A stretch of 64,000 nucleotides of DNA from Candidatus Obscuribacterales bacterium. Its GTDB lineage: Bacteria; Cyanobacteriota; Vampirovibrionia; Obscuribacterales; Obscuribacteraceae. Where the stretch lies: positions 896,001 to 960,000 of the forward strand of contig CBDDIJ010000002.1 of the NCBI GenBank assembly GCA_965228855.1, written 5' to 3'. A program made the position numbers and the translations under genes. Below are positions 1 to 64,000 of the stretch, piece by piece. Numbering within the stretch: position 1 is the stretch's first letter; every line of letters begins with the position of its first letter. The notes under the pieces are model-generated. The model saw only the letters and a list, made by a program, of their open reading frames with translations. It did no database searches and was not told the origin of the DNA.

Positions 1-1492
1 TGATAAACCTCCGACACCGCCGGCGGAAGTGCAGGGGGCGGTGCCTCAAAATCCGGCTGACTGTGCGGCATCCAATGCGTATCTAGAGCTTTTGAACAAG
101 GCGTACGATTATATGTATGAGCCGGATCGGCTTGGGGATTACGATGCGCTCAAGTCGAAATACAATTGCCAGATCAAAACTGTGGACGACGCAGTTAAGT
201 ATGCTGGAGAAGCGCTTGCTATCACGAAAGATCCATACAATTCCGTGTTTGATAAGAAACAATCAGAAAGTCGAGGCGATGAGTCGCGTGGCGTTTGGAA
301 AGGGTTTGGTTTCAACTTCGCTTCAAAACAAGACGTAGAGAAGGCTGGCGCGGGTGCGTTCCCAAGCCCGCTGAAAGTGACCGGCGTGTTTGCCGGAAGT
401 CCGGTGGAGAAGCAGGGCATCAAACCGGGTGATTTCATCGTCGGAGTGAATCAGACCTCACTGAAAGGTAAGACGTTTGGTGAAGCTTACGCTCTCGTTA
501 AGGCAGATGGCGCCAAGGTCTTCACTATCGCGCGCGATGGAAAGGAATTCGATGTGCCGGTGACTCCGGGCGACATTCCAATTCCTGCAGTCACTGAAAA
601 GCGGCTTGACGACAACATCGCATATATAAACCTCAAGACTTTCGGGCAGGCCACAACGGCGGATCAACTTAAGAAAGCGGTTGAGAAGAACGTCAATGCT
701 GATGGATTTATCATCGATCTCAGGCACAATCCCGGTGGTTTCTTTGATGAAGCAATCAAAGCTGCGTCTTTGTTCGTAAAGGATGGAACGGTTGTGACTG
801 TTCGGGAGCGCATTCCTCCTGCACAAATTGCCGCGACGGGAAACGTGACGATTACATTGCCGCAAAACGTTGCGCCTGTTGATGCAATCTCGGTGCCTGG
901 CGCAACAACAGCCGTACCGCCGGTGCTCGAGCCTGAAAAACCTGTTGCGCCGGTTGAGCCGCGTTTCAACTATCAGCACACCAGCTACGATTTGACCTCG
1001 ACCGGTTTAAATAAGGTCATGACCAACGAGGGCACGCAAGAGAAGAACACCGAGGTCAAAAACCGCTTTCCTGATCTGGTTGATAAACCGACTGTGATTC
1101 TCGTCGATGCTGAGTCCGCCTCCTCGTCAGAGGTGTTCACCGGCGCGTTGAAAGATCACGGCGATGCGTATGTTGTTGGAACTCGCACATATGGCAAGGG
1201 AATCGGGCAGATGAATTTTTACGGAATGGCTGGTGGTAGTACTCTGCGGGTGACCAACTTTCATTACTTCAACCCGAGTGGGCACTGGCCAGGTGACGCT
1301 GCTAGCAATCGTATAGGCATAATGCCTGATCAACTCGTGCCCAGTCAGCCGGGCGTAGAGCGGGGATCCGAGCAAGACCTACAACTGCAGGCGGGGATTG
1401 CACAGATTAACAAGATGCTTGGGCGCGCACCGAAAGTGGTGGCACCGGCTGTTCCCGGAACTGTAGTTGCGCCGATTGAAAACCATCCGTGA
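1..1492 (+). CDS. S41 family C-terminal processing protease (PDZ + peptidase), 5' end probably outside the window
   Basis: PDZ-like GFGF...GIKPGD, IIDLRHNPGG, catalytic SASSSE and TYGKG motifs; frame is open from base 2. Confidence 0.9.
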   Translation, partial: DKPPTPPAEVQGAVPQNPADCAASNAYLELLNKAYDYMYEPDRLGDYDALKSKYNCQIKTVDDAVKYAGEALAITKDPYNSVFDKKQSESRGDESRGVWKGFGFNFASKQDVEKAGAGAFPSPLKVTGVFAGSPVEKQGIKPGDFIVGVNQTSLKGKTFGEAYALVKADGAKVFTIARDGKEFDVPVTPGDIPIPAVTEKRLDDNIAYINLKTFGQATTADQLKKAVEKNVNADGFIIDLRHNPGGFFDEAIKAASLFVKDGTVVTVRERIPPAQIAATGNVTITLPQNVAPVDAISVPGATTAVPPVLEPEKPVAPVEPRFNYQHTSYDLTSTGLNKVMTNEGTQEKNTEVKNRFPDLVDKPTVILVDAESASSSEVFTGALKDHGDAYVVGTRTYGKGIGQMNFYGMAGGSTLRVTNFHYFNPSGHWPGDAASNRIGIMPDQLVPSQPGVERGSEQDLQLQAGIAQINKMLGRAPKVVAPAVPGTVVAPIENHP

Positions 1493-1568
1493 TGGAGTAA
1501 AGTGGGATGAATATTCAATCTCGGCGTTGTCTTGAAAGTGTCTCGGGGCACGTTGCACGGGCGGTTCG

Positions 1569-2297
1569 TTAACCCGCCTTTTGGTCATTCGACTGTTCGC
1601 GCTTAATTCCAAAATCTTCTTGATTGAGAACTTTGCCGTTCCACTTATTGACGATATAAACGACTGTTCCTGGTTTTACGAACGAGTAGAGTTTCAGGAT
1701 GTCCTTGTTGGAATGTCGCACGCAGCCATGACTGACGTCTTTGCGAATTTTGTTTGGTGCGTTTGTTCCGTGCAGGACAATGGCGAACTTATCGAGGTTG
1801 ATCTTTGCTACGCCCAGTCCGTTTCTCTTATCCTCTTTGAAGGGTGGTACCGGTGTTTGATCAGGGTCGATTGATTTTGGTGGTATCCATTCGGGATCCA
1901 ATTCTTTGTTCGTAACCACGTATCTACCTGGTGGTGTCGGAGTAGCGTCCTTGCCAATCGCGTTCGATATTGTATAAACTCTGACGATCTCGTCGTCCTG
2001 AAGTTGCAGAACGTGGGTGTAGTGACTGTGTTTATCGACGACCACGACGACCGGCTCGTTTGAGTGATAGCCGTTCATTTTCATTTTAGGCTTTAAAACA
2101 TAATGACCGTTTATGAAAGGTGGAGGGCTCACCGCCTGTGGTGCCGTTGGTTTGGGTTTCGTCGATTGATTTGCGGCGGCAAGTTTCGGGTTCTGCGCTT
2201 GCGCTTGGTTCGCTTCGAATGGCGCCACCAAGGCTGCTGCGATAGTAACACTCAGGGTAAGAAAACTGGCCGTCGTGGCGCGATAGAAACTCTGCAT
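1569..2297 (-). CDS. L,D-transpeptidase (YkuD domain) with signal peptide
   Basis: TPPGRY, LHGT and SHGCVR motifs; hydrophobic N-terminus. Confidence 0.9.
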   Translation of the reverse strand: MQSFYRATTASFLTLSVTIAAALVAPFEANQAQAQNPKLAAANQSTKPKPTAPQAVSPPPFINGHYVLKPKMKMNGYHSNEPVVVVVDKHSHYTHVLQLQDDEIVRVYTISNAIGKDATPTPPGRYVVTNKELDPEWIPPKSIDPDQTPVPPFKEDKRNGLGVAKINLDKFAIVLHGTNAPNKIRKDVSHGCVRHSNKDILKLYSFVKPGTVVYIVNKWNGKVLNQEDFGIKREQSNDQKAG

Positions 2298-2300
2298 TGC

Positions 2301-2990
2301 TCACCTCGTTTTAAAGACCTCGTATGGGTCGAGAGCCGTGCCACGGAACACGCTGTCTTGTGGACCCAAGGTACTTATAGCAAAATGCAAATGAGGTGTG
2401 TTCGGAGGCGCGTTGCCGCTTGTGCCGACATAGCCAATAACCTGTCCCGCCTTGATTTCATCGCCTTGCTTGATGTCGTCTTCATAGCGTTCGAGGTGCG
2501 CGTAATAGTATACGTATTTGCCACTTTTATCCTTCTGGTAAATCGTCAAACCGCCGTTCTTGCTCTCGAACAGGCGCGCGATCGTCCCGTCTTCTACCGC
2601 ATGAATAGGCGTGTTTCGTGGCGCAACTAAATCGATAGCTTCGTGCATATGTCCGACGCGACCGAGATAGAAATTTCCTTTTACCTTCTCGATGTCTGCG
2701 CCATCGAGTGGAACGCGGAGATTCTTTCTTCGAAGTTCCGCGATGTGCGATTGCGTTTCCGCTGGTGTCATAACATCGGGTGCGACAGGAGGCATCTTGG
2801 ACGCTGTCTTGATGGGCCTTTCCGGCGCTAGGGGGACCTCGTTTTTGTTGTGCGCGACGGACTTCGCATCCGTTTTTATTTTCAACGGCGGGCCGCCATC
2901 GCCTGCGTCTGCCGAAGAAGCGCATGTGAGCAGCATTGAGGCAGCCAGGGACAGTTTCACAAATAGAGGAAAACGGGTAGCCTTTTTCAT
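2301..2990 (-). CDS. M23 family metallopeptidase with signal peptide
   Basis: HEAID, YYYAHL, IGYVGTSGNA and HLHF motifs; 3 bp from the L,D-transpeptidase gene. Confidence 0.9.
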   Translation of the reverse strand: MKKATRFPLFVKLSLAASMLLTCASSADAGDGGPPLKIKTDAKSVAHNKNEVPLAPERPIKTASKMPPVAPDVMTPAETQSHIAELRRKNLRVPLDGADIEKVKGNFYLGRVGHMHEAIDLVAPRNTPIHAVEDGTIARLFESKNGGLTIYQKDKSGKYVYYYAHLERYEDDIKQGDEIKAGQVIGYVGTSGNAPPNTPHLHFAISTLGPQDSVFRGTALDPYEVFKTR

Positions 2991-3104
2991 CTCACGCTCG
3001 TGGAAGAGTTACGCAAGACGAGACGGGGCAACCTGAATTTGGTTCCAAGAAACTTTTATATCGGCCGCTCTAAGAGTTCAAGTGACCCTGGAACATTGTT
3101 CCGA

Positions 3105-4196
3105 TTAGTGTGTAAGTAAAGCTGAAGCTCCGGGCGCCGCTCCCTGAGCGACTCGGCGATAGGTGGTTTTAAACCCTTCGTCTGCCGCATAGGCGAGAAC
3201 CTTTTCGATATCCTGTTCAATCACTGCGCCAGCCATCTGAGTGACTTCATCTTCCCACGGGATATCGAAATCGTTTGCTCCCCAGTTCAAAGCTTTGATG
3301 CCGTTTGCGTTTTGGGTTAAAACAGATGCGCGAATATGTTTCACATTGTCGAGGAAGATGCGGCAAAGGGCGATGTGGCGGAGGTATTCTTCGCGTGGAA
3401 TTTCGACTCCGCCGAATTCGTTGTTGTATGGTTTGTAAGTCCAGCAGAGGAAGCTGAATAGACCGCCGTTGGTTTCATCCTGGAAGTTGCGAACGGCATC
3501 CAGGTGATCGAGGCGTTCTTCAAGCGGCTCGTCAAAGCCGATTACCATAGTTGCGGTTGTGTTTAGACCTGCGTTGATAATGGCGCGCTGGGTATCGAAG
3601 TATTCTTTAACCGTGTATTTATGCGGGCTGTGACGCTTTCGGAATGGATCCGAGAGAATTTCGGCACCGCCCCCGGTGATCCAGCGAACGCCGGCGTCCT
3701 TTAAAACTTTGAGCGTTTCCTCGACGGGCATTTTGCAAAGTCTTGCAACGTAAAGTAGCTCTACTACTGTCATTGCGTAAAACTCGATTGAGTCGCCATA
3801 TCGTTGACGGATTGAACTGAACAGGTCGATGTAATAGTCGATTTTTAGTTTTGGATTGAAACCGCCATTGAAACCAAACAGGTCTCCGCCTTCTTTTACG
3901 AGCTCGTCGATCTTTTCGAAGACCCATTCTTTTGAGCGGACGTAACCGTCTTCGGCATTGGGCAAGCGGTAAAACGAACAGTAGTCACAAAGTGCGACGC
4001 AAATGTTCGTGTAGTTGATAATGCGCATCAACAGATATGTAGCGGTTTTCGGCTCGTGAAAGCGATCGCGCACAATGTTTGCCAGTCTAATCAAATCGTC
4101 GTCGGAAGCGTTTTGCCAGAGCCAGGCGGCGTCGTCGCGAGTGATTCTTTCTCCGCTTTCAACTTTCGTATTTATGTCGTTGATGGTGATTTGCAT
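3105..4196 (-). CDS. mqnC: Radical SAM enzyme, MqnC/CofH family (probable cyclic dehypoxanthine futalosine synthase)
   Basis: INYTNICVALCDYCSF CxxxCxxC motif, GGGAEIL, TTATMVIG, GANDF. Confidence 0.7.
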   Translation of the reverse strand: MQITINDINTKVESGERITRDDAAWLWQNASDDDLIRLANIVRDRFHEPKTATYLLMRIINYTNICVALCDYCSFYRLPNAEDGYVRSKEWVFEKIDELVKEGGDLFGFNGGFNPKLKIDYYIDLFSSIRQRYGDSIEFYAMTVVELLYVARLCKMPVEETLKVLKDAGVRWITGGGAEILSDPFRKRHSPHKYTVKEYFDTQRAIINAGLNTTATMVIGFDEPLEERLDHLDAVRNFQDETNGGLFSFLCWTYKPYNNEFGGVEIPREEYLRHIALCRIFLDNVKHIRASVLTQNANGIKALNWGANDFDIPWEDEVTQMAGAVIEQDIEKVLAYAADEGFKTTYRRVAQGAAPGASALLTH

Positions 4197-4642
4197 GGTG
4201 AGCCAATTTGAAGGTGTTCAATATTATAGCGATCGTTTTGTAAGAGAACGGTGATCGGTGATCGTTGAATGTTTCGGTTTGTGATGAAATAGCGTGTGAT
4301 TTCACCTGAAGTACCTAACATCTCGCAAACCTTGCGCGGGTGGGCTATCTTGACAATGGGGTTATCAGTAGACGGGCGCGAAAACCTTGATCCTGTGGCT
4401 GGTTATATTCATGTAGCCGTCTTAACAAGAAACTGTTTCGGTTCTTGAATCAAAAAATCTCAATATGCTAAATCGTAAAAGCTTGTTTTTTGTCCCTCTT
4501 CTCAGCAGATTTCGCGAAGTACCGCCCGGTTAATTAGCCTATACTTTAGCCCCGCGCTTCGCTAACTGCGAATTAGGACGGACCACCTGCTCGTGACGGG
4601 CGGTTTGTCCAGGTAGTCTTTGACACGAAAGGATCCATCGCT

Positions 4643-6235
4643 ATGACAGACAAAGCTAAGACGTACAACGGGATTGCGGTCCCGGCTGGCGAGAAAATTA
4701 CTTTCCAGAACGGGAAGCCGGTCACGCCTGACCGTCCCATCATTCCGTTCATCGAGGGCGACGGCATCGGAACCGACATCTGGCCGGCCTCCCGGAAGAT
4801 CATCGACGCTGCGGTACGTGGTGCTTACGGCGATACTCGCGCGATTGCATGGCTCGAAGTGCTCGCCGGCGACAAGGCAAAAGCCGCTTCCGGCGTGCCT
4901 CTGCCGCAGGATACGCTCGATGCTATCACCGAATTCGGCGTCGCAATCAAGGGGCCTCTCGGCACTCCGACCGGCGGCGGCATGCGCAGTTTGAACGTGA
5001 CCATGCGTCAGAAGTTCGACCTCTACCGCTGCGTTCGTCCGGTGCGATACTTCTCGTGTGTGCCATCGGTGGTGGTGCATCCAGAGAAGCTCGACGTCGT
5101 TATCTTCCGTGAGAACACCGAGGACGTATACGCCGGCATCGAGTACAAAGCTGACTCCACCGAAGCCACGCAGATCGTCGACCTTTTGGGCAAGTTCGGC
5201 GTCGATACGATCGAGGCGACGACCGGCATCGGCATCAAAATCATTTCGCGTCGCAAGTCGCGGCGCCTGGTCAAGGCTGCTATCGAGTATGCGCTCGAGT
5301 CCGGCCGAAAGACCGTCACCCTTGTCCACAAGGGCAACATCCAGAAGTTCACGGAGGGCGCCTTCCGCGACTGGGGTTATGAGCTGGCTCGCGAGGAATT
5401 CGCCGACAAGATCGTCACGGAAGACGAGCTCTGGTCGAAGCACAACGGCAAGCTGCCGGACGGCAAAATTCTGCTCAACGACCGCATCGCCGACGCCATG
5501 TTCTTCGAGGTGCTGACGAAGCCGAGCGAGTTCTCGGTGATCGCCACATGCAACCTTAACGGCGACTACCTGTCCGATGCCTGTGCCGCGCAGGTTGGTG
5601 GTCTCGGTATCGCCCCCGGTGCCAATATCGGCACCGACTGCGCCATCTTCGAAGCGACCCACGGCACCTGGCCCAAGGGTGCCGGCAAGAATCTCGCGAA
5701 CCCGAGCTCGCTCTTGCTTTCGGGCGTGATGATGCTCGAGTTCATGGGCTGGAAGGAAGCTGCCCAGCGTATCGTCACCGGCCTCGAAAAGACGATCGCG
5801 TCGAAGAACGTCACCGTCGACCTGCACACTCTGATGGAAGGCGCGACTCTTCTTTCGACGAGCGCATTCGCCGATGCCGTCATCGCGAACATGCCCGAAC
5901 CGGTTAAGGTCCAGGCGCCGGTCGCTGCAGTTGCGGCTTCGGCTCCGACTGACTCGACCGGCAAGGACACACCTGCGCAGAGCGTGGGCGTTGGTGACAA
6001 AAATTCGCCTGCGCACACCGTCACTGCCGGCTCGGAGGCGGTGGAACCGACCGCCGATGGTGGTGCTGCTAAAACGTCTGATGCTTCGACCACGCAAGTT
6101 GCGCCGGAAGCGAGCCCGAGCGCGCCTGCCGCAGGGAAGAGCGCTAGCGCCACCGCCGATGGTGGTGCTGCTAAAACGTCTGATGGTTCCAAGCCCGCTG
6201 CCAAGGCAGACGCTGGCGCCAAGGACGCAAAGTAA
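4643..6235 (+). CDS. icd: Isocitrate dehydrogenase (E. coli-type fold) with ~115-aa Ala/Thr/Pro-rich C-terminal tail
   Basis: [49 protein letters not shown]. Confidence 0.92.
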
Positions 6236-6358
6236 GTTCCAGCGCATTCTTGCGCTGATGAGCTGAATTCAATTTCCGAATAACTATGAACCGCCCTGTT
6301 GCGATGCTGTTTAACGGCTCCAGCAGGGCGGTTTCGCATGTCCAGAAAGGAGGACAAG

Positions 6359-6931
6359 ATGAGCGATTCTTCGCAGAATCTGCTAGTGGATCGGCCTCTT
6401 CTCGTCCTTGATTTGGACGAGTGCCTGGTCTACTCTACGGAGAAGCCGCTGGACGGAGTCGATGCCGACTTCCGAGCGGCTGGTTACTACGTCCACAAGC
6501 GCCCGCATGTTGACGCGTTTCTCACGCGCATGTGGGCGGTGTACAACCTGGCTGTGTGGTCGAAGGGTGGTACTGATTACGTCGAGCCGACGGTTCGTGT
6601 CCTCATGGAACCGCATCCCAAGCCGCTGTTCGTGTGGAGCTTTCCGCGCTGCACGCGGCGCTGGGACAATTGGGATCACGAGGAGTACCACATCAAGGAC
6701 CTGAAGAAGGTTCGGAAGCAGGGGTTCTCCAAGGAGCGCATGTTGATCGTCGATGACACGGCGAGAAACGGCGAGCGCAACTTCGGAAACATCGTCACTG
6801 TCCGAGAGTTCACCGGGCAGCAGGATGATCAGGAACTTCTGCTTCTGGCGACTTATCTCGAGTCGCTGGCTTCTCATCCCAATTTCCGAACAATCGAGAA
6901 GAGGCATTGGCGCGACCAGGTTGCGTCCTGA
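6359..6931 (+). CDS. HAD phosphatase, NIF/FCP1-like
   Basis: LVLDLDECLV, KRPHVDAFL, KDL and IVDD motifs; AGGAGG Shine-Dalgarno before ATG 6359. Confidence 0.85.
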   Translation: MSDSSQNLLVDRPLLVLDLDECLVYSTEKPLDGVDADFRAAGYYVHKRPHVDAFLTRMWAVYNLAVWSKGGTDYVEPTVRVLMEPHPKPLFVWSFPRCTRRWDNWDHEEYHIKDLKKVRKQGFSKERMLIVDDTARNGERNFGNIVTVREFTGQQDDQELLLLATYLESLASHPNFRTIEKRHWRDQVAS

Positions 6932-6945
6932 CCTCGCGAAGCCGC

Positions 6946-6977
6946 AGACCATCGTGTATCGACACGGTGGTCTGCGC
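6946..6977 (+). terminator. Probable terminator hairpin after the icd-NIF genes
   Basis: gcagaccatcgtgt / acacggtggtctgc inverted repeat followed by pyrimidine-rich sequence. Confidence 0.6.
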
Positions 6978-7000
6978 GCTTTCGTCCTTCCCGTTTTTTG

Positions 7001-7152
7001 CTACTGTCTAGTGTAGTGGCGTGAGGTAGTGCTGCAATGCGTCAAAATCCGCGTAATGATGCGATGCCGCCGGATGTTGCGATGTCGCGGATGCTGTCCT
7101 GTCAACCAGGGAGCGACGATTTTGGCTGGATCCGTCATGCTCTCATTGACAG
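7001..7152. repeat. Dispersed element copy (degenerate CTACTgtc + 54-bp core at 7099-7152)
   Basis: Core ctgtcaacc...gatccgtcat...ttgacag aligns with the other copies and starts 98 bp after the arm motif. Confidence 0.55.
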
Positions 7153-7166
7153 GGCCCTTTTGGATC

Positions 7167-8630
7167 TCATTGGCGGAAGGGCTTTGGATTGTCGATGGCG
7201 GTTTTGTTCCTGAGGAATTGGATAGCAGCGTTTAGCTGTCCGTCTTGAGCGGTCCCGTAGTATTGAGGGGCGGGGTTGGGAACCAGCAGATCCGGTTTGA
7301 GCCCGATGCGATTGTGGTGTGCGTCACCAGGCCAGTTGCCTTTTGGCGTGAAGTAATGGAAAGTCGTCATTTTGATTGCGCCGCCTGATGACCAGTCCGA
7401 CATAATTGTTTGACCGATGCCCTTTCCGTAGGTCGGCGTACCGATAACGTACGCGCCATCAGTGTCTTTGAGAGCGCCCACTAAAATTTCCGCGGCCGAA
7501 GCCGTGCCCTGATCGGTAAGAACTACCACCGGCTTTTGCACCTGATCCTGGTGCCGAGCCATGTAGCTGGTGCTCGTTCCATCTTGAATTTTTTGAATGT
7601 CTGTTGGTGTGACGCGATAGGTCAAACTTTTGAACTGTGGATTGGCAGGGTCGGAACGCTCTCTCTGTCTGATTGTAAGAACGTCACCTTCCTTTATGAA
7701 AACAGATGCAGAGGTGAAGGCTTGGTCGAGCAGACCTCCGGAATTGTGCCTCAAATCCAGGATGTAGCCTTTGGCGTTGGGATGCGCTTTAACCTCGCGT
7801 TCAAGTTCTGCAGATGTGTCATCTTGCATGAATGTTCGCAAACGGATGTGGGCGAAGCTGTCGTTGTCTACCATCTGCGAAGTTGCGGCAGGCGCATCTT
7901 CATTGGTGCGCTTCAACCGCACGGTTTGTTCCTTTCCGTCGCGGCGAATCTGTACGTCGACTTCGGTGTTTTCCTTACCGTCGAAAAACTTCAACGCATC
8001 GCGCCATGACTTGCCTGCCATGCTCTGATGGTCGACGGCTAAAATTTCGTCACCCGGCTTCAGTTGTTCTGTTCGCCCGGGAGTTGCTTCGAATTCCTGA
8101 ACGACGAGCTTCGGAGGTTGGCTGCCGGCCTCCTCTGCCGGAGTGGGCATGCGAATGATCACTCCTGTTCCAACGTCATGACCTTTCTGCAACTCGATCA
8201 TTTTTTGAAACTGGTCCGGTGTAAGAATGGCTGTATATGGGTCGCTGTCTTCGTCGAAAACCTTTTTCGCGTAGTCGAAAGGCGATCCACCTTGCGCGAT
8301 CTGGCAGTTATACTTATTTTTCAGACTGTTCAAATCGCCCAGTGTGGACGGATCGTACATTTGCTGTGCAATACGGTCGATGTAGCTTTGATAGTCCGGT
8401 GAAGCGGGGCACGGTTTTTCTTCGCCTTGTGCACCTGATGCTGCGTCTTTATTCGCGCCGGGAGAAGATGATTGTTTAGGCGTGAAACGCTTCGACGAGT
8501 TGTCGTCGATCGGTTTTGGTCGTGTGTCGGAAAGGCTGATGTCGACCAGGTTTGCGCCGCTGAATGATTCACCGGCGTTAGATATGCGGCTGATTTGATC
8601 ATCGGAATGATCGAGCTTTGCGTTATTCAT
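7167..8630 (-). CDS. Second S41 family C-terminal processing protease
   Basis: ILDLRHNSGG, TASAAE, TYGKG; shares KYNCQI and WPGDA motifs with the 1-1492 paralog; start uncertain (8630 or 8672). Confidence 0.9.
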   Translation of the reverse strand: MNNAKLDHSDDQISRISNAGESFSGANLVDISLSDTRPKPIDDNSSKRFTPKQSSSPGANKDAASGAQGEEKPCPASPDYQSYIDRIAQQMYDPSTLGDLNSLKNKYNCQIAQGGSPFDYAKKVFDEDSDPYTAILTPDQFQKMIELQKGHDVGTGVIIRMPTPAEEAGSQPPKLVVQEFEATPGRTEQLKPGDEILAVDHQSMAGKSWRDALKFFDGKENTEVDVQIRRDGKEQTVRLKRTNEDAPAATSQMVDNDSFAHIRLRTFMQDDTSAELEREVKAHPNAKGYILDLRHNSGGLLDQAFTSASVFIKEGDVLTIRQRERSDPANPQFKSLTYRVTPTDIQKIQDGTSTSYMARHQDQVQKPVVVLTDQGTASAAEILVGALKDTDGAYVIGTPTYGKGIGQTIMSDWSSGGAIKMTTFHYFTPKGNWPGDAHHNRIGLKPDLLVPNPAPQYYGTAQDGQLNAAIQFLRNKTAIDNPKPFRQ

Positions 8631-9067
8631 GGGAGAGCGGCTTGCGGAGAGCGGAGATGGTTTGAGTGCCAAGGGATCAAATGGCTGTTTCGATAAACTA
8701 AGTTATGTTGCTGCGGTTCACAATGAGGAAAATACGCAAGATTCCTCAATGGTGGTCACGTTTCGGTCATTTACGCGGCTGCTGTGTGCGCAGATTCAAT
8801 ATGCTCATCCCGGGTATGGGGTCACACGAGTTCGCTAGCTTGAATCCGGTTAGGGTGCTCTCATGCGGCTATTTTGGGATTGTCAAGCCGAGTAAAAGCT
8901 CCCTCTGACGTGTTAGGCAATAGGTGTTCTTTATCGCGCTCTTTATCTCGGACAACCTCTTCTACACGCTTCTATAGACCTTTTGCGTTAGCCTTTCCCT
9001 CTCGGTGTACCGAGTGGAAAAGTCCGAGTTGAAGAGAAATCGAACTCAAATCTCCAAGGAGAATCCT

Positions 9068-9430
9068 ATGACAACGTCCACCAAGCCCAAGTTCGCGTGC
9101 CCGATCTGCGAAACCCGTTCCATCCTCGCTGACGCCATTTCGGCGGAGGTCAAGGCTGCCGCGCAGGTGTACCACCTCGCCAATCACTGGCGTGGAGCCC
9201 ACGAGACTCGCGAGCTGAGCAACTTCCAGGCGGAAGATCTGACCAAGGCCAGCCTGGACCAGTTCGACGCTGACACGGTCAAGGAAGCCGACTGGTATCA
9301 GCAGTATCTCGACGCGATCGAGGCGCTCAAGGCGGCTTCTCAGGTTTCCGCGCAGGCTCGCCAGCAGTACCATGCCCGTCTCAAGGTGCACACGGACACG
9401 CGCAAAGCCAAGGACTGCGGCTGTTCGTGA
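9068..9430 (+). CDS. Hypothetical protein with CPIC motif and C-terminal CGC
   Basis: AGGAG SD, strong codon bias, downstream hairpin. Confidence 0.7.
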   Translation: MTTSTKPKFACPICETRSILADAISAEVKAAAQVYHLANHWRGAHETRELSNFQAEDLTKASLDQFDADTVKEADWYQQYLDAIEALKAASQVSAQARQQYHARLKVHTDTRKAKDCGCS

Positions 9431-9689
9431 TGCTCGCCGATCGGTAACGACCAGGACTGAGGAACGGCGGCAGGCATGTCGCCGTTTCTCTAGTCGGACC
9501 TATCGAGCGCTTCCGGCGAGCGCAGTTTAAATTTCAAAATTCATTCGATGAAAAACCGTTCTCGCTAAGCTCTAAAGCCCCTCCGGCGAGCTGAGAACAA
9601 CGACAACCCTGGTCCGAGTGCGCTGCTGCCGCTCAGGCTGAAGAGAGAAGTGCTTTCGCCCCAGGCGCGCACTTCCGAGCGAGGCTCAC

Positions 9690-11324
9690 ATGAATGATTA
9701 TTCTTGGCTTCTTCCTGTCATGATCATTGGTCCGATGGTCATGGGTATGACGGCGCTCTTTGTTGGGCTGGCCATCTACAACCGCCGCGCCGCAAAGCGT
9801 GGCGAGACGCCTGGCGCTGTTTCCTACCAGGTTCCGTCTCAGAAGACTCCAGCGGCAGGTGGCGCATCTCCAATGAGCAAATCTGGTGCGGTTCTTGTCC
9901 CTGCCGGTTCCAGCAAAGTTCGATTCGCCGACGTTGCCGGCTGCGACGAGGCAAAGGCTGAGTTGCAGGAAATTGTGCAGTACCTTTCTGCCTCTGATGT
10001 GTTCGAGCGGCATGGCGCCAAGATTCCTAAGGGCGTTTTGCTGGTCGGACCTCCGGGTACGGGCAAAACCTTGATCGCCAAGGCGGTCGCGGGCGAATCG
10101 AACGCTGCCTTCCTTGCCATCTCCGGTCCGAATTTCGTCGAGATGTTCGTTGGTGTTGGCGCTGCGCGTGTTCGCGATTTGTTCGAGCAGGCGCGCAAGA
10201 ACTCACCTTGCATTATCTTTGTCGACGAGATCGACGCAGTCGGTCGCAGGAGGTCGAACGCGCCCAACAGCAACGATGAGCGCGAGAACACGCTCAATCA
10301 GTTTCTTGTCGAGATGGACGGCTTTGCTGAGATGAAGGGCGTTGTGGTCATCGCGGCTACCAACCGGCTCGACATCCTGGATCCGGCATTGATTCGACCC
10401 GGTCGCTTTGATCGCCGCGTCAACGTCGACCTTCCGGATGTGACCGGCCGATTGGCTCTCTTTGCTGTTCATACGCGCAATAAACCGCTTGATGCGTCCG
10501 TGAAATTCGAGCAACTCGCCAGGCTGACGCCCGGCTTCAGTGGCGCGGAAATCGAGGCGGTGTGCAACGAAGCGGCGACTCTTGCTGCTCGCCGTGCAAT
10601 TGCGTTGGCTGGTGCGAAGCCGAAGAAAACCATCGTCAATGCCGATGGAAAGGAAGAAGTCGTCATCGATGTATCTCCGCTAGTCGTGCCGGACTTTGAT
10701 GAAGGTCTTCTGCGAGTTCAGGTCGGCATCGCGCTCGACACCAAAAAGAAGGCGTTGACGCCCGAGCAGCTCTACAACACCGCAGTGCATGAACTCGGCC
10801 ACGGCTGGGTTTCCGAGGCGGTCGAGGGCGGGTTCCCAGTCAACCGAATCACGGTGCTCCCACGCGGCGGTTCGCTCGGTCATACTTCGGCGCTGCCGGA
10901 AACCGACGGCGGCAACATGACCGACAAGCAAATTCGGGCTCGCATCGCCGTTCTTGTCGCGGGGCGGATTGCGCAGGTCGAACTTCTTGGTATCGCCGAT
11001 AGTGGCGCGTCGGACGACTTCGATCGAATTGCGAAGTTGGCGCGTCAATACGTCGTCAATTTCGGCATGACGGAACTCGGACCAGTTGCCACCCTCGCGG
11101 CCGCCGCGGAAGGGCAATTCCCTCCCGCCGGTTCGGAACTGGCGAATGTTGTGGATGGCGAGTGCCGCAAGTTGATTGACGACTGCCGCAAGGTCGCGCT
11201 CGACGTGATCCGTGCTGATGCCGAGAAGATCAAGAAAATGGCGGCTATCCTCGTGGAGAAAGAGACTCTGCTCGAAGCCGAGTGGAAGTCGATTAAGGCC
11301 GAAGTGATGGCGGCTCAGGACTGA
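9690..11324 (+). CDS. ftsH: FtsH-like AAA+ zinc metalloprotease with a single N-terminal TM
   Basis: Walker [19 protein letters not shown], Walker [29 protein letters not shown]. Confidence 0.88.
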
Positions 11325-11850
11325 GTCTGAGAGGCGTTCCATTACGGAGTCCGAGAGGGGTTCATGATGGAGTCTTTTTCTAAAGCCCCATGACCGCCTA
11401 CACGTTTAACTCCGGGACAGAACTTGATCAGGGAGATTCTCGGCGTTAGCTGAGTTTCTTCCTGGTCACTTTTTCTTGAGCCGGTTAGCGTTCACGACCG
11501 GTTAGCGTTCCGACCGGTTCGAGCTCATTACCGGTTCGAGTTCATGACCGATTTCGTTCATGAACACTTCGAGTTCTGCCATTCGTAACAAAGCCGACGG
11601 ACTATTCACCTCCCGGCATTGAAACCGGTCAAAATTGATGCCGTCAGTGGAATCTACTTTGGCACTTTCCGCACACGGCATGACTGGACACGCAATTCAA
11701 TATCGCCACAGGAATTTTCAATGTCCTCCCAAGCAAACTATCGTTTATAGTGGGTGTGTGCTAAATCACTAAGTCAAATAACGTCGGGGCCGGTCAGGAC
11801 GCTCGGCATTATTTGTTTTAGTTCGCCCTTAGCGATCGTCGGAGTCATAC

Positions 11851-12325
11851 GCTGCAAACAAGATTGCAAGATTTGAGCCAAATGCTGCAAACCAGTTTGC
11901 AGACCCTCGAGTTTTGAGGTAATTGCCGCCGGTAATGAGTCCCAAACAGGTCGCTGCAAACAAGATTGCAAGATTTGAGCCAAATGCTGCAAACCAGTTT
12001 GCAGACCCTTGAGTTTTGAGGTAATTGCCGCCGGTAATGAGTCCCAAACAGGTCGCTGCAAACAAGATTGCAAGATTTGAGCCAAATGCTGCAAACCAGT
12101 TTGCAGACCCTCGAGTTTTGAGGTAATTGCCGCCGGTAATGAGTCCCAAACAGGTCGCTGCAAACAAGATAGCAAGTTTTGAGCCAAATGCTGCAAACCA
12201 GTTTGCAGACCCTTGAGTTTTGAGGTAATTGCCGCCGGTAATGAGTCCCAAACAGGTCGCTGCAAACAAGATTGCAAGTTTTGAGCCAAATGCTGCAAAC
12301 CAATTTGCAAGAGTCGAGTTTTGAG
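11851..12325. repeat. Tandem repeat, 102-bp unit, ~4.6 copies
   Basis: Units start at 11851, 11953, 12055, 12157 and 12259; near-identical, no spacers. Confidence 0.95.
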
Positions 12326-12416
12326 GCGAGCGCCGGTCATTTCGCTACTCGCTCTACGCTTTACGTCTCTGTCTGTGAGACGAGATACTACGTCAGGTAG
12401 CATTCTGCATGCAAAA

Positions 12417-12481
12417 TGGCGGCTGCCCAGGAATCGAACCTGGCCGGGCTATCATCCGGTTCACACCTTGTGACCACAGCC
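12417..12481 (-). ncRNA. Short tRNA-like element (65 nt, CCA end)
   Basis: Minus strand reads GGCTGT...CCAGG-TTCGATT-CCTGG-GCAGCC-G-CCA: canonical T-arm, acceptor-like pairing and two internal hairpins. Confidence 0.55.
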
Positions 12482-12582
12482 ATAATTGAGTTGAATATTC
12501 GGAGAAGTTCCGAACTAACTTTGCACGAGAGCCGCGGCGCTGATGGGTTTCGCGCTAGCGGACTGATAGACCTCGAAAAAAC

Positions 12583-12625
12583 GAGCAGGAGGAAACCGGT
12601 TGTTACGCCGGTTTCCTCCTTGCTC
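12583..12625 (-). terminator. Terminator hairpin after the 12678-13445 gene
   Basis: aggaggaaaccgg / ccggtttcctcct inverted repeat with an A-run on its left (U-run on minus strand). Confidence 0.7.
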
Positions 12626-12677
12626 TTACTGCATTACTTCACGGCCGGCGAAGGTGGTTTCCTTCACCTCACGATTG

Positions 12678-13445
12678 TCAGGCCGCCTCGCGAGCCGCCT
12701 CGAGGGCGTCCCACTGGGCGGCGACCTTCTTCACCTCGCGGCTGCCGATCTGGCGCTTCGCGGCGACGTAGACGCAGCTGCCCCACTCGCGGGAGAGCTC
12801 GTCGCGGGCGCGGTCGAAGCTCCAGGAGAGCCCCTTGCGGAAGACCTTGTCGTAGAGGACGGGGCGGCGCTCGGCGCGACCGAGGGCGACGGCGGCCTCG
12901 TACTCCTCGCGCTTGAACGGCGCGAAGGTGACGAGGTACCAGATGCCCTCGACCTGGACGTAGCGCTGGGTGTCGCTGAGCGGGACCTGGTTGTAGGTCT
13001 TGCGCCAGCCCTTCCAGCGGTAACGCTTGCTGCGCGGCACCTCCATCAGGACGCCGGTCTCCGGGTGGACCCAGAAGTCGCGCCAGAAGAGCTTGTCGCC
13101 CTTGGAGTCGTGCGCGACGCCGTCGATGAGGATGACGTCCTGGTGGATCTTCCAGGGGAGCTGGTCGCGCACGTCCCACTGCGTCTTCACGCGGTTGTCG
13201 TTGACGGCGCAGATCTCGGAGTAGACGTCGTTCCAGAGCTGACCGACGCGGCTGCGGAGCCAGCGGTCGAGCAGACCCCAGCGGTCGTGGCGCTCCTTCA
13301 GGTTCCAGCCCCGGACGCGCGGCGTCATCGGCTCGCGGGTGGCGAGGTCCTCGCTGTCGGCGGTGACGCGCACCTTCTTGATGCGGGCACGCCCGGCACC
13401 GACGAGGGCGGGTTCCTTGATGAGGCAGTGGAAGTCTTCGCGCAT
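12678..13445 (-). CDS. Conserved-looking basic hypothetical protein (VGQLWNDVYSEI, FWVHPETGVL)
   Basis: GGAG SD before MREDF, very high GC3. Confidence 0.75.
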   Translation of the reverse strand: MREDFHCLIKEPALVGAGRARIKKVRVTADSEDLATREPMTPRVRGWNLKERHDRWGLLDRWLRSRVGQLWNDVYSEICAVNDNRVKTQWDVRDQLPWKIHQDVILIDGVAHDSKGDKLFWRDFWVHPETGVLMEVPRSKRYRWKGWRKTYNQVPLSDTQRYVQVEGIWYLVTFAPFKREEYEAAVALGRAERRPVLYDKVFRKGLSWSFDRARDELSREWGSCVYVAAKRQIGSREVKKVAAQWDALEAAREAA

Positions 13446-13638
13446 GCGCTTATTGTCTCCGTGGAAGTATTTCTGGCGAGAACGAACGGTCATGTTGTTA
13501 TCGTTGTTTGCAGTAGCCTCCGGTGGTTGAAGATGCTGATGACCAGCCCGGTCCAGGCGCGACACTCTGGGAGCATTGCACCTGAACCGGACACCGTTGC
13601 GGTTCTACGCGATTGGATTTTCCTCTCGCGTTAAACCG

Positions 13639-14100
13639 TCAGGAGCGCTTGCGGCGCGGCTTGGAGCCGGGCGCGTCGGTGTCGATGACCGGCGCTTTGC
13701 CGCTGAGCAGCCCCTGGATGTCGATGGTGAAGTCGCTGACGCGCTGCTTGCCCTTGATGGTGCCCTTGTTCGGCTTCTTGAGCCGCACGAGGACGACCTT
13801 GTCGGGTTCGGCCGCGAGGACGATCTTCGGTTCCAGCGACGGAGTCGAGGGCAGGTCGAGGTTCACCATTCCGGCGAGCGCCTTGGCGGCGTCGGCGGGG
13901 TCGTTGAACTCCAGCGCGATCAGGTCCATGATCTGGCTGTGGCCGCCGCCTGCGGTGAGCGGTTCGACCGCGTCCACCACCTCGAACTGTTGTTTGTTGA
14001 ACAGATACGTGTGGCCGGTCGCCGGAAACGCCGCGAGCCGATCGAGGCTGCAGCTCGCGAAGCTGTTGTCCGGAAGTCGGAAAAGAACGAGAGTCTTCAT
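13639..14100 (-). CDS. Hypothetical protein
   Basis: AGGAG SD before MKTLVLF, high GC3. Confidence 0.7.
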   Translation of the reverse strand: MKTLVLFRLPDNSFASCSLDRLAAFPATGHTYLFNKQQFEVVDAVEPLTAGGGHSQIMDLIALEFNDPADAAKALAGMVNLDLPSTPSLEPKIVLAAEPDKVVLVRLKKPNKGTIKGKQRVSDFTIDIQGLLSGKAPVIDTDAPGSKPRRKRS

Positions 14101-14520
14101 AGGAGCTCCTTCGGTTTTCTTTGTGTGCATTCACGAACCCGCACGCCTGCTGCCTGCGATCATCCGGGTGGAGAGGCGGACAGTGCACGTTTCCGGCAAT
14201 GGGGCAATCGAAACCCGACGAACATTTGATCGCACGAAGAAAATCCCTCCTCTTTCGCCGCATCTAAACCGTCCACGAGGTGGAAGCAGTTTTGATTGCG
14301 AGAAATAGGCGGAGAAAGAACCTTCGGGGACTCAGTGCTCTTAGACGGGAATAGATTTGTGACACCTAACCCTATCGAGACCTGGAGGTGGTAATCAAGT
14401 GTTGTGGGCTGAACCGCTGGAGACTCCCAGGCGCTTTTAACTTAATTCTGGTTGGCGATGCTCCGCGAGCTAGCGTACCTCATATGGTGTTCGGTCTGTT
14501 TCTGTTGGATAATTACGCTT

Positions 14521-15192
14521 ATGTCTAGCGAAAACAGTCATATCGAAAAACCTAGCGATAACGAAGCAGCCGTCGAGAACGCGAATGCCGTCGAGAACGC
14601 GAGCGCCGTCAAGAACGACAACGTCATCGAGAACGTGACCGCCGTTTCCAGGGAGTCAGTCGGCGACGCCGTGGTTGCGAACGAAACGAGTCTGTCAAAT
14701 GTTTCCGCCAGTCGTGCGGCTGGAGCGGGTAGTTTGGTCGGCGAAGGTAAAACCGTGTATCGCATCGATCAGCCGGAAGTACCGATGGATGAAGAGGCGC
14801 TTTTGAAGCTGCTCGACGACAATTCGGCATCGACAGCACCGACCGAAACATACACTCATCCGGTCACCGGGCGAGAAGTGTATGTGCCTAAAAACAGCAA
14901 GGCGCTTGGTCCCAGCGCAATCATGATGACGGCGTCACTCTTGATGTTCGTCGGCGGATCGCTGGCGACATCGCTAATGGTGGCGCGCGCGTTCGATTTC
15001 CACGGGCAGCTACTGCTGATTTTCGTGATCAGTTCGAGCGCTTTCATTCTTAGTCTGGCGGGTGGATTGCTTGTGAGAACGCTTGGCGACGGCAAAAACT
15101 GGTTCGTCGGAGCTGGTGTCGGCGCATGTTTCGGCGCAATGGGAGCGGTGATTGTTTACCTTCAAACCCAGCACCATCCCTGGTGGCAGTAG
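14521..15192 (+). CDS. Hypothetical membrane protein (acidic low-complexity N-terminus, 3 C-terminal TMs)
   Basis: ORF with three hydrophobic segments, convergent with hisS. Confidence 0.7.
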   Translation: MSSENSHIEKPSDNEAAVENANAVENASAVKNDNVIENVTAVSRESVGDAVVANETSLSNVSASRAAGAGSLVGEGKTVYRIDQPEVPMDEEALLKLLDDNSASTAPTETYTHPVTGREVYVPKNSKALGPSAIMMTASLLMFVGGSLATSLMVARAFDFHGQLLLIFVISSSAFILSLAGGLLVRTLGDGKNWFVGAGVGACFGAMGAVIVYLQTQHHPWWQ

Positions 15193-15196
15193 TCGT

Positions 15197-16552
15197 TTAA
15201 AGCGTTTTGATTTCGAGGTTGTCCGGGTCGCCTTTGAAAACGACGAAGGATGTGAAACCCTGCTCGCAGAGCTGGTCGATTTGCTTCTTGAGCTCTTTCT
15301 TTTTTGGAACGAGCGAAACGGTAACGCCGTCTTTTCGGAGGCTGTTTTGTCCTTTGAAAACATCCTTGAGTGTGTCTCTGCCTGGATCGTAGATGAATGC
15401 GATCTTTTGCGACGCTGCCGGCGGTTTGAAACCGCGCTCTTGCATGACGCCTATGATGCGTTCGAAACCAATTGAGAAGCCGCATGCAGGCACTTCTCTG
15501 CCGACGAATTTCTCAATCATTTTGTCGTAGCGACCGCCACCTGCGACTGAGTACGGCAAGCCGGGAACGCCGACTTCGAAGATGGGGCCTGTATAGTAGC
15601 CCATTCCGCGAACCAACGTTGGGTCGAATGCAATTGTGAATTTCCCGTCTACGCCCGAATCGATTGCTTCGATAAGTTGTTTGAGTTCTTCAACAGCCTC
15701 ATTTGACGCGAACTTGGGAAGCGTTTCAGTTATGCGGTTGAATTGATTGCTGCCACTGAGGGTGGTGTCGTTGATAAGCGGTTGAATAGGTTTGAACAGT
15801 TCAACAAGCTTGTCGACTGCTGAGGGATCGTGTCCGCCGTTTCGTAGTTCCTGGGCGATTCCGTCGAGACCGATCTTGTCGAGTTTGTCGACTGCGATGA
15901 ATACGCTGTCAAGGCGCGTCGGGTCGAACTGGCAGTGTAGAGCAAGTTCCGAGAGAATTCTTCTGTCGTTGATTCGTATTATGAATTTGTCGAATCCGAG
16001 TTTCGACAGTGCAGACGCCGTTGCCTGGAGCAGATCCAGTTCAGCAAAATTGCTTTTTACGCCGATGATGTCGATGTCGCATTGCGTGAACTGTCGAAAA
16101 CGACCTGCTTGAGGGCTCTCTGCGCGCCAGACTGAACCGACCTGGATAGACTTGAATGGATTCGGAATATTGGCGTTGTTGTTGCCGTAAAACCTTGCGA
16201 GCGGTACGGTCAGGTCAAAACGCAAACCAAGATCGCTTAACGCGTCTTTATCTACGCCACCACTGCTAGTGTCAGTCAGGGCTTTCTCAAGTTTCTCGCC
16301 GCGTTTCAAAATCTCGTAGATCAGCGAGAGGTTTTCGCCGCCCTCGCCGCGTTTTAACAGCTCGATCGATTCGACTGCAGGTGTTTCAATCCGGGTAAAA
16401 CCAAAAGTCTTATAGGTCTCGATAATTACATTTGTCGCCCAGTCCCGCAGTGCAACTTCGTCTGGAAGGAGGTCTCGCATGCCTCGCGGAGGTTGTGAGC
16501 GCATTCGTTCCAGTTTTGCATTGCTCGAATCGCCAGAAGCTGGGTTGGACAT
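15197..16552 (-). CDS. hisS: Histidine--tRNA ligase
   Basis: PRGMRD, LRFDLTVP, GRFRQFTQCDID, LVRGMGYYTG, GGGRYD, GFSIGFER. Confidence 0.97.
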   Translation of the reverse strand: MSNPASGDSSNAKLERMRSQPPRGMRDLLPDEVALRDWATNVIIETYKTFGFTRIETPAVESIELLKRGEGGENLSLIYEILKRGEKLEKALTDTSSGGVDKDALSDLGLRFDLTVPLARFYGNNNANIPNPFKSIQVGSVWRAESPQAGRFRQFTQCDIDIIGVKSNFAELDLLQATASALSKLGFDKFIIRINDRRILSELALHCQFDPTRLDSVFIAVDKLDKIGLDGIAQELRNGGHDPSAVDKLVELFKPIQPLINDTTLSGSNQFNRITETLPKFASNEAVEELKQLIEAIDSGVDGKFTIAFDPTLVRGMGYYTGPIFEVGVPGLPYSVAGGGRYDKMIEKFVGREVPACGFSIGFERIIGVMQERGFKPPAASQKIAFIYDPGRDTLKDVFKGQNSLRKDGVTVSLVPKKKELKKQIDQLCEQGFTSFVVFKGDPDNLEIKTL

Positions 16553-17152
16553 CGTTTGAATTCCTATGAAAACGTGATCGCACGCGGCTTGACGCCTCGT
16601 GACAGGAGGTTCAGTTTACCTGAAATTGAAGGCAAGCGCCATGGAGGTTGCTAGCTCCGCTATCTAATGACAACCTGTGTTTTTACTAATGAAGATCTAT
16701 AACTCAAGAGCTTTTAACGAACGAAATAAGCCAATAGTCAGGTTTTGAACGAAAAATTAGTTAGCTTTAGTACCGCGTACCTCGCTTCGTAACTAATTAC
16801 TGATCCTTGTCGCTCTCGCGCGCTTGCGACTAAACCTATAGGTACCTACATACTTCCTCGCTTCAGATACCTCTGCCAAGCTAAGCAACTTAAACATCGA
16901 TCTTCTTCTTCACTTCGGCGCCGCCGTGTGGTCGAGCAGGTCCTGGTTCAAGTTGTCTGAGACCGTCGCGTTAGCGGCTTGTCTCGGCTTGCTGGTGGCG
17001 GTTTTTGTCCCCGGAAGTTTGAGGGATTCACCCAGTCCGCGCAGTCTTTTCGGGCTGGTTTGTTGTGGTGCTCAGCATCGAAACCGCTGAGTTTGAACAA
17101 CCAGGGCGGTCGTTCAATCGGCTTGCCTATAGAAACACGGAGCCATAAACCA

Positions 17153-17884
17153 ATGGAACTTCTGACCAATCCCTCTCTGTGGGCGGCGCTTGCTATGCTC
17201 ACGGTCATGGAGATTGTTCTCGGAATCGACAACATCATCTTCGTCAGCATCCTTGCCGGCAAGCTTCCCGCGAGCCAGCAGGCCAGCGCCCGACGACTCG
17301 GATTGCTGGGTGCGATGTTGACGCGTATCGGCTTGCTATTCTCGCTCTCGTGGATCATGTCGCTCACAGAGCCGTTCTTCACGGTGCCCGTCTGGGAACA
17401 GCCCGTGTCCGGTCGCGACCTGATTCTCATCTTTGGCGGTCTCTTCCTCATCTACAAGAGCGTCAAAGAGATCCACGAGCGGACCGAGGGGGGCGAGCAT
17501 GAGCCGAAAGCCGGTGGTAAAACCGGTTTCGCTGCGACGATCGTTCAGATCATGATGCTCGACATCGTGTTCTCGCTCGATTCCGTGATTACTGCGGTCG
17601 GCATGGTCAACAACCTGACGGTGATGGTGCTCGCCATCGTCGTGTCGGTCGGCATCATGATGGCTGCAGCTACGCCGGTGAGTAACTTCATCACGAAACA
17701 CCCGAGCATGAAGATGTTGGCGCTGTCCTTCCTTCTGCTCATCGGTGTCGTCCTCGTCGGTGAAGGCATCGGTCAACACATCGCCAAGGGGTACATCTAC
17801 TTCGCGATGGCATTCTCATTCGGCGTCGAGATGCTGAACATCCGTTCGCGCATCAAGGCCGAAAAGCGCTCAGGTCAAGAGTAG
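17153..17884 (+). CDS. TerC family integral membrane protein
   Basis: MEIVLGIDN, GGLFLIYK, DIVFSLDSVITAVG, KGYIYFAMAFS. Confidence 0.92.
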   Translation: MELLTNPSLWAALAMLTVMEIVLGIDNIIFVSILAGKLPASQQASARRLGLLGAMLTRIGLLFSLSWIMSLTEPFFTVPVWEQPVSGRDLILIFGGLFLIYKSVKEIHERTEGGEHEPKAGGKTGFAATIVQIMMLDIVFSLDSVITAVGMVNNLTVMVLAIVVSVGIMMAAATPVSNFITKHPSMKMLALSFLLLIGVVLVGEGIGQHIAKGYIYFAMAFSFGVEMLNIRSRIKAEKRSGQE

Positions 17885-18047
17885 TTCGGTCGTACCGGGC
17901 TAGCTTCCTCAGCGCGTTGTGTGGCGGTCCGGCGCCGGTCGTCTCCGCACGACCGGCGTCCGGTCTCGCTAGCATTGTGACGCCCGTCACCGCTAGTGGT
18001 GGCGCAACGTCGAACACGAACATCGAACTTTGCAAAGGGTTTCAGCA

Positions 18048-18527
18048 ATGGAATACCTCATCGCTCTCGTCTCCGTCGTGCTGCTGACGATCGTCGGCAG
18101 CATGCTGTTGGAAAAACTCCATCCGGCCTGCTCGTCCATGGACTTCGAGTCCAACGATGCCTATTTCAAGTACCTGGAGCGGCGCGACCGCTTCTTCCAG
18201 GAGGAGCACACGGGTCTCGCCGCCATCAACACCGTCATCGCCGTCGGTTTAGCTTCATGGTACGCTGGCACATTCAGCAGCGTCATGATGCCGACCTTCG
18301 CCTTTGCTTTTGCGACATTCGCCTGCTGGAGCCTGCTGCGCTTCAGCTTCCGGCGCCCCGATCAGATGGTGCGCTGGGATGGAGGCGATATGACCAAGCT
18401 CGGCATCTCGGTCGGTGTCGGTATCGCTGCCGGTGTGACTGTTTGCCTGTTGCTGTCCGTCTCGGTCTTCGGGCTCTGGTCCGTGCCGATTTTCGCATTC
18501 GCCTGGCTGCTGCTGTTCCCGTTGTAG
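18048..18527 (+). CDS. Hypothetical membrane protein
   Basis: Several hydrophobic helices, codon bias, position in co-oriented cluster. Confidence 0.65.
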   Translation: MEYLIALVSVVLLTIVGSMLLEKLHPACSSMDFESNDAYFKYLERRDRFFQEEHTGLAAINTVIAVGLASWYAGTFSSVMMPTFAFAFATFACWSLLRFSFRRPDQMVRWDGGDMTKLGISVGVGIAAGVTVCLLLSVSVFGLWSVPIFAFAWLLLFPL

Positions 18528-18596
18528 ACTCACTCTGCGACAATAACAGGGCAGCGCCATCCTCGACGGCTGCCGCCGTCTGAAAGGAGGTTAGCT

Positions 18597-19172
18597 ATGA
18601 AATCCCACATCGTCAACGTGCTTGACCTCGAGCTGTCCTGCTATCCGAACGACGACTTCCCGCTTGGCGAGCGCAAAGAGATCATCGAGTTCGGCCTGAC
18701 CACGGTCGACTTGAAGAAACTCGCGATCGTCCAGTCGCTGAGCTTCCCCATCATCCCGACCATGTCGCGCATCAGCCCCTACTGCACGGAGCTGACCGGC
18801 TGGACGGAGGCGAAGCTTCGCAAACAGGGAACGCCGTTCGCCGAGGCGCTGCGTCGCTTCGAGTCCAAGCACGGCGCGCAGAATCGTCTGCTGGTAACCG
18901 ACTCGAATGACGAGCTCGACACCGTGCGTGCGCAGTGCGCGCTCATGAACCTGCCCTGCCCGTTCGGCGGCGGGTATCTGAATGTGTCGACCGTCCTGTC
19001 TGTTCTCACCGGCGACCTGCGCAATGTCAGTTTGCCCGAGAAGCTCAACCTGTTTGGGTTGGAGTTCGAGGGTGTTCTCCACTCGGGCAAGGACGACTCG
19101 CGCAACATCGCGCGGCTCCTGCTTGCCATCAGGGAGAAAGCCGAATTCAAATTCGTCGCGCCAGGGGCTTGA
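18597..19172 (+). CDS. DEDDh 3'-5' exonuclease (ERI-1/KapD-like)
   Basis: VLDLE, EIIEFG, CTELTG, HSGKDDS; AGGAGG SD. Confidence 0.88.
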   Translation: MKSHIVNVLDLELSCYPNDDFPLGERKEIIEFGLTTVDLKKLAIVQSLSFPIIPTMSRISPYCTELTGWTEAKLRKQGTPFAEALRRFESKHGAQNRLLVTDSNDELDTVRAQCALMNLPCPFGGGYLNVSTVLSVLTGDLRNVSLPEKLNLFGLEFEGVLHSGKDDSRNIARLLLAIREKAEFKFVAPGA

Positions 19173-19230
19173 CCTCTGCGTTTCGCGACGGATGTATACT
19201 TCCAGTTCTTCCTGAAAGGACCCCAGTTCT

Positions 19231-20718
19231 ATGTCGCATGAAACCAACACCCTGACGGAAACCGCTCGCAGTGCCGGAGACGGCAAATGTGTCGAGAAGG
19301 AAACCGTCCTGCTTTTGGTTGGTCGCTGGCATGGTGTGACTCGCGATCAGGAGAGCGCGCTCGAAGCCGCTCTCGCTGGCGCCGGTCCTGGCAAGCTCGT
19401 CTTCGCCATCACTGCCTGCGAACAATCGCGCACCAAGCGCCATCCGCTCACTCTCGCCGAGCGGCGGGAGATCGTCGAAGGGCTGGCCGTCAGGCTCGGT
19501 CGCTCCTACGAAATCCACGGTGTCGCCGACATCGCGGACTCCGAGCTCTGGGTCGAGCACCTCAAGAATGTCGTGAAGGACGAGAGCGATGGCGCCACGG
19601 ATATCGATCCGGCGAGCGCTGTTCTGGTTTCGTCCAACGAGGATGTTCTGAAGCTGTTCGCCAAACATGGCTACAACAGCCTCGTCCCGAGTACCGCCGG
19701 CAAGATTCCGACGGACATTCACAACACGATCCGGACCGGCGGCGACTGGCGAGCAATCGCGAGTGACGCGACGGTTTCGGTCTTCGAGCGCGAGGGACTG
19801 GAGCAGCTCATCAACGAGCTGTTCGAAGACGTGCTGCTCAACGACGACGGCGAGCTGTCGCACGGCCGCGACTTCAAGGTCTACAGCGCCGGCATGGATG
19901 CCAGTCTCAGCGTCAAGATCGAGGATATCTGCCCGCATGTGAAACCGGGCAAGATCGTCGACAAGGGCTGTGGTACGGGCACGCTTCTCGTCCACCTCGG
20001 CAACCTCTTCCCGGAGTCCGAGATCGTCGGCATGGACCTGTCCAGCGAGCTTTTGCGCACGTCGGATGGGCAATACTATGCCAATCAAAACGTCTCGGTC
20101 GTCCGCGGTAATATCATCCATCAGCGCTTCGCGCCTGGTTCCGTGGCGACGATCATTCTCAGCTCGGTGGTGCACGAGATCTACTCGTACACCGGTTACG
20201 ACCGTGAGCAGGTGCGCATCGCGCTCACCAACGCCCGGACGGAGCTCGAGCTGGGTGGTCGTGTGGTCATTCGCGACGGCATCAAGCCCAGCCTGACCGG
20301 CAACGTCTGGATGCGATGCGATGGAGAAACCGAAGAACGCTTCCGCCGCTTCGCTCGCGAGTTCAAGAACAAATCGCCGAAGCCCGGCGTCGAGTTCGTC
20401 GAGCACGAAATCGATGGCGTGAAGTGGTTTTACCTCGACATCCATGGCGCCAATGAGTTCCTCTCCAAGAAAGACTACCTCGCCAACTGGGCGATGGAGG
20501 TCAACGAGGAATTCGGTGTCTGGACGCTCGACGAGTGGAAAGTGGAATTCGCGAAACTCGGCTATCGAGTCCGTGAGTGCCGGAGTTACCTCAATCCGTG
20601 GATCAACGACAACCGCTACTGCAACCACGTGTGGTTGCATGCGGACGATAACGGCAAGCCCGGAGAACAGCTTCCCTACCCGGATACCACGGCGGTCATC
20701 GTCGCGGAGAAGGTGTAG
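19231..20718 (+). CDS. Nucleotidyltransferase-like domain fused to class I SAM methyltransferase
   Basis: N-terminal LVGRWH...HPLTLAERR (NMNAT/cytidylyltransferase-like); C-terminal VDKGCGTG, GMDLS, SSVVHE. Confidence 0.75.
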   Translation: MSHETNTLTETARSAGDGKCVEKETVLLLVGRWHGVTRDQESALEAALAGAGPGKLVFAITACEQSRTKRHPLTLAERREIVEGLAVRLGRSYEIHGVADIADSELWVEHLKNVVKDESDGATDIDPASAVLVSSNEDVLKLFAKHGYNSLVPSTAGKIPTDIHNTIRTGGDWRAIASDATVSVFEREGLEQLINELFEDVLLNDDGELSHGRDFKVYSAGMDASLSVKIEDICPHVKPGKIVDKGCGTGTLLVHLGNLFPESEIVGMDLSSELLRTSDGQYYANQNVSVVRGNIIHQRFAPGSVATIILSSVVHEIYSYTGYDREQVRIALTNARTELELGGRVVIRDGIKPSLTGNVWMRCDGETEERFRRFAREFKNKSPKPGVEFVEHEIDGVKWFYLDIHGANEFLSKKDYLANWAMEVNEEFGVWTLDEWKVEFAKLGYRVRECRSYLNPWINDNRYCNHVWLHADDNGKPGEQLPYPDTTAVIVAEKV

Positions 20719-20837
20719 GCGGCTCCGACCTCTCGGGTGTCATCTTTTAAACCAGGAGCACGCTTCCCTTTGTGGGAGCGTGTTTCAAATGGCGCGCGCA
20801 TGTTCGGCGAGCGCCATTGATTCTCAGGAGAAATTCG

Positions 20838-21338
20838 ATGAACAGGAAACAACGCAGACAGGCAGGTCGCAACGGTGGTATCGTGCCGCCGCATCTGCAG
20901 ACCGCCATTCGTAACGGTGCTACCGCCGGTGGTGCATCCACCGGGAAGGACAACTCGGCGACGAAACCGGATGGTGCGCCGCGCAAATCGCTGACCGTCG
21001 GAATGGGTGGCTTCGATGGGCTCATCCATCAGCTTTCCGGCGTGCCGCTGCTCGTCAATCGCGCGCTGCCGCTCCTCGAGCGCGGCGATGTCGCAAAGGC
21101 GAGTGGTCAGCTCACCGATGCCCTCATCAAGGTCGAACTCGGCAAGGCTGCCATTCTCGGCAACCTGGCTCTCGCCGCGATGAAGGCTGGCGACATCGGC
21201 GCCGCTGTCGGCTATGTCGACATCGCGCTCGAGTCGCTCAACGAACTCGGTCTCGAGGAAACCGAGATCTACAAGATGCTCGCGCTCGTGCATGCCAATC
21301 TGCCAGGCGACCTGCCGGCTGATGGCGCCGCTAAGTAG
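20838..21338 (+). CDS. Hypothetical protein (MNRKQRR start, helical C-terminus)
   Basis: AGGAG SD, codon bias. Confidence 0.7.
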   Translation: MNRKQRRQAGRNGGIVPPHLQTAIRNGATAGGASTGKDNSATKPDGAPRKSLTVGMGGFDGLIHQLSGVPLLVNRALPLLERGDVAKASGQLTDALIKVELGKAAILGNLALAAMKAGDIGAAVGYVDIALESLNELGLEETEIYKMLALVHANLPGDLPADGAAK

Positions 21339-21374
21339 CCGCGGTTTAGCGCAGGCTACGCGTCAATCTGTCTG

Positions 21375-21446
21375 AATGTTCAAGCCGTCCGGGTGTGTGG
21401 TGAACTGCCCATCATGGGCATTCCACTACCCGGACGGTTTGACATT
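21375..21446 (+). terminator. Long hairpin, terminator or structured 3' UTR
   Basis: aatgttcaagccgtccgggt / acccggacggtttgacatt outer stem, tgcccat / atgggca inner stem, T-rich tail. Confidence 0.65.
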
Positions 21447-21714
21447 TCGTCATTTCGGTTTTGTGTTTTTTAGAATGCTGCAATTATAATGAATAGTAGG
21501 TGGCGGGCGTGTGGCTTACGTGACGGGGCGGCGCATGCAGGGGGATCGTGACGGTAGGCACGCACTGGCGCGCGACTCACCGGTGCCGTTTGAGTAGTTT
21601 TCGTTGCGAGCGAGCTTCGCCAGGGCGGGTGTCGCTCCTTTTCCCGTTAGGTAGTGCAAATTACCAATGGGCATGTTTTTTTGTCGATTATTCCTTGCAG
21701 AACTATAGGTTTTT

Positions 21715-21920
21715 TCGACTGCCGACGTGTCCGAGTTGTGTATGATGTCTGTGTCGGCTGCCGTCGTTTGTCGAATCGAGCTGTGCATGTCTGTGTCGAC
21801 TGCCGAAGTTTGTCGAATCGAGCTGTGTATGTCTGTGTCGGCTGCCGTCGTTTGTCGAATCGAGCTGTGCGTGTCTGTGTCGACTGCCGACGTGTCCGAG
21901 TTGTCGGTGTCTGTCGAACT
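21715..21920. repeat. Imperfect tandem repeat, 42-bp unit, ~3-4 copies
   Basis: gtctgtgtcgRctgccg..gtttgtcgaatcgagctgtg repeated. Confidence 0.85.
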
Positions 21921-21965
21921 CGCGATGTATTTTCTTGTGTAGCTCTCGGTCCGGTGCGAGCCGAC

Positions 21966-22766
21966 TCAGATGTTTGAGTAGTGGTTGTGATTATCCAGAT
22001 ATTCCGACAAGTGTTTCAAAATGAGGGGCATCATAAAATTAGGTACCAGGACTAAGGTGGTATTACATGCTGAGGTGAGGATGGAAAGCGCTTCCACGGA
22101 AACACCGCGACGTTTTCCGCTTTCCACTTTGGATATCCAGCTCTGTGTAAAACCGCTTGAATTGGCAACCTCCGCTTGAGTCATTCCCATATGAGAGCGG
22201 TGAGCCTTTAGCGCCTGCAAAAGCAAGTCTGGGTCTCCCATCGCATAACATTTTTCGCGCATGCTGATGCAGTCGGAGCATCCGTTGAGATTGTGCCTTT
22301 TGACCGCATCATTGATTGTTTCAATATTGGAAAAACGTGAAACGCTAGGCTCCGTGGACTTCACTGAAGCAAAATTGTCTTTCTCGTCACTCACCCACAA
22401 GCAACGATCGTCGACCAGTAACAGTAGCGAACGAATTTCCCTTCTGAAAGAAACGTGCGCTCCATGCTCTTTTAGGGAAAAGACAAAGGTGTGAAAGTTG
22501 CTGAACGGAGGAATTTTGATACCTCGGAAACTGTCGGGAGGTTGCAGGAGAAAGCAAATTTCGACTCCACGCTCTCGGCATTCGCTCAAGAGTTGAAGCT
22601 GTTTAGCTATAAGTGCGCTTTCGTTAGTTGTTGCCTGCAGCACAATTCTGTACCGAGCCGTTCTAATGTCGGCGACAATCTTCGACCAAACTGACTCATT
22701 GTCATAGATGTCTACGTAAGCAGGCTTCACATACCGATAGCTGTTATGGATGTTTTTGATGGTCAT
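21966..22766 (-). CDS. Degenerate PLD-like domain + CxxC + XRE helix-turn-helix protein
   Basis: C-terminal MTQAEVANSSGFTQSWISKVESG is a clear XRE HTH; N-terminus resembles the PLD fold without HKD. Confidence 0.7.
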   Translation of the reverse strand: MTIKNIHNSYRYVKPAYVDIYDNESVWSKIVADIRTARYRIVLQATTNESALIAKQLQLLSECRERGVEICFLLQPPDSFRGIKIPPFSNFHTFVFSLKEHGAHVSFRREIRSLLLLVDDRCLWVSDEKDNFASVKSTEPSVSRFSNIETINDAVKRHNLNGCSDCISMREKCYAMGDPDLLLQALKAHRSHMGMTQAEVANSSGFTQSWISKVESGKRRGVSVEALSILTSACNTTLVLVPNFMMPLILKHLSEYLDNHNHYSNI

Positions 22767-23039
22767 TTTGTCTCACTCAAGTCAAAGACACGAAACGGAT
22801 GCAATCTGAATCCACAGAGCGCCGTGCTTATCGGCGTTCCGTGGTTGCACTGGTAAAATTATGACGGCAGAGTGCCTGTCTGAGCTGGTTATCTAATGTA
22901 CTTCTAGTGGCGAACAGGAAGATCAGAAAGTTCGCTGTAGTTCTGTCAATGCCGGTTTATGTTGCAGTTGGCATATTCGTCTAAATTTCATGCCGGTTAG
23001 TACTTTCGGGTGCCTAACGTGAGTCGACTCGACACGCAG

Positions 23040-23170
23040 CCCACCCGGACAGGACCCGGCAGTACCCGCCAGCCCTGGCAGCTCGGCAGCAACCGGTAGC
23101 CCCGGTGGCCCGGCAGTACCGGCGGCCCGGCAGTACCGGCAGCAACCGGTAGCCCCGGCGTCCCCGGTCG
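23040..23170. repeat. GC-rich short degenerate repeats (cccggcagtaccggc-like)
   Basis: Seen directly in sequence. Confidence 0.7.
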
Positions 23171-23289
23171 CGCTTTCTCTCAATGGTGCGAAGGTTGATA
23201 GTACTACGTCATGTCGCAATAATTGGTTGACGAAAAACACATGGAGTAAGAAATAGTTGGGCAGGAAAATGTTATGAAGGCTGGAAAAC

Positions 23290-23323
23290 GAAGGGGAGCC
23301 ATCTAAAGAAATGGCTCCCCTTC
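23290..23323. terminator. Strong hairpin downstream of TPR gene
   Basis: gaaggggagccat / atggctccccttc inverted repeat. Confidence 0.65.
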
Positions 23324-23462
23324 TATGTAACCACAATTATTTTTTGTCTCTAGTATCCGACTAACATGGCTTTTCTAGAGGCTCGGACGCAACCGTCCAT
23401 CAGGCTAGGTCATTCCAGTGACCAAGCCACCGGCCCACGCGACCGCACCATAGTCAGCCCAG

Positions 23463-24281
23463 CTAGCTCGCCTCCGGCGGCAGCATGGCTTGAGCTTGTT
23501 CGCGGAGGAGCCCGGCGCGTGCCTCGAACACGTCAGCCTGCGTTGAGAGCAGGTAGGCGCGATTCGGGTCGTCGGGGAAGCGCTTCAGCCCGTCCTTGAT
23601 GATGCGTTCAGCGCGGTCGAGGTTGCCGGCGCTGTAGTTGTAGCTCGCGGCGTGCGTCCAGGCATGCAGCGATTCGGCGTTCGGTTGCACCTTCTTGCTC
23701 TTCGCGAGCTTGAGGCCACGCTCGGAGTGGTCGACAGCCGCTTTCAGGTCGCCGAAGCGGAAATACATCGCCGCGACATTCGTGAGATTGCCGCAGAGAG
23801 CGTCGAAGTTGCCGTTTCGTTCCCAAACAGCAAGCGCTTTCTGGTACCAGTCCAGCGCTTCCTGTCGGGTGGCGGCGCGGTTGGCCGGGCGAGACTTCAT
23901 GCTGAAGCAGCAGAAGACGAGGAAGAGGTAACCCTCCGCCATCTCGTTGCTGTCCGGCGCGATGTTCTCGAGCAGGATGACAGCGTCGCGTCCCCTGGAG
24001 TAGGCGCCGCGGAAGTCGCCCTTCTTGTAGAGAGCGTCGGCATCTTCGAGCATCAGCTTGGCGCCCGCCACGTCTTTGAACGTGTAGACCGCCTGGCCGA
24101 TGGGGGTTTCGACGTCTTCGACAATCAGAGTCGCAACGGCGCGACCGCTCTCCCTGGGGGTCTGGATGTCGATCTTCGGGATGGTGCCGGCGGCGAAGTC
24201 CTGGGTATGCAGCTCCTTCCCGTTGTACGTCACTCGAATCTTGGCGTCGATCTGGAGTGGGTCAAAGAGTTCAACACGCAT
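23463..24281 (-). CDS. Tetratricopeptide repeat protein
   Basis: Helical repeats such as ALDWYQKAL and GDLKAAVDHSERGL; AAGGA SD. Confidence 0.75.
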   Translation of the reverse strand: MRVELFDPLQIDAKIRVTYNGKELHTQDFAAGTIPKIDIQTPRESGRAVATLIVEDVETPIGQAVYTFKDVAGAKLMLEDADALYKKGDFRGAYSRGRDAVILLENIAPDSNEMAEGYLFLVFCCFSMKSRPANRAATRQEALDWYQKALAVWERNGNFDALCGNLTNVAAMYFRFGDLKAAVDHSERGLKLAKSKKVQPNAESLHAWTHAASYNYSAGNLDRAERIIKDGLKRFPDDPNRAYLLSTQADVFEARAGLLREQAQAMLPPEAS

Positions 24282-24413
24282 GGTTGATTCCTTCGTTTAG
24301 TCTGGGTCGTTGGCGTTCGGCTCCGCATCAGTCTCTCGGTGAATTGGAGCCTGGCGTCGGTTAGATTCAAGTTCGCGAGTCAGCGAGTCCAGCGATTCGC
24401 CGACATTCGCTTG

Positions 24414-24626
24414 TCAGTCCGTATCGTCGTCGCCCAGGTCGAGCGCGCAGGAGCCGCCGTCGTGGAGGTCGCACGGCTTCATGCATTCGACGCAGTGACC
24501 ATTGATCAGGGTTGCGGACGGGCGGCGGCAGCTCTTGCAAGTGCCGGCATCGTGCCCGGTCAAACCAATACCGCAATGAACCGTCGGGTTCTTCACGGTG
24601 TCGGCATCGAGGATATTTCGGTCCAT
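24414..24626 (-). CDS. Small Cys-rich putative metal-binding protein
   Basis: GGAAGG SD; CKSC, CVEC and further Cys/His in 70 aa. Confidence 0.55.
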   Translation of the reverse strand: MDRNILDADTVKNPTVHCGIGLTGHDAGTCKSCRRPSATLINGHCVECMKPCDLHDGGSCALDLGDDDTD

Positions 24627-25052
24627 AGTTTACCTTCCGGTCTTCAGAGTGAGGTTTCCACGAAAACGACGACACACTCCCCCTCTCGAAAGAGTGGCAG
24701 GAAATGCTTGCAGAGTTTGGTGTGTCGGGAGTCGGTGTGTTTTCTTCGCGGAAACGTTGATATAAAGCACGCTAAGCCTAAAGGCTCATATTGGCTCTTA
24801 CCAAAGAGCCCTATATTCGGTTTGAAACAAATGTTTGTTTCTTGACAATATGCTCGCGCGAACTTCGCGCCGGTTTGCGGTTCCGGAATGTCATGTGTCA
24901 CAAGAGTCGCCGCTGAAGCACATCAACTACCATTGAAAGTCTTTATATTTCACTTAGAGCGAACTTAGGAAAACGCCATCCAGTCCGGGCTAGCGCAACT
25001 CACGCGGTGCTGGCTAAAGCATATCGAAGTAATATCAATGCTTGAACGCCTG

Positions 25053-25232
25053 CTCGACCTACGCGGATACTCGAAACGCATTGTGTGACTCGACCTACGC
25101 GGATACTTCAAACGCATTGTGTGACTCGACCTACGCGGATACTTCAAACGCATTGTGTGACTCGACCTACGCGGATACTCCAAACGCATTGTGTGACTCG
25201 ACCTATGCGGACGCTCCAAACGCTTTGTATGA
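25053..25232. repeat. Tandem repeat, 36-bp unit x5, no spacers
   Basis: ctcgacctacgcggatacttcaaacgcattgtgtga at 25053, 25089, 25125, 25161 and 25197. Confidence 0.95.
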
Positions 25233-25247
25233 CGCGACTCTCCGCAT

Positions 25248-26771
25248 TCATTTACCCCGCACGATCATTCTGAGTTCGATTATGCCTTGCCTGATTTGGC
25301 TTTCGCTCATGTTCCCGTATCCAAGAATGAATTCACCGCGCGCAGCGTTTCGAGTATACGAAGAGCGCGTGCTGGTCAAGGCAATACCACGCGCCAGCGC
25401 CCGTTCCAATATTTCGTCGTCCTCGAGATCGCATTTGATTCGGATTAGCGTGGATAGTCCTGCGTGGTCACCATATGTGGTGGCGCATTCGCTCAGGTGA
25501 TCCTGAATGGCTTCGAGTAATGCCTTGCGTCGATGTGCGTAAGTGGTGCGCATTCGCCGCACATGGCGTTCCAGCAATCCCGTGGAGATAAACTCTGCCA
25601 GGGCGTCTTGAACCTGGATAGCGATGTTGTCTGCCGCTAACCAACGCGCTTTTGTATAAACCGATATCAGTTTTGGCGGCAAAACCATGAACGCGATCGC
25701 CAGAGATGGATACAAGATTTTTGTGAAAGAGCTCAGGTAGAGAACTTGTTCTTCCTTGTCGAGCGTTTTCATCGCTGGGATCGGATTGCCCTTGTATCTG
25801 AATTCGCTATCAAAGTCATCTTCGATTATTAGGGCACCGCATTCGGTGGCCCATTTTATCAGTTCCAGTCGGCGTGCAAGCGAAAGAACGGCTCCGGTTG
25901 GGAATTGATGAGATGGTGTAACGTACACGGCTTTGACATTGTGGCGAGACAGTTTTGCCAAACGCTCCGTTTTCATTCCTCCCTGATCGACGTCGATGCT
26001 GCGGATCTGCGCGCCATAGGTTCTAAACACATCTCGTATTGGTCTGTACGAGGGGTTCTCGACCAGGAGCTCCATCCCGGCTTCAGCATGAAGCTTCGCC
26101 ATCAGGTCTAGTGATTGAGCAAGTCCGCAATTGATTACCACTTGTTCGGGCTGGCACGTGAGCCCTCGGGTGCGAAGAAGTCGCTCTGCAATAGCGGCTC
26201 TCAAAGGCATATGACCAAGGGGGTCTGAAGCGTAGTCCAGTAGGCGCGAGTCCGGTTTCCGAAAAGTCTTTGACACAATTCGCGACCAGTCAGTCAGCGG
26301 AAGCTCATCGAAAGCCGGTTGCCAATTGAAAAAGGGAAATCGAACATGCTCCAGGCGAGGTGATTGTGTTTCCGTCAAAGATAGGCGTCGACCAAAAGTA
26401 GACAAAATCTCGCGCTCATCAGACGCATCGGCTGCTGGTTTCCGTGTGTCGCGTGCTCGCCTGTCGTCAATACGTTTACTTGATTGCTCGATATGTGTGG
26501 AGGCAAGGCTTGCTCGATCCCTGTCCGTAACGAACGTTCCAGAGCCAGTTTGACTAGACAAATAGCCTTCCGCTAGAAGTTGGTCGTAAGCGTTGACGAC
26601 GGTTTTTCGCGATACCCCTAGAAGCTCAGCGAGTTTTCTCGAGGGAGGTAATCGCACTCCGGGTAGGAGCTCGCCAGTGAGAATGAGGGCCCGGAGCTGT
26701 GCGTAGATCTGAGTTTGAAGTTGCTCTGGCGCGTCAGGGTCTATTGATAAGTTGAATACGTCTGCTTCCAT
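25248..26771 (-). CDS. GntR/MocR family PLP-dependent transcriptional regulator
   Basis: LPPSRKLAELLGVSRKTV wHTH; YVTPSHQFPTG, IIEDDFDSEFRY, SFTK. Confidence 0.95.
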   Translation of the reverse strand: MEADVFNLSIDPDAPEQLQTQIYAQLRALILTGELLPGVRLPPSRKLAELLGVSRKTVVNAYDQLLAEGYLSSQTGSGTFVTDRDRASLASTHIEQSSKRIDDRRARDTRKPAADASDEREILSTFGRRLSLTETQSPRLEHVRFPFFNWQPAFDELPLTDWSRIVSKTFRKPDSRLLDYASDPLGHMPLRAAIAERLLRTRGLTCQPEQVVINCGLAQSLDLMAKLHAEAGMELLVENPSYRPIRDVFRTYGAQIRSIDVDQGGMKTERLAKLSRHNVKAVYVTPSHQFPTGAVLSLARRLELIKWATECGALIIEDDFDSEFRYKGNPIPAMKTLDKEEQVLYLSSFTKILYPSLAIAFMVLPPKLISVYTKARWLAADNIAIQVQDALAEFISTGLLERHVRRMRTTYAHRRKALLEAIQDHLSECATTYGDHAGLSTLIRIKCDLEDDEILERALARGIALTSTRSSYTRNAARGEFILGYGNMSESQIRQGIIELRMIVRGK

Positions 26772-26940
26772 AACATCAATTTGTTTTGTCCGGTCCGTTT
26801 CGCGGCGCTGGTGGGCGTAAACAGGGCATTGAACGATTCGGAATTGGGATATTGTCTTGTAATGCCCACAGAGCTTTAGATATTGAGATTGAGGGTTGCC
26901 GGTTCTGCAACATTACTTTGTTAATGGTGCCCAAGCAGGG

Positions 26941-27073
26941 GTACCAATAAACTCGGTCTAATGATTGAAAAGGTTAATTAGTCTGCATTCTTGCGTATCG
27001 GGGGGTAGAGGATACCAATTTTATGAATTGGTACCCTGAAGTTCGTGTGGAATTAAATGTTGCAGGTGCCAAT
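26941..27073. promoter_or_regulatory. Putative MocR/GabR-type operator (RTRCCAAT direct and inverted repeats)
   Basis: gtaccaat 26941, ataccaat 27012, attggtac 27027, gtgccaat 27066; B. subtilis GabR binds ATACCA repeats. Confidence 0.5.
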
Positions 27074-27143
27074 TGTGCATCTTGACAATCGATCTTATTC
27101 TGAACCCATCAACCCCATGCCACTCCCCCCGTGAGGTACCTAA

Positions 27144-28055
27144 GTGATTTACTCTGCTAACCCAATTCGAACTGAAGAAGCGGCGGCGCTTGAAGGTTTC
27201 AAAACGAGCTTGGACAGCCAGTCTATGGCTGCGCACACTCAACGCGCATATGTTTCTCGAGTAAGAAAATTTCTTTCCTATATGAATGAACAGGGCAACA
27301 ATTCGATTCAGCAAGATGGCGGAACCTGGCATGAGCAGGTCAACGGCTACGTCAATCATTTGAAAACAGTTGAGACTGCGAGTCAAAATACGGTTAACAA
27401 TGTCATCACTGCCCTGGAAAAATTTGTTGATTTTCTCGGTGCGGACATGCCGAGGGTGGCTCGTGAGTCTTGGCCGAAATCGGCTCCGCGACCGCTTTCT
27501 GAAGATGAGGAAAGACGGTTTGTCGAAGCGACCTATCGACATCGCAGTGCGAAAGATCGCGCGATTTCCTTTTTGCTTCTCTATACAGGCATGAAAATCG
27601 GTGAGTGTGTCGGGCTCAACATGGACGATGTCCTGCTTGCTGCCGACACCGGCCGCGTAATGGTGAAAGGAAGTCGAGTAATTCCATTGAATGCACCGAC
27701 CAGAAAAGCCCTTTACGATTGGCTCACAGAGCGGAGTCGCAGATTTGGTGATTGCGAGGAAAAGGCTGTTTTTCTAAATCCGATGGGCCGCAGAATCTCG
27801 ACTGTAGGTGTAGACTGTATCGTCCGCAAGATCGGTCATCGTGCTCATCTCAATCTGTCTGCGCAGGTTTTGAGAGATACGTGTCTGACAAACTTGGTCC
27901 GCAATGGCAACGATCTTATGCTCGTGGCGGCGATCGGAGGTCATAGAACGCTGGAGACAACGAAGCGTTACGCTGGTGTCTCCGGCACTCCGACTGTCTC
28001 TTCAGAGGTCATGGAGAGTTTGACTAATCGAGTTGCGGCGTTCGCTCTGCATTGA
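27144..28055 (+). CDS. Tyrosine recombinase, XerC/D-like, atypical catalytic residues
   Basis: LLYTGMKIGE, VMVKG, AQVLRDT, GHRTLETTKRY; N-terminal SAM-like domain. Confidence 0.85.
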   Translation: MIYSANPIRTEEAAALEGFKTSLDSQSMAAHTQRAYVSRVRKFLSYMNEQGNNSIQQDGGTWHEQVNGYVNHLKTVETASQNTVNNVITALEKFVDFLGADMPRVARESWPKSAPRPLSEDEERRFVEATYRHRSAKDRAISFLLLYTGMKIGECVGLNMDDVLLAADTGRVMVKGSRVIPLNAPTRKALYDWLTERSRRFGDCEEKAVFLNPMGRRISTVGVDCIVRKIGHRAHLNLSAQVLRDTCLTNLVRNGNDLMLVAAIGGHRTLETTKRYAGVSGTPTVSSEVMESLTNRVAAFALH

Positions 28056-28100
28056 GGCAACGCTTAGAAGCATTCACCGAAGTAGATGAGTGGTAAGCAG

Positions 28101-28130
28101 AAAACCCGCCTAGCAAGCGGGTTTTCTTTT
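28101..28130 (+). terminator. Rho-independent terminator
   Basis: aaaacccgc / gcgggtttt followed by T-run. Confidence 0.8.
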
Positions 28131-28223
28131 GGTTTTGCGCGAGTACCAAGATTGGATTGTTTCTCAACCGGCTTTGTCGTCTCGCCTGAACGCTCTCTGT
28201 GCATCTGCTCTCTGCTCTCCGCG

Positions 28224-28352
28224 CTCTTCGCTCTGCTCGCTGTTTCTCTGCTCGCTGCTCGCTGCACTCTTCGCTCTGCTCGCTGTTTCTCTGCTCGCTG
28301 CTCGCTGCACTCTTCGCTCTGCTCGCTGTTTCTCTGTTCGCTGCTCGCTGCA
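28224..28352. repeat. Pyrimidine-rich tandem repeat, 43-bp unit x3
   Basis: Units at 28224, 28267 and 28310. Confidence 0.9.
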
Positions 28353-28650
28353 CCTCCGTTCTCTGTTTTCTGCTCTCTACTCTCTACGTTCCGCCCTCCG
28401 CCTCTGTCTCTGCTTCTGCCTGCTGTCGGGTTCGGCTCCCCCATGCGCGTCTTGGGAGTGCGTGAACTGCTGCCACTTCCCTACCTCTCGCGCTTACTGT
28501 GGGATATCGTAGAGGTGGAGGTTTTAAAAAGTGGGGGCGGGGTTGAGCTTTTATGGTTTCCCAAAAAGGAGGAGCGCAAGCAAGTGGGCTGCCTGCGCTC
28601 CTCCTCGGCGATGGCGCAACGCTATGGCTTCAGGATGTTGAGGTTTCCGA

Positions 28651-28866
28651 CTAGAACAGTGACGGACAGTCCGGCGGTTTGTGACCGAACGGATTGGAAG
28701 GCGCCGGTAAGTTGGGTTGCGCTTCCCGTGCGCGTTGGCGGCGCCGTTCGGCTTCCTCTTGAAGATGGGGCGGCACGAACCCGTACGAACCTCCGAGCGC
28801 GCCACCAAAATCGAGGGTGGGTGGCAGTTTCGGCTGCTCGGGCTTTGAATTCTGCGGTTTACTCAT
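28651..28866 (-). CDS. Small Pro-rich hypothetical protein
   Basis: AAGGA SD, co-oriented at the end of the MoxR operon. Confidence 0.45.
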   Translation of the reverse strand: MSKPQNSKPEQPKLPPTLDFGGALGGSYGFVPPHLQEEAERRRQRAREAQPNLPAPSNPFGHKPPDCPSLF

Positions 28867-28964
28867 GTATTTGTTCCTTGAATGAACTGTTGTTGTTTGA
28901 GAAGCGGAAGCGCCTCACAGCGAGGCGCTTCCGTTCGATTACACTGCTTCGAAACGCGGTTTCG

Positions 28965-29927
28965 CTATGCGACGACCGGACTGATCGTCGCTCTGGAAGT
29001 CGCTTGCCGGGCGAGCAGCATTCGTTCCATGACCGTCATCAACTCATGTGCCTTCGCCAGCTCGACTTCATCGATCTGCGTGTCGGTCCAGAGCGCCTTT
29101 TCGCAAATCGCGAGGAACGCGATCAACGGCTCTTTCTCGGGGAGCGCGCTGCCGGATAGCTCCGAAACCGTGAGCGGATCGACGCCGAAGAAGGTGCGGA
29201 CAAGCCCGGCAACGTTCGTGAACGCGAGTTTGTTGCGGTCTCCTTCGATGATCACGCTCCATGCTTCTTGCACTGCGGTCCAGCCCGCCGGGAACGGGCC
29301 CGGATTGACCTTCGGTCGGCGCTTCAAGCGCGGCAGGCGCTTGCCGACTAGCATGTGCACGGCGACCACAACTCCGCAGCCGCCGGCAAGGATGTACGCC
29401 GCAGTCAGCCAGAGATGACCGTCGTTGATCAGGGTAAGGTCGGCTTCCTTTGGGTGCTCACTCTTTCGACCGTCGTAGGTTTGCGAAGTGTAGACCTCGA
29501 CCGTGAGAAGATCGAGTTTCTTCGGGTCACCATCGGCGGTGCTTTTGTAAGTGATGGTCGGTTTGACTTCGAGCTTCGGTTTCAGCACGAATGCCTGGAG
29601 TACAAGGTCGACGCGGACGAGTGTGTCCTCGCCCCTCGCCTCCCTGTATTCTTTGCGCGAAACCACCTCGAAATCACCGTTGACGACCATCTGTTCTGTC
29701 AGCAACTCCATCCCGGGAAGGAGTTGGAAGTACAACGTGACCGGCACGTGGTTGCCGGTGCGAAAGCCGAAGTCGCGGTCTTTGACTTCGGTGTTGTAGC
29801 GCGGAGCATCCTGCTTTGCAGTCAGAAAGTCCGGCCACTGCCGTTCGCGTCGCACTTGCACGACCGTCGTCACCGCCACTGCGAGGGCGACGATGGCAAT
29901 TGCGGCGATAATCGGTTTCTTCTTCAT
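28965..29927 (-). CDS. Membrane-anchored MoxR/VWA operon accessory protein (MxaA/BatD-like by context)
   Basis: Two TMs; operon context. Confidence 0.65.
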   Translation of the reverse strand: MKKKPIIAAIAIVALAVAVTTVVQVRRERQWPDFLTAKQDAPRYNTEVKDRDFGFRTGNHVPVTLYFQLLPGMELLTEQMVVNGDFEVVSRKEYREARGEDTLVRVDLVLQAFVLKPKLEVKPTITYKSTADGDPKKLDLLTVEVYTSQTYDGRKSEHPKEADLTLINDGHLWLTAAYILAGGCGVVVAVHMLVGKRLPRLKRRPKVNPGPFPAGWTAVQEAWSVIIEGDRNKLAFTNVAGLVRTFFGVDPLTVSELSGSALPEKEPLIAFLAICEKALWTDTQIDEVELAKAHELMTVMERMLLARQATSRATISPVVA

Positions 29928-30081
29928 ACCGTTCTTCCTTTCGTAAGGGGTCAACGAATTGACTCTGTGAAGTTGGGGCGCCTCATCGTGAGGCGCAGGC
30001 GTTGGCGTAGGTCTCGTAGGTCTGTCAATGAGGGAGCGACGGAATTCGCTAAAACTGTCGCTCTTGGATTGACAGAACGTT

Positions 30082-31122
30082 TCAGGATGGCGTTTGCGGT
30101 TTCTTCCCCGAACGCCGCGCCGCTGTTGCCAGTGGAGTGAGGCTGATCAGGATGAGGAACACCAGGCACGGGTAGAAGTACAATTCCTTCACGCCGACCT
30201 TTTCCTTCGGGCTCATCCGCGAAGCGAGGGGCTTGAAGCGGAACTGCCCGGGCTTGCTGACTTGCAGGAAGGTGGCATTTTCGCCGACCGCTTTGGTCAA
30301 CTGGCTGAGTGTGGCGACGTCGAGCGAGGTGAGAGCGTGCTTTCCCTCGATTTTGTAGAACTGGTCCATGGCCAGCCTGCGGTCTTCCTCGCCCAGCTCC
30401 TCCACGGGGATTAGCGCTGCGTGCGGCGTTCCAAGCCCGACCACGATGAGCGTGATGTTGCGCTCACGGCAACCTTTGGCGATTTCCTCGAGGTTGGAAT
30501 CGTCGTCAGTGCCACCATCGGACAGCAAGACAATCATCTTGCGCCGCGTCGGATCGCTGTCGTGGTCGAAGTATTTGAACGCCAGTTCGAAGGCGCCGCC
30601 CATGTCGCTACCCTGTCCCGGCGCGCTCGAAATCTTGAGTTCGTGGCTGGCGAGCCACGTAACAGTATCGAGTTCGCCTGTAAGGTAAACGACCGGCGTT
30701 GCTTGCCCGGCGTAGGAGACTACGCCGAGCTGGTTGCGGTCCAGGGACGGGATGATCTCGTCCCGCAGAATTGTTCGCGCCATGTTGAGCCGGGTCGTTC
30801 CGCTGCAATCGCGCGCCGCCATGCTGCGGCTCACGTCGAACAGAGTCACGACATCGACTGAACCGGCAGGAAACTCAACGTGCTTGCTCTCTACTGCCGG
30901 ACGAGCGAGCGCGAGGAAACCGGCTGCGAGAGCCAGACTCGCGAGCACTCCCTTGGTGACGTAGGCACGTCCGCTAATCTTCTTGCTGTAACGGTCGGCG
31001 TTGTCTGCCGCTCCCCAGGCGCCGATCATCGACTGCTGCTTGCGAAACGCAAGCCAGGCGATCGCGACGCCCATCAGCGCAAGCGGCAACCAGAGCCACG
31101 CTTGCTCATTGAGAAAGCTCAT
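30082..31122 (-). CDS. VWA domain membrane protein (BatB/MxaL-like)
   Basis: ALARP, MIDAS DVSRSM, VLLSDGG. Confidence 0.88.
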   Translation of the reverse strand: MSFLNEQAWLWLPLALMGVAIAWLAFRKQQSMIGAWGAADNADRYSKKISGRAYVTKGVLASLALAAGFLALARPAVESKHVEFPAGSVDVVTLFDVSRSMAARDCSGTTRLNMARTILRDEIIPSLDRNQLGVVSYAGQATPVVYLTGELDTVTWLASHELKISSAPGQGSDMGGAFELAFKYFDHDSDPTRRKMIVLLSDGGTDDDSNLEEIAKGCRERNITLIVVGLGTPHAALIPVEELGEEDRRLAMDQFYKIEGKHALTSLDVATLSQLTKAVGENATFLQVSKPGQFRFKPLASRMSPKEKVGVKELYFYPCLVFLILISLTPLATAARRSGKKPQTPS

Positions 31123-31132
31123 GGCGTGCTCC

Positions 31133-31846
31133 TTACAGTTTGGTGTTGGAGGGATTGGCTGGCTTGGGTTTGTCTCCGTCGTTGCCGCCCTTGCCACCAC
31201 CACTGCTCAGCAACCTCTCCAGGTTGTAGATTGTGATGATGTTGTCCGGGTCGTGCTTGAGACTGAGTTTGTAAGCCGAGATCGCCTCCTCGTTTTTATG
31301 ACTATTGGCGTAGGCGTTTCCAATCAGGAATTGAATGTCCGCGGCCAACTGTTTGTGACGCGGCTCGACGTTGCCATCGCTATCAGTGAGTGAAGCGTAG
31401 GCCTTCGTCAATGCCGTCGTTGCGGCCTCGTACTGGTTGTTCTGATACAGTTCGAAGCCGTGATTGTATCGGGCTCCGCGGCGGTCTCCTACAACCGTGT
31501 CCGTAGCCTGCCAGCTCGCGCGCAGCGTAGCTACGACTGTTTTGCTAAGCCAGCTTTCTTCGGCGAACAGCTCAGGAAGCGGTCCTTCCTCCTTGTCGGC
31601 GAAGTTGTAGTCGGTCAGTCCTTTGGCCGCCATTTCATAGTCCCCCCGCAGCATCGGCACGGAATACTGATTTAGCCGGACGAATCCGGTGGTGAGAAGC
31701 AAAGCGCTTCCGATGAGCAGCCCGACTGGTCGCCAGTTCTTGAGCGCCCAGCGAGAAGAATCGCCGAACACGTGAACCACGCTCATGACCATGAAGCTGA
31801 TGGCGACGACCATTTGTCGCGCCATCTTGGAGAAAAACTGGCGCAT
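31133..31846 (-). CDS. TPR protein (BatC/MxaK-like)
   Basis: IGNAY...AISAYKLSLKHDPDN...YNLE. Confidence 0.8.
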   Translation of the reverse strand: MRQFFSKMARQMVVAISFMVMSVVHVFGDSSRWALKNWRPVGLLIGSALLLTTGFVRLNQYSVPMLRGDYEMAAKGLTDYNFADKEEGPLPELFAEESWLSKTVVATLRASWQATDTVVGDRRGARYNHGFELYQNNQYEAATTALTKAYASLTDSDGNVEPRHKQLAADIQFLIGNAYANSHKNEEAISAYKLSLKHDPDNIITIYNLERLLSSGGGKGGNDGDKPKPANPSNTKL

Positions 31847-31941
31847 GTTGCACCCCTTTCTGGTGTTCTGGGTGGAAGGAATCGGCAGCGCCGCGGTGAC
31901 GTGTTCTGTCTCCGCCGACACGCTTTGGCTGCCGATCCCGG

Positions 31942-32979
31942 TTAGCGACCCAGAATCACAGCCTCGGAAAACTGACTGAGCACGAAGATCACCATTGCGG
32001 CGATCAGGAAGTAGTAAAACACCGGCTCAACTGACTTGTCGCCCATCACGGGAATCGGCGAAGACTCGAGCGCGTTGACACGCGCGAAGCACTTCTCGAG
32101 GTCCGCCTGACTTTCCGCGCGAAACACCTCGCCGCCGGCATCGCGGCAGAGGCGCTCCAGGCTCAGTTCGCCCTTGCCGATTTTCTCGCCGACGCCAATG
32201 ACGTAGACCTTCATGCGAGCATCATCGATGACCTTGTTCAAGCGCTTCATCACATCGGCGTCCATCTCATTCTCACCGTCGGTGATCAGGATGAGCACTC
32301 GAGTAGAAGACTTGCCCTTAAGATCGAAGTGCTCTCTCGCTTTGTCGAACGGACCCGGTATCGTGGTACCGAAATTGGTGCCCACGCCAAGTTGCTGCGC
32401 GCCCTTACCCTTTGGTAAGAAGCTGCTGTGGCGTGTGATTTGCTTCAGATCGCGATCCAGCGGCCAACGCAGCTCGGGCTTGTGGTCGAACAGGATGAGC
32501 CCGATGTGGTCGCCGGTGTTGGCTGCCTGTCGCGTTTCTGCGAAGGTGACGATCGCGTCCTGGGCGGCGTCGATCCGGCGAAACGGTTTCGGCTCACCCG
32601 TTTCGTCCGTTGAGCTCGGTTCGATCTTCTTGCCGGCGTTGGGATCGTACCAGGCGTCGAGCGCGCGCACCTTGCGTTCGCCTTTGTAAGGCTCCGCCAT
32701 CGAAGCGGACCAGTCCAGCGCCAAGATGATGTCGCGTCCTTGCACGACCGTCGTCGTCTTCTCGTTGACGCGAATCACGGGTTCGCAGAGTGCCACCGCT
32801 GCCAGTGCCACGGCGAGCGTCATGAGCGCACGCGGTAGCGCGGCGAGAGCGACTCCGGATGCCGTAGTCTTGTGGACGCCGCCTGCCGAGACACGGATGC
32901 GAGCCGCGTTTCTTGCCAGGTAGAGCACGGGCACCACCGCCAGTACCGCCAACATCCAGGTGAGGTTAACGAAACTCAT
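31942..32979 (-). CDS. VWA domain membrane protein (BatA/MxaC-like)
   Basis: MIDAS DWSASM, ILITDGEN, VYVIGVG. Confidence 0.88.
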   Translation of the reverse strand: MSFVNLTWMLAVLAVVPVLYLARNAARIRVSAGGVHKTTASGVALAALPRALMTLAVALAAVALCEPVIRVNEKTTTVVQGRDIILALDWSASMAEPYKGERKVRALDAWYDPNAGKKIEPSSTDETGEPKPFRRIDAAQDAIVTFAETRQAANTGDHIGLILFDHKPELRWPLDRDLKQITRHSSFLPKGKGAQQLGVGTNFGTTIPGPFDKAREHFDLKGKSSTRVLILITDGENEMDADVMKRLNKVIDDARMKVYVIGVGEKIGKGELSLERLCRDAGGEVFRAESQADLEKCFARVNALESSPIPVMGDKSVEPVFYYFLIAAMVIFVLSQFSEAVILGR

Positions 32980-33944
32980 TGCTGTGCTCCTTCCTGTTTG
33001 AGGTCCAGGCAGCGGCGCCCACCAGAGAGAATTCGGGTGAGCTGGCTCCGCCGCGTTTCGTGCGAGTCTTCCGTGCGCATCGCCGCGAACTTGCAGTTGA
33101 GTTCTGCCAGTTGGCGGAAACGCTCGGTTTCCTGGTCGATGAAACGTTTGCTGTGTGCGGCGCGAGCACGCCTGGTCGTGCAGATCACGCTGGTCGAGCC
33201 ATTGTCATCGACCACGGGGTAGAAACCGGGGATGGGCAGGAACGGAATCAGCCGTTCGGTGGGCAGCTCGCGTTCGCGCAAGTCCGACACGGAGAGAAAC
33301 ACGATCTCGTGGCGAGACCCCATCAGTCTGAGCATCTCACGGTCTTCGGCTGTGAAGTGGTGCAGGTCGGTGACTACGAAGACAAGAGAGCGATTGGGCG
33401 GTAAGCGCCGAAGCGCGCATGCTAAGCCGCTTGTTCCCTTGTCGAGATACGCAGACTCCTGAGTGTCCAGCACCGCAGTTGGTGCCATTGTTGTGAGCTG
33501 ATGTGCGCCGCGCTTGCCGAAGTAGCGCTTGACACCTCGCTCGTCGTAGGTCGCGAAGACGGCGGTGTCGTTGGTGCGTGTCGCCGAGCGCAGCACGGAC
33601 TTGGTGATTACGGCCGCGAGTTCCCGCTTGGAGAGTCCGACCGAGCACATATCCATGCTGCGCGACACGTCAACGAGAACGCAAACGCACGCGTTGCGTT
33701 CCTCCTCCAACAGGGTAATGACCGGCCGTTCCGGCCGCCGCGCCAGCATCTTCCAGTTGATGCGGCTGACCTTGTCGCCTTCCTGGTAATCGCGGAAGTC
33801 GCAGTAGTCGCGACCGTTTCCGCGATACGGGCTGAGGCGCACACCTTCGTGGTGCTGCGTGGAGAGCCAGCCGATCTGGATAAAGCACTCGACTGTCAGC
33901 ACGTTGAGCCTTCGCAGCTGTTCGCTCACCGAGGTGATGTTCAT
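32976..33944 (-). CDS. DUF58 domain protein
   Basis: RDYQEGDKVSRINWK, EEER, VDVSRSM. Confidence 0.9.
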   Translation of the reverse strand: MNITSVSEQLRRLNVLTVECFIQIGWLSTQHHEGVRLSPYRGNGRDYCDFRDYQEGDKVSRINWKMLARRPERPVITLLEEERNACVCVLVDVSRSMDMCSVGLSKRELAAVITKSVLRSATRTNDTAVFATYDERGVKRYFGKRGAHQLTTMAPTAVLDTQESAYLDKGTSGLACALRRLPPNRSLVFVVTDLHHFTAEDREMLRLMGSRHEIVFLSVSDLRERELPTERLIPFLPIPGFYPVVDDNGSTSVICTTRRARAAHSKRFIDQETERFRQLAELNCKFAAMRTEDSHETRRSQLTRILSGGRRCLDLKQEGAQQ

Positions 33945-34044
33945 GGTTTACTCCCTGAAAGCCTGACAAGAAATAGAGGAGGCGCGATCACGATGACCGC
34001 GCCTTCCTGCGCTCAAGTCAGGCTCGGGAGTTACCCGTCCTGAC

Positions 34045-35046
34045 TCAGTCCTGGTTGACGACTTTGACGGCTCCGAGGAGCGTCTGAATCACCTGGTCCG
34101 GCTTGACGCCGTGGAGCAGCCGCTCCTCGGTGAGGTAGAGCCGGTGGCGCAGCACCGCCGGGACGAAGAACTTGATGTCGTCCGGCGTGATGTACGTCCG
34201 CGCGTTCATATAGGCGCGGGCGCGGCTGAGGCGCAGAAGCCATTGACCGGCGCGCACCGACACACCGGCCTTAAAGGTCCCCTTCAGGTCCGCGTGCAGC
34301 AGCTCAGCCACCTCCGGTCGCGTCGCGTGGATGAGCTCCTCGACATACGCGACGATGGAGCGGCTGCAGTGCACGCCCTCCAGCTCCTTGCGGATGGAGG
34401 GGATGTCGGTTACCGAAGTGACGCCCTTGAGCGCGGGGTCGAGCCCGTGCCGGTTGAACGCCGTCTTGGCCAGGACGTCGAGCTCCAGCTCCTTGGGCAG
34501 CCGGTCATAGTACAGTTCGACGGCGAACCGGTCGAGCTGCGCCGCCGGCAGCGGATAGGTGCCTTCGAGGTCGATGGGGTTGCGCGTGGCGAGGAGCATG
34601 AAAACTTCGTGCAGCGACTTCACGCCGCGCGGAGTGCTGATCTGCCCTTCCTCCATCGCCTGCAGCAGCGCCGATTGCGTTTTCGGCGTGGTGCGGTTGA
34701 TTTCGTCTGCGTGGAAAAGGTTGACGGTCGGATTGAGCGGCCCGTAGCGAAAACGGAACTTGCTCTTCTCCTTGATGTACACGTTGGTGCCGAGCAGATC
34801 CGCGGGCATCGTGTCGGGAACGAGCTGCTCCCGATGGTAGGTCGCATCACCGATGCACCACGCCACCGCGCGCATGGTGAGCGTCTTGGCCGTGCCGGGT
34901 TCGCCGAGCGCCGAGACGTGTCCGCCGGCGAGCAGAGTGCAGATGATGGTTTCAATCTGGTCGCGGTAGCCGAGGACCGAGGCGTTGAGCGCGTCGCTCA
35001 GAGCCTTGACCCTGGTGCGACCGTTAGTCTGAAGAATCGTAGTCAT
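34045..35046 (-). CDS. moxR: MoxR family AAA+ ATPase
   Basis: GEPGTAKT, ADEINRTTPKTQSALLQAMEE, EGTYPLPAAQLDRF, VLRHRL. Confidence 0.95.
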   Translation of the reverse strand: MTTILQTNGRTRVKALSDALNASVLGYRDQIETIICTLLAGGHVSALGEPGTAKTLTMRAVAWCIGDATYHREQLVPDTMPADLLGTNVYIKEKSKFRFRYGPLNPTVNLFHADEINRTTPKTQSALLQAMEEGQISTPRGVKSLHEVFMLLATRNPIDLEGTYPLPAAQLDRFAVELYYDRLPKELELDVLAKTAFNRHGLDPALKGVTSVTDIPSIRKELEGVHCSRSIVAYVEELIHATRPEVAELLHADLKGTFKAGVSVRAGQWLLRLSRARAYMNARTYITPDDIKFFVPAVLRHRLYLTEERLLHGVKPDQVIQTLLGAVKVVNQD

Positions 35047-35429
35047 CGTACGGTTCCTTGTGAAGCGACTCGCTGAACGAGTCTATGCCTTGAAAAGAAA
35101 ACGTGGCTGAAGAGCCTGTCTTTCCGTTCAGCAACATGCTGAAGGAAGCTTGACGGTATTGCATTGAACTACTGCTAACTTTGCTTGTTTGCAGTTCTCC
35201 TGGTTTGAGGTTTAAACGGTTCGAATTGGTTTAATCGTGACTAAAATTAAGTCCCCTGACAATGGCTTTTAGCCATAGTTTATTAATAATCAGGTGCGTT
35301 CTGTTTTGGTGTCTGGCGACAATATCGATAGTGTCACATGCGGTGCCCGGCTAGACACTTTTATAGTTTTCTATTTTGCCCGAGAGCAATATCAGTTTCT
35401 TGAACTGCATTAATTGACCCGAAAGATTT

Positions 35430-35664
35430 GCTACTATATTAGACAGGATGTGCGAAATCCGGCACGTTCGACCAGGGCCGGATCGTCGGCACTCCTTCCT
35501 GTTGGTCCGCTGTTTTGTCTATGCTGGAATGACGGATTTTGCTAAAAGCGGCAACGTATCGTAGACAAAAGCTTTTTCAGAGCGCTTGTAGCTTGGGGTG
35601 ATTGCTCAAGAGTGGGTGGGGAACGGGGTTTTGTTATCCATGTGATACGGAAGTATATAGTAGC
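35430..35664. repeat. Complete dispersed element copy (10-bp terminal inverted repeat, 54-bp core at 35515-35568)
   Basis: gctactatat ... ttgtctatgctggaatgacggatttt...gtagacaa ... atatagtagc. Confidence 0.8.
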
Positions 35665-35733
35665 GATGGTCTTTAAAAGAGCGACTGCCCAAGCCGGGCA
35701 GCCGCTTAATTCAGGTGGTCAGCGCTCTACGTT

Positions 35734-36552
35734 TTACGCGGCGATGAAACCGCGGGCGACCAGCGCGGCGCGCAGGGTCTGCGCGTCGTCGATCGAGGCG
35801 ATGCTCACGAGAGCCGGGTCGACAGCGACTTCGTCGCCGTTGGACAGGTCCTTGACCTTGAGCGTGCCGGCCTCGAACTGCGTGATGAATTCGTCGGTCT
35901 TGCGACCGCTGCCGCGCACGAGGATGAGCGGAATCTTGCGTTCGGCCGCCCAGACCAGTTCCTTCCAGGTGGCGCCGCCGCCGTTGAAGCCGAACACGGC
36001 GCAGTTGACGTCCTGCTCCTGCCACTTCTGCATGAGCCCCAGGTACGGGAGGACGTCCTTCGCCCAGTCGACTTCGTCGGTCGGGATGTCGACGGCGTCT
36101 TTCTGGATGACCACGGCGCGGTCCTGGCGGAAGTCGAGCCGATCGTGGTCGGTCACGAGCAGGCCGCCGAAGTCGCGATCGAGCGTCATCTGGGTGGTGC
36201 GTGGCGTGGTCGACATGGCGTACACCCCGTAAGCGCCCTTGAGCAGGCTCGGAATGTAGGTGATGGCGAAGCCGGTGGTTTCGCGGACGGTGCGCTTGGC
36301 GGTTTCGTCGAAGCGGTCCTCGGTCGCGATGGTGCCGCCGGAGAAGGCGACGATCTTGCCGATGCCCTTGTGGGACGTCAGGATGTAGCCGGGCATTGCG
36401 GCTTTCAGTTCGTCGGACAGACCAGCGCAGCCGCCCGCGTAACGGATGACCTTGCGCTCGTTGCCCGGCAGGAACGGTGCGTTGATGAAGTTGGCGTTGA
36501 ACGCCTGACCGTCCGAGACCACGTCGAAAGCGCAGCCGGTTTGGTTTTCCAT
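35734..36552 (-). CDS. SLOG superfamily (LSDAT/TRPM-like) protein
   Basis: FSGGT and NGGGATWKE...IPLILVRGSGRKTD motifs. Confidence 0.6.
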   Translation of the reverse strand: MENQTGCAFDVVSDGQAFNANFINAPFLPGNERKVIRYAGGCAGLSDELKAAMPGYILTSHKGIGKIVAFSGGTIATEDRFDETAKRTVRETTGFAITYIPSLLKGAYGVYAMSTTPRTTQMTLDRDFGGLLVTDHDRLDFRQDRAVVIQKDAVDIPTDEVDWAKDVLPYLGLMQKWQEQDVNCAVFGFNGGGATWKELVWAAERKIPLILVRGSGRKTDEFITQFEAGTLKVKDLSNGDEVAVDPALVSIASIDDAQTLRAALVARGFIAA

Positions 36553-36699
36553 ATGGAATTCTCCAGTGAGTTTTTGAGTCGTTGGTCTTCAGCGCGTCCT
36601 TAGACTCTGTTCGGGACGTACTGTTTCGGGTGGTCTCGCGTGAGCGAACACCACGAAGATGAGCCTCTTGAGTCAGTCAGGCTGAGCCCTAGGACCGAC

Positions 36700-37569
36700 T
36701 CAGGCGACTCGTCGAAGCGGAATTATCTTGCCGCTGTCACCGCCGCTGGCAGTGACCGGTACAAGCGCATCGAGCTTGTAGAGCGTTTCGTTGATGTGTT
36801 CGACGTCGTTCTCGGCGACGAACACACCGGGGTGCTCCTTCAGGAATGCCTGGTCTTCCGCGTATTTGTCCGCGATGCGACCGGATTCCTTGATGAGTAG
36901 AACGTTCCACCGCCCCGGGTCCTGACGTCCGGCGTTCGCCCAGAACTTGAGCTCGCGTTCGGAAACCGACCCGCCGTTGTAGACGACGAGAAGGCTCTTC
37001 CAGTTGCGCTCGTGCAGTGTGCGAATGTAGCGGGCGCATTCCTTCCACTCGTCGTCCCAGATCTCTTCGTTGTTCGGCTCCGGTTCGACCAGAAGCACAG
37101 AACGAAGGTCCGGATGGACGGTAGTGATCACGCCCTTCTTGGGCTGGATGTCGAGGATATTTTTGCCGACCAGTCCGCTTTCATTGCTGACGAGCAACTG
37201 GCGAAAGCCGGGTACGATGCCGAGCATAACCAGCCCGGGCAAATGTTGCGCTATCGAAGGGAATATCTCAGTGATACCGGGCACGACTTGTTTGGGGTCG
37301 TGAATGGAAACCATCTGAGTTCCGCCGAACAGCGCAAAACCTTCAAAGCGGGGCAGCTCGTTGCCGCCCTTAAAACCGCGCAGCGCGTCGGCGAGATTGC
37401 GCATGCCGATGGCGTCGGCGGCTGTCATGTCTGCACAGCCGCCAGTCAATCGGAGTACGAACGGACGAGCCGCCTGCTCCGAAAAGCTTAACGCGAAATC
37501 GACGGACGTTTTTCTGCCGATCTGGAAGTGGAGCGATTGCGCGCTTCTCTGCAATTCTTTGTAGTCCAC
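36700..37569 (-). CDS. Second SLOG-like protein
   Basis: LTGGCA, LFGGT, NGGSVSERE...LLIKESGRIAD; GTG start after AGGAGG. Confidence 0.55.
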   Translation of the reverse strand: MDYKELQRSAQSLHFQIGRKTSVDFALSFSEQAARPFVLRLTGGCADMTAADAIGMRNLADALRGFKGGNELPRFEGFALFGGTQMVSIHDPKQVVPGITEIFPSIAQHLPGLVMLGIVPGFRQLLVSNESGLVGKNILDIQPKKGVITTVHPDLRSVLLVEPEPNNEEIWDDEWKECARYIRTLHERNWKSLLVVYNGGSVSERELKFWANAGRQDPGRWNVLLIKESGRIADKYAEDQAFLKEHPGVFVAENDVEHINETLYKLDALVPVTASGGDSGKIIPLRRVA

Positions 37570-37653
37570 AAAAAGACCTCCTTTCTGGCCTGTGCCACCG
37601 GAGGTGGTGCGGGCGTTTTGGTTTTTGCACCTCAACGCCCGCAACGTCGGCGG

Positions 37654-39570
37654 TTACTTCTGCTCGATAACCGGTGCGGTCGGCTGTTCACCGGCGCGCT
37701 TGTCCAGTTCCGGGCAACGGAAGGTATTGACGGCGGTTTCCTCGCCGCCGGTGTCGAGGTAGGTGAACGAGACTTCGTCGCCTTCCTTGACGAGCGGGAT
37801 GCGCAAGTAAGCGTCACGAGTCACGAGGAACGTGTGCTTCTGACCTTCGATGATGAACATGTACGTCGGGGCGCCGCCGAGCTGCGAGGACGGCAGCTGC
37901 GCGATGCGGATGATCTTGCCCGTGATTTCCATGCTCTGCTTCGCGGTCTGCGAAATCGATTCGCCACCCTGACCGCGGCGCGCGAGCTGAGTCGCGTAGA
38001 GCCGCAGCGCAGTCGCCTTATCGGTCGCGTAGATCACATCGGCAGCGTCCTGCGAGTGCGCGTGCAGCATGCCGATGCCACCGAACGACTTGCCGATGCT
38101 CTGGGGCGATGCGTAGATCGCGACCCAGGTCAGCTCGCCGTAGATGTTGTACAGCTGCACGGATTCGACCGGATAGTGCTTGATGTTGTCGCGAGCGTTG
38201 ATCATCGTCTCGTCGACCGAGGCGGGCTCGTTGAAGCCCTTGATACCGGGGTAGAATGTGCCCTGGTTCTTGCCGGTCTCGAAGACCAGCACGCCGATGA
38301 CTGTGTGGTCGCCCGAGTTGGTCGAGGTCATGGGCACGACCCAGACGTTGTGCTCGTCCTTGGTGTAGGCGAGTTGAAGGTCGGCGACCTGCATGGTGCC
38401 CGTCCGGTTGATGCCGAACACGACGTTCCAGTGGTTGGCGCGGGCGTACTCGCCGCCGTACATGCCCCAGTCGTTCGCCCATTCCTTGACGAGGTCGTCG
38501 GAGACGATGCGGTCGACCCAATTGGGCTTGTCGGCCACTTCGAACTCGCTAATCACAGGCGTCGCCGTCGAGACGTCGACAGCGATCACCTTCTCGAGCG
38601 TGCGTCCGGACATGCCACCGAAGGCCCGGTGGACGTAGCTGATCGTGTAGTGCGGCTTCCAGTCGTCGTCGACCTCGAAGAGGGGCTCTTCGAGCAGACC
38701 GTGGCTGTAGCCGTTTGTGTACGCGAAACGCAGCAGGTTCATCGACCATTGCTCGGTCGTGAACAGGCTGATCTGGAAGCCGGTCTTCAGCCAGGCATCC
38801 TTGCCCGGGTTTTCGGCGTCAACGACGACGTAGCCCGGCGAGGTCGCCCGTCCGCCGAAGAGAGGCGTCCAGAATGTGTCGCCCGAGTTGACCGGACGCA
38901 GGGGCGCGATCCAGTAGCGGTGACCATTCACGTATTGCAACGTGTAGGTCTCGGGGTCGATGCCGTAGCGGCTGGCGATGCCGGATTCGGTCGAGAGGGC
39001 GGTCTGACCCTTGAACACGGCGATCGGCTTGTGGACAAGCACCATGCGATCCGGGTCGGTCGGCGGGATCTTCTCCTCCGGACCGGCGATGCGGATGTTC
39101 GGAAGACTCGCATGGCGAGCAGCATTTTCCGGACCCCACGCGTTGAAACCGTATTGAGCGATCGGCACGAAGATCATCGCCAGGGCGAAACCAATGGCGG
39201 TGAACAGCGAGAGCCGGCTGGCATAAGCGTACAGCAGCGATAGCACGAGGGCCGGCGTGAGCGCGAAGGCAAGTACCGGCCAGTAGCCGAAGAAGCTGCC
39301 CTGGAAGGAAGGCTGGACGTAGTACATCAGGAAACGTACCCCGAACAGCGCAATCGGGAAGGTCAGGATCGAGGCGGCCAGAAAGCGAGCTTTCTTGGCG
39401 CCGTATTCCGGGATGTCCAGGAACTTCTCGAACAGACTGCGCTTGCGATTGGAGTCGCGATAGCGGCTGTTCTCCTGAGGTTTGCCCGTTTGGGCAATCA
39501 GGCCGGAGATCACTGCGGCGATCAGCGCCCACAGCAAGGCGAACGGCCAGAATTCAGAGCTGAAAAACAT
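37654..39570 (-). CDS. Membrane protein with several N-terminal TMs and a large soluble beta-rich domain
   Basis: Long ORF with strong codon bias; start set at MFFSSEF. Confidence 0.8.
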   Translation of the reverse strand: MFFSSEFWPFALLWALIAAVISGLIAQTGKPQENSRYRDSNRKRSLFEKFLDIPEYGAKKARFLAASILTFPIALFGVRFLMYYVQPSFQGSFFGYWPVLAFALTPALVLSLLYAYASRLSLFTAIGFALAMIFVPIAQYGFNAWGPENAARHASLPNIRIAGPEEKIPPTDPDRMVLVHKPIAVFKGQTALSTESGIASRYGIDPETYTLQYVNGHRYWIAPLRPVNSGDTFWTPLFGGRATSPGYVVVDAENPGKDAWLKTGFQISLFTTEQWSMNLLRFAYTNGYSHGLLEEPLFEVDDDWKPHYTISYVHRAFGGMSGRTLEKVIAVDVSTATPVISEFEVADKPNWVDRIVSDDLVKEWANDWGMYGGEYARANHWNVVFGINRTGTMQVADLQLAYTKDEHNVWVVPMTSTNSGDHTVIGVLVFETGKNQGTFYPGIKGFNEPASVDETMINARDNIKHYPVESVQLYNIYGELTWVAIYASPQSIGKSFGGIGMLHAHSQDAADVIYATDKATALRLYATQLARRGQGGESISQTAKQSMEITGKIIRIAQLPSSQLGGAPTYMFIIEGQKHTFLVTRDAYLRIPLVKEGDEVSFTYLDTGGEETAVNTFRCPELDKRAGEQPTAPVIEQK

Positions 39571-39796
39571 AGCTTTGTTTCCGTGTTTTAGGGGCGCTTT
39601 GCAGGAAGCGCCGTTTCTTTTCTCGATCGACGCGCGGGTGAAACAGTCACCACGCGCGGTGCCAGAGGCTCGCGGAACAGTCCGCGTCTGCAAGCCCCAT
39701 TTCGGCATGAGCACCATCCGGTCTAAGCCGGAAAGAAATCGGAAGGGCTCAAGACCTTTGCAGTCGAGAACCCTCCGAGTCAAGCGAGCAACTCGC

Positions 39797-40003
39797 TCAG
39801 TGAATCAAAGCGAGAAGGAGCCCGAAGATGAGCGCGGAAATAAGACAGACGGCGCCGCCTCCGACCAGCCAGAACACCGAGAGGAGCGTCCGCGGGATTG
39901 CGGAGAAGCCCTCTTTCTTCGGAGCCAGCCAATTGGAAACGGGCTTCGTCGTCAACATTCCGATGATTGAAATCACCAAACCAACGATGAGGAACGCGTT
40001 CAT
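39797..40003 (-). CDS. Small 2-TM protein
   Basis: Hydrophobic, co-oriented in operon. Confidence 0.55.
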   Translation of the reverse strand: MNAFLIVGLVISIIGMLTTKPVSNWLAPKKEGFSAIPRTLLSVFWLVGGGAVCLISALIFGLLLALIH

Positions 40004-40210
40004 GATTGAATTTCTTTCCAGCCGCCTACTTCTGGCGAGCTGTGTTTATGCTACTTGGGTCTTGGTTGAGACGAACTCACGGAGCGCCCCGACTTTCGTC
40101 GAAGACGCCCCGTGAGGCTGTGGTGTCGAGCAGGTGCTGACGAAATCGCGATGCGAGACCGCTCACGACTCCGCCATCACCTGTGGTGCGGTCGAAACCG
40201 CTGGCGACGC

Positions 40211-40843
40211 TTACTTGCCGCCGGGGATCTGCATGGGTTCGTCGGTGCCGGTCTCGTACGCCTTCTTGGTATCCGAGGTCAGCACGATGATGTACATCTG
40301 GTCGAGAGCCTGCTGGCCGGACTTGACGTTGGAGCCGATGCGCGCCTTGAGGGCGTCGGACGGGAAGAACTTGCCGAGGAAGAAGGACTTGATCAGCCCT
40401 TCCTGGCGCCAGAGGTCGTAGGCGCGCAGCATGTCGATCAGCTTGGACTGCTTCTGCTTGTACGCTTCACGGCCGGCGCGAACGAAGTCGACGATGCGGT
40501 CGTAGAGGTCGAGCTGACCCTTGAGGTCCGGGTAGGCTTCGGTGATCGCCGAGAACATAGCGCCGCCGGTGCCGGGTTCCATCTTGCCCTCGTAGCGGCC
40601 CTTGACGGCGTCTTCGAGGATCTGGTCGAGCTTGTCCGACTTCAGATTGGCGACGCCGATCTGCTCGTAGAAGCTGGACTTGAAGGCCGACAGCTCGTTC
40701 TGGTTGTCCAGATACTGAGCCGACAGCGAGGTCTCCATGCGAATGCCTTCGTTGCGCGTGGAGTTGACGTAGCCGTAGAGGCTGAAGATGCCGATGACGG
40801 CAGCGACGATCACGCCGATGCCGATGAGAAGACCTTTGCTCAT
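40211..40843 (-). CDS. Single-TM helical protein (LemA-like), copy 2
   Basis: N-terminal TM, helical body, AGGAG SD; near-identical to 41052-41684. Confidence 0.8.
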   Translation of the reverse strand: MSKGLLIGIGVIVAAVIGIFSLYGYVNSTRNEGIRMETSLSAQYLDNQNELSAFKSSFYEQIGVANLKSDKLDQILEDAVKGRYEGKMEPGTGGAMFSAITEAYPDLKGQLDLYDRIVDFVRAGREAYKQKQSKLIDMLRAYDLWRQEGLIKSFFLGKFFPSDALKARIGSNVKSGQQALDQMYIIVLTSDTKKAYETGTDEPMQIPGGK

Positions 40844-41051
40844 GTGTATTTTCTCCTGTTGGTTCGCGTGGCGAACCGAGTTTGGAAAGTTGAGAGACAC
40901 GAGCGGTTTCAAACCGCCCTGGAAACGAACAGCGAAACTGACTTCAGCTGTGAGATACGCAGCACCCGCGGTGCAAAACCGCGGGCGCTGGTATCGGATA
41001 CGCCACCACTAGAAGGCGTTGCCGCCGTTCGCGTGGTGGCGCCGGCGACGC

Positions 41052-41684
41052 TTACTTGCCGCCGGGGACCTTCATGGGCTCGTCGGTGCCGGTCTCGTAC
41101 GCCTTCTTGGTGTCCGAGGTCAGCACGATGATGTACATCTGGTCGAGAGCCTGCTGGCCGGACTGGACGTTCGAGCCGATGCGGGCCTTGAGCGCCTGCG
41201 ACGGGAAGAACTTGCCGAGGAAGAAGGACTTGATCAGCCCTTCCTGGCGCCAGAGGTCGTAGGCGCGCAGCATGTCGATCAGCTTGGACTGCTTCTGCTT
41301 GTACGCTTCACGACCGGCGCGAACGAAGTCGACGATGCGGTCGTAGAGGTCGAGCTGACCCTTGAGGTCCGGGTAGGCTTCGGTGATCGCCGAGAACATG
41401 GCGCCGCCGGTGCCGGGTTCCATCTTGCCCTCGTAGCGACCCTTGACGGCGTCTTCGAGGATCTGGTCGAGCTTGTCCGACTTCAGATTGGCGACGCCGA
41501 TCTGTTCGTAGAAGCTGGACTTGAAGGCCGACAGCTCGTTCTGGTTGTCCAGATACTGAGCCGACAGCGAGGTCTCCATGCGAATGCCTTCGTTGCGCGT
41601 GGAGTTGACGTAGCCGTAGAGGCTGAAGATGCCGATGACGGCAGCGACGATCACGCCGATGCCGATGAGAAGACCCTTGCTCAT
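41052..41684 (-). CDS. Single-TM helical protein (LemA-like), copy 1
   Basis: Same features as copy 2. Confidence 0.8.
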   Translation of the reverse strand: MSKGLLIGIGVIVAAVIGIFSLYGYVNSTRNEGIRMETSLSAQYLDNQNELSAFKSSFYEQIGVANLKSDKLDQILEDAVKGRYEGKMEPGTGGAMFSAITEAYPDLKGQLDLYDRIVDFVRAGREAYKQKQSKLIDMLRAYDLWRQEGLIKSFFLGKFFPSQALKARIGSNVQSGQQALDQMYIIVLTSDTKKAYETGTDEPMKVPGGK

Positions 41685-41786
41685 GATTGATTCTCCTGTT
41701 TCTAACTCTGAGTTGAGATGGTTGAGGATTGAACAGAACGAAACGCAGCCGGCGGCGCTTGCCGACCGGCTTTCAACGTTTCGCGT

Positions 41787-43184
41787 TTAGCGGCGACCGA
41801 AGCGCTCTCTGATCTGACGGTACGTGTCCGGACCGAGGTAGATGCAGAGCCCCCAGGCGATGCCCGAGAGGAAGAACACGACGAAGAGGATGCCGACCTG
41901 CTGACCGGTGGTGGGCTGGAGTTCCTTGAGCAGGTACTCGTAGCCGACTCCGTTGCCCGACTTGTCGGTCATGTGGACCCGCTGGAACTTGTTTTTGCCC
42001 CAGATGATCTTCTCGAGGGCGCCCTGGGTGTTGTGCACCTGGACGCCATCGCCTTGCAGCGTGGCGTACGCGTTGCCCAGAAGGGCTTCCGCGTCGACCG
42101 GCGTGCCTTGCAGCGAGTTGCGGATTTCGAGCATCAGGTGCTCGTTACCCATGGGCATACCGGTTGTGGCTGCTGCCCATGCGACTTTGCCGTCCCTGGC
42201 GCCGAGAACGACGAGAATGCCGTTCTTCGACAGCGCGTCCTTGCCGAACTCCGCCGACTGCCAGTAGGCTGCCAGCGCGCCGATGTAGTTGTCGCGATCG
42301 AGAACCTTGTCGGCAGGCACAATGACGAGGTGCAGGTCGCCTTGCAGCGTCTGACCGAGGGCCGAGTTGAAGCGGCGGCCGGCGTTGCGCCAGTCGCCCG
42401 TGCCGCTCACGCCGCCGACGAAGTAGACGCGGTCAGCGTCGTAGTAGCCGGTGACCTGGCTGTTGATCTTCGGGAGAAGTCCGGCGGTCTTGTATTTGTC
42501 GATCGAGTCGTTGAAGCGTTGAAGAATCGTCGACTGCGACGCGAGGATGTAGTTGTCGTAAGTCATCCGCAAGGTGACCGGACCGGGATTGTTGTGATCC
42601 AGGCGGTCCTTCACGGTGAGGTAATACGGGTGGTAGCCCGTGGTCGACTCGTACTTCCACTCAGGCACGCTGACCAGCCAGCGGAATCGGTACTTGTTGG
42701 GGTTTTCGGGAAGATAGCCCGTCGCGATCGTGACATCGCCGATGGTGGTGTGGACGACGAAGTCCCACTCCTCGGTGGTGTACGGAATCTTGTGGTCGAC
42801 GTTCTTCTTCTTCTGGACCCGACGAGTCTGCTTCTGGCCCTTCGAGTCAGTGTATTCCTCGTCGTCCCAGTAGGTTTCCTCACGGGTTTCGATCCAGTAG
42901 TGCCGCATGAAGCCGTCTTCCGACGTCGACTTGCGCAGCACCTGAGCCTGAACTTCCCAGCCGTTCCAGTTCTCGTTGAAGGTCACCTGGTTGTGAATCG
43001 CCACCTTGATGCCGATCCACGCGGTGAACGGAATGACAAGGACCAGCATGACCGCCATCGCCACACCGAACTCGGTGTTGGTGATTTTGTTCTCGGCGCT
43101 GGCGGACTTCTTGTCAAAGAAAAACTTGAGCGCGACGCCCATCAACGCAGTGATGAGCGCCCCGATCAGAATGAGTGTGAACAT
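41787..43184 (-). CDS. Membrane protein, possible TPM-like domain
   Basis: Two N-terminal TMs and one C-terminal TM; DLHLVIV...YWQ...KNGILVVLG. Confidence 0.75.
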   Translation of the reverse strand: MFTLILIGALITALMGVALKFFFDKKSASAENKITNTEFGVAMAVMLVLVIPFTAWIGIKVAIHNQVTFNENWNGWEVQAQVLRKSTSEDGFMRHYWIETREETYWDDEEYTDSKGQKQTRRVQKKKNVDHKIPYTTEEWDFVVHTTIGDVTIATGYLPENPNKYRFRWLVSVPEWKYESTTGYHPYYLTVKDRLDHNNPGPVTLRMTYDNYILASQSTILQRFNDSIDKYKTAGLLPKINSQVTGYYDADRVYFVGGVSGTGDWRNAGRRFNSALGQTLQGDLHLVIVPADKVLDRDNYIGALAAYWQSAEFGKDALSKNGILVVLGARDGKVAWAAATTGMPMGNEHLMLEIRNSLQGTPVDAEALLGNAYATLQGDGVQVHNTQGALEKIIWGKNKFQRVHMTDKSGNGVGYEYLLKELQPTTGQQVGILFVVFFLSGIAWGLCIYLGPDTYRQIRERFGRR

Positions 43185-43305
43185 AGAAGCTCCTTCTGTT
43201 AGGCGTAAACAGCAGCAGGAACACGCGCAGTTCAGAAGAGAACTGCGCGCGTCTTGCTGCCGAGCACTCGTGCGACGAGCGCGCCTTAGCGGTTGATGAT
43301 TGAGC

Positions 43306-43908
43306 CTACAGAGCGCTTGCGCGCGTCAGGTCCAGACCGTTGTACTTGCACATGCATGCGTCGACGGAGGCGGAGAGCCAGAGCTGGCAGGCTTCCGCCG
43401 TCGTTTCGACAGCGCGCCGGTACAGGTCGCGCAGGTCAGTCGCGATGGGCGACAGAACGAACTTGAACCGTTCCGCACCACCGGGATCCGGACCCACAGC
43501 CACGCGGACCCTGGTGAACGTCATGACGCCACCGAGTTCCGCGATGGTCGATTCGATGCCGTGATGACCGCCCGCACCGCCCTTCGCTGCGAAGCGCAGC
43601 TTGCCGAGCGGCAGCGAGACATCATCGTAAACGATCGCGATGTTGCTCGGGTTGACGCCGAGCTTGTCGACGAGCGCCTTGACGGTGGCACCGCTGTCGT
43701 TCATGCCGGTCTGCGGCTTGACGATGAGCGTGTGCGCATCCGGTCTTGCGACAAGGGCGTTGACCTCGGCGTCGAAGCTGAACTGGCAGTTCAGCCTGGC
43801 GGCGAGCGCGTCCATGACGTCGAAACCGGCATTGTGTCGGGTCCATTCGAATTCGGGACCCGGGTTGCCCAGACCGACGAAGGCCTTGAGCTGTTGTGGT
43901 GTTTCCAT
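43306..43908 (-). CDS. pth: Peptidyl-tRNA hydrolase
   Basis: VGLGNPG, TRHNAGF, KPQTGMNDSG, YDD, GGHHGI. Confidence 0.92.
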   Translation of the reverse strand: METPQQLKAFVGLGNPGPEFEWTRHNAGFDVMDALAARLNCQFSFDAEVNALVARPDAHTLIVKPQTGMNDSGATVKALVDKLGVNPSNIAIVYDDVSLPLGKLRFAAKGGAGGHHGIESTIAELGGVMTFTRVRVAVGPDPGGAERFKFVLSPIATDLRDLYRRAVETTAEACQLWLSASVDACMCKYNGLDLTRASAL

Positions 43909-44050
43909 AGCAGGAACCTCCTCTGAAATTATGGGTTTCGGAATCAGAAGATGCGTGCGCAGACACGTGCGCGGGCAGTTTTTACACCACCTGCGCACGT
44001 GTGCGTGATTGCCTGGCTGCCTGCCTGAGCCCGTTGAGGCTCGAAGCGAA

Positions 44051-45037
44051 TCAGCCCTTGAGCGCGTCCGCCAACGAGACAGGCGCCCGGTCCGGAGCGT
44101 TCGGAGGCAGCACGCGGAAAGCCTCGAACTTGCCCTCGACGACGTCGTCGACGGCGACCAGGATGTCGCCGTTGATCAGGCGGGTGCCCTTCTGGAAGGC
44201 GGTGCCGACGACCTTGGCGGGCAGGAAGTTCTTGAGCGTAGCCGGGATGTAGTCGCCGTAGCGGACCGGCTGACCGGTGGAGGCGCGGTAGGAGCCGACG
44301 AAAACGGCGTGGTCGAGCTCGACCGTCGCGTCAAGGTCAGGCACCGTACCGTCGTGACCATCCAGTGTGTAGATCAGGAACTGATCCGGGTACTTCGGCT
44401 CGTAGGCGTAGGCGATCGGCTTGGCTTCGCCGGCGTCCTCGTTGTTGAAGCAGGCGACGGCGAAGGGGCAGTCGTACCACTTCTCGAGCGCGGCGAAGGT
44501 TTCCTTCGCGAGCGGAGGACGCTTGCGCGACTCGATCGCCTTGACCGCGTCCGGGATGAGCGAGGCGCGGCTGGCGAGGACCAGCGTGTAGATGTCGAAC
44601 GACTCGATCACGACGGAATCGGCGCCGAAGCTGATGCCCTTTGCTCCACCGCGTCGCAGACCGCCGCGCGAGGCGGGCGGCTGGACGGCGCGACGGATGT
44701 CCTTGAGCAGGTTGGGCGTGTTGGCGGTTTCGCGCAGCAGGCGAATCGAATCGAAGTTGTCCGTCATGATCGGGATGACCAGCGCGTTGCCCTTGGCGGC
44801 ATCCGAGCCGGGCGTGCGACCGGTGTTCCAGTTGCTCGGGGTCTTCGGAGCGCTGCGGCGACCGCGCGTGGTCGGAGCGGTCATGGACATCATCGGAGCG
44901 CCCCCGGAGCGTCCGCGACGCAGGTTGGAGGCACCGCTGACGGTGTTCTGGTAGAAGATGACGTGGGTGTTATCGTCGGCTTCGTACAGACCGGTGACGG
45001 TGTTGCCGAAGGTGACCGGTGCGATGGAGATGCACAT
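44051..45037 (-). CDS. Hypothetical protein (MCI start, YQN, LDGHDG motifs)
   Basis: Strong codon bias; first gene of the block. Confidence 0.75.
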   Translation of the reverse strand: MCISIAPVTFGNTVTGLYEADDNTHVIFYQNTVSGASNLRRGRSGGAPMMSMTAPTTRGRRSAPKTPSNWNTGRTPGSDAAKGNALVIPIMTDNFDSIRLLRETANTPNLLKDIRRAVQPPASRGGLRRGGAKGISFGADSVVIESFDIYTLVLASRASLIPDAVKAIESRKRPPLAKETFAALEKWYDCPFAVACFNNEDAGEAKPIAYAYEPKYPDQFLIYTLDGHDGTVPDLDATVELDHAVFVGSYRASTGQPVRYGDYIPATLKNFLPAKVVGTAFQKGTRLINGDILVAVDDVVEGKFEAFRVLPPNAPDRAPVSLADALKG

Positions 45038-45986
45038 GGTATGTTGGCTCGCTTTCGTTGTCAGTGTTTGCTTCGCGTTACGATGGTGTTTCGCGAAGCG
45101 GATTGGTTTCGCCTGAGGAAAGGCGGGAATGCCGAAAATAGATATCCGGCACGACAGCGACGACTGGACGCCGGAGCACCCAGTAAAGCGGAAAGTTTCC
45201 TGTTCTTGAAACAGACTCGATAAACTCGTTTCGCGCTCCGCGGTCGTCGCTCGAACTCACCGAGTGGGTGAATCGAGAGGCGAAGTTGTCGGTAACAGTG
45301 CTGCGGTGCGAGTGGGTGAGATTTTGTCGAGCTGAGAAGGAGGAAACTGTGTGCTTATACCTTGACGCAACTTCTAGAACTCAGTCTAGAGTTATTACCG
45401 ATTCTCAACTTCCAGGAAAGATATAAATCAGTTATCTCGGCTGAGGTTAAGAATCTCCGCGTGGTTATCAAGGGGTAGCGGGCGCTCCAGTAATGGCTTG
45501 GCTGGCTTGGGGTGGCGGTCGCGGCTCTGATGATATGGATTCATATGACAACCTAGTGCTAACTGAGTCAACGGGCAGAAAATCACTCTGTTAAACAGTT
45601 CTCAAGCGTGAGCTTGCGCAACTACTCAACCGCGAGTGTGAGCTCGCGCGACCACTCAAACCGGCAGGTTAGCAGGTGTTTTCGAAGCCAGTGCCGTTAA
45701 TAACTGTTTGGTTCGGATAGACGGTTTAAGTTTCGTGCGCAAAGTAAACATGCGCGCACATCGTTTGTTTTCGGTTACTCCTATTTGCGAGGCTCTGGGA
45801 AGCATTTCCTCTCTCATTCCGAACAAAAACAGACTTTCGAACGCTTAAACACTCCCTTCGGCTTTCTCCTGCGTTGATCGACGCTTGGGGAGGTTCGCGC
45901 ATTCGAGAGTGTACGCAGTTCGCAAGAGAGTGGATTTGCCGTCTCAACCAGGTTCGCGGAACCAAAACAGCAAGGATCGATCAATA

Positions 45987-46448
45987 ATGACCCAACTGCT
46001 CAAACTGCTCCTCATGCTCGGCTGTCTGTTCGGCGGCGCCGTCCTGATCATGCACAACGCCCTGCCGCTCGGACTCGTGCTCGGCGCCGCCGGTCTCGGG
46101 CTGTTCGTGCATCAGCTGCTCGCGCAGAACAAGCAAGGCAAGGTCGACAGCGGCGTCATCTCCGACAAGTACAACGCCTTCGTGAAGGCGCTCAACGAGA
46201 CGCACACGCTGGCGATTCGCAAGCTCGGCACCGCCACCGACGCCGAACTGGCTCCCATCCTCGAGAAGCTGGTCGCGGCCGGCTCGCACATGGGTTCGAA
46301 TCCGGCCTGGCGCAACACGCAGCGCATCACAACCGCCGGCGACGTCATGCGCTGGTATGACGACGGCAAGGCTCTGGCGGACGAGGCTCGCGCCATGATC
46401 GACAAGTTCGAGCCCCGCAAGGGCGGTATCGAAGGCACCCTGCTGTAA
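45987..46448 (+). CDS. Hypothetical 2-TM protein
   Basis: AAGGA SD, high GC3. Confidence 0.75.
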   Translation: MTQLLKLLLMLGCLFGGAVLIMHNALPLGLVLGAAGLGLFVHQLLAQNKQGKVDSGVISDKYNAFVKALNETHTLAIRKLGTATDAELAPILEKLVAAGSHMGSNPAWRNTQRITTAGDVMRWYDDGKALADEARAMIDKFEPRKGGIEGTLL

Positions 46449-46538
46449 GTCGGTTGACGATTCAGCCATAGTGCTTTGAACTGAGGCAGGAACGATCGCC
46501 CGAACGGCGCTCTTCCTGCCTCCTGGTCCTCAGGTTGT

Positions 46539-46765
46539 CTACTATAGAAGACGGTAAAAGTTTTAGGCGTCAGTTTTCGTTTCCGGCGATTGGCGCGGAT
46601 TGTTTGCCTCCTCTGTCTATCTGGGAACGACGGATTTGCGGAAAACTGTCTATCGGTCGTTGCCAAACGAGGTCTTGGCAGCTCGTTGTTCCTGTTGTTG
46701 AACTGGGGAAAGGCTGTTGCAGCCCTCGTTTCGTGGGTTGTCGAAGATATGAGGCTATATAGTAG
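46539..46765. repeat. Complete dispersed element copy (core 46613-46666)
   Basis: ctactata ... ctgtctatctgggaacgacggattt ... tatagtag. Confidence 0.75.
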
Positions 46766-46858
46766 GAGGGTTCCAGGGTTTTAAAAAGGCGCATCCAGAG
46801 GGAAGCCATGCAGCTCCCCTCTGGACTCGTTTGCCGGAAAAGTAAATTGGCGCCTACA

Positions 46859-47248
46859 TCAGGTCAGGCGTTGCAGATTCTCGAACGGCTTGAGGACGCG
46901 TTGCGCGACGCTGATGCCGATGCCGGACATCAAACCGAACGCGCTGATCAGTCCCAGGCCGAAGAGTGAGAAGCCGGCATTCCAGCCAGCGTAGACATTG
47001 ACCAGGTACATCACCGCGCCGAAGATTGCGCCCGCGATGAGGTAGAACAGCACGCTGGTCTTGCCGGTGAGAGCCGAGGCGACGCCGACGACGAACGAGC
47101 CCACGGCGCCGAAGATCGCGCCGATGACGATGGCGGAGAGGAAGCTGTAGCCGATGAGCTGTGCGCCGGCGACGAAATTGGTGACGGTGGCGAAGGCGGC
47201 CGACAGCAGCGCTCCGACGATGATTCCGAGGCAGATGGTCAAACGCAT
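46859..47248 (-). CDS. Gly-rich 4-TM membrane protein
   Basis: Hydrophobic, SD present, high GC3. Confidence 0.75.
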   Translation of the reverse strand: MRLTICLGIIVGALLSAAFATVTNFVAGAQLIGYSFLSAIVIGAIFGAVGSFVVGVASALTGKTSVLFYLIAGAIFGAVMYLVNVYAGWNAGFSLFGLGLISAFGLMSGIGISVAQRVLKPFENLQRLT

Positions 47249-47664
47249 CTTGATTCCCTTTGTGTGCGTTTCGATTTTTCTCGCTTCAAGTCGACGCAGA
47301 CGGCTGACGCAATCAGGTTTCTGAGCTGCGCGAGCGTTTGCGGTTTGAAACCGGCCGACAACACGTGACCAAAAATTCTTGGAGATGGTGAAGTCGAATT
47401 TTGTTTTTGGACCGGCGACTGGAAGGAGAAGGTGAACAACCAGTTATTACCAACTTCAAGGCTCATAACCTAATTACTTATGTAATCTGGTTTTGTTCCA
47501 AGAACGAAACAGTTGCGTTGCGCCTGAGTAGGCAACAGTTTCTAGCATTCAGCGATTCCCCAATTAGAGCGATTTTAATTCGTGAAGCTATCGCCGGCTC
47601 GACTGCAATGTGAAGCAAATGCGTTAAACTCTGTCATCAGTTTGAAAGTCCGATTCGAATTAAA

Positions 47665-48342
47665 ATGTCCCACGTCCTCGATAATGCTGTTTGGAATGCT
47701 CTGAATACGAGGCAGTCAGAGCTCGCTGTCGGTGGAAAACTTGCGCGCAAGTACAGACCGGAATTTACGATTTTAGCCGGTGTTGCGATTGAGACGCCCG
47801 AAGCGTTTGATGAACTGAAACAGATTACAGCGGCTGGAGAATTCGTCGGGCTGCGCTCTTTAGCTGACCTTGCCAATGTCGAGGGTTGGACTTGTCGCGC
47901 GCAGTTTCCCATTCTGCAAATGGTTTGCGAGGAGTTGAAACCTTGCCGTCCCGTTGAGTTTGAAACGCTCACCCCATCGGATGTCCCGGCAATGCGTGCA
48001 TTGGCGAAGCTAACCCAACCTGGTCCGTTCTCAACTCGAACGAATGAGTTCGGCACATTCATTGGTATCAAGGACGGTGGCAAGCTGGTCGCGATGGCGG
48101 GTGAACGCATGAAAGTTCGCGGATTCGACGAGATCAGTGCCGTTTGCACTCATCCGGATTATCAGGGACGGGGATACGCTCGAGCACTGGTTTTCGAAGT
48201 GGCGCGTTTGATTCAGGAGCGGGGCAATGTGCCGTTTCTCCATGTTAAAAGGGAGAACGATGCCGGTATAAAAAGCTACGAATCAATTGGTTTTAAAACC
48301 CGTGAGGAGCTTGGTTTCTTCGTCCTGTCGCCCGATAAATAA
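47665..48342 (+). CDS. GNAT acetyltransferase (FR47-like)
   Basis: AMAGER, EISAVCTHPDYQGRGYA, PFLHV, YESIGF. Confidence 0.92.
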   Translation: MSHVLDNAVWNALNTRQSELAVGGKLARKYRPEFTILAGVAIETPEAFDELKQITAAGEFVGLRSLADLANVEGWTCRAQFPILQMVCEELKPCRPVEFETLTPSDVPAMRALAKLTQPGPFSTRTNEFGTFIGIKDGGKLVAMAGERMKVRGFDEISAVCTHPDYQGRGYARALVFEVARLIQERGNVPFLHVKRENDAGIKSYESIGFKTREELGFFVLSPDK

Positions 48343-48382
48343 CCGGTGTGTTGTTTTCGAGTGTCCGGGGTATAACGAATCC

Positions 48383-48451
48383 GATTACGGTTAATGACTA
48401 GCGAGTCGCTAGTCGAAATCCCTAGATTTCTCTTCCTACTCCCGCGTAATC
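48383..48451 (+). ncRNA. Candidate compact retron msr-msd-like RNA
   Basis: GATTACG/CGTAATC terminal inverted repeat enclosing two hairpins; TATAAC at 48371. Confidence 0.45.
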
Positions 48452-48458
48452 CAGGCAG

Positions 48459-49628
48459 ATGCCCGAATCGCAAACTCAATTGCAGCTAAACGACATCTGT
48501 TCCGAGCTGGGGCTTTCGCCCCAGTTCTTGTTTGAACTTGCGGCTCGTGGCGATGAGCTGTACGAAACGTTCGAGCTTCCCAAGCGAGGCGGTGGCAAGC
48601 GTCGCATCGCGGTCCCGAAAGATGTTTTGAAAAACGTTCAGCGGACGCTGCTGCATGGGTTACTTTGCAGGTATGCGATGCCGAAACATGTGCATGGTTG
48701 CGTGAAGGGGCGTTCGGCGGTTTCAAACGCTGAAGGGCACGTGAAGAAGCCGTTTGTTATAAACATCGATCTGTCTGATTTTTTTGGATCGATCAAGGCG
48801 GAAACTGTTCAAAAGATTTTTGAGACTGCGTTCAAATGCGACTTTGAAACCGCTGCGATTCTTTCTAAACTCTGCACCTTTGGCGGCGTGCTTCCACAGG
48901 GGGCTCCCACGAGTCCTACTCTTGCGAATTTGTGTGCGCTGGACCTCGACAAAGAGTTGATTGCGGTTTGCGAAAAGTCCTTTGAAAACTACGCGCACCA
49001 CTACACTCGCTACGTGGACGATATCACCATATCTGGTGGCCCGGAGTTGGCGTTTTACCTGGCTGATTTCTATCGAGCCATTGAGCGATGCGGTTTTCGC
49101 GCTAATCCAAATAAGTTGAAGATGGCACGACCGAACTCGAGGCAGAAGGTAACCGGTTTGGTCGTGAATCAGAAACTGAATCCGCCCAAGAAGCTTGTCC
49201 GTCGCGTCCGGCAGCAGCTGTACTTCGCGACGAAGTTTGGTTTGATCAGTCACTGTGATAAACGTGATACCACTCCCGAATTGTTCTGGCAGCAGATTAG
49301 AGGTTTGATCGGCTACATCCGCATGACGAGACCTGATCTGGCGGATCAGTTCAATCTTCAGTTATCGCAAATATACGCTGATGCTCGGGTTGCTACACCG
49401 AATGATGAGGATTTGAAACTGCACACGCTGCGGGAGATGATTGTCGAAGAGCAGATCGCCACGTTTTATTACAAGGAACGATACTGCAAAGTCGCACCGG
49501 TCGAGATAACGCTCGATTCCGATGGGACCAAGATTCTGCGAGCGTTTCAGATGTTTCCCAATCAGCGCTGGCGCAAATTCAAAATTGCCGAAATGAAATT
49601 CCTTGCCAACGACGAGGACACGACCTAG
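48459..49628 (+). CDS. Retron-type reverse transcriptase with C-terminal WYL-like domain
   Basis: NAEGH (region X), IDLSDFF, LPQGAPTSPTLAN, YTRYVDD, KVTGLVV (region Y); extra ~70-aa C-terminal domain. Confidence 0.9.
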   Translation: MPESQTQLQLNDICSELGLSPQFLFELAARGDELYETFELPKRGGGKRRIAVPKDVLKNVQRTLLHGLLCRYAMPKHVHGCVKGRSAVSNAEGHVKKPFVINIDLSDFFGSIKAETVQKIFETAFKCDFETAAILSKLCTFGGVLPQGAPTSPTLANLCALDLDKELIAVCEKSFENYAHHYTRYVDDITISGGPELAFYLADFYRAIERCGFRANPNKLKMARPNSRQKVTGLVVNQKLNPPKKLVRRVRQQLYFATKFGLISHCDKRDTTPELFWQQIRGLIGYIRMTRPDLADQFNLQLSQIYADARVATPNDEDLKLHTLREMIVEEQIATFYYKERYCKVAPVEITLDSDGTKILRAFQMFPNQRWRKFKIAEMKFLANDEDTT

Positions 49629-49635
49629 GTTTCCC

Positions 49636-49963
49636 CCAAACTTGTCTACTATAAGACAGGGTATGTGTAAATGAACGAAACCGGCTGCCCAGGCTCGTTT
49701 CGAAGTCCGGCTGCTCCTGAATTGGAGAACTTGTCTATCCTGCTATGACGGAATGTCGAAAAATCGGCAATGCTGCATAGACACGAATCAAAGCCGAGCT
49801 CCAAACTTTTCTACTATAAGATGGCGTATGGACGAATGGTCGAAACCGGCTGACCAGGCTCGTTTCGAAGTCTGGCTGTTCCTGAATTGGTGAACTTGTC
49901 TATCCTGCTATGACGGAATGTCGAAAAATCGGCAATGCTGCATAGACACGAATCAAAGCCGAG
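49636..49963. repeat. Two tandem 165-bp partial copies of the dispersed element
   Basis: ctactataag at 49646 and 49811; core ttgtctatcctgctatgacgg...catagacac in each. Confidence 0.9.
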
Positions 49964-50041
49964 TTCAGTGACAAAACAATCACTCAACATAAATCATGGT
50001 TTTCGGGTGTTGTGCAGTGTTTATATTTTTCGAGTAACTCC

Positions 50042-51259
50042 ATGAGCAAAGCCGTATTTGATTTCACCAGAGAGTCACCTTCTCAAAAGTCAGGAGAGCC
50101 GGGCGAGCAGCGCGATCTGTTTCAACGCATGTTTGATGAGCGTGGCAGTCAGTACGATTGGTTTAAAACAGTTGATGGTGATCGCAATGGTGTTCTGTCG
50201 CAAGCGGAAATGCAGGCGGCGAGCGGGAATTACGCCTTGACCAATTCGGAGCGCGAATTTTTGGCTGCTGCTGCGGAACATTACGAGCTGGCTTCGCAGA
50301 TGGCTGGTCCATCTAAAGAGCAAGGCGTTTCCCGGGAAGACATTAATTCCATGCAGCTACTTCAACAAGCTAGAACTGATGCGCTTTTGCACACGGATGA
50401 AACCCGTGAAGTCGTCCTTCGGAACTTTGAAAGGCTTGACTCGAATAACAATGGCGAGATCAGCCGTAAGGAGATAAAGAGTGCGCTCAGTCAGCTTCCA
50501 AAAGAGGCGGAGTATAGTCAGGGCGCTAAAGACGCACTGCGGGCGGTGAAAAATTTGCAGGGCATTTTAGAAGCGCGCGATGTGATGCGTAATGCCGGCC
50601 TGCTCAACCAGCAGTCGGATGGTATTACTAAAGCAGGTGTTGAAGCGCTGCGGGTGAGCGATGTTGAGAGTTGGAAGCAGCAGTCAGTTATTGCAGAGCG
50701 GATTGAGGACGACCATAGTGGGCTGAAATGGAGAGATCTGATGTTCGCCGTGGGTGGTGGCATCGCCGGGTATTTCCTTAAGGGTGAAAAGGGAATTACG
50801 TCGGGTGGTCTTATGGGTTTTGGAATATCCAGAAAAATTGATAAGTATGAGCGTCCTTACTACGTCGCGACCGATGCCATGGATATCTACAAAGGTTACC
50901 GCGATGCTGGTATGGAATCGATGATGGCGAAATTTGACCCTGCCGGAGCGCTTCCGGAACCGGCGGCTGGTCAGGGGCCTGTTGCGAAATCGGAGTCGCC
51001 GTCGATTAAAACACCGGCAGCGAATTCGGAGCAGCCTTCGATTGAAACACCTGCTGCAGAGCCGCCTTCGATGGATAAACCGATTGTGCAGTCGGAACCG
51101 AAACAAATTCCGAATGATGCGTTCGATTTTTTCGTGCCGAAATCTACAGCGGAGAAAACATCCGCCGGTCGTCAACCTGTTGGTGACTCGGTTCTGGATA
51201 AGTCGAAGTCTCTGCAGAATCGTCGAAAGGAAACCGATTTCTTTGATTTTAAGAGCTAG
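50042..51259 (+). CDS. EF-hand domain protein with Pro-rich tail
   Basis: DGDRNGVLSQAE and DSNNNGEISRKE EF-hand loops. Confidence 0.8.
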   Translation: MSKAVFDFTRESPSQKSGEPGEQRDLFQRMFDERGSQYDWFKTVDGDRNGVLSQAEMQAASGNYALTNSEREFLAAAAEHYELASQMAGPSKEQGVSREDINSMQLLQQARTDALLHTDETREVVLRNFERLDSNNNGEISRKEIKSALSQLPKEAEYSQGAKDALRAVKNLQGILEARDVMRNAGLLNQQSDGITKAGVEALRVSDVESWKQQSVIAERIEDDHSGLKWRDLMFAVGGGIAGYFLKGEKGITSGGLMGFGISRKIDKYERPYYVATDAMDIYKGYRDAGMESMMAKFDPAGALPEPAAGQGPVAKSESPSIKTPAANSEQPSIETPAAEPPSMDKPIVQSEPKQIPNDAFDFFVPKSTAEKTSAGRQPVGDSVLDKSKSLQNRRKETDFFDFKS

Positions 51260-51283
51260 CTTTGTTTCGTGTTGCCTCGGCTT

Positions 51284-51434
51284 GTGTCTGCGTGGCGTAG
51301 ACAGATTTTCGAGATTTCGTCGCTCTGGCGTAGCCAAACCCCGCTTTTGAGCTATTCGCCGGCGGGGCGAATCAACGAAAACTGCCGCAACGCCGACGGT
51401 TTGGGTTTATTGGGGTCACGTCGGCATATAGTAG
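51284..51434. repeat. Half copy of the dispersed element (core 51284-51337 + TATAGTAG)
   Basis: Core aligns with the 63503 copy; arm motif ends 97 bp after the core. Confidence 0.7.
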
Positions 51435-51448
51435 GTGGAGTTGAAGGG

Positions 51449-51481
51449 GAAACACCGGAGCGGCTTGGGCTCCGGTGTTTC
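51449..51481 (-). terminator. Hairpin after citrate synthase
   Basis: gaaacaccggagc / gctccggtgtttc. Confidence 0.65.
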
Positions 51482-51489
51482 TGACGGGA

Positions 51490-52632
51490 TTAAACGAGGG
51501 GCTGAGCAGCGGCGCCGCTGTAGTGGGACAGCGGGCGGAACAGTTTGTTGTCCTTCAGCTGTTCGCGGATGTGCTCGCTCCAGCCGATGATGCGGCTCGT
51601 GCAGAAGGTCGAGCTGTAGAGTTCACGCGGGATGCCGGCGTGCTCGAGAGCGACGGCGGTCCAGAACTCCACGTTGACGCGCAGGGCGCGGACCGGCGTT
51701 CCGACGGCGGCCTTCGCCTTCTGGTGGGCGTCGAGAGCCGACAGCACTTCGTGCTCGACGGCGCGAGCCAGCTCGATGCGCGGGCCCTTCTGCTTCTCGG
51801 CGACGCGCTTCAGCGTGAGCGCGCGCGGATCATCCGTGCGGTAGACGCGATGTCCGAAGCCCATGATGCGGCGCTTGGCGGTGAGCTGATCCTTGACCCA
51901 GTCCTTGGCCTTATCGACCGAGCCGATCGAGTCGAGCATGTCGAGAACCGGACCCGGAGCGCCGCCGTGCAGCGGACCGGACAGCGTGCCGATCGCCGCG
52001 GTGATGGCCGCGCCGACGTCGGCACCGGTCGAGGCGCAGACGCGGCCGGCGAAGGTCGAAGCGTTGAGACCGTGGTCCATGGTGAGGATCAGATAGGTCT
52101 CGACCGCCTGACGCGCTTCCTTCTTGGGCTTGTGACCGAGGATGCCCCAGAGGTAGCGCTCGGCGTAACCGAGGTTGTTGCGCTTCTTGAGCGGCGCCTT
52201 GCCGGTGTGGATCACCTCGACGATGGCGGGAGCGAGCGCGGAGAGCGCAAGCAGCTCCTCCTCGACTTCGGCTACGTCACGGTTGAGCCACGGTTTGTAG
52301 CCGCGCTGCGAGGCGATCGCGGAGAGAATGCTGCGGAAAGCCGAGAGCGGCTCGCCGGCGCGCAGTCCTTTCATGATGCGGATTTCCTGCGCGTTCGGGC
52401 GGCCGAGCTTCTCGACTTTGGCCTTGAACGCGTCGAGTTCCGCGTCGGTCGGCAGGCGGTTGTAGTGCAGCAGGAACCAGACTTCTTCGATGGTCTTCTT
52501 CTCGGCGAGGTCGACGGCGTTGTAGCCAGCGAAGGTGAGCTTGCCGTTGGTGCCGTCGACGTCGCTCAGCCGAGTCGCACAAGCGATAACGCCTTCGAGA
52601 CCGGCGGCAAACGATGGTGCGGGAGTGTTCAT
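51490..52632 (-). CDS. citA: Citrate synthase (short CitA-like type)
   Basis: GLEGV, DHGLNAST, GPLHGGA, MGFGHRVY, NVEFW. Confidence 0.9.
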   Translation of the reverse strand: MNTPAPSFAAGLEGVIACATRLSDVDGTNGKLTFAGYNAVDLAEKKTIEEVWFLLHYNRLPTDAELDAFKAKVEKLGRPNAQEIRIMKGLRAGEPLSAFRSILSAIASQRGYKPWLNRDVAEVEEELLALSALAPAIVEVIHTGKAPLKKRNNLGYAERYLWGILGHKPKKEARQAVETYLILTMDHGLNASTFAGRVCASTGADVGAAITAAIGTLSGPLHGGAPGPVLDMLDSIGSVDKAKDWVKDQLTAKRRIMGFGHRVYRTDDPRALTLKRVAEKQKGPRIELARAVEHEVLSALDAHQKAKAAVGTPVRALRVNVEFWTAVALEHAGIPRELYSSTFCTSRIIGWSEHIREQLKDNKLFRPLSHYSGAAAQPLV

Positions 52633-52719
52633 GGTGGTTTCCTTATGGGCAGTGTACTGGGATGGACGCAGTAAGAAGGCGCCTGTAAAGCAGACGCCGA
52701 AGCGCATGCCTAAACGCGA

Positions 52720-52787
52720 GCGCTGAAACGTAAGCGCCGTAACTTAAGCGCCGTAACGTAAGCGCTGAAACGTGAGCGCCGGAACGC
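52720..52787. repeat. 14-bp degenerate tandem repeat, ~5 copies
   Basis: gcgcYgWaacgtaa-like units. Confidence 0.8.
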
Positions 52788-53021
52788 GGGCTCTAAGTTG
52801 AAGTCCGCTTTTCCAGCGGCGGTATAGCGTCGGACCGTTTCCTATACCGCGCGAGGGAAACCGATAATGGCATTCTCTTCGCGGTATGCAAAAACAGCTT
52901 CGTCTATACCGCCGTCGGTATGAGTAGTCGATTGCAATAATAGTAAGTGGTTGACGCTAAGCCTTCGGGGCGGCGTTCAGGGCGTCGGTCTTTGGGGCGT
53001 CGGCGTTCGCGTCGTCGGCGT

Positions 53022-56000
53022 TCAGGGCTTCGGCTGGTCCGCCATCAAGCTGGCGAGCAGCTCGACATTGGAGTGGATATTCTCCGCCGAGGCGTGGAGC
53101 GCCTTGAGCTCGTCGTCGTTGAGCTTGAGGTTGACGATGCGTTCGACACCCTTCTTGCCGAGGATGATGGGAAGCCCGATGAAGACCGGCGGCAGACCGT
53201 GCTTGCCGAGGCTGTGCACTGAGCACGGCACGAGCTTGCGACCGCCCGTGAGAATGGTCTCGACCATCTGCGCGGTAGCCGCACCCGGAGCGTACCAAGC
53301 GCTGCCGGTCTTCAGGTGCTGAACGATTTCCGCGCCGCCGTTGCGCGTGCGATCGCTCATCTCGGCGATGCGCTTGGCGGAAATCAGCTCGGTGACAGGC
53401 ACGCCGTTGACCGTGCTGAAGCGAGGCATCGGCACCATCAGGTCGCCGTGTCCGCCGAGCACCATGGCGCGAACGTCATCGCTCGCCACATCGAGTTCTT
53501 CTGCGATGAACGACTGGAAGCGCGCACTGTCGAGCACGCCGGCCATGCCGATCACCTTGCGGGCGGCGACGCCGGTCACCTTCCAGACGAGGTACGCCAT
53601 GACGTCGAGCGGGTTGGAGACGACCACGAAAGTCGCGCGCGGCGACATCTTATGGCTCTCGCGTGCAGCGGTTCCGACAATCGAGGCGTTGATCTTGAGC
53701 AGGTCGTCGCGCGTCATGCCCGGCTTGCGGGGGCTGCCGGCGCAGATGACGACCACATCGGAGTTCTTGGTGTCGGCGTAATCGGAGGTGCCGGTGATGC
53801 GCACCGAGCCGCCGTTGAGCGCGACTGCCTGGGAGAGGTCGAGTGCCTTGCCCTTGGCGACGCCCTCGTTGATGTCGAGGAGGACGATGTCCGCGGCGTT
53901 GTGCAGCGCGAGCATTTGACCGACCGTGGCGCCGACGTTGCCGCCGCCGCCGATGATGGATACCTTCTTCATGGAGGATCTCTTCGTGGTTGAGCGCCGT
54001 TTCGGGCGCGAGGCTGCAGGAGCTTTTGTCGGGGAGGAACCGTTTGCGCTGTCACCGCTGGTGGTGGCGGCGGGTTTGGCGTCGCTTGTGGTTTCACCGC
54101 CGGTGGTGGTCTGTGCGGCAGGCGCCGTTCCGTTCGCGTCGGCAGGCGCGGTCTCACTCGCGCAGGCTTTCGCTGTTTCATTCGCGGTCGAAACCGACTT
54201 CGCTGCCTGCTCGGCTTTCCGACGTTCGTGCACGAGATTGAGAGCGGAACCGGCTTTGAACCAGCCGATTTGCTCTTCGGTCATCGTGTGTTTCGCTTCC
54301 AGGCGATCGACCGTGCCGTCTTCGTGAGTGACGGAAACGTCGACCAGCTTGCCGGGAGCGAGTTCCGAGAGTCCTTCGATCGACACGCGATCCCTGTCGC
54401 GAATCAGGTCGTAGTCGGACGAGTTCTTGAACGTGAGCGCGAGAACGCCCTGCTGTTTCAGGTTCGTCTCGTGAATGCGAGCGAAACTGCGGGCGATGAC
54501 CGCGCGGCAGCCGAGATGGCGGGGCGACATCGCCGCGTGTTCGCGACTGGAGCCTTCGCCGTAGTTCAGATCTCCGATTGCCACCCAGCTGACGTTGCTC
54601 GCCTTGTAGGCGCGCGCCAGCGTAGCGAGGCGCATGGTCTCGCCGGTCAGGACATTGAGACCTTCGCCGGGCTTGGCAGAGAAAGCGTTGTTCGCGCCAA
54701 GGAACATGTTCTCGCTGATGCGGTCGAGGTGTCCCCGGTATTTCAGCCACGGGCCGGCAGGCGAGATGTGGTCGGTCGTGCATTTGCCGGCTGCTTTGAG
54801 CAGCACCGGCATCCCCGAGAAGTCCTTGCCGTCCCACTTGGCGAAGGGGAGGAGAACCTCGAGGCGCTGCGAGTCCGGCTTGATGGCGACCTCTATGGTC
54901 TCGCCGGTGGTGGCGCGATTGGCGCGTTCGGTTTCAGCATCGAGATAACCGAAGTCGACCTCGCTGAAGCCCTTGGCCGGAAGCCCGCCCTGTCCCGGTG
55001 GCTCGAGCATGAATTTCGTGCCGTCAGGCGCCTCCAGGGTGTCCGTGAGGGGGTTGAAATCCAGGCTGCCCTTGAGCGCGAAGGCGGTGACGATTTCCGG
55101 GCTTGCGATGAACGCGAGCGTTTCCGGGTTGCCGTCGTTGCGGCGCGGGAAGTTGCGGTTGAAGGACGTGATGATCGAGTTGGCGTCGCCTTCCTTGATG
55201 TCATCGCGCTTCCACTGCCCGATGCACGGACCGCAGGCGTTGGCCAGAACATTGGCGCCGACACTTTCCAGGTCCTTGAGCTGACCGTCGCGGGTGATGG
55301 TTTCATGCACCTGGATTGAGCCAGGCGTTACCATGAAACCGACCGCAGTCTTGATGCCCTTCTCGGCCGCCTGCCGCGCCACATCCGCCGCGCGAGTCAT
55401 GTCCTGGTAGCTGGAGTTGGTGCAGCTGCCAATCAGAGCGTAGCGCAGAGCGCTCGGGTAGCCCTTCGCAGCGACTTCAGCTTTGAACTGCGAGATCGGT
55501 CGCGCCAGGTCCGGCGTGTGCGGACCGACGATATGCGGTTCCAGCGTGGAAAGATCGATTTCGATGACCCGGTCGAAGAACTTGTGCGGGTCGGCTTCGA
55601 CCTCCGGATCGGCAGTGAGGAAGCGCTCGTTCGCCTTGGCGAGGGCGCCGATCTGCTCGCGTCCGGTGAGTGCCAGATATTCGAGGATGTGGTCGTCGAG
55701 TGGGAAAACGGAGGTCGTCGCGCCGAGTTCCGCGCCCATATTCGTGATGGTCGCCTTGCCGGTCGCGCTGATGGAGCGCGTTCCTTCGCCGAAGTATTCG
55801 ACGATGGAACCGGTGCCGCCATCGACCGTGAGGATGCCGGCGAGCTTGAGAATGATGTCCTTGGGCGCGGCCCAGCCGTTGAGCTTGCCGGTCAGTTTCA
55901 CACCAATCAGCTTCGGCCAGCGCAGTCCCCAGGGTTCGCCCGCCATGGTGAAGGTCGCGTCTGCGCCGCCCACGCCGATGGCGAGCATGCCGAGACCGCC

Positions 56001-56510
56001 GGCGTTGGGCGTGTGCGAGTCGGTGCCGATGAGCAGGCTGCCCGGGAAGGCGTAGTTCTCCAGCACCACCTGATGGATGATGCCCGAACCGGGCTTCCAG
56101 AAACCGACACCGTATTTGGTGCTGGCCGTGCGCAGGAAGTCATAGACTTCCGAGTTGGTATCGAGCGCGTTGAGTAGATCCAGTTTCGCTCCGACGCGCG
56201 CCTGGATCAGGTGATCGCAGTGGACGGTGGAGGGAACGAAAACCTTGTCGAGATTCGCTTGCATAAACTGCAACAGCGCCATCTGCGCCGTCGCGTCCTG
56301 CATGGCGACTCGGTCAGGTCGAAGGAAAACGTAGGAACTGCCGCGTGTCGGGAAGGTTTCGCCCTCGTTCCATCGGTCGAGGTGCGCGGAGAGAATCTTC
56401 TCGGCGAGCGTCAGGGGGCGCTCGGCGCGTCCGCGTGCGACGCGATATTTTTCGGGCAGAGAATCGTAGAGAGGCGTGACTTCCGCCAGAGTAGTTTGTC
56501 GTTTCGTCAT
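53022..56510 (-). CDS. Aconitate hydratase fused in frame to malate dehydrogenase (MDH part 53022-53972)
   Basis: Aconitase: [78 protein letters not shown]. No stop codon between them. Confidence 0.9.
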
Positions 56511-57127
56511 ATGTGTCACCAACTCCAGTGAGGATGCTGTTTAAAGAAAAACAGCCACAGTTGTTCCGCCGAATCTTCTCCGCGCGCTATCGAAGCGCAT
56601 CTAGGGAAAGGTTCTCGATGGGAAACAACTCTGGTGAGTTAAAGAGCCAAGGTCTGGAATAAACGATGTATGCAGAATGTTTCTAGCTTATAAACAGGTG
56701 TGATTTGAGCTTTAATCATGAACACAAGATGAAGACTTGGATAAACGTTTACTGACCCTTGAAAAGTGGCGACCGGCGCGGCTCTTGCCTGCTCTGCAAT
56801 TCGAGGTTGCCAGTTGGAATTTAGGGTCAAGCTAGCGCGGCGTGCGCAAGAAGCCAGTTGGCTAACAATGTATATGCGAACGAAACCGCTTGGCAGGTGC
56901 AACTTATTGATTGATCGATTGACCTGATTGGTGCCAGTCGAAACTTGAACAAACGGATTTTTAGACGGATTGAGTTTGTCACAAACCGCTGATATCGGTT
57001 TGGTTAGATATTCACACGCAGCACACACCAATCGAATGTCACCCGAGCGGACTTGCCGAATATGGCTTCCAGTGCGGTGTACGCCGACGTCAGGTACGGG
57101 CACTCGATGATTCAGGAGGTCACTCAG

Positions 57128-57700
57128 ATGACAGCACGGATGGAGCAGTTAGAGCCAACGCAAGCCGCAGCCGCTCCGAGTCAACCGTTCGAGGCATCCT
57201 CTCCTTCGTTGAATGAAGTCAAAACGGCCACTGCGGGGGCCACGGATAGGGCTCAAAGCACTATCGATAGGACTTTTGGAACTCCTGAGATTCAGAACGA
57301 GAACATGGGCGCCGGTCTCGGTTCAAAAAACAGCTCCGAGCGTCCTATGCTCGATCCGGATCAGCTCATGGGTGCTTCGGAAGTCGGACGCCTCGGCGAC
57401 ACGCTTGCCAGGCAAGGTGTTGACACAAACGATGACAAAGCGGTCAAGGATTACATGGAAAAATCGTACGATCAATACATCGAAAAGGGGCTCCGGCTCT
57501 CGGGTGTGGACTTGCCAAAGAATCCGACCGCAGAAGATCTCGGCAAAGCGTTGATTGATAAAGTGAAGGGTGCTCAAAACCATGACTTGAAAGCGGCTCT
57601 GGAAGACAATCCGGCTGAAGGCTACAAGTCGATGCGCGGTGTTTATATTGACGCGCAGATGCAGGCGTTGAGCAACGAACGGGCTCGTAAAGGGCATTAG
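57128..57700 (+). CDS. Hypothetical protein
   Basis: AGGAGG SD before ATG 57128. Confidence 0.7.
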   Translation: MTARMEQLEPTQAAAAPSQPFEASSPSLNEVKTATAGATDRAQSTIDRTFGTPEIQNENMGAGLGSKNSSERPMLDPDQLMGASEVGRLGDTLARQGVDTNDDKAVKDYMEKSYDQYIEKGLRLSGVDLPKNPTAEDLGKALIDKVKGAQNHDLKAALEDNPAEGYKSMRGVYIDAQMQALSNERARKGH

Positions 57701-57764
57701 ATAAAGGTTTTTACAGCGAGTGAGTGAGCTGGATGTGCGATTAGCACATCCAGTTTCTCCATAT

Positions 57765-58290
57765 TTACTACTATAGAAGATGGTGGTCTGTGAAATCCCT
57801 ATGAGCAGATAAGGCATGGTATTCCGGAATTCGCCAGAGGGCGGACTTTGCCAAAATTACTACTATAGAAGATGGGGTCGGTAAAATCCCCAAGTGCAGA
57901 CAAGGTAGGGTATTCCGGGATTTGCCAAAGGGCGACTTGTGTCAAAAGGAGTGTGTTGTCTTCGTGGGAATGCCGGATTCTCGGAAATCCGTCATTGTGG
58001 CATAGACAAACGGAGGCAGGGGTGGATGTTTAAGGGGCGAGAAGTCAGGTAGGCTCATGGTTCGCGGGATTTTGTTGACACTGTCTGATATAGTAGAAAT
58101 GTTTCCTTCGGGATTTGCCAGAGGGCGACCTCTGTCCAAAGGAGCGTGTTGTCTTCGTGGGAATGCCGGATTTTCGGAAATCCGTCATCCTGGCATAGAC
58201 AAACGGAGGCAGGGGTGGATGTTGAAGTGGTGAAAAGCCAGCGGAGTTCGGCGGTCGCTGGATTTTGTGTAAACTATCTGGTATAGTAGA
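57765..58290. repeat. Compound dispersed element (duplicated left arm, complete copy 57860-58096, 193-bp duplicated core + right arm)
   Basis: tactactatagaagatgg twice; core ttgtcttcgtgggaatgccgga...catagacaa twice; tatagtag at 58089 and 58282. Confidence 0.88.
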
Positions 58291-58419
58291 AAGGTTTTTA
58301 GGCACAAGGCACCAGGAGGGAGCCAGGGGATGGGACCCTGGGCTCACTTTCGAGGTGCGATGTGGTTTCGTTAGCTAGCCTGGGACTTATCGTCCGAGGC
58401 CGGGGCTAACGAGGGGCGC

Positions 58420-59517
58420 TTACTTCAGCCCTTTGCGGGTGAGCGACACGCGGCCGCGTTCGCGGTCGATGCTGTTCACCTGGACTTCGATGTTCTGACC
58501 GGAGGTCAGAGTCTCGCGGCGTCCGTTTTCGGAGCCGTAGTCCGCGATGTGCAGCAAGCCGTCGATGCAGTTGCCGATGCTCACGAAGGCGCCGTAGTTT
58601 TCGAAGCGAGCCACCACACCCGTGATGACATCACCCTCCTTCAACGTGCGCAGGAACTCATCCTGACGAGCGGCGCGAATGCTGAGCGACACCTGGCTCT
58701 TCGCCAAGTTAATCGACACGACTTTCACGTTCACTTCGTCACCGGAGCGGAAGAGCTTGGACGGTTCAGCGTTGCGGTCGCCGCTGACTTCGGTGCGATA
58801 GACGAGACCGGTGAGACCACCGCCAACGTCCACAAGCACACCAGCGTCAATGACTTTGACCACGGTGCCGGGAAGGACATCGTCCTTCTTCACTTCCGCC
58901 AGGCGTTCATCGCGCTGCTTCGCGAGGGCGCGAGTCTGGCTGAGGATGACTTCACCGCCGCGACCTTTGTTGGAGTCGGCGCTGAGAATCACCACGGAGA
59001 TTTCCTTGCCGGCCAGGTCATCGAGACGACCGTGCTGCTGGGTTTCGCTGCGAGGGATAAAGCAGCGGGTTTCTTCGAAGTAAGCGATCAGACCGCCAAC
59101 CGAGTCCTTGGCTCGCGAACGAACCACGGCGCGCTTGGGATCGCGATGCACCTGAGCCGTCACGATGGTTCCGTCCTCCTGAAGTTTGGAGAACTTTTCC
59201 CACTTAGCGGCCTGGCGATAGGACAGCTGGTTTTCTTCGTCGGCTTCGGTGTCGTCAAGGACATAGAAGTTGTACGTCTGACCGACCACGAGTTCCCCCG
59301 GGGCGGCGTCGCGCACAAAACTGTCGCTCTTTGCTCCGGTGCTGACGAGATAACCTCCTTTCACGGAGGCGACCACTTCACCTTTGATGATCGCTTTGCG
59401 GGCCAGAGCGGCGGGCATTTCGTACTGTGCCATCAGTTCAGCCATGCTGAAGCCGGTGGACGATTGAGAGTTGTCGCCGTCGAAGGCGAAGTCGCGGAAT
59501 TGATTTGTCTGTTTCAT
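58420..59517 (-). CDS. Ribosomal protein S1-like multi-S1-domain protein
   Basis: S1 repeats (GTVVKVIDAGVLVD, GVVARFENYGAFV, DGLLHI, RVSLT). Confidence 0.85.
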   Translation of the reverse strand: MKQTNQFRDFAFDGDNSQSSTGFSMAELMAQYEMPAALARKAIIKGEVVASVKGGYLVSTGAKSDSFVRDAAPGELVVGQTYNFYVLDDTEADEENQLSYRQAAKWEKFSKLQEDGTIVTAQVHRDPKRAVVRSRAKDSVGGLIAYFEETRCFIPRSETQQHGRLDDLAGKEISVVILSADSNKGRGGEVILSQTRALAKQRDERLAEVKKDDVLPGTVVKVIDAGVLVDVGGGLTGLVYRTEVSGDRNAEPSKLFRSGDEVNVKVVSINLAKSQVSLSIRAARQDEFLRTLKEGDVITGVVARFENYGAFVSIGNCIDGLLHIADYGSENGRRETLTSGQNIEVQVNSIDRERGRVSLTRKGLK

Positions 59518-60266
59518 AACTGCAAAGTTTGCTCCTTTTCGGAATTTTTGGTTTGTGTTGTTTAAAAAAGAACCGTTGCAACCCGTTCCAACACGCCGCT
59601 CGGCACGAAGCGAAACCTCCCCAAGTCGTCGGGATGACTACTTGAGGAGGCTAAAACTTTCGTTTGAACTAACTACAGTTGTGTGTTTCGAACCAGTGCG
59701 GTGAAGTTGTAAAGGTGTAAGCCGACCCTACATTGCGCGCCATATCGAAAGCAACGAAATTTGAAGCAAAATGCGACTTTCGAACCCCATCGGAGGTTAG
59801 CGCGACGGACCTCGGTATTCGAGAAACTCGGCATTCCGTCAATATCGTTAGCTGCGATAGGTAATGAAATTGCCACGGGGGTGGCGTTTTCGGTTTTTAA
59901 TCAAAAACAGTTGCAATCGATGAAAGATTAGACGGAGCGCCAGTTTCGCTAGTCTCTAATCTTCAGCGCAACAATTATTGGAGAAGCTGCTTAACAATTG
60001 AATCTGAGGGCTGGCACTCACCGTGGTGAAATTCTGTCCTTATTTTCGTTCCGTTAATAGGGGAACTATTCGTCGGGTCGCAGGGACTTCTTGCGAAGGT
60101 AGTATCGGTAAGGGGTCGCGGTTTATTAGCCCAGGTTGCGAGTTTAAAAATGCCGTTTCACGGTTGCATAACCAACGATTTCATTGGCTTTCGGGTCGAG
60201 GATGATGTCCCCTGTCAGGTGACACGATATAAGAGTTGCCGCAAAGACCTGTAAGCCGAAACCATT

Positions 60267-60272
60267 TATAAT
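60267..60272 (+). promoter_or_regulatory. -10 box of rnpB promoter
   Basis: TATAAT just upstream of the P1 helix. Confidence 0.55.
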
Positions 60273-60276
60273 TTCG

Positions 60277-60622
60277 GTTGAAGCAATGCGGATCGTCGCG
60301 TCCGAGAGGATGAGGAAAGTCCGGGCACCACAGGGCTGGTTGCTGGGTAACGCCCAGTGCGCGTGAGCGTGAGGATAGTGCCACAGAAATGAAGACCGCC
60401 AGGCTTGCCTGGTAAGGGTGCAACGGTGCGGTAAGAGCGTCACCAGCAAAGTCGAGAGGCTTTGGCTAGGTAAACCCCGCTGAAGGTGCAAGGCTAAGGT
60501 ATAGCTCGAGAGAACGGCGGCCCGTCGCCTTGAGTTGCCGATGCTGCTAGAGGGTTCAGGAAACTGGGCTCCAAGAGAGATGACGGTCGTAATACAGAAC
60601 CCGGCTTATGCGTTGCTTCAAC
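60277..60622 (+). ncRNA. rnpB: RNase P RNA (type A)
   Basis: GAGGAAAGTCCGGGC, AGTGCCACAGAAA, GGTAAACCCC, ACAGAACCCGGCTTA; P1 gttgaagcaatgc / gcgttgcttcaac. Confidence 0.97.
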
Positions 60623-60660
60623 TTTTAAATCTGCGTGTGTGCTCTGCGGCCGCCAGTTCT

Positions 60661-61431
60661 CTAAGGCTGTTTCTTGCCTTTGCTTTGCCACAGACCCGAC
60701 TCTTTCAAGCCGGACTTGCCGCGTGAGGCTTGCTCTGTGGCTTGCGCCGCGACCAGGCGCCAGAGTCCCGAGGCTGTGCCAACGTTGGCGTAGACCTGCT
60801 CGGCTTCTTCTGCGCGGTTTGTCGCGTAAAGCAATGCGGAATAGTTTTCCATTAGCAAGCCGGTTTCGTTGTGGTTGTAGCCAAGAACCTTCTGTTTAAT
60901 TGAAATCGCGCGGTCGTAGAATGTTTCAGCCTTCTCGTAATTGCCCTGACCGTGATAGATGTATGCGAGAAAGGTCGCAATCATCGCCAATCCAAGGTGT
61001 TCGCTGCCGAAGATTTTTTCGTAAATGTCCATGATGCGCTCTGAAAGCGGCTGCGCTTCAGGGAATTTACCCATCGAGTAATAGAGCTCGGCTAAGCTGT
61101 TGAGAGAATTGGCAACTTCGATGTGATCTTTGCCGTTGACGTTTTCGCGAATCATCACCAGGTGCTGGCGAATTGGAATAGCTTGAGCGCGTTTTCCCAG
61201 CTGGCAAAGCGACTCGGCGAGCTGGTCCAACGTCATGGCGACGCGGGGGTCTCGGTCTTCCACGTAGTCCAGTTGCTCCAAAGCCTGCTGCCACAGACCG
61301 GATGCTTTTGCAAAGTTGCCGAGACTGACGGCCTGGTCGGCTTCGAATTTTAGTTTTTCCCAGCTGGAATCCAAAGCTGGATCTCCTGAAACAGCTACGA
61401 GAGCGTAGTAAACAAAATGCCCATAGTTCAA
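60661..61431 (-). CDS. Tetratricopeptide repeat protein (kinesin-light-chain-like 42-aa repeats)
   Basis: HIEVANSLNSLAELYYSMGKFPEA-type repeats; start uncertain. Confidence 0.85.
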   Translation of the reverse strand: MNYGHFVYYALVAVSGDPALDSSWEKLKFEADQAVSLGNFAKASGLWQQALEQLDYVEDRDPRVAMTLDQLAESLCQLGKRAQAIPIRQHLVMIRENVNGKDHIEVANSLNSLAELYYSMGKFPEAQPLSERIMDIYEKIFGSEHLGLAMIATFLAYIYHGQGNYEKAETFYDRAISIKQKVLGYNHNETGLLMENYSALLYATNRAEEAEQVYANVGTASGLWRLVAAQATEQASRGKSGLKESGLWQSKGKKQP

Positions 61432-61542
61432 AAATTCCCTAGTTTAAATCAGTTTAATCATTCTTCGAAAGTATTTCATATTAAGTCTTCCGGACGGTTG
61501 TTAGATGCCGATTCTGCATAGATACCGGTATGATGTCCTGTC

Positions 61543-62274
61543 ATGCTTACTTTTAACGTCATTACGCTTTTCCCTGAGCTGATCTCGAACTATGTCGAAA
61601 CCAGCATCATCGGCCGGGGAATCAAAGCCGGCAAGTTGTGTGTGCGGACTTACAATCCTCGCGACTTTACGACGGATAACTACCGAAAGGTCGATGACAC
61701 TCCATATGGTGGCGGGGTCGGAATGGTTTTGAAACCGGAGCCGTTTTTTGCTGCCTTCGAAAGCATTCCGAGAAGCACTGATTCGCCGGTATTGTTGATG
61801 TCTCCGCAAGGTGAGAGGTTCGCGCACTCTAGCGCTAGCAAGCTGAGCGATTCTCTGGAAATCACCATTCTGTGCGGGCACTATGAGGGTTTCGACGAGC
61901 GCATTCGCACGCTGGCGACGCATGAATTTTCTATCGGCGACTATGTTTTAACCGGTGGCGAGCTCGCTTCACTGGTAATCATAGATGCCGTGGGGCGGCT
62001 TGTTCCTGGCGTGGTCGGGAAACATCTTTCTGTGCAAACGGAGTCCTTTAGCGACGGTCTGCTTGAGGGACCGAGTTACACCAAACCAGTGGAGTTTCGC
62101 GGCATGCAGGTTCCCGAGGTCGTGCGCGGCGGGAATCACAAGGCTATTGCAGCCTGGCGACGCCAGGAGGCGCTTAGGCGCACGTTCGAGCGCCGCCCCG
62201 ATCTGCTTGAAACAGCGGAGCTATCGGATGAAGATCGGCGCTATATCAAGTTTCTCAGCGAACAGACGAGCTGA
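61543..62274 (+). CDS. trmD: tRNA (guanine37-N1)-methyltransferase
   Basis: VITLFPE, VDDTPYGGGVGM, CGHYEGFDER, SIGDYVLTGGE. Confidence 0.98.
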   Translation: MLTFNVITLFPELISNYVETSIIGRGIKAGKLCVRTYNPRDFTTDNYRKVDDTPYGGGVGMVLKPEPFFAAFESIPRSTDSPVLLMSPQGERFAHSSASKLSDSLEITILCGHYEGFDERIRTLATHEFSIGDYVLTGGELASLVIIDAVGRLVPGVVGKHLSVQTESFSDGLLEGPSYTKPVEFRGMQVPEVVRGGNHKAIAAWRRQEALRRTFERRPDLLETAELSDEDRRYIKFLSEQTS

Positions 62275-62942
62275 TATTTGTGCTCATATCGCTAGCTTGC
62301 GCAGCATCGCTAATCTGACAATTACCGTTTCAGCTACAACCGTATTGCTTGGCAACCAGGGATATTGCTACTCTGAAGAGCCTTTTCACATCGCCTGCTC
62401 TGTTGGAAAACATACCCGGATCGTCCATTCCGACTATCATCTGAGAATCTTAGATAAAGCACGCGATGCATGAGGAAAGCCGTCTGCCAGTGATTTGTCG
62501 TCTTCGACGATGACTCACTGCGGCAAATCACACACTTCTCCTCTGGGAGATGGGCAAGCACCTACTGGGGAGCAGGTGGTCTTGCAGAGAAACTGTCGTA
62601 CGCGAAATGCTTCTGACTCTCTATCAGAGTGGCTTTGTTCGTTGAACGAGCGAGAAACATCTGCAGCTCAATTTAGATGACCTTACAGTCCTCGATCTGG
62701 CGCAAGCAGCCAATTGCGGACGGAGTCGAAATGTCTGTTTCGCCTCTTTATGCGGTCACATAGAACGATTCCCTCGCCGACCGGGAAGGCTGGGACTCAC
62801 CCTTGAACGCTTCGCCGTACTCCTCTTCCGACATTCGGATGGGTGTTCGTGCGAGCGCTCTTGCTGCTTTCGTTTTCCTCTTCCTGCAGCGCTTCGCTTG
62901 CTGGAAGTCTCTTCAACCCCAACCAAACTGAAGGAGCCAACC

Positions 62943-63305
62943 ATGGCGCGTTTCGACCAATTCCGCGGACTCAACGACTGGGCCCGCAAAACCGTTCTCA
63001 AGCGTGACAAGGTGCGTATCGTCGGCGAGATGATCTTCCAGGACGGGAAGCGCAAGCGCTTCTCGCGATGGGCGAAAGTTCCGGCGGCGCGCATCAAGGT
63101 CATCGGAACGATCGCGGGCGTCTGGAAGCCCTACGTCGCCGACCTGCACCGGTACACCATGCCGGACGGTCGCGTGTACGAGGAGTACGTCCAGTGCAGC
63201 CCGTGGTCGAGCGGTCCGGTCTACCACCTCGCGTTGAAAGACGTGAAGACCGGTCGCCCCGTGAGCCAGTCGCTCTGGACGGAGGATGAAATCGCCGACG
63301 CTTAA
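62943..63305 (+). CDS. Hypothetical protein
   Basis: AAGGAG SD, high GC3. Confidence 0.75.
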   Translation: MARFDQFRGLNDWARKTVLKRDKVRIVGEMIFQDGKRKRFSRWAKVPAARIKVIGTIAGVWKPYVADLHRYTMPDGRVYEEYVQCSPWSSGPVYHLALKDVKTGRPVSQSLWTEDEIADA

Positions 63306-63400
63306 GGCGACTAATCCGCATCGGCGCGCAAGCTGCTGATGTAGTCCGGTAGACAGTTTCTCCAGAGGCAGCCCACAAGGCTGCCTCTGTCTTTCCCGAT

Positions 63401-63937
63401 TTTTACTACTATAAATTTTGGTAGGCCTCTAAATCCCGAAATGACTCCTGGAGTGGGCTTTAGGGATTTGGCTTCTCCGGATTGACGCTGCGAACCACCG
63501 GTTTGGCGGCGTAGCATAGACGGATTTGCTGAAATCCGTCATTCCAGGATAGCCATACTTTTGCTACTATAAATGTTGGTAGTCTTCGAAATCCCGAAAT
63601 GACTCCTGGAGTGGGCTTTAGGGATTTGGCTTCTCCGGATTGACGCTGCGAACCATCGGTTTGGCGGCGTAGCATAGACGGATTTGCTGAAATCCGTCAT
63701 TCCAGGATAGCCAAACTGGATGGTTGTCGGCTGTCCAAGAGGTTGTGAATCCTGAGATGCACCACTGGATGAGCGATTGCGGCAGAGTGCTAATACCAAA
63801 TAGTCTAGTAGGCGGTTTCCTCGGTGTTCCAGGATAGCCAGACCGGACTTTGCCGGCTGTCCAAGAGGACGTAAATCCTGGAAAGCACTGCTATGAAAGG
63901 TTTTGCCGAGAGCTGTTGGTACTGTCGAATTTAGTAG
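63401..63937. repeat. Compound dispersed element (158-bp duplication of left arm + core, then duplicated right arm)
   Basis: ctactataaa at 63406 and 63564; core ...gacggatttgctgaaatccgtcattccaggatagcca; tctagtag and tttagtag ending at 63811 and 63937. Confidence 0.88.
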
Positions 63938-63951
63938 CAAAACTTTCAGAA

Positions 63952-63984
63952 GTGAACTGGAAGGAGGGGGACCTTCCAGTTCAC
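63952..63984. terminator. Hairpin, possibly terminating a minus-strand gene beyond the window
   Basis: gtgaactggaagg / ccttccagttcac. Confidence 0.5.
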
Positions 63985-64000
63985 GAAAAACGGGTGTTAC

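Follow-up and report, generated by a model that had tools for sequence, protein, structure and literature searches.

A retron-type reverse transcriptase (RT) gene that is fused to a WYL-fold domain and preceded by a miniature noncoding RNA (ncRNA) was found in a 64,000-nucleotide stretch of Candidatus Obscuribacterales DNA, referred to here as the window. The gene (48459-49628 on the forward strand, 389 aa; identified by PADLOC/NCBIfam profiles and a structure model), together with the upstream RNA, looks like a two-part stand-alone retron and would be a candidate for an undescribed minimal type. As far as sequence comparison can tell, the RT-WYL gene and its RNA are real, conserved and retron-like by anatomy, with one customary feature, the msd stem, lacking. 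The system appears to be new in two respects: the fused bare WYL domain and the minimal RNA without an msd hairpin.

The RT part possessed the motifs from which the earlier note had recognized a retron-type enzyme, all on the forward strand. These were Region X, with NAEGH as its NAxxH motif (48726-48740, residues 90-94; N in 98%, A in 100%, and H in 100% of 81 family members), the catalytic YVDD (49011-49022, residues 185-188; Y, D, and D in 100% of the 81), and the VTG of Region Y (49149-49157, residues 231-233). The thumb that follows VTG contained R248, R251, Q252, H265, and C266, each conserved across the same 81 members. All 25 PADLOC matches listed for the window protein were retron RT models, with III-A (266 bits), XI (258), and XII (244) scoring best, and NCBIfam retron models gave 188 to 227 bits, every one below its own cut-off, and the group II intron model 45. 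When the whole-protein model was submitted to Foldseek, the best matches were the Eco2 and Ec86 retron RTs and the top 13 rows were all retron RTs. The joint presence of NAxxH, YxDD, and VTG and the grouping by profile and structure place this protein among the retron RTs; a position outside the retrons, which the earlier note had considered, was not seen in the profile or Foldseek results.

The C-terminal ~70 residues adopt a WYL fold, as confirmed by the predicted structure. In the AlphaFold model (pLDDT 93 for this domain), residues ~316-385 (49404-49613, forward strand) formed a helix and a five-strand barrel, without an HTH or WCX domain. Foldseek with the domain model ranked DriD, PafBC, and BrxR first, with CapW also among the leading structural matches. 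A wide VIA structure search over 48,161 chains returned WYL proteins as its entire top nine (Z of 9.6-11.7, rmsd of 1.8-3.0 over 70-73 residues), and Hfq/Sm folds reached Z values of no more than 8.3. These structural matches bear out the WYL-like domain that had been proposed from the letters alone. By sequence, Pfam provided no C-terminal domain match for the window protein, the PADLOC WYL match was weak (E 0.01), and the Pfam WYL model weakly matched 4 of 19 family members (best E 0.0016). A 6-row profile of the domain had no match in a PDB sequence search; against 1.84 billion representatives it retrieved 39 proteins, including three spurious ones (long or repetitive), with family members and fragments ranked first and stand-alone proteins of 74-145 aa following, 14 of 18 of which matched Pfam WYL at E <0.1 when scanned. 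A 32-row profile matched BrxR (E 6e-4), and BrxR/CapW were the nearest proteins by sequence. The domain belongs to the WYL superfamily by its helix, its Sm/SH3-like barrel, and its sequence relationship to known members. Of the motif pattern from which it had originally been recognized, the R-x-F-R/K element is not family-wide (position 375 is K in 9%). The closest sequence relatives of the fused domain are apparently uncharacterised stand-alone WYL-like proteins of ~90 aa (P0022-P0041), which share the signature L-x-A-[FWY]-Q ... G-W-R-x-F and end in a short tail that is also conserved. Submission of the domain to the ESM Atlas gave a best score of 0.79, below the lead threshold, with mostly phage clusters as neighbours.

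The proposal in the earlier note that the enzyme carries its own ssDNA/RNA sensor was borne out in part. Y338, the equivalent of DriD Y168, was present in 96% of the 81 family members, R361, the equivalent of CapW R168, was R or K in 97%, and R372 was partly kept (58%). In a profile alignment to CapW, which is not a superposition, the equivalents of S144, R164, and R184 were not conserved in the family; the CapW and DriD residues are those given in the available text of PMC11662680 and PMC9186387, and mutants at S144 and R184 abolish CapW sensing. RT-WYL proteins are also missing the WCX domain, which forms the ssDNA pocket in WYL regulators, and in 67 of 81 of them the WYL domain has an excess of acidic residues (median net charge of -4). 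Thus, the sensor proposal retains Y338 and R361 and loses the remaining contacts and the WCX domain: by pocket residues and domain content the proteins would not count as ssDNA-sensing WYL regulators, with three of four CapW ssDNA contacts apparently lost. Q364, P367, and W371 make up a different conserved set, one that is common to the ~90-aa stand-alone WYL-like proteins.

The start coordinate in the earlier note, 48383, is exactly the first nucleotide of a conserved ncRNA that went unmentioned there. The same element was found directly upstream of the start codon at 20 of 20 RT loci (18 intact, 2 broken), and consisted of a 7-nt repeat, 6-7 nt, a hairpin of 8 bp with a 3-nt loop, a variable segment, and a complementary repeat. 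In the window, all on the forward strand, a -10-like promoter hexamer (48371-48376, 5/6 to consensus) ends 6 nt before the ncRNA; the 5' terminal repeat (48383-48389, 7 nt) is followed by the msr-like hairpin (48396-48414), a variable segment of 30 nt that is the candidate template, or msd (48415-48444), and the 3' terminal repeat (48445-48451), which has an invariant C as its first base and ends 7 nt before the start codon. Among 18 distinct rows, the helix of the terminal repeats was 100% paired with changes on both sides at 3 of 7 pairs, and the hairpin, with an invariant core, was 97% paired with 3 of 8 pairs changed on both sides. For the two helices together, 98.5% of cells paired and 6 of 15 pairs changed on both sides, figures that are inflated by related rows among the 18; neither the pairing nor the covariation score was reached by any of 500 shuffles, and pairing in slid controls was 26-45%. 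The 8-bp hairpin is a candidate RT-recognition stem-loop, and we infer that G48389, the invariant last base of the 5' repeat, is the candidate branching (priming) G. Across 28 distinct copies the repeats span 65-72 nt and the variable part 26-33 nt, a conserved length in which neither sequence nor fold is conserved: its MFE ranged from 0 to -5.4 kcal/mol and was below the shuffled mean in only 8 of the 28, and the small hairpin within this segment of the window copy is not conserved. A DNA palindrome or transposon ends in place of an RNA are disfavoured, as 12 cells change to G-U versus 4 to mismatches, and G-U changes on the + strand fit an RNA rather than a DNA element.

When the pattern of the 5' half alone was scanned against 185,579 genomes, 55 matches were obtained, 21 of which also contained the hairpin arm, with a perfect 3' repeat at a distance of 26-33 nt. 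An RT lay downstream of 19 of these 21 (one of the other two is at a contig end and one is an orphan) and of none of the other 34; the scan thus predicted the other, unsearched half of the element. In metagenomes, an RT was present at 15 of 48 matches, every one with the hairpin; one of these RT loci had a 6/7 repeat and another its best repeat at 18 nt. Neither of the 2 pattern matches in the viral collection was real. A covariance model run on the 107 genomes of the order found single copies in 22 of them, corresponding to the 20 training loci, the orphan, and the contig end; the genome, metagenome, and covariance-model searches overlap, and their counts are not additive. Of 19 distinct family loci, 15 had a strict -10 hexamer 4-9 nt before the 5' repeat, and at control positions the count was 16 of 190; the -10-like copy of the window fails this strict filter and is absent from the promoter scan output. 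Rfam had no relevant family for the ncRNA.

Compared with known retron RNAs, the contiguous element has the paired terminal repeats (a1/a2) of a retron, and its one covarying hairpin falls within the one to three short msr hairpins described in the available text of PMC7736814. The long msd stem that is customary in retrons (10-50 bp) was not found; in its place are the 26-33 nt without a conserved fold. G48389 is invariant but able to pair with the invariant C, and the bases before it are TTAC, TTAT, TTGC, or TTGT, not the usual TTA; branch Gs lie just outside the repeat, according to the accessible text of PMC11257497. The missing msd hairpin, the non-TTA context, and the pairable G would each count against a model of retron-like msDNA. 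A second retron lineage (G000:C3:2800520-2801257; L016-L026, L048-L058) is common in the order and has one copy in the genome of the window. It has an RT of about 300 aa and a canonical RNA of 150-190 nt, with a hairpin of the same size and a 3-nt loop that is preceded by 15-17 nt and an extra stem and followed by 83-132 structured nt (-13 to -40 kcal/mol; 13 of 20 loci parsed).

Homologs with the same fusion, for which the earlier note had suggested a search, form a distinct family. The intact fusion was present in 18 of 107 genomes of the order, spanning 11 genera, and the first homologues of the window protein were 42-52% identical. Among the best 120 of 1,705 protein matches, 84 clusters lay above a gap from 413 to 277 bits; 81 of them carried the WYL domain and the other 3 end at the thumb, and the domain was found in 0 of 35 proteins below the gap, one family fragment there being left uncounted. 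Searching 400 other genomes of the phylum produced no match that reached the WYL domain, and plasmids contained no family-level match reaching the WYL motif region (best identity of 36%). Family loci were labelled mostly as Candidatus Obscuribacterales/Melainabacteria, with some other cyanobacteria; one Flavobacterium, one Proteobacteria, and one unclassified MAG are outlying labels that may be mislabelled or misbinned. The family formed one branch in two quick trees (SH-aLRT of 99 and 93), in which same-genus copies grouped together. In a quick tree that did not include a TXI_C2like sequence, it was split from 8 clade-8-like RTs by a 95% branch, and an AU test did not reject grouping it with these RTs (p of 0.098); it was also apart from XIII-like RTs in a quick tree. 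Three of the nearest outgroup sequences (P0123, P0134, and P0146, of L123-type loci) are retron RTs that have 540-560 aa and an extended C terminus, which in one of them contains PF28130.

Codon comparisons indicate purifying selection on both domains. The dN/dS of the RT part was 0.04-0.09 in six pairs, and that of the WYL domain was 0.063, 0.053, and 0.086 in three pairs, two of them near saturation; the other WYL values were 0, 0.25 (a near-identical pair with two changes), and, in one pair, undefined. Decayed copies were recognized as well: in G007 the thumb and WYL domain are lost by a 3' deletion, in G123 the gene is broken by an internal deletion, G005 retains only the last WYL codons, and G029 the ncRNA alone. 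In data from an otherwise identical strain, one contig (run X7) joins 48860 to 50073, so that the greater part of the RT-WYL gene is skipped, and loose ends were seen in other contigs at 48466, 49169, 49518, and 48125; these may be inactivating rearrangements in the population or amplification chimeras.

Judged by its surroundings, the retron stands alone, without a partner gene. A GNAT gene lies upstream and an EF-hand protein gene downstream, as the earlier note had reported in stating that no typical effector is adjacent. Across 21 loci, a given neighbour recurred at two or three at most, and these were nearly always loci of close relatives; PADLOC matched 2 of 87 neighbour proteins (91 ORFs minus 4 overlapping the RT), both via generic domains, and 0 of 20 window genes. 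The RT-WYL protein itself encodes no toxin or enzyme effector domain, and no fusion with an extra effector was found among 101 candidates of 682-2000 aa, which is weak evidence. The GNAT and EF-hand proteins were rejected as partners, being not common across genera, and homologues of the GNAT occur in three genus relatives without an RT or hairpin within 1.5 kb. Beyond the stop codon, 49636-49965 comprises two tandem 165-nt copies, 91% identical, that hold an imperfect palindrome of ~53 nt; the palindrome recurs at >30 other sites in the genome, mostly on the same contig, as a REP-like dispersed repeat of the lineage. This tandem repeat was rejected as a part of the system, given the genome-dispersed palindrome inside it and the lack of a match in 39 other family loci.

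In its available text, Mestre 2020 (PMC7736814) lists fusions of retron RTs to TOPRIM, DUF3800, protease, and TIR domains, and WYL occurs 0 times in the main text; a long msd stem is present in all of its consensus RNAs, and unusual undetected ones are allowed for. With no listed partner or fused domain, RT-WYL matches none of the 13 types of that work. The available text of Toro 2026 (PMC13712802) describes TXI_C2like, a group of type XI-like retrons of Bacteroidota only (RT clade 8), in which WYL proteins with strong DriD matches are separate ORFs at 47 of 126 loci and a candidate RNA of three stem-loops lies upstream of the RT. Our family resembles TXI_C2like in having a retron RT without a protease or toxin fusion, a WYL link, and a candidate upstream ncRNA, but it is distinct by WYL layout, host, and RNA: its WYL domain is bare and part of the RT protein in 81 of 84 clusters, the phylum is another one, and the RNA has one hairpin. 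The claim of an undescribed architecture survives comparison with the accessible portions of both papers. The supplementary table of Toro 2026 (PMC13712802) assigns the RT on contig JACRFZ010000039 to typeIII-A5 with low confidence; this contig is our locus L086, which carries the ncRNA and the full fusion, and a second Obscuribacterales row in the table has the same three neighbour families as L106. Family members had thus already been collected there, and the portions seen do not describe the fusion or the RNA. A literature search, with most subscription papers outside its scope, revealed no account of a retron-WYL fusion or of such a retron in Melainabacteria/Obscuribacterales.

Among classified systems, types I-C (RT-TOPRIM, Eco2/Ec67), XI (RT-protease), XII (RT-TIR), and VII-A1 (RT-DUF3800) likewise comprise an ncRNA and one RT with a C-terminal fused domain, but their fused domains are enzymes. 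Three of these single-gene retrons (I-C, XI, and XII) belong to clade 8, and the family RTs scored 218-258 bits on the XI/XII models, about half of the 420-470 bits of clade-8-like RTs. Similarly, RT_III-A was the best PADLOC model for the family (244-280 bits), whereas typical RTs of type III-A, which pair an RT with a PRTase-like effector, obtained 430-480 bits on their best model; the RT-WYL family has no PRTase partner because it has no common neighbour of any kind. For size, Eco2 has a 118-nt RNA and a 67-nt msDNA (PMC12916289, in the text available). Types V (cold-shock) and VI (HTH) and the Ec107-like orphans also lack an obvious toxin and have a nucleic-acid-binding partner or stand alone; there, however, the partner is a separate gene or absent, and the RNAs described in the accessible part of PMC7736814 have a long msd stem. 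The wHTH-WYL-WCX regulators CapW, BrxR, DriD, and PafBC share the fold and the residues corresponding to Y338 and R361, but the RT-WYL domain has no HTH or WCX, is acidic, and has lost three of four CapW ssDNA contacts. According to the available text of PMC9226505, the neighbour of UG2/DRT RTs is a YodC-WYL protein encoded separately.

Our best explanation of the whole, held tentatively and at slightly short of even chances, is a two-part stand-alone retron made of a minimal msr-msd RNA and RT-WYL, possibly acting as a guard. One promoter would yield a transcript whose first ~70 nt are the minimal msr-msd RNA and whose remainder codes for RT-WYL. By analogy with Eco1, the thumb would grip the 8-bp hairpin, and the RT would use the 2'-OH of G48389 as its primer and the free segment as its template, as far as the hairpin. 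The resulting ssDNA would be branched and unstructured, begin with G, and not exceed about 30 nt; to our knowledge, the shortest classical msDNA is that of Ec48, at 48 nt. The invariant C of the 3' repeat would specify this first G, the commonest first DNA base in a retron census (available text of 10.1101/2024.01.25.577267), and the parts of Eco1 that do not tolerate change are the priming G and the stem with the 3-nt loop (PMC11257497, accessible text). By analogy with these systems, the RT-WYL retron probably synthesizes RT-DNA. The tethered WYL domain may then hold the ssDNA (or RNA) via the face bearing Y338 and R361, with the RT standing in for the missing WCX domain. Because WYL regulators have unstructured ssDNA as their class of ligand, binding in cis is a natural guess, and nucleic-acid binding by the fused domain is possible, with the balance leaning somewhat against it. 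The complex would serve as a guard, tripped when a phage nuclease, SSB, or recombinase takes the short ssDNA away. As the gene specifies no toxin domain, the output would have to come either from a non-enzymatic source, such as the RT itself or the acidic surface of the WYL domain once freed, or from a host factor in trans. We consider the case for an anti-phage role to be about evenly poised. The patchy presence of the system and the four relics described above are typical of accessory defence genes and favour the guard explanation; the lost CapW contacts, the acidic domain, and the lack of a defence context and of an effector count against it.

Other readings of the same parts were considered. 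The retron could be domesticated for a non-defence purpose, its short ssDNA signalling to the ssDNA sensors of the host (HTH-WYL regulators, RecA) or acting as a decoy for them, and its fused WYL domain buffering or presenting that ssDNA. Consistent with such domestication, which Mestre 2020 proposes for lineage-restricted retrons (PMC7736814, available text), the family is confined to one order with same-genus copies grouped together, no defence neighbours are found, the ncRNA was not found in the viral collection, and the genome of the window has 4 other WYL proteins of regulator size. The intact system is nevertheless limited to 18 of 107 genomes, where it occupies different loci, and at least 4 copies have decayed; we judge domestication to be rather improbable. 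A related and still less probable idea is that of an effector-less one-protein retron in which an unstructured ssDNA of about 20-30 nt is the ligand of its own WYL domain and acts as a signalling switch, not a caged toxin; the ssDNA would be released to, or competed for with, host ssDNA sensors. If true, no described retron would have a more reduced layout, and a link would exist between retron biology and DNA-damage signalling by WYL proteins.

The WYL domain may have been repurposed as an acidic protein-binding module (a phage-protein sensor, DNA mimic, or oligomer contact) attached to an otherwise ordinary small retron. The loss of three of four CapW contacts and of WCX, the median charge, and the conserved Q364, P367, and W371 shared with the ~90-aa proteins point in this direction, but the nucleic-acid face keeps Y338 and R361 in 96-97% of members, and a tethered ligand would presumably require less affinity; we regard this reading as unlikely. 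It is more doubtful still that the RNA has ceased to be an msDNA template and functions as an RT-binding leader for autoregulation or as a scaffold, with the RT making no product or another one, for example a short homopolymer or repeated copies of the kind known from some DRT systems. The lack of an msd hairpin and of a conserved template sequence and the position of the 3' repeat beside the start codon are compatible with a leader; the full retron layout (repeats, G, hairpin, and promoter at the repeat), the template length held at 26-33 nt, and the invariant catalytic residues argue against it. A coding tandem product as in DRT2 is unlikely, as the template lengths are not multiples of three.

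Retrons are usually viewed as an RNA, an RT, and a toxic effector, with a structured msDNA that cages the effector. The present family keeps its RNA and RT under selection without an enzyme effector or msd hairpin; it therefore tests what a minimal retron is and bears on whether retrons can act without a toxin, a question raised by orphan retrons. As a single 1.25-kb unit whose natural 65-72-nt scaffold accepts a template of any sequence, it could, if active, provide a compact chassis for intracellular ssDNA production.

Two other regions of the window stood out. On the reverse strand, 40211-41684 contains two near-identical tandem genes of about 210 aa that adjoin a gene for a 465-aa membrane protein. 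A single ORF of 1166 aa (53022-56522, reverse strand) encodes two enzyme-like parts joined by a linker in one frame, which we take from their motifs to be an aconitase and a malate/lactate-dehydrogenase-like part; the gene beside it (51490-52707) is presumably citrate-synthase-like.
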